Positions 1 to 37,229 of a stretch of DNA of 37,229 nucleotides are shown piece after piece (position 1 is the stretch's first letter; the number at the start of each line of letters is the position of its first letter). Where the stretch lies: the IMG/VR virus record IMGVR_UViG_3300005573_000182, positions 1-37,229 of that record, one strand, 5' to 3'. The position numbers and the translations under genes are program-made. The notes below the pieces were generated by a model. The model did not search any database and had not been told where the DNA came from. It was given only the letters and a program-made list of their open reading frames with translations. This stretch comes from a virus. Taxonomy: Duplodnaviria; Caudoviricetes.

Positions 1-74
1 AAAAGTTTAAGATTGACTGGTATAACGATTTTTTAAAACTTATTAACCAAATTGATGCTCAATTAAAACAAGAA
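1..74. repeat. Terminal direct repeat (assembly overlap), copy 1
   Basis: 1-74 is identical to 37156-37229, and a reading frame runs through the junction. Confidence 0.97.
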
Positions 75-566
75 GAACAACAACGTATACAACAAGACAA
101 TTTTTTGTTTGATTTAATATCACAAGCACAACCTGTTACACAATATAGAATTTTTATACCAATACGTAACTCAACTTCAGGTAAAGCGAGTGTTACAGAT
201 ACAAACTGGGTTGAACGTGTTAACGTAAGTGCTTATGTTCAAGAATATTTTGGTCTTAATCCTGATGATATAACACAGATAGATTGGTTTATAACATATA
301 GAGCAAGAGTGGTCAATAGTGGTGATGTTGGTTATATAAAAGCGAGATTTAGACAAACAGTCCCTTCAGGACAATATATTGAAACTGAAGTTAAAACAAT
401 AACGTCTACTTCGTGGAACGTTTTTTATGAACAATACAACAATGTGCCAAAAACAATTTTTACGCCAAACGGGTTGTTAGATTGTATGTTGATGTTAAAA
501 GTTGATAGTGGAACTATAGAAGCGTATATGGATAGAGCATTTTTGATTTTGATAATGGGAGGATAG
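1..566 (+). CDS. C-terminal part of junction-spanning 201-aa putative virion protein (starts at 37116)
   Basis: ATG 37116 reads MTDYSNNYRWEIPKKFKIDWYNDFLKLINQID... in frame into ORF 105..566. Its N-terminus is paralogous to 36505..37119. Confidence 0.8.
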   Translation, partial: KFKIDWYNDFLKLINQIDAQLKQEEQQRIQQDNFLFDLISQAQPVTQYRIFIPIRNSTSGKASVTDTNWVERVNVSAYVQEYFGLNPDDITQIDWFITYRARVVNSGDVGYIKARFRQTVPSGQYIETEVKTITSTSWNVFYEQYNNVPKTIFTPNGLLDCMLMLKVDSGTIEAYMDRAFLILIMGG

Positions 567-569
567 TTT

Positions 570-2327
570 ATGGTTAACTTATTAGACGCAGTAGCACAAA
601 TTTTTGGTAAACCAGCAACAGAACCAGAAGTTGAACCAAGCCAAAAAATAGAAAACAAGATTGTGCCTGGTGAAGAAATTTTGAATATAGACGAAGACAA
701 GGTTGTTCATATATTTAAACAAGTATACCAACACGCTTATAATGTTAAGAAAAACCATATAATAGTTTGGGACAAAGTATGGTCGTTGTTCAATAATCAA
801 TACGATTTTTCACAAAAAGCAGATTGGCAATCAAAAGCGTATACAACAAAGTTTAATGGTGCGATACGAACCTTAATGGCAATTTTGAAACGTTCTGTGT
901 TAGGTGCTAAAAAAATTTTTTCAGTAGAAGGTGTAGGTTATGAAAGCAAGTTGAAACAAGCAAATGTTGAAAACTTGTTATTTTATTGGTTTTACAAGTC
1001 AAATTTTAGGCACGAGTTTACAAAATCGTTGATGGCAGGCGTGTTGTCAAGTTTAGCAATTTTGAAAGCGTATTGGAATAACGGCGTAAAAATAGAAGCG
1101 TGTGACCCGTATGATATAACTTTAGACCCTACTGGTAGGAACAAGTTTATAATACACAGGATTAAAATGGATCTGTATGATGTTCAAAAACTTGCTAATG
1201 AAGGTGTTTATAACGCTGACAAAGTTGCGTTAATAAAAGAAAGTTTTGTTAGAGCAGAATTAGAATATAAAGAAAAATTGCGTAGGAACGAGCCAGGTGC
1301 TACACCACCGCCGTTTAGAAAAGAAGTTGAAATAATGGAATATTACGGCGACTTGTTTGACGAAGATGGTTCTTTGATAGAAGAAAATGTTATTATAACA
1401 ATTGCTAACGATAAATATTTGTTACGTATAGTTAAAAACCCGTATCCAATAAAACCTTTCTTTATTTATCCGTTATATTTTGTCCCGTTCAGTGTGTATC
1501 ACAAAGGATTTTTTGAAGATGTAGTCACAGCAGGTTTAATTGACGAAATGAGCCGTGTCCTTAATGGTATCATAGATGGACATTTATTTTCAATAGCAAA
1601 AGCGTTTGAACTTAATGTAGATTTAGTTGTTGATCCTGAAGAAATACAAAGTGGTATTTATCCAGGTAAAACAATTAAGAGGACAGGTTATGCGAATGAA
1701 CGTTTGATACAAGAAGTAAATATAGGTAATATTTCACAACAAAATTTAGCAGTATATGAAATGTTAGCAAGAGAATTTCAAAATGCGACAAGTATCACAG
1801 AATTTATTATGGGTATGCCAACAAGTCGTGGTCGTCCTACAGCAACAGAGGTTGTTCAAAAAACACAACAAACAATGAGTGCGTTAGAAGATATTGTTCG
1901 TGATTTAGAACAATATTTGATTGTTCCGTTATTAGAATTTGTTTTTGATTTAATAATGAAGTATCAAGACAATTTTACTGATGCTCAACTACAAGAATTT
2001 TTAGGTCGTAATTTAGATTATACTTTACCTTTAGAACAATTTAAAGAAAAATATTTTAGTGGTCAATATGAGTTCAGGGTTAATGGTATTTCACAAACAT
2101 TGTTGAAACAACAGACAGTGGAAAAGATAGCGTTGTTGTTCCAGTTGTTACAAGCGAACCCGAACTGGGCAAGTAAAATAGATTTAGACAGGTTGTTATA
2201 CAAAATTTTAGAATCGTTAGATTTAGATCCAACAGAACTTATTATAGAACAACAAGGTAATCAAGAACAACAGGTAGGTGTTATACCACCTGTTTCAACA
2301 CAACCAACAGAGGAGGTAGAACAATGA
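570..2327 (+). CDS. Portal protein (podovirus/P22-like)
   Basis: 585 aa upstream of scaffold and capsid; portal-like segments (DPYDITLDP, IYPGK, G...RPTATEV); GGAGG SD. Confidence 0.85.
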   Translation: MVNLLDAVAQIFGKPATEPEVEPSQKIENKIVPGEEILNIDEDKVVHIFKQVYQHAYNVKKNHIIVWDKVWSLFNNQYDFSQKADWQSKAYTTKFNGAIRTLMAILKRSVLGAKKIFSVEGVGYESKLKQANVENLLFYWFYKSNFRHEFTKSLMAGVLSSLAILKAYWNNGVKIEACDPYDITLDPTGRNKFIIHRIKMDLYDVQKLANEGVYNADKVALIKESFVRAELEYKEKLRRNEPGATPPPFRKEVEIMEYYGDLFDEDGSLIEENVIITIANDKYLLRIVKNPYPIKPFFIYPLYFVPFSVYHKGFFEDVVTAGLIDEMSRVLNGIIDGHLFSIAKAFELNVDLVVDPEEIQSGIYPGKTIKRTGYANERLIQEVNIGNISQQNLAVYEMLAREFQNATSITEFIMGMPTSRGRPTATEVVQKTQQTMSALEDIVRDLEQYLIVPLLEFVFDLIMKYQDNFTDAQLQEFLGRNLDYTLPLEQFKEKYFSGQYEFRVNGISQTLLKQQTVEKIALLFQLLQANPNWASKIDLDRLLYKILESLDLDPTELIIEQQGNQEQQVGVIPPVSTQPTEEVEQ

Positions 2328-2548
2328 AAAAAAAGATAAATATAGAAAAAAGTAAGCCAGATGTAAGAGGGTATGAAAATAAGATAATAAATTTGTTAGA
2401 AGACGAGACGATAGAATATGTCCCTGCGACAGAAGATGTGAAAAAGACAGCAGTAAGTAAATCAGAGTTGTATGAGCCGATACCTTCAATACCTGAAGGG
2501 GCAAGACGTCCCTGGGCAAAAAATAGACCAAGAATTTCAAGGAGGTAA
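2324..2548 (+). CDS. Hypothetical protein
   Basis: GGAGG SD; start overlaps the portal stop (ATGA). Confidence 0.7.
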   Translation: MKKKINIEKSKPDVRGYENKIINLLEDETIEYVPATEDVKKTAVSKSELYEPIPSIPEGARRPWAKNRPRISRR

Positions 2549-2555
2549 AAAACGT

Positions 2556-2825
2556 ATGGCAAAAAAAAGAGAAGTTCAAAAACAAATATCTGGTGGTGTA
2601 AGAAAACTTGTCCGTCAATGGGAACGGACAGGTAAAATAGAAACGTCAAGAGCGACGTATAGACCTAAAACAAAAGAAGAAGCAATAAGACAAGCGTTAG
2701 CGATAGAGTATGGTCGTGCGAGACAAGAAGGTAAGTTGCCAAAAAGACGTTCAAGACCAACAGGTTCTGGTGTGTTTACAGACCAAGAGATAGCAAGGGG
2801 GTATAAAATAATATGGCGACCTTAA
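2556..2825 (+). CDS. Small basic protein, DUF6496-like
   Basis: AAGGAGGT SD before ATG 2556 (MAKKREV). IRQALAIEYGRAR resembles the QAIAIALSEAR motif. Confidence 0.6.
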   Translation: MAKKREVQKQISGGVRKLVRQWERTGKIETSRATYRPKTKEEAIRQALAIEYGRARQEGKLPKRRSRPTGSGVFTDQEIARGYKIIWRP

Positions 2826-2959
2826 AACCAAAATTTAAGATACCTTCAATGAAAGTAAAGTTGCCAAAATTACCAAAAATAAAGCCGTTGCCTAAAATAA
2901 AAGCAAGTTATGTTGGGACATTAAAACCGCCTAAAATTAAGAAGTTAAAAATTTTTTAA
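2813..2959 (+). CDS. 48-aa Lys/Pro-rich basic peptide (not in ORF track)
   Basis: MATLKPKFKIPSMKVKLPKLPKIKPLPKIK...KIF*; AAGGGG upstream; fills the gap exactly. Confidence 0.6.
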   Translation: MATLKPKFKIPSMKVKLPKLPKIKPLPKIKASYVGTLKPPKIKKLKIF

Positions 2960-3003
2960 TCAGTTGATAAAAACAAAAAAATTTATTTTATAAAATAACT
3001 ATG
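2947..3003 (+). promoter_or_regulatory. Putative late promoter, leaderless, copy 1
   Basis: AAAAATTTTTTAATCAGTTG is identical to 31841-31860; TTGATA-19 bp-TATAAA-6 bp-ATG; no SD. Confidence 0.7.
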
Positions 3004-3240
3004 ATAAAACCTAACTTTGATGAAGATGCTGTTGCTATACTTCGGTATTTACTTGAAGAACGTAAGAAACGTATTGTTTTAAATATTGCTAACACGCCGT
3101 ATGGTGATATAGAACGGCTTAAAGGGTTGCACGCAGAATTGCGTGTAATAAGTTTGTTAGAAAACGATTTGTTAATAGAAATTGCTAAATTGAAGCAAGA
3201 AAGAAGGAAAGAATTAGAACAAATCCTGTCCCACGAGTAA
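3001..3240 (+). CDS. Small head-module protein preceding scaffold
   Basis: 79-aa helical ORF between portal region and scaffold. Confidence 0.7.
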   Translation: MIKPNFDEDAVAILRYLLEERKKRIVLNIANTPYGDIERLKGLHAELRVISLLENDLLIEIAKLKQERRKELEQILSHE

Positions 3241-3267
3241 TCGTGGACAAACAGGGGGGAGGATAAA

Positions 3268-4086
3268 ATGGTAAAAACAAAAATACAAGAGTTGTATGAG
3301 AATTTAGATAAAGAAGAAGTTGCTGACAATCCTGTTGAAACACAACAGGAAAGTCAAGAACAACAAACACAAACACAAGAAGTTGACCAACAATCACAGC
3401 AACAAGAAAAGTTGTTGGCAGGTAAGTTCGGTTCTGTAAACGATTTAGAAAAGTCGTATGAAGAACTACAGAGACAATATACTGAACTTACAGAAAGGTT
3501 GAAACGTGCTGAAGCGTCGTTAGAAACATTTTTGAAGACACAAAATATGACACAATATGTTCAACCACAAGTTCAACAACAAAACAATGTTCCTTTACAA
3601 CAGACAAACGATTTTGATATAGATGTTGATCCATACTCAAATCCAAAAGAGTATGCTAAAAAGATTTACGAAAAAACTCTTACTGATGCTATAAATCGTG
3701 TTCAACAAATGATACTTGTTCAACAACAAATGGAGTATGTGCGACAAAAATTTTATTCTGAAAACCCCGATTTAAAAGGTAAAGAACGTATAGTTGGGAT
3801 TGTGTCACAAGACGTTGTTCGTGATATACCCAATGCTGACCTTGACACTGTGCTTAAAGAAGTAGCGAGAAGGACAAGAGAATTCCTTGCTTCTCTTGTC
3901 CCACAACAAAAACCTGTCCAACAACCAGTTGCTGTAACACCACAAGTTGGTCAAACAAGACAAATCACACAAACTAAAACTGAAGAACGAGAGTTAACTC
4001 CTGAAGAAGAATATCAGGAGTATATTAACTATCGTAAACAAAGATTAGCAGAAGCAAAAAATATTCTTATCAAAGGAGGTAAATAA
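3268..4086 (+). CDS. Capsid scaffolding/assembly protein
   Basis: Acidic, Gln-rich coiled coil; LLAGKFGSVNDLEKSYEELQ motif typical of podovirus scaffolds; directly precedes the capsid gene; strong SD. Confidence 0.8.
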   Translation: MVKTKIQELYENLDKEEVADNPVETQQESQEQQTQTQEVDQQSQQQEKLLAGKFGSVNDLEKSYEELQRQYTELTERLKRAEASLETFLKTQNMTQYVQPQVQQQNNVPLQQTNDFDIDVDPYSNPKEYAKKIYEKTLTDAINRVQQMILVQQQMEYVRQKFYSENPDLKGKERIVGIVSQDVVRDIPNADLDTVLKEVARRTREFLASLVPQQKPVQQPVAVTPQVGQTRQITQTKTEERELTPEEEYQEYINYRKQRLAEAKNILIKGGK

Positions 4087-4089
4087 CCT

Positions 4090-5037
4090 ATGGATTGGAT
4101 AAATATGGGCGGTTATTTAGCAAACCCACGTTTAAGTAAAAAAATAAGGTTATCGGCATTACCATTGATGAGGTTTAGACAATTTGTGCGTCCTGAACCA
4201 GGTTATGGTAAAAATGTTGGCGACAAAATAGATTTTATCCGTGTATCAGAAGTGTTGACATCAGGTCGTGCTATATCTGAAGATGAAGAAGTCCCAGAAA
4301 CCAATCTTCAGATAACAAAGAGTTATTTACAAGTTACTGAATATGCTAATAGTATCCCGTATACTGGCAAGTTAGAAGCATTGTCCGAGTTTGATCCTGA
4401 AAACTTGATACAAGAAGCGTTGAGACGTGATATGGCAAAAACGTTAGATGCTGTAGTTGGTAATGTGTTTAGAAGCACAAAATATATTTATACACCAACT
4501 GGGACATCTGATAATCCTTCGTTTGTATTCACAAATACAGGGACACCAGGTGATGTTGCTACAAGACCAATCAGCGGTTGGGATATTTCAAAACTTCGTT
4601 TATTAGCAAAAGGTAAAACTGCTGGTGTAGGTATTCCGCCTTATGATGGGACAAATTATATGGCAATATGTTCTGTTGGTGCTTATGAACAGATATACAA
4701 CGACCCTGCTTTTGTTGAAGCATCAAAATATGGTGATCCTGACAGATTGTTCAGTGGCGAAGTTGGTAGATGGAGACAGATTAGGTTTATTGAAGAAAAC
4801 AATGTTCTTGACGACACATTACCAGCAAACGATGTCCCTGGCGAACTTATCTTCTTTGGTGAAGATCCTGTTGTAGAAGGTATTGTTATACCAGAAGAAA
4901 TACGTGCTGATATACCAAAAGATTTTGGTAGAAAGAAAAAATTAGGTTGGTATTATCTCGGTGGTTCTACCTTATCGTTCTGGGAAGCAGGTTGGGGTCT
5001 CTGCAGAGTTATCCGTGTATACGGTGCTTCAGAATAA
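4090..5037 (+). CDS. Major capsid protein (N4-gp56-like)
   Basis: 315 aa after scaffold; FRQF, GDKIDF, LFSGEVGRWRQIRFIE and DFGRKKKLGWY motifs; AAGGAGGT SD. Confidence 0.88.
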   Translation: MDWINMGGYLANPRLSKKIRLSALPLMRFRQFVRPEPGYGKNVGDKIDFIRVSEVLTSGRAISEDEEVPETNLQITKSYLQVTEYANSIPYTGKLEALSEFDPENLIQEALRRDMAKTLDAVVGNVFRSTKYIYTPTGTSDNPSFVFTNTGTPGDVATRPISGWDISKLRLLAKGKTAGVGIPPYDGTNYMAICSVGAYEQIYNDPAFVEASKYGDPDRLFSGEVGRWRQIRFIEENNVLDDTLPANDVPGELIFFGEDPVVEGIVIPEEIRADIPKDFGRKKKLGWYYLGGSTLSFWEAGWGLCRVIRVYGASE

Positions 5038-5111
5038 TTGAGATAAGTTGTTAAAAATATTTTAAGGGAGATTTTTTTGTTAAAATTTTAACCACAGGAG
5101 GTATTTTAACA

Positions 5112-5279
5112 ATGATTGATACAAGGAGACCTTTTGTTTTACAATATAGAGATGGTAAGTATGTAGTAAAATATTTAGACACAGGCGAACAAAAAGATGT
5201 TACAAAAGAAATGAAAAAAGAAGAAGTTAAACTTTATAAACAAGATAAAGAAAGAGAAAAAGAAGAAAAGAAAAAATAA
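5112..5279 (+). CDS. 55-aa Lys/Glu-rich protein (not in ORF track)
   Basis: AGGAGGT SD; MIDTRRPFVLQYRDGK...EKKK*. Confidence 0.65.
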   Translation: MIDTRRPFVLQYRDGKYVVKYLDTGEQKDVTKEMKKEEVKLYKQDKEREKEEKKK

Positions 5280-5302
5280 TATTGGATATTAACTAATTTT
5301 GT

Positions 5303-5941
5303 ATGAATTTTGGCGAGTTTAAACAAAGGGTTAAAGATATTGTTGCGAGAAACAATCTTGAGTTGGACAATGTTATATTGATGTTTACAAACGAAATCCT
5401 TGATGAGATACAGAAATTTTATAATTTTGAATTCTTGAAACAAACAATAGAATTACAAGTTGTTGCGGGACAAAGGACATATTCGTTACCTGCTAACTTT
5501 AAAGATGATATAATTTTTTATCTTGTTAAAGAAAACAAGTATGAGAAGTTAACGTTAACAAATTCGTATGAAATAATTAAGAAAGTGATACCTGAAGAAA
5601 CTGGTGAGCCAAAATATATTGTGATTGAAAGAGATATGTTTTCTTTGTTTCCCGCACCTGATAAAGATTACGTGTTGCGTATAACTTATTATGCTTATTT
5701 TTCACCTATTAGTTCTGATACTGATACTAACTATATTCTTGATAAAGAAGTTGATGTATTGTTAAATGGTGTTCTACAACGTGTTTTTTCTTACTTGTTT
5801 GAATATGAACAAGCACAATATTATGGACAGATTTATCAACAAAAATTGTTGTTATTAAAACGCCGTGAGGTTATTAAAGAATTACCTACTGAAATGAGTT
5901 TAGGAGTTTATACAGATGTCAAAAAGTCATTATTGGAGTAA
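5303..5941 (+). CDS. Head-tail adaptor / tail tubular protein A-like
   Basis: Position after capsid; GQRTYSLPANF, GEPKY and LFPAPDKDY motifs. Confidence 0.75.
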   Translation: MNFGEFKQRVKDIVARNNLELDNVILMFTNEILDEIQKFYNFEFLKQTIELQVVAGQRTYSLPANFKDDIIFYLVKENKYEKLTLTNSYEIIKKVIPEETGEPKYIVIERDMFSLFPAPDKDYVLRITYYAYFSPISSDTDTNYILDKEVDVLLNGVLQRVFSYLFEYEQAQYYGQIYQQKLLLLKRREVIKELPTEMSLGVYTDVKKSLLE

Positions 5942-5944
5942 GAA

Positions 5945-6706
5945 ATGGTATGGAATAAAAATACACCTGCTTTTAATGAACCTATATCACAAGGCGATGA
6001 TAGATTGCGTGAACTTAAACAAGATTTACAAACTATTTTTCAAAAAGATTTTAAAAATAGTGATTGGAATGGACAATCTGGCACTTCAAAACATAACCAT
6101 TTTATAAACCCGCAAAATATTCTACAAAAAGATGGTGTATATAAAGTTTTAGCAGACGATACTTCTTCCACTGATTATCGTATTTTAAAAATACAAGTTT
6201 ACTACAATGGTGCTTGGCGTAACGCTACCAATCCTACTTTTCAACATAAAACTACAAAAGTAAATAAACATTTGTTTGAACCTGGCGACATTATTGTTGT
6301 TTATGGAAATACTGCTCCAGTAGGTTGGGTTCAACAAACAATTGAACAAGTTTTCAATGTTAACTTGTCAGAAATAATGTTAGGAATATCACTTGCTCCA
6401 GGTTCTCCTGTAATCGGTAGCCATTCGTTAAGTAGTGTTATAACTCATTCACACACATTATCAACTGAATTTCTTGCTTCTGACCATTCACATCAAGGGT
6501 CAGGACAAGTGGCAACAAGCGGGACAAACGATGGTAAAGAAGCGTATAAAATAGGTGGTGGTTATGATATAGTTAAATTACATCATTATCATATTATAAA
6601 TTATTCTATAAATTCGGTTAGAAGTGGATCTCACACACATACTATTTCAGAATATACTACAGGAAATTATAAACGAGCAAATTTTATTTTAGTTAAAAGG
6701 AGTTAA
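5945..6706 (+). CDS. Tail fibre protein 1 (HxH motifs)
   Basis: Shared N-terminus W..P.....GDDR(L/I)RELKQDL; collar-like APVGW; several HxH motifs. Confidence 0.7.
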   Translation: MVWNKNTPAFNEPISQGDDRLRELKQDLQTIFQKDFKNSDWNGQSGTSKHNHFINPQNILQKDGVYKVLADDTSSTDYRILKIQVYYNGAWRNATNPTFQHKTTKVNKHLFEPGDIIVVYGNTAPVGWVQQTIEQVFNVNLSEIMLGISLAPGSPVIGSHSLSSVITHSHTLSTEFLASDHSHQGSGQVATSGTNDGKEAYKIGGGYDIVKLHHYHIINYSINSVRSGSHTHTISEYTTGNYKRANFILVKRS

Positions 6707-6710
6707 AAAA

Positions 6711-7370
6711 ATGGTATGGGATATTAGTAAACCTGCTGGTAGCGAAGTAGTTTCTTATGGTGACGACAGGATAAGAGAGTTAAAACAAGATTTAGAAACT
6801 ATTTTTCAAGAAGACCATTATTTTTTAACTGATAACAACAATCCACGTTTGGTTCATAGTATTAAAAAGAACATTGACCGCAATAACAGAATTTTTTATG
6901 ATGGCGAGTTAAAATACAGGGATTACAACGGGAATATTGTTTCTTGGCGTGATGAAATACCGCTTGGGACAAAAGTGTTGTTTATATCAATGCCTGAAAA
7001 TGGAAGACCATATTGGAACATTGTGCCGATAATAGATTATGTTGTAAATCTTGTGAATAGTGATGGTGGACAAATTACTGGTATAATAGATTATTTTTCA
7101 CAAATTCATACTCATAGTGTAAACAATGAAACAATAGAGGGGCACGACCATACTGTTGATTTTCAAAGTGCTACAAGTAATTATGGTAGTGATATTAAAG
7201 AAGGGATTACTGCGTCGGGTGGGACGAAGTTTGTTAGTTATAATCATACACATCTTGGTTTTCGTCAATCTTCAACAAAATCAGAAAATATTACACATAA
7301 CCATACTTTAGGTTCAGTATCTTTTAATCCACGTTATGTTAAAGGTATAGTTTTGGAGAGAATAAAATGA
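6711..7370 (+). CDS. Tail fibre protein 2 (HxH motifs)
   Basis: Paralogous N-terminus; IPLGTK; HTH, HDH, HTH and HNH motifs. Confidence 0.7.
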   Translation: MVWDISKPAGSEVVSYGDDRIRELKQDLETIFQEDHYFLTDNNNPRLVHSIKKNIDRNNRIFYDGELKYRDYNGNIVSWRDEIPLGTKVLFISMPENGRPYWNIVPIIDYVVNLVNSDGGQITGIIDYFSQIHTHSVNNETIEGHDHTVDFQSATSNYGSDIKEGITASGGTKFVSYNHTHLGFRQSSTKSENITHNHTLGSVSFNPRYVKGIVLERIK

Positions 7371-8044
7371 CTTGGGATAAAACAAAACCACAAGGTTCAG
7401 AAGCGTTAAGGTTAGGCGATGACAGAATACGAGAGTTAAAACAAGATTTAGAAAATATTATTACTTATGAACATTATTTTGAGTTAGACCAAAACAATAA
7501 TATTGTTGATGTTCAACATAAACTACCAATTGGTTTTCCTACTACTGACAAGTTAGATGGTAGGTTGTGTTATGTTCCTGATGATGAAACATTGTATATG
7601 TGGGACGAGGTAGAAAACAAGTTTAAAAGGTTATCAACGCCAGACAATTTGATACCTGTAGGGACAAAGATTGTAGGGAAAATTTCTGCCCCGTGTTGGG
7701 TGTTAATAAGTTTACAAGAAACACGTTGTGTAAGGTTAACAAACACGTATAACGATGCTGGATTAACAGGTGGGACTGACGATCCTAACTATATGTTTCA
7801 TCAACATAGTGTTAGCGAGTATAGGTATTCACATAGTCATTCTCTTTCAGATTATACAAATGGAGCGGAAGATGGAAAGTGTGACACTTATGGTGTGGAC
7901 AGAGGCACGTGGTCAGCAGATGGTCATAAACATTCTTTTTCTTTAACTTTAAATTCACAAGAGTTAGCACATAGTCATAGTATGAATAGTCAAGGAGGTT
8001 CTATTTCAACAGGATATTTAGGTGTTTATGAAAGACAATTTTAA
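7367..8044 (+). CDS. Tail fibre protein 3 (HxH motifs)
   Basis: Paralogous N-terminus; IPVGTK; HQH, HSH, HKH and HSH motifs. Confidence 0.7.
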   Translation: MTWDKTKPQGSEALRLGDDRIRELKQDLENIITYEHYFELDQNNNIVDVQHKLPIGFPTTDKLDGRLCYVPDDETLYMWDEVENKFKRLSTPDNLIPVGTKIVGKISAPCWVLISLQETRCVRLTNTYNDAGLTGGTDDPNYMFHQHSVSEYRYSHSHSLSDYTNGAEDGKCDTYGVDRGTWSADGHKHSFSLTLNSQELAHSHSMNSQGGSISTGYLGVYERQF

Positions 8045-8048
8045 CGAA

Positions 8049-8378
8049 ATGTTTTGTCCGATAACAGGTAAGAAGTGTAGGTTAGATTGTGCTTGGTTAG
8101 TAGATATGACAATAACGAACAATATTACAGGTGAGAACAAACAAGAAAAACGTTGTGCTATATTTTGGTTGATAAGTTTACAAGTGGAGAACAACAGGTT
8201 AGTATTGTCTAACACGCAGGCGATAGAAAGTTTTAGGAACGAGATGGTTAAAGGACAGGGGTATCAAGAGGTTATAGCAGAAAGTTTAGTCCATTTTTTA
8301 AAACTTGCTTTACGAGGTAGACAAAAAAATGTTCAGAACGAAGACGACAATGTTAAAGATGCCCTTTCAGGGCGTTAA
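8049..8378 (+). CDS. Cys-rich protein following fibres (possible fibre chaperone)
   Basis: Likely start 8049 (MFCPITGKKCRLDCAW...CAI). The function is inferred from position only. Confidence 0.6.
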   Translation: MFCPITGKKCRLDCAWLVDMTITNNITGENKQEKRCAIFWLISLQVENNRLVLSNTQAIESFRNEMVKGQGYQEVIAESLVHFLKLALRGRQKNVQNEDDNVKDALSGR

Positions 8379-9876
8379 TTACAAAGTAGACCCGTATTTT
8401 TTAGCAGACAATTTTTTTGCTGAATTGTATAATACTGATGTTGATATTGATGGTTTAACAAAACGACCTGGTTTTAGAACTTTTTGTTTACAACCTACTG
8501 GCGATAAGATTATACGATTCTTAAATTATCATTATAGCGGGACAGGTTTTTATTTAATAGGTTTTTCACCAACAAAGTTATACAAGTTTGACGGGACACA
8601 ATTTGTCCAAGTAGGAACAAAAACGTTTTTACAAACAGACCATATTAGTTGTGATACAGGGTTTGACAACATATTTTTTACAAACAATAAAGCAGAAAAA
8701 CCTAAATATTGGAATATTACAATGACAGATTTTGACGATATCCCAGGATTAACCGATGTAGAACCTGGCGATATAGAACTAAATAGTTGTCATAATTTAG
8801 TAGTGTTTAAAAATTTTGTTGTTTTAGCACAAACTGTGGAAAATAATGTTTATTATCCAACACGTATTCGTTGGTCACAATATAACGATTTTACAAACTG
8901 GAAAAACAATCCTGATGGTTCAGGTATGGCAGGTTATTTTGACTTGTTACAAGAAGCATCGCCTATAGTTCGTATGTTACCTTTGAAAGATTATCTTATT
9001 ATTTACAAACCTGATTGTATATACATAATGCGGTTTGTAGGGACACCTTATGTTTTTGTAGTAGAAAAAATAGTTGAAGGTATAGGTCTTCTTGGTTATA
9101 ACGCAATATGTTCATTTTTAGATACACACTTGTTTGTAGGACGAGATAATATATACATTTTTACAGGTAGCACAATACAACCTGTTGGCGACTTGATTAT
9201 AGAAAAGTTTTTTGAAGAACTAAATTATGAACGTGTTGACGAAATTTTTTGTTATCCTGATATTACAAACAAAAAAGTGTATATTTTTTATCCAACAACA
9301 AGTTCTAAAGGTTGTAATAAATGTTTGGTTTATAATTATGTTTTAAAAAGTTGGTCTACTTATGAAATACCTTATGGTGTTGATATGATTTATACTTCAA
9401 AAAGTTTTGATGTAACTTGGGATAGCGTGGGGACATCTTGGGACGGGACAGGAAGAACGTGGGAAGAACAACAGGTTGGCGGAGGCAGGTTTTTAATTCT
9501 TGCTACAACAGGTGATAAAATAATAAATTTTGATGAAAAAGATGTTGACGATAATGTTTATACAACATTAGTTTATGACGTTAAAACAAAAATTTTTGAT
9601 TTTGGTTTACCACATAATATAAAAAGGTTGTTAGAAATACGTGTTTTAGGTAGAATTAAAAAAGGGTTAAAACTACGTGTTAATTATGGTGATGAAATTC
9701 CGTTGTTAGCATATTATCGTGAGTTTGAAGTGCCAGAGAATGGTGTTATACAATGTGATATTTCAGCAAAATATTTTCAAATAGAGTTTTACGAAGAAAC
9801 AAATACAAATAATTATAACAAAACGTTTGAAATAAGTAATTTACAATTAAGGTGGATAGAACGGGGGTTACGTTAA
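8329..9876 (+). CDS. Tail nozzle / DNA stabilisation protein (P22 gp10 / tubular B-like)
   Basis: GLTKRPG near the N-terminus, RIRWS motif, beta-rich; GAGGT SD before ATG 8329. Confidence 0.75.
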   Translation: MFRTKTTMLKMPFQGVNYKVDPYFLADNFFAELYNTDVDIDGLTKRPGFRTFCLQPTGDKIIRFLNYHYSGTGFYLIGFSPTKLYKFDGTQFVQVGTKTFLQTDHISCDTGFDNIFFTNNKAEKPKYWNITMTDFDDIPGLTDVEPGDIELNSCHNLVVFKNFVVLAQTVENNVYYPTRIRWSQYNDFTNWKNNPDGSGMAGYFDLLQEASPIVRMLPLKDYLIIYKPDCIYIMRFVGTPYVFVVEKIVEGIGLLGYNAICSFLDTHLFVGRDNIYIFTGSTIQPVGDLIIEKFFEELNYERVDEIFCYPDITNKKVYIFYPTTSSKGCNKCLVYNYVLKSWSTYEIPYGVDMIYTSKSFDVTWDSVGTSWDGTGRTWEEQQVGGGRFLILATTGDKIINFDEKDVDDNVYTTLVYDVKTKIFDFGLPHNIKRLLEIRVLGRIKKGLKLRVNYGDEIPLLAYYREFEVPENGVIQCDISAKYFQIEFYEETNTNNYNKTFEISNLQLRWIERGLR

Positions 9877-9877
9877 A

Positions 9878-10111
9878 ATGTTTGTTAAAAAACCTATTAA
9901 AACAGGTAATATAGAACTTGATAGAGTGTTAAACGATATGTTTTCACAATTAGAAATTATTTTGACTAACAAGACGTTAGAATATATAATCCTTACGCCG
10001 TTAAAAAAAGAGCCAGATAAGAAGTTTAATGGTATGATAGTATATTTTGACAATGTTGGTGGTAAGACAGGTTTTTACGGGTATGAAAACGGCGTTTGGG
10101 TAAAATTGTAA
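9878..10111 (+). CDS. Small tail-associated protein
   Basis: 77 aa; NGMIVYFD...GFYGYENGVWVKL fibre-like module. Confidence 0.6.
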   Translation: MFVKKPIKTGNIELDRVLNDMFSQLEIILTNKTLEYIILTPLKKEPDKKFNGMIVYFDNVGGKTGFYGYENGVWVKL

Positions 10112-10129
10112 AAAAGGAGGTATAAAAAT

Positions 10130-11035
10130 ATGGATCCTGTTACAATAGGAGCAATTTTAACTGCTTCGTCAGTAGCGTTACCATTTTTAGCAAGATGGTT
10201 AACAGGTGAAGGTATAAGTGAAGTTCAGCCGAGATATGCTTGGGAAACACCAGTTGGGCAAGAATTGTTAAGGCGTGTTCTTGAGTATCAACCAGGCGTG
10301 TATACAGGTGCGTTACAAGTCCCGATAACGCCTACGGAGACAACGTTAGCACAAGCGTTAGCACAACCATTAAACTTGTTAACAGGGCAACAATATATTT
10401 CTGACGTTTTAGCAGGCAGGTATTTACGTCCTGAACAACAGCCGTATTTACAAGCAATGACACAAGAGATACAGAGACAAGCAAGCGAGTTAGTAAGACA
10501 AGCAGGCGATGTTGTTCGTTCGCAGACAGCCCGTGCTGGTGTCCCAAGTGGTAGTGTAGAACAACAGATGATGAGACAAGCAACAGAGAATATTGCGAAA
10601 CAAGTAGCGGGACAATTAGCAAGTTTGTATGGCGGTATTTATCAACAAGAACGTGGTTTACAACAACAAATGGTTCCGTATTACTTACAATACGCTCTTG
10701 CTCCAACACAACAAGCAATGTCAGGTCTACAAGCACAACAATATCTACGACAAGCAATGTTACAGAACATCTTGTTACCATACCAAGAATTTCAACGTAG
10801 AGAACAAGCAGAGTTAGTCCCGTTACAATATTTATACGGGTTAGCAACAGCACAACCTCGTTATCCACAATATAGGTTGCCAGAATGGTATTATTATATT
10901 ATGCCACTTTCACAAACGTTAGGGACAGCAGGTGGGTATATGGTAGGTAGTGGAATGGGTGGAGCAGGTGCTGGTGGGACAGGTGGTGCTGGTATAATAG
11001 GAACAACAGAACCTATAGCGGGTCCGTTAGCATAA
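10130..11035 (+). CDS. Putative DNA ejection (pilot) protein
   Basis: MDPVTIGAIL hydrophobic start, Gln/Ala-rich helices and Gly-rich end; position after nozzle; AAGGAGGT SD. Confidence 0.65.
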   Translation: MDPVTIGAILTASSVALPFLARWLTGEGISEVQPRYAWETPVGQELLRRVLEYQPGVYTGALQVPITPTETTLAQALAQPLNLLTGQQYISDVLAGRYLRPEQQPYLQAMTQEIQRQASELVRQAGDVVRSQTARAGVPSGSVEQQMMRQATENIAKQVAGQLASLYGGIYQQERGLQQQMVPYYLQYALAPTQQAMSGLQAQQYLRQAMLQNILLPYQEFQRREQAELVPLQYLYGLATAQPRYPQYRLPEWYYYIMPLSQTLGTAGGYMVGSGMGGAGAGGTGGAGIIGTTEPIAGPLA

Positions 11036-11062
11036 TTATATTTTTAAAGGAGGTAAAAAGTT

Positions 11063-12022
11063 ATGCCAAGAGATACACAAGAATTACCAATGTATTTAGG
11101 TTATTTACCATATCCAGTTCCGCCTGAAGGGTTAATAATGGCTAACTTACCACAAGCGTTTCTTACAGGTTTGGACATCGCAAGAACATTGCGTTCTGAA
11201 AAAGAGGCAAGACAATTGCGGGAATTACAGGTTGAACAAGCGTTAGCAGAACAAGATTTGCGGTTGCTTAATTCGTTATGGAACTATCTCTCAAGTTCAG
11301 GTCTTGCTGGTTCTATTGCTGATTATTTGCCTGAACAACAAACAAAACAATTACAACAAAGGTATGCTAAATATGGTATTGATATTACAAAATTAAGAGT
11401 GCCTTCTGTAAAAGACGCTTATCCAAACATTTCTGACATACTTGTTGGTGAGGGTGTAGCGAACAGGGTTGGTGTTTCTACATTAGGAACGCTATATGAT
11501 GTAGTGCCTGGCGACTGGATTATAAGTGCGATAGGGAAAGAGTATGGTGGTAAACCTGTAAACAGGGAACAGGTATATTTAATACCGAAAGGTGCGACAA
11601 AGACATATTTAGAAACAACGAAATTGTCATTAAAACAAAGAGAGTTACAAGATAAGTTAAATTTGAAATTAACAGAATTACGAAGTAAGCAAGATAAAGA
11701 TAGTATGAAACGATTAGAATTGTTAATAAAGTGGACTAAAACTTTACAAGATAATTATAAACCTGAACTAATAGCACAACCTGGGACAAGGGAAGCAATT
11801 AACAAAGCGTTAACACAAATAGGGCAAGAGTTAGGTGGTATAGATGTTAGTGACTTATTGTTAACTGAAGAAGATGTTGCGTATACACCTAAACGTTCAG
11901 TGTTAGATAGTATTGTAGATTGGCTTAAAGGATTATTGCCACAACAACCAACAAGACCACAGCCACAACAACCAACAAGACCACAACAACAAGAAATACC
12001 AAAAGGGTATGGTAGCCAATAA
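11063..12022 (+). CDS. Putative ejection/internal virion protein
   Basis: Lies between the pilot-like gene and the giant gene; coiled coil; C-terminal PQQPTRPQ duplication; strong SD. Confidence 0.55.
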   Translation: MPRDTQELPMYLGYLPYPVPPEGLIMANLPQAFLTGLDIARTLRSEKEARQLRELQVEQALAEQDLRLLNSLWNYLSSSGLAGSIADYLPEQQTKQLQQRYAKYGIDITKLRVPSVKDAYPNISDILVGEGVANRVGVSTLGTLYDVVPGDWIISAIGKEYGGKPVNREQVYLIPKGATKTYLETTKLSLKQRELQDKLNLKLTELRSKQDKDSMKRLELLIKWTKTLQDNYKPELIAQPGTREAINKALTQIGQELGGIDVSDLLLTEEDVAYTPKRSVLDSIVDWLKGLLPQQPTRPQPQQPTRPQQQEIPKGYGSQ

Positions 12023-12025
12023 TCT

Positions 12026-15000
12026 ATGAACAATAAAAATTTTACAGAGTTGTTAGAACAAGATTTTAATGCTAACAAACGTGTTTGGATAGATTTTAAA
12101 GAAATAGATCCTGCTTTTGAACTACAAGCATACAATTTTTTTTTAAGCAAACTACAAGAATACCAACCTGAAAACACATCTGATTTTATACAAGAATGGG
12201 TTAAAGCAAAAAAAGAGAAAAAAAAGTTTTATGTTGATTGGGGCTTATTTAAACAAGCACAACCACAAGCACCACAAGTATCTCTTGCTACTATCCTACA
12301 ACCTGTATTAAAACCTGTAGAACAAACAAAACCTAAAGAAGTCCCGTTAAAACAAGCCATAGACCCGTCAAAATACGAAGTCGCTGTTTCTAACAAGACA
12401 ACTACAACCTTGATACAACCTTCACACTTACCTGCACAAGTTCCTTCTGTCCAAGTTATACAAACACAAGTCACGCCTGAAAAACAAAAAGAGTTAATAT
12501 CGTATGTAAACAATTTGTTTGAAGCGTTAGTAGATGCTGAAAAGTTGTATAAAAATCCAAAAAGTTGGCAAGATATAGAGATAAAACCTACACAGAACTT
12601 ACCAACTGTTGAAGATTTAGAACAAGCAAGGAAGACACAAGAGTTAGCAAGTCGTATGAGCAGATTTTTAACAGAAGTTAGGAAAAAGAAGTTGACACCA
12701 AGAGAAGAAGAATATGTTAGGACACTTGTTGGATTATATAATAAAGAAAAGTTACAGACAGCGTTAAGCAAGATAGAAAATTTTGCTATAAATAGTGTTA
12801 CTGAAGTGTATACAAACGAGTTAGGCAGGGTTGAACAAGAGATAGGCAGGTTACAACAAGAAATAGACAAGTTGAAACAAGAGAAACCGAAGACGATTGC
12901 TGAAAATTTAGGGTTACAACGTGAATTAGCGGAGAAAGAGTTAGCATTAAGAAATCTTAAGATGGCACGTGTAGGGATAAGTAATTATATACAATCTTTG
13001 AAGTCGCCTGATGCGGTTAAAGAGTTTTGGCAAGGTGTTTTTGACGCTTTAGTTCGTGATTATCATAGTTTACCATTTTTAGGTTCTTTGATGTCAGCAG
13101 AAGATAAAGAACGGCTGATACAGATTAGGACAAAAATGCGTGAAGGTAAACCATTAAGTGAAGGTGAACGAGCGTTTGTAGATATGATGGAAACAAAATA
13201 TTTACCAAGAACAAATCTTGCTTACCAAATTGGATATTCAATAAGTGCTATGCCAAAATGGGGGATAGAGTTTGCTGTTGTTAATGCTCTTTTACCAGAA
13301 AAAGGATTGATATATAGAACATTACGAGGTGTTGATGTTCCTGTTATGATTTCAAGGTTAGCAGAATATATAACAAGAGGTGTAATGGCAGGTGCTGTAA
13401 ATGTTCCTATGTTGGCTGATAGGACATACGAATATATGTTGAACCCAGCAGTTCGTGGTGTGTTAGGAGACAAACTTGTGAACTTGTTAGATAATAAAGA
13501 TGTAGATTTTTGGACTGCGTTAAAGAAGTCGTATGCGAACAATGTTGTAGAGTTTGCTACAGAATATATGGGCGTGTTTGTTACAAGACCTTATGATATA
13601 CTTAAAAAATTGTTTATTAGCAAGTATTTAAACAAGTTAGGTATAAAATCGTTTGATAAAGCGTGGGCTAACATAATGAAGTTAACTGGTTGGCACGGAA
13701 TATTAGGTGAAGTGTGGGAAGAAGAAATAGCAGAAGTTTTTAATGCTTTAACTGAAGGACGGGAATACAAGCCGTTGTGGACACAAGAAGGTGCGTTGCG
13801 TGGGTTAATAGAGTTTGCTACAATAGGGTTGTATGGCGGGCTAACTGTTGGGTTACCGAACTTGCCTACGATATTGGAGAATATTAAAAAGATAAAAGAG
13901 TTTAGGACAAGAGAAGGTGTAGCGGTTATAGATGTTGACAAACCTGCGTTTAAATATTGGGTTGAATATATGGAAGAACACGCAAGACGATTACAAGAAC
14001 GTGCGTTACCACAACCGCCTGTTGCTACACCTACAACATTTCCGTCTGTTGAAACACCTATTACTACACCAGCACCTGCTATAAAAGAAATACTTGCTTT
14101 ACCACAAGAAATACCTATCGTAACACCACCGCCTCCAGTTGAGAAACCTTTAGAAATACCACTAACACCTACAACAAACTTGCTTATTTTACCTGGTTCA
14201 GCAGAATTGCCACAATACCCGTCAGTTGTAGAAATTGTTAAAAAACCTATAGAACAGGTTAACAAACAAATTAACAAGATTAAAAACCTTTCTCAAGAAC
14301 AAGTTGTAGAACTTGTTAAAAACATCAATGGTCAGACATCTCTTGTATTCTTAAATTTAGACCAAATAGAGATAGATCCACAATTACAAAAAGAGTTGAG
14401 AAAAGAAGTTACGATTTATCCTGAAACTATTAACCAAATAGTTAAGTATTTCCATCCATCTTTATTCCAAACTTTGAGTGTAGCGTATATTGAAGATGAA
14501 GGTAAGTATGTGTTATTAGATGGACACCATAGGTTTTTAGCATTACAAACTTTAGAAAAAGAAGGGCGGTTAAAAGATTTTTATTCTAACGGCGTTCCTG
14601 TTACATTAACAAAAGTTAAGAACTATGCTGAATTAGGACAACTTATGGGTGTAGTAGTAGGGTTAAATACAGCAAGAAACTTGCCTACGATAACAGAAAT
14701 GGCTTATTTAATTGACAAGTTGTTAAAGAGCGGTGCTACGATACAAGAAGTTAGTGCAAGGACAAATATTGGTGAAACAGAAATAGACAAATATTTAAAC
14801 TTGCTCTTGTTATCTCCACAATGGCAAGAATTACCTAAAAATATTGAAAGTTTACCTACAAAAACTTTGCGGAACAGGGTTAACGACCTGTTGTTCACAA
14901 TGGGTGAACTTGCCAGAAAATACAATATACCATACGAAGTTCAAAACGATATTTTATCTAACTTGGTGATAAAACAAAAAATTGGTGCTGTAGGGTTAGA

Positions 15001-18000
15001 AAATATTATTAGAAACTTGTATGAAACTTATGCGTCGTCGTTGACTGAAGAACAAGTGGAACAAACTCTTAATTTATTCTCGCCTGAACAATGGAAAACA
15101 ATAAGGTCTACAGCAACTGAAACTTTGGTAAAACTTGAAAAAGAACATAGACAATTAAAAAGGTTGTTAAACAAGTATGAAAGTGTTAAAAAAGATTTAC
15201 AATCAGCAATAGAACGTGGTGAGTTAGGTGGTGAATATCAAGCGTTGTTAAAAGGTCTTGAAACAAGGATAAATTCGTTAACAAAACAAATCGTGGATAA
15301 ACAAGTAATGTTAATACAAAGTTGGCGTGATGATTTAACACCTGAACAAATAGAAAATTTTAGAAAAGAGTTTGAAGCAAAATTGAAACAAAACAAGTTT
15401 GTAGTGCGAGAAGATTTTTTATATGTGTTTGATAGTTTGTATGACGAGAAATTAAGACGACAACGCACTTTGTCCTTGTTCCCTGAAGAACCTGTAGATC
15501 CAAAAACAGGGTTCAAATTTACTGATTTTAGAGATTTCCCAACCTGGTATCGTATTGTAGAAGAAGATGACGGAACATTGAAAGTTGTTGATGGTGGTAA
15601 AGGGACACCAAGAGATAATGTTGTATACTTCGTAGCATTAGCAAAAAATTTTGAAGGTGTAATAGGTATTGAAGCAAAAAATGTTGATGAAGCCGTGTAT
15701 TATCTTACAGAATATTTTGATATTACGCCTGAAGATAGGTTTGTAGTAATAGGTTTTGAAGATGGCAAAGTTAAAGTTCATCCAAAAGTTTATTCTCAAT
15801 ACTCTTCTATCCAAATACGAGACCAAGATAAAAAAGCAATTGAAAAATATATATACCAAATTGTTCGTCCTGAAATAAAAATTGAGTATATTACGCCTGG
15901 TGGTAAAACAGAACAATTAAGGTTGTTTGATAATATGATGAATGAAGAACAAATAACAAAAGAAGAATGGGAAGAAATGAAAAGAGTCATAGAAGAAGGT
16001 GTTATTAGAAAAGCATCTTTGTTGCCGTATATGGATATAGAAAACAAACCTTTAAATGAACAAACATTGAAACAGATTGTTGAAAGTTTGAAACAATTTC
16101 TGCCAAAAAGAGAAATTAGTTTAATGGTGTTTTTAGACAAAGATAATAAAATTGTAGATATAATAACAATGTCAGGAGTAGGTTTTAGATATTATTATTA
16201 TAATGCTGTTGATTTTATATTAAATCGTAGTAATATGCATCGGTTAATCAAAAAAGGTGTTGTGAAAATGGTTTTTGGTCATAGACATCCTTCGTTGTTA
16301 GTTACAGAATTTGTAGAATGGGTTAAACAAAATAAACCAGAAATTTATGAAAAAGCGTTAGAAATTAAAGAGTTGTTAAACAAAGATGAGCAAGAAGCAA
16401 TAAAACGTTTTAGTCAATATTTGCCACCAAAAGTCGTTAGTGACGAGGATTTGCGTTTTATTCTCTTTATTAAAGAGAAGTTAGATAAATTTACACAACA
16501 ACAAATAGTACTGGATGATATGACTTTTATTTTTGATGATATAACTTTTGTTTGGTCTCTTAATCAGGGTAAAGTTATAAATATGCTACCAACACCGAAA
16601 AATATTGTTTCAGATGAAATTTTACAAGAAATTTATAAAAATACAACTTTTATAAACGAACCTTTTTCAACAGAAAAATTTTCTATTTTAGCACAAGTAA
16701 ATTTTTTACCAATGGTTTTAGTGTTAGATAAAGATGGAAAAATAAACGATTGGTGTTTTATACATCACAACACTAATTTGTATGAGTTTGTTATTGGTAA
16801 AGCCAATTACACTTTAGTTGTAACCGCTCCTATTGACCTCCCTCATATTACATCTGCTGTAAAAACTCTACAACGACTTGGGTGGAATATTCAATATTTC
16901 TATGTAGAAAAAGGTAAGATACGGGCAAACTTAACTGCTGAACCTAATTTAGAAAATGTTTATGAAAATTTTGATAACAAGGTATACAAGAGGTTGATAC
17001 AGGATTTTGGCAAGAAACTTGTTGACGAGACAGCGGATTATTTTTATCAGAAGTATGGTATAGAAGTTTTTAATATTAGCAAGGACGAATCACAAGATTT
17101 TAGGCAGTTTTTAAGATGGTATAAACTACAACCTACGGCGGAACGCAAAAGGCAGTTAGCAGAGAAGTGGGTTAATAGCGAGATAAATTTCAAGAATATA
17201 GAAGCAAGGTTGAAGTCGTATTTAAACAGGGCGACGATGAAACAATTACAAGAGTTTGTAAGATATTTGATAGCGATAGACAAGGTGAATAATAGTGGTG
17301 TGTATGAAATGTTATTACGAGATTACGGAATTTCTGACTATAAGCAGTTAGGGTTCAAAGATTTAATGAAGTTTGTTCGTGAGTTTAGCAGGATTATTTC
17401 GTTAGATATGTTTAGAGAGACGAAGAAGTTAGAAGAAATAGCGGAAATACAAGAGACGAGCCGTTCAGAACGGCTTGCGTTAGGGTTGAGCAGTTGGATG
17501 CCGTATGATGCTATATTTAACAAGTTAGGTAAAAGATTTCCTGCTGTGAGACGGCTTGCTGACTTGTATCGTATATATATGGGCGAACGGGATAGGATGA
17601 TAGGTGCGTTTATGATTAGATTAAATAATATTTTAAATTATCTTGGTCGTGATTTTGTAAAGAACAAGTTTGACAAGTTTGTAGATTTTGTTGAGACAGG
17701 AACTCCGCCGTCAGGTGTTACAGAAGAAGAATTTTTTAAGATGATGACAGCAAGAGAGAGGTTTCAAGAGTTAACAGATGAGATATGGACTTATGTAAAG
17801 AATTGCGGTGTTTTAATGCACTCGCCTGTTGATGGTTTGTTAGAAGAATTTGACTATAGACAAAATTATTTTCCACATTTTTATCCTGAAGAATTTTGGG
17901 ACGAGAAAAATAAAGAAAATGTTATTAAGTTGTTAATGGAACACAACAACATAGGACGAGAACACGCAGAAAGGTTGTATGGTATAATGCGTGAAGATTT

Positions 18001-19564
18001 TAAGTCAAGAGAGTTTGGTAAAATAGAGAGACACAGGGAGACAAACTTGCCTGGTTATGAGAAAACGCCTGAAGCGTTTACAAGGTATATATATCGTGCG
18101 GTAACAAGAGCATCTTGGGTAAAATATTTTGGTAACGATATATTTATTTTAGGTTATGGTTATATGCCGAAGCAGTTGTATGAAAATTTGGTTAAAATAG
18201 ATAATCCGACAATACGGCGTTATGTTAAAGATGCGTTCAACAACTTGTTAGGTAAAACACGAGATTTAGGTGAGGAAGAACTTATAGGCGGTATTTTACG
18301 AACTATTAGACAACTTGAGACGTTTAAACTTTCGTTAGCGTCAATAGACAACTTGTGGCAATGGTTTGTTAACTTATCACCTATTGTAGGTTGGGACAAT
18401 CTAACACACGCTTTAATACAAAGATTACAAAATGTTGGTAGGTCAAAAGAAATACTTGCGTTATATGGTGTTGGTGAACAATTAGCAAGAACAATGCGTA
18501 TTATGTATCATACACAAGGACGAACTTGGCTTGATAAACTTACTGATTTACATTTAAACCTTACATTGTTTATCCCAACAGAACGAAACAACAGAGTTAT
18601 AGCAGTATATTCAGGTAGTAATTTTGTTGACACTCTTAACAGTTGGTTGAAAAAAGGACAAAAAGATAAAGTGCGGTATGAATTAGAATTGTTAGAAATG
18701 CCAAAAGATACTATTGACAGAATTATTAAACGAGGGTTTATCACGCCTGAAGAAACAATGATGCTTATTTGGAACTTAAACGTCTTGACAAACTTTTCTG
18801 CTGATTTATGGTTTATGCCAAAAATTATGGGTTCTACAGAATTAGGACGGACAATATTTCAGTTTGTAGGAACATTTTACGCACAACAAACACGATACAT
18901 CACACGTTTTATTATAAAACCTTTCTATGATTGGATTAGGACAGGCGGTAAACAAGGTAGTATACAACCTTTGATAAACTTTTTAGTTGCGATGTCTATC
19001 GCAGGCGTTGTTTCATCACAATTACGAGATTTCTTACGCAAGAGACGTCCTTTACCACCAGGCACTATACCTGATTTTGAAAAAGCAGTTGCTAATTATA
19101 TCCAGTTCTTAATAATGAGCGGATGGATAGGTTTCTATTCGTTCCCGTTCTTGTATCATTTCTACGGCACAGATCCTATGCGAGACAGGTTCATCGGTGT
19201 TGGTTTATACGACATCCTCTTGTTGTTGAAAGATATTCAATTATACAATTTTGACGAATTGATTAGGACAAGGTCGCCACTTTTAGATGTAATTTTTACT
19301 TGGGTCAAGAATACACCTGATTATAAATATCCTATTACATACTTGCGGGCAAGACGGCTCTTGTATCAACTACAACGGACATACGATTTAATACGGCACA
19401 GAAATCCGCAGTATGGTGAAAAGTTTTACAAGGAAGTTTATTTACCATATTGGCAAAATTTTGTTAAAAAATATTCAAAAGTATATTTCATTGATACAGG
19501 CACTACAACACCTTTAAGATTACCAGCACCATCTTGGGATGATATGGTTCGTCCAAAGGAGTAA
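12026..19564 (+). CDS. Giant polyvalent internal virion protein with ParB (N-domain + HTH) and JAB/RadC-like domains
   Basis: 2512 aa; YVLLDGHHRFLAL plus HTH (~14340-14830); REISLMVFLDKDN...GHRHPS...SDED (~16090-16460); last gene of the ejection block. Confidence 0.75.
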   Translation: MNNKNFTELLEQDFNANKRVWIDFKEIDPAFELQAYNFFLSKLQEYQPENTSDFIQEWVKAKKEKKKFYVDWGLFKQAQPQAPQVSLATILQPVLKPVEQTKPKEVPLKQAIDPSKYEVAVSNKTTTTLIQPSHLPAQVPSVQVIQTQVTPEKQKELISYVNNLFEALVDAEKLYKNPKSWQDIEIKPTQNLPTVEDLEQARKTQELASRMSRFLTEVRKKKLTPREEEYVRTLVGLYNKEKLQTALSKIENFAINSVTEVYTNELGRVEQEIGRLQQEIDKLKQEKPKTIAENLGLQRELAEKELALRNLKMARVGISNYIQSLKSPDAVKEFWQGVFDALVRDYHSLPFLGSLMSAEDKERLIQIRTKMREGKPLSEGERAFVDMMETKYLPRTNLAYQIGYSISAMPKWGIEFAVVNALLPEKGLIYRTLRGVDVPVMISRLAEYITRGVMAGAVNVPMLADRTYEYMLNPAVRGVLGDKLVNLLDNKDVDFWTALKKSYANNVVEFATEYMGVFVTRPYDILKKLFISKYLNKLGIKSFDKAWANIMKLTGWHGILGEVWEEEIAEVFNALTEGREYKPLWTQEGALRGLIEFATIGLYGGLTVGLPNLPTILENIKKIKEFRTREGVAVIDVDKPAFKYWVEYMEEHARRLQERALPQPPVATPTTFPSVETPITTPAPAIKEILALPQEIPIVTPPPPVEKPLEIPLTPTTNLLILPGSAELPQYPSVVEIVKKPIEQVNKQINKIKNLSQEQVVELVKNINGQTSLVFLNLDQIEIDPQLQKELRKEVTIYPETINQIVKYFHPSLFQTLSVAYIEDEGKYVLLDGHHRFLALQTLEKEGRLKDFYSNGVPVTLTKVKNYAELGQLMGVVVGLNTARNLPTITEMAYLIDKLLKSGATIQEVSARTNIGETEIDKYLNLLLLSPQWQELPKNIESLPTKTLRNRVNDLLFTMGELARKYNIPYEVQNDILSNLVIKQKIGAVGLENIIRNLYETYASSLTEEQVEQTLNLFSPEQWKTIRSTATETLVKLEKEHRQLKRLLNKYESVKKDLQSAIERGELGGEYQALLKGLETRINSLTKQIVDKQVMLIQSWRDDLTPEQIENFRKEFEAKLKQNKFVVREDFLYVFDSLYDEKLRRQRTLSLFPEEPVDPKTGFKFTDFRDFPTWYRIVEEDDGTLKVVDGGKGTPRDNVVYFVALAKNFEGVIGIEAKNVDEAVYYLTEYFDITPEDRFVVIGFEDGKVKVHPKVYSQYSSIQIRDQDKKAIEKYIYQIVRPEIKIEYITPGGKTEQLRLFDNMMNEEQITKEEWEEMKRVIEEGVIRKASLLPYMDIENKPLNEQTLKQIVESLKQFLPKREISLMVFLDKDNKIVDIITMSGVGFRYYYYNAVDFILNRSNMHRLIKKGVVKMVFGHRHPSLLVTEFVEWVKQNKPEIYEKALEIKELLNKDEQEAIKRFSQYLPPKVVSDEDLRFILFIKEKLDKFTQQQIVLDDMTFIFDDITFVWSLNQGKVINMLPTPKNIVSDEILQEIYKNTTFINEPFSTEKFSILAQVNFLPMVLVLDKDGKINDWCFIHHNTNLYEFVIGKANYTLVVTAPIDLPHITSAVKTLQRLGWNIQYFYVEKGKIRANLTAEPNLENVYENFDNKVYKRLIQDFGKKLVDETADYFYQKYGIEVFNISKDESQDFRQFLRWYKLQPTAERKRQLAEKWVNSEINFKNIEARLKSYLNRATMKQLQEFVRYLIAIDKVNNSGVYEMLLRDYGISDYKQLGFKDLMKFVREFSRIISLDMFRETKKLEEIAEIQETSRSERLALGLSSWMPYDAIFNKLGKRFPAVRRLADLYRIYMGERDRMIGAFMIRLNNILNYLGRDFVKNKFDKFVDFVETGTPPSGVTEEEFFKMMTARERFQELTDEIWTYVKNCGVLMHSPVDGLLEEFDYRQNYFPHFYPEEFWDEKNKENVIKLLMEHNNIGREHAERLYGIMREDFKSREFGKIERHRETNLPGYEKTPEAFTRYIYRAVTRASWVKYFGNDIFILGYGYMPKQLYENLVKIDNPTIRRYVKDAFNNLLGKTRDLGEEELIGGILRTIRQLETFKLSLASIDNLWQWFVNLSPIVGWDNLTHALIQRLQNVGRSKEILALYGVGEQLARTMRIMYHTQGRTWLDKLTDLHLNLTLFIPTERNNRVIAVYSGSNFVDTLNSWLKKGQKDKVRYELELLEMPKDTIDRIIKRGFITPEETMMLIWNLNVLTNFSADLWFMPKIMGSTELGRTIFQFVGTFYAQQTRYITRFIIKPFYDWIRTGGKQGSIQPLINFLVAMSIAGVVSSQLRDFLRKRRPLPPGTIPDFEKAVANYIQFLIMSGWIGFYSFPFLYHFYGTDPMRDRFIGVGLYDILLLLKDIQLYNFDELIRTRSPLLDVIFTWVKNTPDYKYPITYLRARRLLYQLQRTYDLIRHRNPQYGEKFYKEVYLPYWQNFVKKYSKVYFIDTGTTTPLRLPAPSWDDMVRPKE

Positions 19565-19567
19565 GGT

Positions 19568-20845
19568 ATGAAATATTTTTTTATCTCAAAATACGGCGAT
19601 AGTGCAGGTATATTACCAAGAATACAAGCGGAAGGACACGAAGTTGCGATGTATATACAAGAGAAAACTTGTAAACGTGTTCTTGATGGTATTGTTCCGA
19701 AGATGGAGATACAAGCAGGTGTTGACTGGGCAGATTATGTTGTGATAGATTATAAAGGTTTTGGCGTGTTAGCGGACAAGTTGCGTCGGCAAGGTAAAAA
19801 AGTTTGGGGCGGGTGCGAGTTAGCGGACAGGTTAGAGATGGACAGAGGGTTTGCGTTTGAGTTATGTAGAAATCTTGGTATTCGTGTTCCTGAAACATAC
19901 GAGTTCACAATACAAGAAGCAATAGAGTTTTTACGGCAAGCAAAAAAAAGGTATATTATGAAATCTGACTTGGACTATTCTACACTTTCTTTTATCCCTG
20001 AAAGCAACGAGTATTTGATACAATTTATACAAACTTATCCTTTGCTTACAAACAAAAAAATATATCTACAAGAATATATACAAGGTGCTGAAATATCTAC
20101 AAACATTTTTTATACACACGGCAAGGTTGTTCCTAATCCTGATGCTACTATAGAGACAAAAAAGTTTATGAACAACGATTTTGGTGCGATGACAGGTGCG
20201 ATGACTTCGCTTGTATGGGTGTATCCTGAAAAAGAACCTCGTTTGTATCAAAAGACACTTAAGAAACTTGAATATTTATTATCAAAAGCAGAACTTAATG
20301 TTTGTATTGATGCTAACACGATTGTAAACGATGAAGATGTTTGGTTTTTAGAGTTTACGCCACGCTTGGGTTATGATTGGTTATATGCGTATATACAACT
20401 GCTTGACTGCGAGATTTCAGAATTTTTTGCGAGGTTGTGTGAAGGGACACTAACAAGGATACCTGCGAGAAGCGGGTTTGCGACAGCAGTGCGTGTTAGT
20501 ATACCGCCGTTTCCGTTTGAAATGAAACAACAAGATGAGAAAATTTTAGAAAAGTATTATTCGTCAATACCTGTGTTAATCAAAAATTTTGAGAATGTTT
20601 ATTTACTTGATGTTTGTTTAGAAAAAAATGGTATGTTTTGTTGTGGCAATGTTGTGTTTGAAGCGAGTGGTTACCATCCGACAGATTTTGTAGAAGCGTT
20701 TAGGCAAGCATACAAGAACACAAGAAATATAGAAGTTGCTAATAAACAAATACGGACAGATGCTATACCAAACGCAAGAAACAGGTTAGAATATTTAAAA
20801 AAAGTTAATTACTTGTCTGTCCCTGTCGGTTCTTCATATTTTTGA
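19568..20845 (+). CDS. PurD-like ATP-grasp ligase (diverged)
   Basis: Collinear with GAR synthetase motifs: LEMDRGFA, QEYIQGAEIS, KKFMNNDFGAMTGAM, LEFTPRLG. Confidence 0.8.
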   Translation: MKYFFISKYGDSAGILPRIQAEGHEVAMYIQEKTCKRVLDGIVPKMEIQAGVDWADYVVIDYKGFGVLADKLRRQGKKVWGGCELADRLEMDRGFAFELCRNLGIRVPETYEFTIQEAIEFLRQAKKRYIMKSDLDYSTLSFIPESNEYLIQFIQTYPLLTNKKIYLQEYIQGAEISTNIFYTHGKVVPNPDATIETKKFMNNDFGAMTGAMTSLVWVYPEKEPRLYQKTLKKLEYLLSKAELNVCIDANTIVNDEDVWFLEFTPRLGYDWLYAYIQLLDCEISEFFARLCEGTLTRIPARSGFATAVRVSIPPFPFEMKQQDEKILEKYYSSIPVLIKNFENVYLLDVCLEKNGMFCCGNVVFEASGYHPTDFVEAFRQAYKNTRNIEVANKQIRTDAIPNARNRLEYLKKVNYLSVPVGSSYF

Positions 20846-21174
20846 GATTTCATTAACAACCCATCCTTGAAAATCAACACAACTTTTTTACCAATGAGTT
20901 GTTCTGTTTCAAAATTATATTCGTTCTTTTTAGGATCTTTTTCTATCCCGCAATTGGACAACAGAATTTTTAATCTCCATCTTTTATTTTTCACACACGA
21001 AAGCGGTATTCTTACAGCACTACCATTATCAAGTAAAAAAGTAAATCTCAAAAATGGTTCTTGGTTTCTGCTTTCAAAATATTCAACATCAACAATTTCA
21101 GCAACAAATGTTCCTGTTAAATCTCGTTTTATTCTTGAAGGACGGCTATCATCATCTTTAAATACTATTTTCAT
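20809..21174 (-). CDS. DUF669-like putative ssDNA-binding protein
   Basis: GTFVAEIVDVEYFESR...LRFTF...QLIGKKV pattern; GGAGG SD; located in the recombination operon. Confidence 0.55.
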   Translation of the reverse strand: MKIVFKDDDSRPSRIKRDLTGTFVAEIVDVEYFESRNQEPFLRFTFLLDNGSAVRIPLSCVKNKRWRLKILLSNCGIEKDPKKNEYNFETEQLIGKKVVLIFKDGLLMKSQKYEEPTGTDK

Positions 21175-21388
21175 TTTCTGTTCCTCCTATTTTTATTCCG
21201 TTTGGCGACCTTCTACCTTTTCTGTTTTTCTTGATATTCTTTATCACATCAACAACATTTTCATCAAACAAACAATGACCAGGCACCACAGGTTCAATTT
21301 TCCCATAGAACACCCATTGATACAGAGTTCTCGGACTTATTCCTGTCCGTTTTGATAGTTCTTTAATTGTCAATAGTTTTTTACTCAT
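21158..21388 (-). CDS. HTH DNA-binding protein (MerR/excisionase-like)
   Basis: LLTIKELSKRTGISPRTLYQWVFYGKI. Confidence 0.8.
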   Translation of the reverse strand: MSKKLLTIKELSKRTGISPRTLYQWVFYGKIEPVVPGHCLFDENVVDVIKNIKKNRKGRRSPNGIKIGGTENENSI

Positions 21389-21812
21389 CTTTTTTTACCT
21401 CCTTTTCTTCAAGATTTTTTTCATAAAGTATGTTGCTAATATGCTGTAAAAATAAATATTCAAAAATTTCAGCAATTTTGTGTTGTTTATGATATGGAGC
21501 GTGGACATCTTCACCTGGCTCGTCTTGTATCAAACAACCGCACGGAGCAACTTTCTCACCTCGTTCTCTCGCATTCTCGTATTCTATGTCAAACTCGTCC
21601 ACTTCTGAAAATTCAACACCTGCTAACAAACATAATAAACTTTCAACTATTTCGTGTATCATCACAACAAGTTGGTATACATCACCTATTTTACTTATTT
21701 TTATCACAAGTTCGTTATCCTCAATTAAATAATCACCAAGAGTTTCATATCGTTGCTTCTCAACATCAAACACAATTTTTATTTGTTTTATTTCCTTATC
21801 TCCGAGTTTCAT
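21381..21812 (-). CDS. Phage protein with HExxE putative metal-binding motif
   Basis: MIHEIVESLLC...EPGEDVHAPYHKQH; SD present. Confidence 0.6.
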   Translation of the reverse strand: MKLGDKEIKQIKIVFDVEKQRYETLGDYLIEDNELVIKISKIGDVYQLVVMIHEIVESLLCLLAGVEFSEVDEFDIEYENARERGEKVAPCGCLIQDEPGEDVHAPYHKQHKIAEIFEYLFLQHISNILYEKNLEEKEVKKDE

Positions 21813-21829
21813 TTTTTTACCCTCCCTTT

Positions 21830-22051
21830 TTATTTGTTTCTTTTTTTTATGGTTCCAGAACCTAATAAATTTTTATAACAATCATAACAATAACAACAAC
21901 CATTTTCGTAATCGTATACCCAATTTTCTCTCTGTCCATCGTTAACAACATCTTCTACTATAAAACCACGAATCTGTTTTTTACATACAGAACATTCAAT
22001 ATAATAATTTCCCCTTTTAACAACACTTGCTGTAATTTTGCATACTTTCAT
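21830..22051 (-). CDS. Small Zn-finger protein
   Basis: CSVC...CYDC; GGAGGTG SD. Confidence 0.65.
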   Translation of the reverse strand: MKVCKITASVVKRGNYYIECSVCKKQIRGFIVEDVVNDGQRENWVYDYENGCCYCYDCYKNLLGSGTIKKRNK

Positions 22052-22424
22052 TTTTTATCACCTCCTTTGTTCCTTCTACTTCTTCCAACCATTTTTCAAA
22101 TCTTTTACATCCTTTTTTTGTTATTGGTATAATCTCTTTATTCACATATTCAGGTTCCCACATAATACCTCTCATAAACCACCTCCATATATGTTCCCGA
22201 AATTCTTTATTTAAATCCAAAAAGTTAAAATTCATCTCATAGTAATAAATATCATAATTAAAGAGACCTTTTTTATAATCTATTGCTACAAATCGTGACC
22301 GTCCATTATCAAATATTTCTAACCTTACAACAGGGTAACGCATATCACCATAAATAGGTATTATTTCTTTTATTCTGCCTTTTCTATTAAAAACTATTTT
22401 TACCATCTTCTTTAATGTTTTCAT
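22017..22424 (-). CDS. Hypothetical protein
   Basis: ORF in a tightly packed operon with SD. Confidence 0.65.
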   Translation of the reverse strand: MKTLKKMVKIVFNRKGRIKEIIPIYGDMRYPVVRLEIFDNGRSRFVAIDYKKGLFNYDIYYYEMNFNFLDLNKEFREHIWRWFMRGIMWEPEYVNKEIIPITKKGCKRFEKWLEEVEGTKEVIKNESMQNYSKCC

Positions 22425-22430
22425 CTTATT

Positions 22431-22646
22431 TTACCCTCTATTTTGCTTTTCATCTATAATGTCTCTAACAATCTTGATAGCGTTGTCCAATAAATAAGTT
22501 CCTAATTGCCTTGATACCTTTACTTCAAGTTCTTTTATTAGAAACCTTAATGTTTTTTCATCAACTTGACAAGTTGACAAAAAATCTATTAGTTTATGAG
22601 ACAGTATTCCTATATTGTTTATATATATTACAAATCCTTTCTTCAT
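22431..22646 (-). CDS. Hypothetical protein
   Basis: AGGAGGT SD; operon context. Confidence 0.65.
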   Translation of the reverse strand: MKKGFVIYINNIGILSHKLIDFLSTCQVDEKTLRFLIKELEVKVSRQLGTYLLDNAIKIVRDIIDEKQNRG

Positions 22647-22679
22647 CCTATTCTACCTCCTTTATCATTCTTTAGTTTG

Positions 22680-22892
22680 TCATTTCCATAATTTCGCTAA
22701 CCTCATCATCCTTTTTTCAATTACATCTATTATTTTTTTTCTCAATTCTTCATCTCTTACTAACACGTCTATCCCGTCTGTTGTTATCTTGTCCAATAGC
22801 ATCCAAGTTTGTTCAGTAAAAGATACTTCGTAATATCTTTCCAACTCCTCTTCGTTAAAAATTTTTTTTAATTCGTCTTCCATTAGATACAT
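22680..22892 (-). CDS. Hypothetical protein (start reassigned to MYLMEDEL)
   Basis: AAGGAGGT SD before ATG 22892. Confidence 0.65.
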   Translation of the reverse strand: MYLMEDELKKIFNEEELERYYEVSFTEQTWMLLDKITTDGIDVLVRDEELRKKIIDVIEKRMMRLAKLWK

Positions 22893-22897
22893 ATTTT

Positions 22898-23068
22898 TTA
22901 CCTCCTTTTGAATAGAATATAAAAAATTGTTAACCCGCACAAAAACATTAAAAAATAATATATTCTTAAAAAAAACCCTATCTTTATCGGTGTCAATGTA
23001 TAATACAATCCTATTATAATCATTAAACAACCTATTATAAATGCTACTAACAAAACTACTTGTTTCAT
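22898..23068 (-). CDS. Small two-TM membrane protein
   Basis: MKQVVLLVAFIIGCLMIIIGLYY...; GGGAGG SD; start overlaps the nuclease stop. Confidence 0.6.
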   Translation of the reverse strand: MKQVVLLVAFIIGCLMIIIGLYYTLTPIKIGFFLRIYYFLMFLCGLTIFYILFKRR

Positions 23069-23838
23069 AATTGCCTCCCTTGACAAATATCTCTGAACCC
23101 ACACCACGAGCAAACTTGTGAGTCGTTTTTCTTGTAATATATCCCCGTCTTCATCAAGATTACTACATTTTTAACATTTTCTAACGCTTCTTTTATATCG
23201 TTTTCGTTGATATTCACATTGATAACTTGTAGCACAACATCTCTCTTTTGTCTTATTATCCCGTGAATTTCAACTTCACGAGGATAAATTATTTTGTATA
23301 GTTTTAACTGCTCATCAAAGATAAAATACATATCATCAAATCTTGTCCTGTTTCTCGTTTTCCAATCTATCAGTTTCTTTTCAACTAAATCTACTTCACC
23401 AACAAGTTTCCACTCAACACCTTCAAATTCCATTTCAAATTTTCTCGCAATTTCTTCAGGAAATAGTTTTTTCCCAATCTCGTCATAATATTTTGCTCCC
23501 ATCCTCGCTACATCGTCTTTCAGTATATCTACATTGTCATACTCCGCCCAGTCCACTTCCTCACTCGCAACAATCCGTTCTATTTCTGTAACCGCAACAT
23601 CAATAATAATATTCCTAATTTTCACATCATCACCACCTTCATTGATTTTCGTCAAAAACCCCTGCTTCAGTCCTTTATCAAGACCTGTTCCTAATACCAA
23701 GTTGCTTCTCGGTTTCATTTTATATCCCAACTTATACCTTAAATACCATTGGTAGTGACATCGCTTAAACATCTTTACTTGCGAATACGAAATTACATTA
23801 TTCGGCAATTGTTCCAATTCTAATATTTCTTCTTCCAT
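23065..23838 (-). CDS. Cas4/RecB-like PD-(D/E)XK exonuclease
   Basis: SYSQ...C; GEVDL...IDWKT; QLKLY; C-terminal CSWC..C (four-Cys cluster). Confidence 0.85.
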   Translation of the reverse strand: MEEEILELEQLPNNVISYSQVKMFKRCHYQWYLRYKLGYKMKPRSNLVLGTGLDKGLKQGFLTKINEGGDDVKIRNIIIDVAVTEIERIVASEEVDWAEYDNVDILKDDVARMGAKYYDEIGKKLFPEEIARKFEMEFEGVEWKLVGEVDLVEKKLIDWKTRNRTRFDDMYFIFDEQLKLYKIIYPREVEIHGIIRQKRDVVLQVINVNINENDIKEALENVKNVVILMKTGIYYKKNDSQVCSWCGFRDICQGRQL

Positions 23839-23840
23839 AT

Positions 23841-24899
23841 TTACATTCCTCCTTTTGATTTTCTTTTGTAATACTCTTTTATTTCATCCAAAACCTCAAA
23901 TTGTTTTTCTAACGGTAGTTTTTTAACTTCATTTATATCCTTTATATCATACACAACTTCTAAATAATATTTAAATGCTTGCTCAAATTCAGGAAAAACC
24001 TCTTTTGTTTTTTCATATCCTTCTTTTATTTTGTCAAAAATAGTTTTATCAACTTTTTGTTGTTCCGTTTTCTGCTCAACTTGTTGTTCAACTTTTTGTT
24101 GCTGTTGCTCTGTTTTTTCTTCTTGTTTATCTTCAATAACACTCACCTTCCCCAAGTCATCTATCACAATTTTTCTTTTTATTTTCAATTCTTGTTGCCC
24201 TTGCTTCTCTTTCACAACTTGCCCTTGCCCGTTCATTTCTCCCTCATCACTCAATTCTTCAGCACTAACTTCGCCAAGCCCTATCGCATCAGAAATCGCA
24301 CGATTAAGAGCCCTCGTATACGCAGTTGCCCTTATGTCCTGTTCTTTCGTCCACCCTTTTTCATCCTTGTCCGCTCCCGCAATCCCGCAGTATGTCTTAC
24401 CTGTATCAGTTTTCACAACACAAGATACCTCGCATTTCTTGATTGTTAGATTTTCACTATCATACCAAGTCCGCACCTCAACACCTTGCCCACGCTCAAC
24501 ACTAACAATCCATTTTCCTATCTGTTCAATTTTTTCTGTCTTCAATTCTGAAAGTTCAGAGGGTAACGCTATGTTTAAAAACTTCGCTAATTTCCTAAAA
24601 GCAGATTTCTTTTTATATCTTTTTATCTCTCCTCCCATAGTTTTCGCTACTCTTTCTGCATCTTCCTTCGTTCCATCCGTCTTAATCCGTCCACCACCAC
24701 GATAAACATACCAAACATAATCGTCACTTTCAAGGATGCTTTCTAACTTCTTATACAATTCCCATCTTCTCTTTGCTTCTTCAACTGTTTTTTCTGTTAT
24801 TTCAATCTTTTCAATCCCTTGTTCTACCTTTACAATCTCTTGTTTTTGTTCCTGTTGTTCCTGTTGTTCCTGTTTTTCTTGCTCTTGTTTTTTTTTCAT
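23841..24899 (-). CDS. Putative single-strand annealing/recombination protein
   Basis: Adjacent to the exonuclease; ATAYTRALNRAISDAIGLGEVSAEE core followed by a Q/E-rich linker. Confidence 0.55.
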   Translation of the reverse strand: MKKKQEQEKQEQQEQQEQKQEIVKVEQGIEKIEITEKTVEEAKRRWELYKKLESILESDDYVWYVYRGGGRIKTDGTKEDAERVAKTMGGEIKRYKKKSAFRKLAKFLNIALPSELSELKTEKIEQIGKWIVSVERGQGVEVRTWYDSENLTIKKCEVSCVVKTDTGKTYCGIAGADKDEKGWTKEQDIRATAYTRALNRAISDAIGLGEVSAEELSDEGEMNGQGQVVKEKQGQQELKIKRKIVIDDLGKVSVIEDKQEEKTEQQQQKVEQQVEQKTEQQKVDKTIFDKIKEGYEKTKEVFPEFEQAFKYYLEVVYDIKDINEVKKLPLEKQFEVLDEIKEYYKRKSKGGM

Positions 24900-25141
24900 T
24901 TTTCTTTACCTCCTATACCAATTAGTTCTTTAAATTCGTCTTCACCAAAAACGAGTTCCTTGCCACAATGTTTACAAAAAAATCTCATATCTAAATCATC
25001 CTCATAATCAACATAATCATATTCAATTTTACCATCTTCAACCACCACATTGTATATATTACAACTATAATTCCTCGCTTCAACCTCGTCTAATGATAAC
25101 ATTTTTTTACATCCTTCACATTTTATTTTTTTTACTTTCAT
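24896..25141 (-). CDS. Zn-ribbon protein
   Basis: CEGC...CKHC; SD present. Confidence 0.65.
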   Translation of the reverse strand: MKVKKIKCEGCKKMLSLDEVEARNYSCNIYNVVVEDGKIEYDYVDYEDDLDMRFFCKHCGKELVFGEDEFKELIGIGGKEK

Positions 25142-25299
25142 CTTTTATTATACCTCCTTTCGTAATGTTTTATAAAATTTGTTAATTTTTCAACTCTTGT
25201 CTTCTCGCACTTCACACATTTTTTTATCACAACATCACCACCCTTGTAAAACCGCACCCACCAATGCTTACAAAAAAGTTGTTTAAAAAATTTTATCAT
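25138..25299 (-). CDS. 53-aa CxH...CxxC protein (DUF1660-like; not in ORF track)
   Basis: MIKFFKQLFCKHWW...CVKCEK; AAGGAGG SD; ATGA coupling to the next gene. Confidence 0.6.
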   Translation of the reverse strand: MIKFFKQLFCKHWWVRFYKGGDVVIKKCVKCEKTRVEKLTNFIKHYERRYNKR

Positions 25300-25337
25300 T
25301 GTTTTCCCCCTCCTTATTTTTGTATATGGAAAAAATA

Positions 25338-25640
25338 TTATTTCTCCATTTTTTCTACATAAAATTCGTGTTCCGTCCCCTTGTTCCCGTTAAAAATTGC
25401 AATTGAAACCACAGCAAGATTTTTTATAGTTTTACCTTCCATTATGTTTTTTATTTTTTGAAGAAAAACTTGACCATCTAATGTATTTTTGTATTCTTTA
25501 CCACTGAAAAAAGTATCTTGTTTATCAATCCACTCCATACATTTCTCCACTTGTGGCATCACTTGATTTTCACCAACTTCGTAATACTTTATATGTTTCC
25601 CCGTTTTACAATTTATTATTCCTATTTTATACATTTTCAT
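25338..25640 (-). CDS. Hypothetical early protein
   Basis: AAGGAGG SD. Confidence 0.65.
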   Translation of the reverse strand: MKMYKIGIINCKTGKHIKYYEVGENQVMPQVEKCMEWIDKQDTFFSGKEYKNTLDGQVFLQKIKNIMEGKTIKNLAVVSIAIFNGNKGTEHEFYVEKMEK

Positions 25641-25661
25641 TTTTTTAACCCTCCTTTTTTG

Positions 25662-26147
25662 TTAGATTTTAATTATTATTTTATCTAAAATTTTATAAAA
25701 AATTTCATCGTGTTTAATATAAAATCTTCTCGTTTTAAAATCAATGTAATGTGCTACTTCGTGAAAAAAACTCTGTATAAAAGAACTAAAATTTATTACA
25801 AATAAAGAGTTGATTTCGTTATAGTGGTATGCCCCCAAATAAAACATTATAATTGCTTTAGGTTGCGAGGAAAACAAAAATTTTCCCCGCTTGCTTATTT
25901 TGTATTTATCAGATATATATATGGGTATATGTTTCAATTTGTATTGATTAGCGTATTCGTTTATTATTTTTTGCAATAATTCCCGTATTTCTTTTTTAAT
26001 GTTTTTTTGTTGGTGATAATTATTCAACTTCTCATAAAATTCTTTTATGTTGTTTGATTGAAAAATTATTTTTTTAATATCATTAAAAAATTCTTCATAT
26101 TTTATTTTACATTGATTTAATATATCTTTTATTTTTTCGTTATTCAT
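25662..26147 (-). CDS. Zincin-like (HExxH) metalloprotein, SprT-like
   Basis: FFHEVAHY...IKHDEIFY; very AT-rich gene. Confidence 0.6.
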   Translation of the reverse strand: MNNEKIKDILNQCKIKYEEFFNDIKKIIFQSNNIKEFYEKLNNYHQQKNIKKEIRELLQKIINEYANQYKLKHIPIYISDKYKISKRGKFLFSSQPKAIIMFYLGAYHYNEINSLFVINFSSFIQSFFHEVAHYIDFKTRRFYIKHDEIFYKILDKIIIKI

Positions 26148-26194
26148 TTATTTTTTTCCTCTTTTTTATAAAAATAAAAAAATATAAAGACAGA

Positions 26195-26234
26195 CAGGAG
26201 CAAGAAGGAAAAACGGGAAACCTTCTCGCCCCTG
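26195..26234 (-). terminator. RNA hairpin (terminator/attenuator or processing site)
   Basis: CAGGGGCGAGAAGG-12 nt-CCTTCTTGCTCCTG, a 14-bp stem with two G-U pairs on the - strand, followed by a U-rich tract. Confidence 0.65.
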
Positions 26235-26248
26235 CGTTTTATTTTTTT

Positions 26249-26611
26249 CTAAATATTTAAAGCTCTTTCAAAAATTTCTTTCATCACTTCGTATTCGTGA
26301 CCACTCAGCCACTCTTCCGCACCATCAAACCAATCTTGGTAATAATATATTATATTGCCGTCTTCAAGAAAAATAAACCCATCCGCCGGACCCCCCCAAG
26401 ATAATTCTAATTTCTTTCCTCTATATGTTAAATCGTCACTATACGCCAACGCCGTTTGATTTATCCAATCAATTAAATCTTCATATTCGCAATCGTCAAC
26501 AACAAAACTTCCATTTTCTGATTCTTCTGCGAGTTTTAGCACCTCTTCAAATTGTTTTATTCTCTCTTTTAGTTTTTCATTTATTACTTCCTTACAAGTT
26601 TTTTTTCTCAT
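26249..26611 (-). CDS. First early gene; phage protein with LSWGGP motif
   Basis: GGAGGTG SD before ATG 26611 (MRKKTC); ELSWGGPADGF...YQDWFDG. Confidence 0.7.
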   Translation of the reverse strand: MRKKTCKEVINEKLKERIKQFEEVLKLAEESENGSFVVDDCEYEDLIDWINQTALAYSDDLTYRGKKLELSWGGPADGFIFLEDGNIIYYYQDWFDGAEEWLSGHEYEVMKEIFERALNI

Positions 26612-26668
26612 ATACACCTCCCCGTTTTTAAAGTTGTCAAAGACCCGTTTTTTTTCTTTCCTAATATA

Positions 26669-26698
26669 TATATAAAACATTTTTTTGCAATTTGTCAA
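26669..26698 (-). promoter_or_regulatory. Sigma70-type early promoter
   Basis: TTGACA (26698-26693), 17-18 bp spacer, TTATAT/TATATA; long A/T tracts upstream (26700-26765). Confidence 0.6.
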
Positions 26699-26879
26699 CT
26701 TTTTTATAAAAAAATTTTTTTATAATTTTTTTTATTCAATTTTCCGACGAGAAAAAAATTTTTTTCTGTCACAACCACAAAAAAATTTTACCCCCCCTCC
26801 CATCATTTCTTGCTCATTTTTTTATTCCCGCCTCGTGACACTTTTTACAACTTCGTGTTATGTTCAAAACTTGAACATT

Positions 26880-27550
26880 CCACTTGTCCCGCTGTCCTGC
26901 TTGCCTTGTTGCTCCTGCTGTCCCGCTGTCCTTGTTGTCCTTGCTGCCTTCTTGCCTTCTGTTACAAGTATTTATATATACAAGTTATTACTTGTTACCT
27001 GCCTACTCGTTACTCGTTACCTGTCACCTGTTATTACTCGTTACCTGTCTTACTTGTTACTTCTCTGACTTGTTATTACTTGTTTATACTTGTTGACTTG
27101 TCTTCCTGGTTTACTTGTTACGCCTGTTATTACTTGTTACTACTTGTTACCTGTTATGCTTGTTTACTCGTTACGCTTGTTATACTTGTATTACTTGTTA
27201 CGCTTGTTACTTGTTACGCCTGTTACTTGTTACGCTTGTTACTTGTTCTACTTGTCCTTGTCTTGTTACTTGCCTTGTTACTTGTCTTACTTGTTACTTG
27301 TCCTTGCCTACTCGTTGTTACTTGTTTATACTTGCTACCTGCTCACTTGTCCACTTGTCCTTGTTACGCTTGTCATACTTGTTATTTACCCGTGTAACTT
27401 GTATTTCACACACACCCCACCCCACCACCCACGAACCCGCACCACCGCCCACGCAAGTTACAACCTGTATTTTTTTACTCGCACTGGTGTAGTAACAAGT
27501 ATTTAACTTGTGTTGGCTTGTTTAACTTGTGATACTTGTTTGATACTTGA
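26880..27550. repeat. Degenerate TTACTTG/CTTGTTA short-repeat array
   Basis: Dozens of same-orientation 6-9 bp units (acttgtt, acctgtt, actcgtt, gcttgtt) in the only long non-coding region. Confidence 0.9.
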
Positions 27551-27743
27551 TTAGTTTAGTTAGCAAGGAGGCGAGGGGCGAGGGGACGGGGGGTGTGTGA
27601 AGCAAGGGTGATGTGAGTTTGGCAAGGTGTTGTTAAAATCGTTTTTAAGGGCTCAAACTTTAACGGATTTAAGTTTTTTTTGGCTGGTAGGTATGATATA
27701 CTTGGGTGGGGGTATGAAGGGCTAATTTTTTGAGTTTAGCGGG

Positions 27744-28145
27744 TTATAATTGATTTTTCGTCTTGGTGTAGTCGGATAGTTTGACGGGTAGGGTGGAACG
27801 AGAGGTGGTGTAGTCAGGGTTAAGTTTATAGATTATGAAGCAAGAGTTTTGTTTTGAGTATTGCCAGAGAGCGACGTCGGTGGTTTGTAGGTTGAATGGT
27901 TGTGATGTAAGTGTTTGTAATTTTTGTTTGATATTTGAGGAACAAGTTACTTGTATGAAGTAAGGTTTTTTGTTAGGGTGGATAGCGACGATGTCGCATC
28001 CGTGTATATCAGCTCCTATGAGGACAAGACGACCTTTGATGTATAGAGGTTTCCATTGAGCACGGCAGGTGGTGTAACCTTGTTCTTCAAGTATCTTACA
28101 TACAACACGTTCGTAGTAGATCCCTTTCTGCCTCGTATTCTTCAT
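27744..28145 (-). CDS. Holliday junction resolvase, Hjc-type PD-(D/E)XK
   Basis: KGIYYERVVCKILEEQGY...DIVAI...FIQVT. Confidence 0.75.
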   Translation of the reverse strand: MKNTRQKGIYYERVVCKILEEQGYTTCRAQWKPLYIKGRLVLIGADIHGCDIVAIHPNKKPYFIQVTCSSNIKQKLQTLTSQPFNLQTTDVALWQYSKQNSCFIIYKLNPDYTTSRSTLPVKLSDYTKTKNQL

Positions 28146-29233
28146 TAGTGTCCCTTTATTATTTCGCTTATATGTCTGAAGCCGTTAGAGATGTATCCTG
28201 TTCGTGGTAAATCTTGATTTTTCGTATCTTTTTCATCATAACTTAAAGTATCACTTGAAATTTCTTGTTGCTGTTGTTTTACTTGTTGTTTTTCAATTAA
28301 ATGTTCGTAGTAGTTATAATCGTTTTGTTTGTATTGTATGATACACTGGGACATTTTGCGGTGGAAGTCACGTATAGTAGGGTTAACATCCTTGTTATGT
28401 TTAATATCGTATTCAACGAGTGTGAAATAACAATCTATGAGCCGTTTAAACAATCTCGTTGTTTTCTCTATATCTTGGTTCTCTTTATAATATCGTTTAT
28501 AATCGTGTTTCAACAAGTCAAACTCTACCTTGAACTCGCAATAATAACCCAAGTCAAAGATATACTTGTAAACTTTGTCAAAATACCGCAACAACTCTCG
28601 CACCGCTTCGTTCACCGCACGCTCGTTCTCGTCGGTAATTTCTTTCTTTTCTTTTTCTTTTAAGCATGATTTTAGATATATTTTAGTTTTCTTTTTCTTT
28701 TCTTTTTTATTAACAAGTTTAACAGGGTTACAAGTAGACAAGTTATTACTTGTATTACTTGTTACTTGCTGGTTATTATTTAAATTAAATAAAATATTAT
28801 ACAGCGAAGTCGCATCAAGAGGCGAAAAAGGTATACTTTTTATACCTTTTTCAGGTTCAAAAGGTATATTTTTTATACCTTTTTGGGTGTCATCAGGTAA
28901 AAAAGGTATACTTTTTATACCTTTTTCAGGTTCAAAAGGTATACTTTTTATACCTTTTTGGGTGTCATCAGGTAAAAAAGGTATACTTTTTATACCTTTT
29001 TGGTCTATATCATATTTAACAAAGAACTCAAGTGTGAATTGTTTTTTGTTTAAGATGCCACGTTTCTTTAATCGTTTTTTAACAAGTTTAGCACCAATGA
29101 TTGACATACCGCACATTTCTGCTATTTCTTTATTTTTCATTTTAGGGTTTAGCAGGAGTATTGCTATGATAATTTTTTCACCTGGACTTAACTCTTTATC
29201 TTTTAACACTTTTTCTGGGATTATTACGTTCAT
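28145..29233 (-). CDS. Replication initiator (lambda O-like layout) with N-terminal HTH
   Basis: LSPGEK...NKEIAEMCGMS...LKKRGIL; internal KGIKSIPF repeats encoded by iterons. Confidence 0.75.
   Translation of the reverse strand: MNVIIPEKVLKDKELSPGEKIIIAILLLNPKMKNKEIAEMCGMSIIGAKLVKKRLKKRGILNKKQFTLEFFVKYDIDQKGIKSIPFLPDDTQKGIKSIPFEPEKGIKSIPFLPDDTQKGIKNIPFEPEKGIKSIPFSPLDATSLYNILFNLNNNQQVTSNTSNNLSTCNPVKLVNKKEKKKKTKIYLKSCLKEKEKKEITDENERAVNEAVRELLRYFDKVYKYIFDLGYYCEFKVEFDLLKHDYKRYYKENQDIEKTTRLFKRLIDCYFTLVEYDIKHNKDVNPTIRDFHRKMSQCIIQYKQNDYNYYEHLIEKQQVKQQQQEISSDTLSYDEKDTKNQDLPRTGYISNGFRHISEIIKGH
28826..29000. repeat. Five palindromic iterons; probable replication origin
   Basis: AAAAGGTATA-N5-TATACCTTTT at 28826, 28859, 28901, 28934 and 28976; AT-rich tract adjacent (28640-28800). 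Confidence 0.85.
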
Positions 29234-29257
29234 AATTTTATACCCCCTTTTTTTGAA

Positions 29258-29653
29258 TTATTTTTTCTTACTTTCTTTTTCTTTCTGTTTCTTTATTTCT
29301 TTCAGATAACACTCTTTACACATTGTCCCGTATGCCCCGTGCCATATCTCATCTACATATCTTGAACAACGACCACATTTCAAATACAGGTCTTCGTTAT
29401 CAAAATATCCCTCTTTATACTTCTTCACTACCGCGTTTATAAACATCGTTGTATCACCTATCTTGTCATACACCTCTTTCATTTCGTTAATCCAGGGGGC
29501 ATATTTAACAAATATAGTAGCACGGCAGTCAGGACACAACCCTTTGTGATCCAAACTTCTCGGTGTCCATTCACGTTTACAACCTTGACATACCTTCCAG
29601 TCTTTTACTTTACCTTCCCACGTCTTGATATTTGATAATATTATTTCTTTCAT
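29258..29653 (-). CDS. Cys-rich protein with four CxxC
   Basis: CQGC, CPDC, CGRC and CKEC; AAGGAGGTG SD. Confidence 0.65.
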   Translation of the reverse strand: MKEIILSNIKTWEGKVKDWKVCQGCKREWTPRSLDHKGLCPDCRATIFVKYAPWINEMKEVYDKIGDTTMFINAVVKKYKEGYFDNEDLYLKCGRCSRYVDEIWHGAYGTMCKECYLKEIKKQKEKESKKK

Positions 29654-29789
29654 TCTTTCTCACCTCCTTTTTCTTAAATTTTGGACAAGACAATATTGTT
29701 ATATATTGTTTTTTTATATAAAAACTTCTTAAACTACACTCTTTATTGTCACATTTAGCACATAAACTATAACTATATTTTTGTTTCAT
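29610..29789 (-). CDS. 59-aa Cys-containing protein (not in ORF track)
   Basis: MKQKYSYSLCAKCDNKEC...CPKF; starts 2 nt after the methyltransferase stop. Confidence 0.5.
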   Translation of the reverse strand: MKQKYSYSLCAKCDNKECSLRSFYIKKQYITILSCPKFKKKEVRKNERNNIIKYQDVGR

Positions 29790-29791
29790 AT

Positions 29792-31186
29792 CTAAAACAA
29801 ACCCAATTGTTTATCTTCTTTAACCGCTCTCAACCTTGCTCTTGCTATCTCTACATATTCTGCTTCTTTTTCTATACCTATAAACCTAAACCCCAACTTC
29901 TTGCACGCTATACAAGTTGTTCCTGAACCTGCAAACGGGTCAAGGACAAGACCGCCAGGTGGTGTTACAAGTTTGACAAGGTATTCAAGTAAACGCAAGG
30001 GTTTCACTGTTGGATGGTTGTTCCTTATCAAGTTGTTTCTTACATTACCTGAACCTGTCAACAACGACTGGTCTTCAGTTCCTTTCATCCCACCACCTTT
30101 CTTTAACGGCAAGTTTTCTAAACCCATATCTCGTTCTTTACGGCTTGCTTTCGCACAATAAAAAAAACGAGAGGCATTTATTCCACTTTGTTTATCTAAC
30201 ATATAACAAACGCATTGGGGGTTAGTATGGATAACCCCCGACTTTATATCATTATAATTACTTGGGGCTTGTGGTTGAATGTTTTTGATAAATCCTTCAA
30301 CTTGATATGTTTTTCCTTTATAAGAATAAGAATAAGGTTTCTTTTCTTCTTTCCTTTCTATCACCTCATCACAAATACACTCTAAAATAACATTGGCAGG
30401 AAACCTTCCCTGTGATGTGTAATAATTCTTGATACTACCTCTGTCAGGTTCACCACCAGCAAAAGTTCCAGCAGGAGCGTGATGTATTACAACTTTCTCT
30501 TGACCAACACGACACGCATCAATGTTTATCCCACCAGTCCCCCATTTCAAAACATTCAACGCAACATTACGTTCACTTAATGGTTTCCTTGCTACAACAA
30601 TTGGTTCATACGCAGGTTTGAGTGCTGTGCCCCACCCTTCCCACTTCTTCGCAATATCTTCTGTAATCTCATATTTTCTTCTCTCTACATTTGTATAATC
30701 TTTAGGTCTATATCCTTGTTCAAAGTTTAACTTATGAAAATACAACGCACCTTTTGAATTATCACCAATGCTGTTCAATGATGCCTTGCCTTCTTTCAAC
30801 AATCTGTCTATACTCTTGGCTATGTTCAACGATTTAGGAAAGCCACTTGAATATAACCATATAATACAATCTCGTATTTCAAACCCCGCATCTTCAATCC
30901 CGCATACCATCCTGTGATAAGTTCTCGTCCCACCAAACGCCAAGAGATACCCGCCTGGTTTCAACACACGCAAAACTTCACTCGCCCACCTCCTTGTCCA
31001 CTCTTGGTATTTCTGTAAATCTGTCCCAAAACTATCCCATTCCTTACCCATAAAAGATAATCCATATGGTTATGGAGGGTCGGTAATTATCGTGTCGACT
31101 GAATTTTCAGGAATCTTCTTCATAACCTGAATACAGTCGCCACAGATAATCCGACCCAAATACTCCTTTATGTTATTTTGTTCCAT
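29792..31186 (-). CDS. N6A/N4C DNA methyltransferase (beta class) interrupted by an in-frame TAA at the DPPY motif
   Basis: AAGGAG SD, ATG 31186, IICGDCIQVMKKIPENSVDTIITDPP*PYGLSFMGKEW...RVLKPGG...HPTVKP...VLDPFAGSGTT; stop at 31072-31070. Confidence 0.85.
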
Positions 31187-31310
31187 AATGTCTCCTTAAA
31201 TGACATTTCAGACATAAAGTTATTAAATTAGATTTATCGTTATTTTGACATTTTTTATATACCTTTTTATAAAACACTTTTTTACATACTGGACAAATAT
31301 GTTTTTCCAT
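31175..31310 (-). pseudogene. Internally deleted HNH endonuclease relic
   Basis: MEKHICPVCKKCF... followed in another frame by NNDKSNLITLCLKCHLRRH, an HNH C-terminal signature. Confidence 0.6.
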
Positions 31311-31317
31311 AAACTAA

Positions 31318-31434
31318 TTACACTATATCTAAATTAAAACTTATTGTATCAATACAATTATCAGGCAAGTTTTTTAGAACCTCAAAACAATCACCTTCTA
31401 TAATCTTGTTAATGTAATCTTCTAACTTGTTCAT
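31318..31434 (-). pseudogene. Truncated second DNA methyltransferase N-terminus
   Basis: GAGGT SD; MNKLEDYINKIIEGDCFEVLKNLPDNCIDTI then SFNLDIV*; similarity ends just before the expected TDPPY. Confidence 0.7.
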
Positions 31435-31435
31435 A

Positions 31436-31591
31436 TTACCTCTTAACACGTTTTCTTAAAATTAAACTTACATACTTGTCTTTACAAGGATAAGAACAAG
31501 TTTTACCGCCTCCATATTTTAACCTGCTTGCTAAAACATAAAATTCTTTACCACAAATTTTACATTTACGTTTTACATACTTGTTTTTCAC
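31436..31591 (-). CDS. 51-aa treble-clef Zn-finger protein (not in ORF track)
   Basis: GTG start; CKICGKEF...TCSYPC. Confidence 0.6.
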   Translation of the reverse strand: MKNKYVKRKCKICGKEFYVLASRLKYGGGKTCSYPCKDKYVSLILRKRVKR

Positions 31592-31793
31592 GTTTTTTAC
31601 TCCAATATTTTTTGATACGTTCTAAAAACGCATTGACATATTTTCTTTTTCTGTAGAGCCAGGACAGGTATGTTTTGAAACAAGAGCGAGAGCAGAGAGG
31701 GACTTTTGCGTAATAGCGGTAGGCGACAAAAGGACGTTGACAGATAAAACATTTATACAATGATTTACCTTTTAAATTCCATTTTCGTTTCAT
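31566..31793 (-). CDS. Treble-clef Zn-finger protein, probably leaderless
   Basis: CFICQRPF...LCSRSC; ATG 7 nt downstream of a -10 box. Confidence 0.6.
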   Translation of the reverse strand: MKRKWNLKGKSLYKCFICQRPFVAYRYYAKVPLCSRSCFKTYLSWLYRKRKYVNAFLERIKKYWSKKREKQVCKT

Positions 31794-31800
31794 TAACAAA

Positions 31801-31829
31801 AATTTACAAAATTAAATTTTGTTTGTCAA
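31801..31829 (-). promoter_or_regulatory. Sigma70 promoter for leftward operon
   Basis: TTGACA (31829-31824)-17 bp-TAAATT (31806-31801). Confidence 0.7.
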
Positions 31830-31840
31830 GAGGTTTTAAA

Positions 31841-31897
31841 AAAAATTTTTTAATCAGTTGTTTTTAAATAAAAAATTTGTTTTATAAATTAACTATG
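31841..31897 (+). promoter_or_regulatory. Putative late promoter, leaderless, copy 2
   Basis: Same 20-bp box and identical spacing to ATG as 2947-3003. Confidence 0.7.
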
Positions 31898-32317
31898 AAG
31901 GACAAAGAGATAGTTATAATTGATGATGAGAAAAAAAGTGAAGTAAAGATAAACAAGAAGAAAGGCGTGTTTGAAAATTTTTGTAATTTATATTTGTTGT
32001 ATGATGGTGATGTGAAGAAGGTTTGTGAGATGTTAGGTGTGAATGAGAAAGAGATTTATAAGCAGATAGTTCAAGATGTGGCGAAACGGCGTAAGTTTTT
32101 ACAGGTAAAAAAAATTTTGTTGTTAAAAAAGACAGAAGATTTAGAAAAAGATTTGTTAAAGACGGCGAAGATACGAGAGCAGTTAGGTATGTTTTTTTTG
32201 AAAACAGCGTTCCCTGATATTTACCAAGAACAAAAAGCAAGACGTCCGTTAACATTAAAATTTATTTCCAAGATAAGAGACAAGACAATAGATATTCCAA
32301 ACTTTGATGAAGAATGA
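31895..32317 (+). CDS. terS: Terminase small subunit (putative)
   Basis: Immediately upstream of and overlapping terL; HTH-like VKKVCEMLGV; FFLK motif. Confidence 0.65.
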   Translation: MKDKEIVIIDDEKKSEVKINKKKGVFENFCNLYLLYDGDVKKVCEMLGVNEKEIYKQIVQDVAKRRKFLQVKKILLLKKTEDLEKDLLKTAKIREQLGMFFLKTAFPDIYQEQKARRPLTLKFISKIRDKTIDIPNFDEE

Positions 32318-33606
32318 CAGAAGTAATTTTATCAACTTATGAGCCGTTACCAAAACAACTTGAATTTCATAAATGTAAAGCAAAATATAGATGTTTTATA
32401 GGCGGTTTTGGAGCAGGGAAAACTTTATGTGGTGTTTGGGAAGCAATACAATTGTGTGTAGACGAACCTGGTAATATAATTTTAATAGCAAGGAAGACAT
32501 ATCAAGAGTTGACAGATACAACGTGGAACACGTTGTTAGAAGTTATACCTGAAGAACTTGTTTATCAATATTATAGAAAACAATTAAGGTTAGTTTTACG
32601 TAATGGCTCACAAATAATAGGACGTTCGCTTGACGATCCGAAGAAATATGCTTCTTTGAATTTAGGAGCGTTTTATATTGATGAAGGTATGGAAGCAACA
32701 GAACAAGATTTTTTAACATTGTGTGGTAGGTTAAGGTTAGACAGAGTTAAACATCATTGCGGTTATATAACAACTAACCCGCCTACTATAGACCACTGGA
32801 TATACGAATATTTTGTTAAACGCAACGATCCTAATTATGTATTGATACGTTCTTCTACTTACGATAATTCTTATTTACCAAAAGATTATGTAGAAAATTT
32901 AGCAAAAGAATATCCAGATAGTTGGCGTAAGAGATATTTAGAAGGTGAGTTTGGTTTTGTATTACAAGGCGACCCTGTATTTCCATCGTTTAAAGAAAGT
33001 TTGCACGTTGACCCTGAAATAAGGTTCAACCCGTTTAAACCTGTAATACGAGGTTGGGATTTTGGCTGGCATCATCCAGCAGTAGTGTTTTTACAAATAC
33101 AAGATAACAATATAATAATATTGGATGAATATATGGGTAACAAAATTTATTTACACGATTTTGTAAAACAAATTATACAATATTCAAACCAACAATTTCC
33201 AAACGCTTCGTTTATGGACTATTGTGATATAGCAGGTAAACAAAAAAAAGATACTTCTACAATGACTTCTATAGAAATTTTGATTTCTTATGGTATCCGT
33301 CCTTTATACAAATTTAGTGAAGTAGCAGAGGGTATAGAAATTATTAACAAACTTCTATCAACACTCACGCCTGAAGGTAAACCAATGTTACGTTTCCATC
33401 CTAAATGTCAACATTTGATTAACGCTTTCAACGGCGGGTATTGTTACCAAAAAAAAGAAAATAAAGTTGAACCTGTGCCATATAAAGATGGTTTTTATGA
33501 ACACGTTGTTGATGCTTTACGTTATGCAATTATAAATCTTTATACAAACACGTCTGAACAAAAACGTAAATTTAGTGAACTTAAAATACAACAACTTTAT
33601 TATTAA
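32314..33606 (+). CDS. terL: Terminase large subunit
   Basis: Q motif PKQLEFH, Walker A GGFGAGKT, Walker B FYIDE, TTNP, nuclease GWDFG...HVVDALRY. Confidence 0.95.
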   Translation: MTEVILSTYEPLPKQLEFHKCKAKYRCFIGGFGAGKTLCGVWEAIQLCVDEPGNIILIARKTYQELTDTTWNTLLEVIPEELVYQYYRKQLRLVLRNGSQIIGRSLDDPKKYASLNLGAFYIDEGMEATEQDFLTLCGRLRLDRVKHHCGYITTNPPTIDHWIYEYFVKRNDPNYVLIRSSTYDNSYLPKDYVENLAKEYPDSWRKRYLEGEFGFVLQGDPVFPSFKESLHVDPEIRFNPFKPVIRGWDFGWHHPAVVFLQIQDNNIIILDEYMGNKIYLHDFVKQIIQYSNQQFPNASFMDYCDIAGKQKKDTSTMTSIEILISYGIRPLYKFSEVAEGIEIINKLLSTLTPEGKPMLRFHPKCQHLINAFNGGYCYQKKENKVEPVPYKDGFYEHVVDALRYAIINLYTNTSEQKRKFSELKIQQLYY

Positions 33607-33612
33607 AAGGAG

Positions 33613-34296
33613 GTGAAACAAAAAATGAAAAAAATATTATGGATAATAACAATGTTGATACTCGTCACACATCTTTTTTCACAACCTAAAACATATTCAA
33701 ATTATATTCAATGGGTAAGACCTGTTTCTACAATAACTGTTAATGGTGATATAAAAGTTGATTTTCCAGAAGTTCAAGTTGTTAGCGGAACGGTAAGCGT
33801 TGACAACTTTCCTTCAGTATACATCACCAGTGGAGTAGTAAGTGTTGACAACTTTCCTTCATTGTATATCACAAGTGGAACAACAAGTTTGAATGATAGT
33901 GTGTTAAATAGAGTAGTAATAAGGAATGCTTCACCAGATAGAAACTTAAACGTTAATACTTATAACGGGATAGATGTAAGGTTAATGAATAACACTGGCA
34001 CGTTAATCAGTGATACATATCCACTTCCAGTTAATTATTCAATTTTTACTTCAAGTTATGTTGAAATAAATATAACTAATGGTGTAGTAAAATCAAGCAG
34101 TGGTTATTTGAAAAATGTTATTATAGGGACGGCTGGTAGCGGGTCAAGTTTAGTAATAAACGATGGTAGTAAAAAAATAGCAGAAATTGATACAAATTCA
34201 GTAAGAACTATAAACTTTGATACAAATTTTACAACAAACTTAACAATAACAACTACTGGAGTAACACCAGCAAAAATAACGATTGTTTATAAATGA
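33613..34296 (+). CDS. Signal-peptide-bearing beta-rich protein
   Basis: MKKILWIITMLILVTHLFSQ; tandem VSVDNFPS(V/L)YITSG repeat with 45-bp period. Confidence 0.65.
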   Translation: MKQKMKKILWIITMLILVTHLFSQPKTYSNYIQWVRPVSTITVNGDIKVDFPEVQVVSGTVSVDNFPSVYITSGVVSVDNFPSLYITSGTTSLNDSVLNRVVIRNASPDRNLNVNTYNGIDVRLMNNTGTLISDTYPLPVNYSIFTSSYVEINITNGVVKSSSGYLKNVIIGTAGSGSSLVINDGSKKIAEIDTNSVRTINFDTNFTTNLTITTTGVTPAKITIVYK

Positions 34297-34811
34297 AAAA
34301 AATATTTTTGTTAATAAACTTTTTAGCAATAAACATCTTTTGTCAGTTTTGGTATGTTGAAATTTTAGATTTAAAACGTTTAGACGTATATTTTTTGCCA
34401 CAACAAAGTAATGATTATAAAGATGTTTTGAAAAGTGATTTAGAAAATATCCAAAACAAAAATGTTTATATAGCGATATATTCGTTTACTGATGTTGATA
34501 TAGCGTCAGCAGTAGTGAAAGCAGTTCAAAATGGTTGTAATGTGTATTTGATAACAGATCCAACACAAGCAGGTTCAACAAGTTTAGATGAATGGTTAGA
34601 AAGTCAAGGTGTTCAAGTTAAAAGAAAGAGGTCAGCAAGTTCGTTTATGCACGACAAATATGTTGTTATAGAAGACGAAATTTTGTGGACAGGTTCAGCG
34701 AATTTTACTACGTCAGCATTAAATCAAGATAATAATATGATAAGGTTCAACAATTTTAGCGAGTTAAACAAGTTATATAAGGAGAAATTTCTGTGGCTAT
34801 GGAACAAATAA
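34293..34811 (+). CDS. Phospholipase D-family (Nuc-like) enzyme with signal-like N-terminus
   Basis: IAIYSFTD...MHDKYVVIED...WTGSANFT...NN; single HKD-type motif. Confidence 0.85.
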   Translation: MKKIFLLINFLAINIFCQFWYVEILDLKRLDVYFLPQQSNDYKDVLKSDLENIQNKNVYIAIYSFTDVDIASAVVKAVQNGCNVYLITDPTQAGSTSLDEWLESQGVQVKRKRSASSFMHDKYVVIEDEILWTGSANFTTSALNQDNNMIRFNNFSELNKLYKEKFLWLWNK

Positions 34812-35026
34812 CAGGTTTAATACCATTTTTGATTGGTGTTATATTTAGTGCGGGCGTTTTTTATGGGACTACTAACGGCAAGTTTAGGCAACAAAAAAAT
34901 TTTAATGATGAGATATTACTTAAAATAGATAAAATGAATTCAAAAATAGATGATATACAAAAAGACATTAAAAATATTATAGAACGTATTGCTTATTTAG
35001 AAGGTAAAATAAATAATGTTGAATAG
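34793..35026 (+). CDS. Membrane protein with coiled coil (lysis module)
   Basis: One N-terminal TM segment, then a coiled coil ending ERIAYLEG. Confidence 0.6.
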   Translation: MAMEQITGLIPFLIGVIFSAGVFYGTTNGKFRQQKNFNDEILLKIDKMNSKIDDIQKDIKNIIERIAYLEGKINNVE

Positions 35027-35186
35027 ATTTTTATATTGGTTAAAAGAATTTTTATGGATAATAGACGAATGGATATGGATTATAAGAACAAGTGTAAGAT
35101 TAGACCTTATAATTTTTATTTTAAATCTTATAATTTTATTTTTCGTGATTAAAATTTATCTTATTTTACAACAGGCAGTAAAATGA
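35016..35186 (+). CDS. 56-aa membrane protein (not in ORF track)
   Basis: MLNRFLYWLKEFLW...LIIFILNLIILFFVIKIYLILQQAVK*; stop overlaps the next ATG. Confidence 0.55.
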   Translation: MLNRFLYWLKEFLWIIDEWIWIIRTSVRLDLIIFILNLIILFFVIKIYLILQQAVK

Positions 35187-35452
35187 ATATTATAGACAAA
35201 TTTAAACTTTTATTCAAGATTAAAAAAAGTATAGACGAAATTAAAACAAAAGCACAGGAGGTAAAAACTATGAATGGACAAGTTAAACCAGGTTGGAAAA
35301 CAACAGAGTTCTGGCTTGTTGTTATAACACAAATACATACTATTGTTGAAACATTAAAAGGTAGTATTGACCCTGTTTTAGCAACTGCAATTCTTGCAGG
35401 ATTAGATTGTATATACGCAATATTAAGATATTTAGCCAAAAAAAATGGTTAA
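35183..35452 (+). CDS. Putative holin
   Basis: KPGWKTTEFWL followed by two hydrophobic segments and a basic tail; directly before the endolysin. Confidence 0.65.
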   Translation: MNIIDKFKLLFKIKKSIDEIKTKAQEVKTMNGQVKPGWKTTEFWLVVITQIHTIVETLKGSIDPVLATAILAGLDCIYAILRYLAKKNG

Positions 35453-35924
35453 AGTATTAACTTACGAAGAAAAAGTAAAATTGTTTGGTGACCCAAAACC
35501 TAAACCTGCGGACAAAGAAGGGTATGCTATACTTGATAAAGAGTTTTTAGAAAATATAAAGATGTTTGAATTCCCTATAATTGGCAAGTATATGTTTCAC
35601 GTAAAAGTGTTTTCTCAATTGTTGAAAACGTTAGAACAGATTAAAGAAGCGGGTTTAGATAAAGAAATAGATGTTGAGAAAACAAGACAAGTAGGTGGGA
35701 CGTTTGTTCCGAGATACCAACGATGGTCGTCAAGATACCCGCTTTCTTCACACGCATTTGGTATAGCAATAGATATGTTTTCTGTTGGTAGTGATGGGTC
35801 AATAGAGAAAACAAAATGGTCAAAAAAATTTGTTAAAATTTTTGAACAGAACGGGTTTGTTTGGGGCGGTAATTTTAAGAGTTTTTATGACCCGATACAT
35901 TTTGAGATAAACAGAGTGTTATGA
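35445..35924 (+). CDS. Endolysin, peptidase M15 family
   Basis: R...SSHAFGIAID...GFVWGG...DPIHFE. Confidence 0.9.
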   Translation: MVKVLTYEEKVKLFGDPKPKPADKEGYAILDKEFLENIKMFEFPIIGKYMFHVKVFSQLLKTLEQIKEAGLDKEIDVEKTRQVGGTFVPRYQRWSSRYPLSSHAFGIAIDMFSVGSDGSIEKTKWSKKFVKIFEQNGFVWGGNFKSFYDPIHFEINRVL

Positions 35925-36508
35925 AATATTATTTTAGTTCAGATTTTGTAGCAAACGAAATGTTGAACAAAGAAGCGGTATTAGATAAACATATTAAAAA
36001 TGCGACTTATTGTGAAAACATCAATTTTGATTTTGTAGATCCTGCGTATTACCAATTTAGTTTAGATAAAAAAGAGAAAATAAAAGAAATATGGTTGTTT
36101 TTCAAATTTTATAAAATTGCTAATACAGACGATATTGTTTGTGCTGTATCATTGTTTAACGATGATTGGTCAGAAAGAATTAGTTATGTTACAAAAAGTT
36201 TTAATTTTCTTAATGGTAAAAACTATATTGTTTTAACAAAATACGATTTTTCAGAAATTGAAACACAAAATGTTGAAATAAGGTTTATTTTTAGTGGTGA
36301 ACAAATACACGTTGATAAAGTAAGGTTAGAACTTAATTGTGTTGGTATAAACGAAAAGATATACGCTCCAATAGTGGAACAAGATGAGATTGTTTTAGCG
36401 GAATACGTGCCAGCGTATCAAGAGCCGATATACCAAGAGATATATTGGGGGTCGTTTGGTTGGGGCGATTTTGGAGAAACATTTTTTGGACAAGGTATTA
36501 AAAGATGA
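35921..36508 (+). CDS. Hypothetical, probably virion-associated protein
   Basis: Coupled ORF; aromatic C-terminus WGSFGWGDFGETFFG. Confidence 0.55.
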   Translation: MKYYFSSDFVANEMLNKEAVLDKHIKNATYCENINFDFVDPAYYQFSLDKKEKIKEIWLFFKFYKIANTDDIVCAVSLFNDDWSERISYVTKSFNFLNGKNYIVLTKYDFSEIETQNVEIRFIFSGEQIHVDKVRLELNCVGINEKIYAPIVEQDEIVLAEYVPAYQEPIYQEIYWGSFGWGDFGETFFGQGIKR

Positions 36509-37119
36509 ACAGCAATAATTATGGTTGGATAATACCTGACAAACTTAAAAAACCCTGGTATATAGATTTTTTGAATTTAATAAATCAAATTGATAACTCT
36601 TTTTATATTGAAGAACAACAAAGAAAATCTCAAGATGAATATATAAAATCGTTAATTAAGAAATATATTACACCAACTTGTAGTTTTGTTGATTTAATAA
36701 CTTCTTTAACAGCAAATTTTGATAGCACAACTTCTACAGATTGGGTTGTAGCAAGTGATAATGTAAGGTCGGCATATACTACAAAAAGTTTTGGTTTTCC
36801 AATAGACAAGATTAAGAAAATAAAGTTTTATACAGCAATACGTTGTCAACGTTATTCTGGTTCACAAGGTGGACAGGTTATAATAAATTTTAAAAAAGGT
36901 AATGATATAATATTAGGTAGTGGTGTTATGGATTTTAATACAGACGAATACGATGTTAATTGGATATATTGTGATGTAAAATATTTTGATATGGAGTTTG
37001 ATAAAAGTTTGATAGATGAAGAAAGCGAATATATAATAGAACCTTTGTTTAGGTCAAAAGATGGTGGTGATGTAAGAATACAGCTTGACAAAACTTATTT
37101 CTTGGTGGTATTACAATGA
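36505..37119 (+). CDS. Putative virion protein, paralog of junction-spanning gene
   Basis: N-terminus SNNYGWIIP...WYIDFLNLINQID...EEQQR..QD is shared with the 37116 gene. Confidence 0.7.
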   Translation: MNSNNYGWIIPDKLKKPWYIDFLNLINQIDNSFYIEEQQRKSQDEYIKSLIKKYITPTCSFVDLITSLTANFDSTTSTDWVVASDNVRSAYTTKSFGFPIDKIKKIKFYTAIRCQRYSGSQGGQVIINFKKGNDIILGSGVMDFNTDEYDVNWIYCDVKYFDMEFDKSLIDEESEYIIEPLFRSKDGGDVRIQLDKTYFLVVLQ

Positions 37120-37229
37120 CAGATTATAGCAATAATTATAGATGGGAAATACCAAAAAAGTTTAAGATTGACTGGTATAACGATTTTTTAAAACTTATTA
37201 ACCAAATTGATGCTCAATTAAAACAAGAA
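37116..37229 (+). CDS. N-terminal part of junction-spanning gene (continues to 566)
   Basis: ATGA overlap at 37116-37119; the frame is open across the 74-bp overlap. Confidence 0.8.
   Translation, partial: MTDYSNNYRWEIPKKFKIDWYNDFLKLINQIDAQLKQE
37156..37229. repeat. Terminal direct repeat (assembly overlap), copy 2
   Basis: Identical to 1-74. Confidence 0.97.

What the first reader, a model, noticed from the sequence alone, without database searches (positions are those of the whole stretch)
31061..31081. Candidate programmed ribosomal stop-hop that rebuilds the methyltransferase DPPY active site
Seen: the - strand reads GAC CCT CCA TAA CCA TAT GGA (D P P * P Y G). The 38 codons upstream have an SD and an intact methyltransferase N-terminus, and the 425 codons downstream are in frame with no visible decay. 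The stop is flanked by identical CCA codons and lies in a hairpin, UCCAUA-ACCA-UAUGGA. Known: translational bypassing (T4 gene 60) uses matched take-off and landing codons, a stop right after take-off and a take-off stem-loop, and short stop-hops between matched codons occur in E. coli. Inference: tRNA-Pro hopping 6 nt gives exactly DPPY in a 462-aa enzyme, whereas simple readthrough gives DPPxPY. This could be a minimal bypass element that throttles methylation. Alternatives are a recent inactivating 6-bp duplication, an excision footprint (CCATA duplicated) or an assembly error.
Basis: partly seen in the sequence, partly recalled or inferred. Interest (0 to 1): 0.88.

Follow-up and report, generated by a model that had tools for sequence, protein, structure and literature searches.

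The report
Mobile stop-hopping cassette in phage methyltransferases
Many phage DNA-methyltransferase genes carry a stop codon inside their catalytic motif, preceded by a conserved RNA stem and often by an HNH nuclease gene, and ribosomes likely hop over this stop to make the enzyme, which would be a rare natural case of short translational bypassing carried by a selfish mobile element.

Summary
The D-P-P-stop-P-Y junction is the 3' end of a 274-nt insert (here: HNH remnant plus a replacement methyltransferase N-terminus); a related phage carries the empty, ordinary DPPY allele. I found 32 distinct lineages with an in-frame stop at this motif (TAA 16, TAG 10, TGA 6; gap 6 nt in 28, 5 nt in 3, 7 nt in 1). 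Scans open to any codon found only stops in methyltransferase context (9 of 9). The features it did cite are not conserved: identical flanking codons in 2 of 32, local hairpin in 14 of 27. Best reading: a homing-endonuclease cassette, analogous to T4 MobA/gene 60 but a separate element, whose stop is hopped by peptidyl-tRNA-Pro. Tyr/Trp readthrough and a dead immune allele remain rivals. No RNA or protein evidence.

The parts
31341..31434 (-). Left-over 5' stub of the original methyltransferase gene (31 codons, breaks just before the TDPPY codons)
   Evidence: Sequence. In X5 and X4 contigs this stub runs straight on into an ordinary DPPY gene (tables 5, 5c, 8).
31067..31340 (-). Inserted cassette, 274 nt here: eroded promoter region, HNH remnant, replacement N-terminus, stop, landing codon
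   Evidence: Joint 31066-31341 in X4 (depth 2.3) and 31066-31354 in a 12.2-kb X5 contig (depth 25.5) skip it. Same layout in L078/L111 and L112.
31311..31340 (-). Position of the element's sigma70-like promoter, eroded in the window
   Evidence: Best site at least 9/12 to consensus in 17 of 23 loci, ending exactly 6 nt before the HNH start in 19 of 23. The window scores 8/12, no better than shuffles.
31173..31310 (-). HNH endonuclease remnant, 45 aa, in-frame loss of about 135 residues
   Evidence: Pfam HNH E 3e-4. Matches residues 1-22 and 157-181 of the 183-aa P0137 at 95% and 88%. Family of 74 proteins.
31070..31186 (-). Replacement methyltransferase N-terminus (38 codons ending TDPP, then stop), overlapping the HNH end out of frame; SD at 31192-31196
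   Evidence: Open frame with a start codon in all 32 loci. pN 0.27 against pS 0.69 over 22 lineages.
31133..31167 (-). 5' arm of the long RNA stem (core at 31157-31151)
   Evidence: Duplex -32.9 kcal/mol. Core pair probabilities 0.96-1.0. Covariation.
31073..31102 (-). 3' arm of the stem, covering the T-D-P-P codons (core at 31083-31077) and ending 1 nt before the stop
31073..31075 (-). Inferred take-off codon (second Pro)
   Evidence: Sequence; role inferred.
31070..31072 (-). In-frame TAA stop inside motif IV
   Evidence: A stop in 32 of 32 lineages.
31067..31069 (-). Inferred landing codon (CCA here; CCN 11, CTN 15, other 6 of 32)
   Evidence: role inferred.
29792..31066 (-). Rest of the beta-class N6/N4 methyltransferase, from the catalytic Tyr to the stop (424 codons)

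Best explanation
The stop is the end of an inserted HNH-linked cassette that interrupts the catalytic DPPY motif of phage DNA methyltransferases, and ribosomes likely hop over its 5-7 extra nucleotides to make the full enzyme. Shown: the insert and its empty allele; the promoter-HNH-replacement-N-terminus-stop layout; a conserved stop; a covarying stem whose base sits on the codons just before the stop; tolerance of 5- and 7-nt gaps. Inferred steps: (1) the HNH nicks the conserved DPPY-coding DNA of empty alleles and the cassette homes in; the extra bases make the new allele immune. (2) The ribosome stalls at Asp-Pro-Pro-stop, a poor termination context with C as 4th base in 28 of 32. (3) The stem re-forms behind the ribosome, and its last pairs can close only if the ribosome moves forward. 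(4) Peptidyl-tRNA-Pro lets go, slides and re-pairs loosely (CCN, or CUN through a G-U pair); decoding resumes at the Tyr codon, giving a 462-aa enzyme here. The cassette persists after the HNH decays, as in this window.
For: Recurrence: 32 lineages in two methyltransferase subfamilies. Of 118 loci fetched by HNH similarity alone, 35 at 45% identity or more show the motif: 27 with a stop, 8 intact. Selection for a stop: 9 of 9 methyltransferase-context hits among 43 hits of two any-codon scans are stops. There are 6 parsimony changes among stop codons and none to sense on a 20-locus tree of length 9.5; neutral simulation gives P 0.00005 or less at tree rate and 0.01-0.035 at a quarter rate. Stem: z below -3 in 24 of 28 stop loci, against 2 of 51 ordinary homologs, 1 of 24 intact genes that carry the GGGTC seed by chance and 0 of 7 HNH-linked intact genes. 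One pair occurs as G-C, A-U and U-A; covariation score exceeds 500 of 500 shuffles. The stem base tracks the stop when the stop moves by one or two codons (L149, L130). The replacement N-terminus is under purifying selection like ordinary genes (pN/pS 0.27/0.69 against 0.305/0.79). 4 of 32 gaps break the frame yet the gene stays open after them (420, more than 297, more than 60, 696 codons), which readthrough cannot explain. 12 of 32 run complete to motif I and 16 are open to the contig edge. Empty allele. Precedent: MobA/gene 60 layout (10.1101/2022.08.31.505936); 5' stem as motor (PMC5009743; 10.1101/2024.12.09.627546); Pro-Pro-stop impairs release (PMC3985003).
Against: No transcript, ribosome profile, peptide or methylome was seen; hop and nicking are both untested. 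Landing is not matched in the classical sense: identical 2, synonymous 12 of 32. One lineage has a second stop as landing codon (L145/L146) and three have weak matches (ACG, ACA, AGC). The pyrimidine at landing position 2 is not significant against neutrality (P 0.14-0.35 at tree rate). The MobA family always keeps matched codons. In gene 60 the driver stem ends 26 nt from the landing site; here its core would end about 7 nt away, so it may not close fully at landing. Decay exists: the methyltransferase is deleted across the site in 3 HNH loci (L112, L115, L144); it has an extra in-frame TAG in 2 of 32 (L122, L135) and ends before motif I in 2 more (L125, L153). Homing could keep refreshing the downstream part, so its intactness is weak evidence. 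8 HNH-linked loci need no cassette. The covariation control ignores relatedness, 4 rows of that alignment were out of register, and the structure was read from these sequences.
Confidence: 0.65

Rival explanations
1. Programmed stop readthrough: Tyr at UAA/UAG or Trp at UGA restores DPPY/DPPW with two extra residues behind it, the stem and +4 C making the stop leaky.
For: 28 of 32 gaps keep the frame and the 4th base is C in 28 of 32. Landing codons need not match. Motif IV accepts Y/F/W (recalled). Homologs tolerate insertions a few residues after DPPY.
Against: Cannot rescue the 5-nt, 7-nt or double-stop alleles (5 of 32). If the product worked, a single change of the stop to Tyr would be available, yet no sense codon was seen in 32 lineages or in 9 any-codon hits. 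The stem lies 5' of the stop, where bypass drivers act.
Confidence: 0.13
2. Dead immune allele: the element knocks out a dispensable methyltransferase, and the downstream frame looks intact only because each homing event borrows it from a fresh recipient.
For: Deleted or broken methyltransferases in at least 5 loci. Double-stop and frame-breaking gaps. The element tree and the downstream tree differ in sister pairs, on short, weakly resolved alignments.
Against: Does not explain selection on the element's own N-terminus, the covarying stem, stop-to-stop exchanges only, or complete genes with stem and stop that have no recognisable HNH of this family upstream (L237, L262, L374, L376, L386).
Confidence: 0.1
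3. RNA-level repair or another route: the stem guides cleavage and ligation that removes the gap, or re-initiation gives a two-piece enzyme.
For: A strong double-stranded stem ends right at the gap; landing identity is loose; gap length varies.
Against: No known splicing of 5-7 nt in phage mRNA (recalled). No Rfam match. Removal would not need a stop. The first in-frame ATG lies past the catalytic Tyr. No tRNA in the window.
Confidence: 0.09
4. Recent inactivating duplication, excision footprint or assembly error peculiar to this genome.
For: In the window alone the gap looks like a near-perfect tandem copy at a palindrome.
Against: 31 other lineages, mostly without duplication-like gaps; exact match in three assemblies; the gap is part of a 274-nt insert.
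Confidence: 0.02

Closest known systems
Phage T4 MobA / gene 60 bypass cassette (10.1101/2022.08.31.505936)
   Same: [quoted passage not shown]
   Different: Target is methyltransferase motif IV, not topoisomerase. Gap is 5-7 nt, not 50. HNH is about 180 aa with its own promoter, not 269-279 aa. The host 5' piece is left as a stub and the whole N-terminus is re-supplied. Take-off is Pro (one Ala, one Gly). Landing is often unmatched. One 85-nt stem replaces the take-off stem-loop and mini-SD.
Synthetic E. coli stop-hops (as reviewed in PMC5009743)
   Same: 9 nt specify one residue across a stop flanked by related codons.
   Different: Those were made in constructs with matched codons; the 2016 review says no natural in-frame stop hopping was known. 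Here it would be natural, structure-driven and mobile.
Streptomyces phage Hau3 terminase bypass (PMC10732093) and Magnusiomyces mitochondrial byps
   Same: Short non-coding inserts skipped in translation; byps tolerate imperfect landing (PMC5009743).
   Different: Triggered by a hungry or unused sense codon, not a stop; no HNH link was seen in the abstract and passages I read.
Beta-class N6-adenine/N4-cytosine DNA methyltransferases (PF01555)
   Same: Motif IV near the N-terminus, motif I near the C-terminus.
   Different: Motif IV is interrupted between Pro and Tyr.

Membership tests
MobA/gene 60 bypass element | Insertion in a topoisomerase large-subunit gene | tested here: not met
   Host gene is PF01555.
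MobA/gene 60 bypass element | MobA-type HNH of 269-279 aa | tested here: inconclusive
   Family members are about 180 aa. tblastn of P0123 against GenBank phages gave 70 records, all under 60% identity, none named Escherichia. No direct comparison with MobA was made.
MobA/gene 60 bypass element | Element-encoded N-terminal extension overlapping the HNH out of frame and ending at the landing codon | tested here: met
Programmed translational bypassing | Slow A-site (stop) right after take-off | tested here: met
   32 of 32; unbiased scans 9 of 9.
Programmed translational bypassing | [quoted passage not shown] | tested here: not met
   Identical 2, synonymous 12, CTN 15 of 32. Met in the window itself.
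Programmed translational bypassing | Conserved 5' RNA structure | tested here: met
Programmed translational bypassing | Conserved take-off stem-loop | tested here: inconclusive
   14 of 27 lineages at -3 kcal/mol or lower, with no control, and partly forced by the codons.
Programmed translational bypassing | Product lacking the gap residues | not testable with these tools
   Needs mass spectrometry or a reporter.
Free-standing homing endonuclease | Occupied and empty alleles of one site in related genomes | tested here: met
   X5 and X4 contigs.
Free-standing homing endonuclease | Cleaves the empty allele but not the occupied one | not testable with these tools
   Needs a nicking assay.
Group I/II intron or other Rfam RNA | Match to a curated model | tested here: not met
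   0 hits in the window at gathering score and in 6 loci at E 0.1.
Stop-codon reassignment | The same stop read as sense genome-wide | tested here: not met
   18 of 26 listed window genes end in TAA. Long frames in TAG and TGA loci use CAR and TGG, and the HNH ends in the same stop in 5 lineages. The coverage test was uninformative.
PF01555 beta-class methyltransferase | Motif IV before motif I | tested here: met

The most novel reading that the evidence does not exclude
A second, independently evolved homing-endonuclease bypass system: a widespread natural stop-hop in which a single upstream RNA stem sets the hop distance by geometry, so that matched landing codons are dispensable (even a stop can serve), placed inside an enzyme's catalytic motif and able to spread and persist without its nuclease.
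Probability: 0.4. Interest if true: 0.95.

Novelty: new variant of a known kind. Interest (0 to 1): 0.9.

Why it matters
Programmed bypassing has very few natural examples, and the 2016 review PMC5009743 states that no natural in-frame stop hop was known. This family offers 32 natural variants of a roughly 100-nt cassette. That makes directly testable the debated model that RNA pairing behind the ribosome drives bypassing, and the question of how much codon matching landing needs. It would also show that homing endonucleases have reached recoding more than once as a way to sit in conserved active-site DNA without an intron or intein. Practically, gene callers split these genes into a 40-aa peptide and an enzyme without its catalytic motif.

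Tried and rejected
No RNA holder listed, so expression could not be examined. Ordinary homolog searches did not show the junction: none among 77 viral loci, and 114 of 120 proteins had an intact motif, with 3 starting at the downstream Met for unknown reasons. The TAA-only scan gave 13 hits, 1 real; one search gave 2 hits, 1 real. The GTDB genome scan gave 16 hits, none in a methyltransferase, so no host was identified. GenBank phages: no record covering the cassette. Rfam: nothing. No tRNA in the window. A tRNA-like reading of stem plus CCA was dropped because the take-off codon was CCA in only 13 of 28. The sense strand folds better than the antisense in 29 of 32, but strand composition could cause this. 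Raw duplex energies were confounded by GC and were replaced by shuffle z-scores. RNAalifold found only the 6-bp core because bulges shift register. Earlier scan notes held nothing relevant. Paper searches listed no report of this element; subscription journals are mostly not covered. No structure prediction was run: it could not separate hop from readthrough.

Full report
Observation. The window is a 37-kb tailed-phage genome (terminase, portal and major head protein) held in hot-spring runs. The minus strand at 31081-31061 encodes D-P-P-stop-P-Y-G, between a 38-codon frame and a 425-codon frame of a PF01555 methyltransferase. Contigs of three runs agree with no indel, though all three may be the source of this DNA. 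Taken alone the window proves little: the gap-free codons are palindromic, so any small duplication would give both matched codons and a hairpin (sequence).

Anatomy. Upstream lie a second, truncated methyltransferase N-terminus (31434-31341) and a 45-aa HNH remnant that keeps the two ends of a 183-aa family member. A 12.2-kb contig of run X5 (depth 25.5), and a short one of X4 (depth 2.3), join the stub directly to the Tyr codon through ordinary TDPP codons: the empty allele. So 31340-31067 is an insert that replaced the TDPP codons and supplies its own. The first pattern scan found the same layout, with an intact 179-aa HNH, in L078. The HNH belongs to a family of 74 proteins, several fused to methyltransferase stubs. 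A sigma70-like site ends 6 nt before the HNH start in 19 of 23 loci and is eroded in the window.

Recurrence. Of 118 loci fetched by HNH similarity alone (the metagenome call kept the best 80 of 351), 35 at 45% identity or more show motif IV just downstream: 27 with an in-frame stop, 8 intact. In 3 more the methyltransferase is deleted across the site, and 7 end at the contig edge. Two scans that allowed any codon after DPP returned 18 and 25 hits; 2 and 7 were in methyltransferases, all with a stop. After dropping 5 near-duplicates (L124, L146, L153, L226, L381) there are 32 lineages in two subfamilies: TAA 16, TAG 10, TGA 6; 4th base C in 28; gap 6 nt in 28, 5 nt in 3, 7 nt in 1. On a 20-locus tree built from sequence upstream of the junction, the stop changes 6 times, always to another stop; neutral simulation gives P 0.00005 or less at tree rate and up to 0.035 at a quarter rate. 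Reassignment of stops does not explain this.

The conserved signal. A stretch about 85 nt upstream pairs with the codons for T-D-P(-P), and the stem ends 0-6 nt before the stop in 32 of 32. Against shuffles, z is below -3 in 24 of 28 stop loci, 2 of 51 ordinary homologs, 1 of 24 intact genes picked for the same seed, and 0 of 7 HNH-linked intact genes. The pair at the Thr wobble base occurs as G-C 17, A-U 4 and U-A 1 in a 25-row alignment with 4 rows out of register; the covariation score beats all 500 shuffles, a control that ignores relatedness. Where the stop sits one codon later (L149, after Ala) or two later (L130, after Gly), the stem base moves with it. Codon choice follows the stem: GAC in 22 of 22 against 24 of 45, and CCT in 20 of 22 against 8 of 45 (2 of the 22 were found with a GAC pattern). 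The replacement N-terminus is open from a start codon in all 32 loci and has pN/pS like ordinary genes. By contrast, flanking codons are identical in 2, synonymous in 12 and CTN in 15 of 32, and the local hairpin appears in 14 of 27.

Mechanism. Asp-Pro and Pro-Pro before a stop hinder release factor (PMC3985003, passages). In gene 60 a stem that forms behind the ribosome is proposed to drive forward movement (PMC5009743, passages; 10.1101/2024.12.09.627546, abstract and section 18). I infer that here the stem's last pairs lie on codons held inside the stalled ribosome and can close only after it moves on, so that peptidyl-tRNA-Pro slides 5-7 nt and decoding resumes at Tyr. Readthrough with Tyr or Trp would also give a valid motif IV (consensus recalled). 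It fails for the four frame-breaking gaps, whose genes stay open for 420, more than 297, more than 60 and 696 codons, and for the double stop of L145/L146, and it does not explain why no sense codon is ever seen. In 6,562 downstream codons of 28 lineages there are 2 further stops.

Against. Nothing here shows a transcript or a protein. Loose landing departs from every MobA case, and the constraint on the landing codon's second base is not significant. The spacing from stem to landing site is far shorter than in gene 60. Of 32 lineages, 12 are complete to motif I, 16 are open to the contig edge, 2 have a further TAG and 2 end early where a second insertion seems to lie. Homing can refresh downstream sequence. 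Eight HNH-linked loci have no cassette. That the HNH cuts the DPPY codons is inferred from the insert's position only.

Comparison. The layout parallels the MobA element point by point (10.1101/2022.08.31.505936: abstract, introduction, section 6 and passages read; supplements not seen). That includes loss of the nuclease (L225 remnant; none of this family found upstream in L237, L262, L374, L376, L386) and an apparently different HNH, judged by eye, in L264 and L383. Target gene, nuclease size, gap length and signals differ, so it works like that element but is not a member. PMC10732093 was seen as abstract only. Five searches listed no description of this element in the library held.

Verdict. 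Observation confirmed; interpretation partly supported and extended to a family. Hop 0.65, readthrough 0.13, dead allele 0.10, RNA-level or split enzyme 0.09, artefact 0.02. New variant of a known kind; interest 0.9.

Noticed in passing
L122 about 1730-2550; L135 from about 1890; L127/L153: An intein-like insert (C...GN before SGFPKS) sits in the same methyltransferases at the YG|SGFPKS site; in L122 another frame inside it encodes an HNH-like stretch. This gene family hosts several homing elements.
   Followed up: no
L125 about 2050-2600; L153 end; P0008: The methyltransferase appears split again before HPTxKP by a second zinc-finger ORF; P0008 ends at a similar place.
   Followed up: no
L128/L195, L134, L148, L169, L133, L139, L149: HNH-linked methyltransferases often have DPPAG, DPPGA or DPPSG in place of DPPY; none of the 120 top homologs showed this. 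Possibly another way to escape the nuclease, or a subfamily trait.
   Followed up: no
P0128, P0141, P0147, P0148, P0166, P0167, P0171, P0183, P0187: HNH proteins fused in frame to methyltransferase stubs of varying length: the left junction of the element is variable.
   Followed up: partly
L122 and L135, downstream TAG codons: Each extra TAG sits in an otherwise continuing frame at a position where homologs have Glu or similar; error, nonsense change or local readthrough not resolved.
   Followed up: partly
window 31436-31799 (-): Two short Cys-rich ORFs (51 and 77 aa) upstream of the stub resemble the zinc-binding repeats of HNH N-termini; only a weak DUF4428 hit.
   Followed up: no
window 28145-29233 (-): The 362-aa ORF has five copies of a KGIKSIPF-like repeat after a helix-turn-helix-like start; likely a replication initiator; no PHROG hit.
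   Followed up: no
window 12026-19564 (+): A 2512-aa ORF in the structural module, not examined.
   Followed up: no
P0005, P0029, P0059: Database proteins that start at the Met just after motif IV; they may be further split alleles or contig-edge fragments. P0059 matches full-length P0030 from that Met onward.
   Followed up: partly
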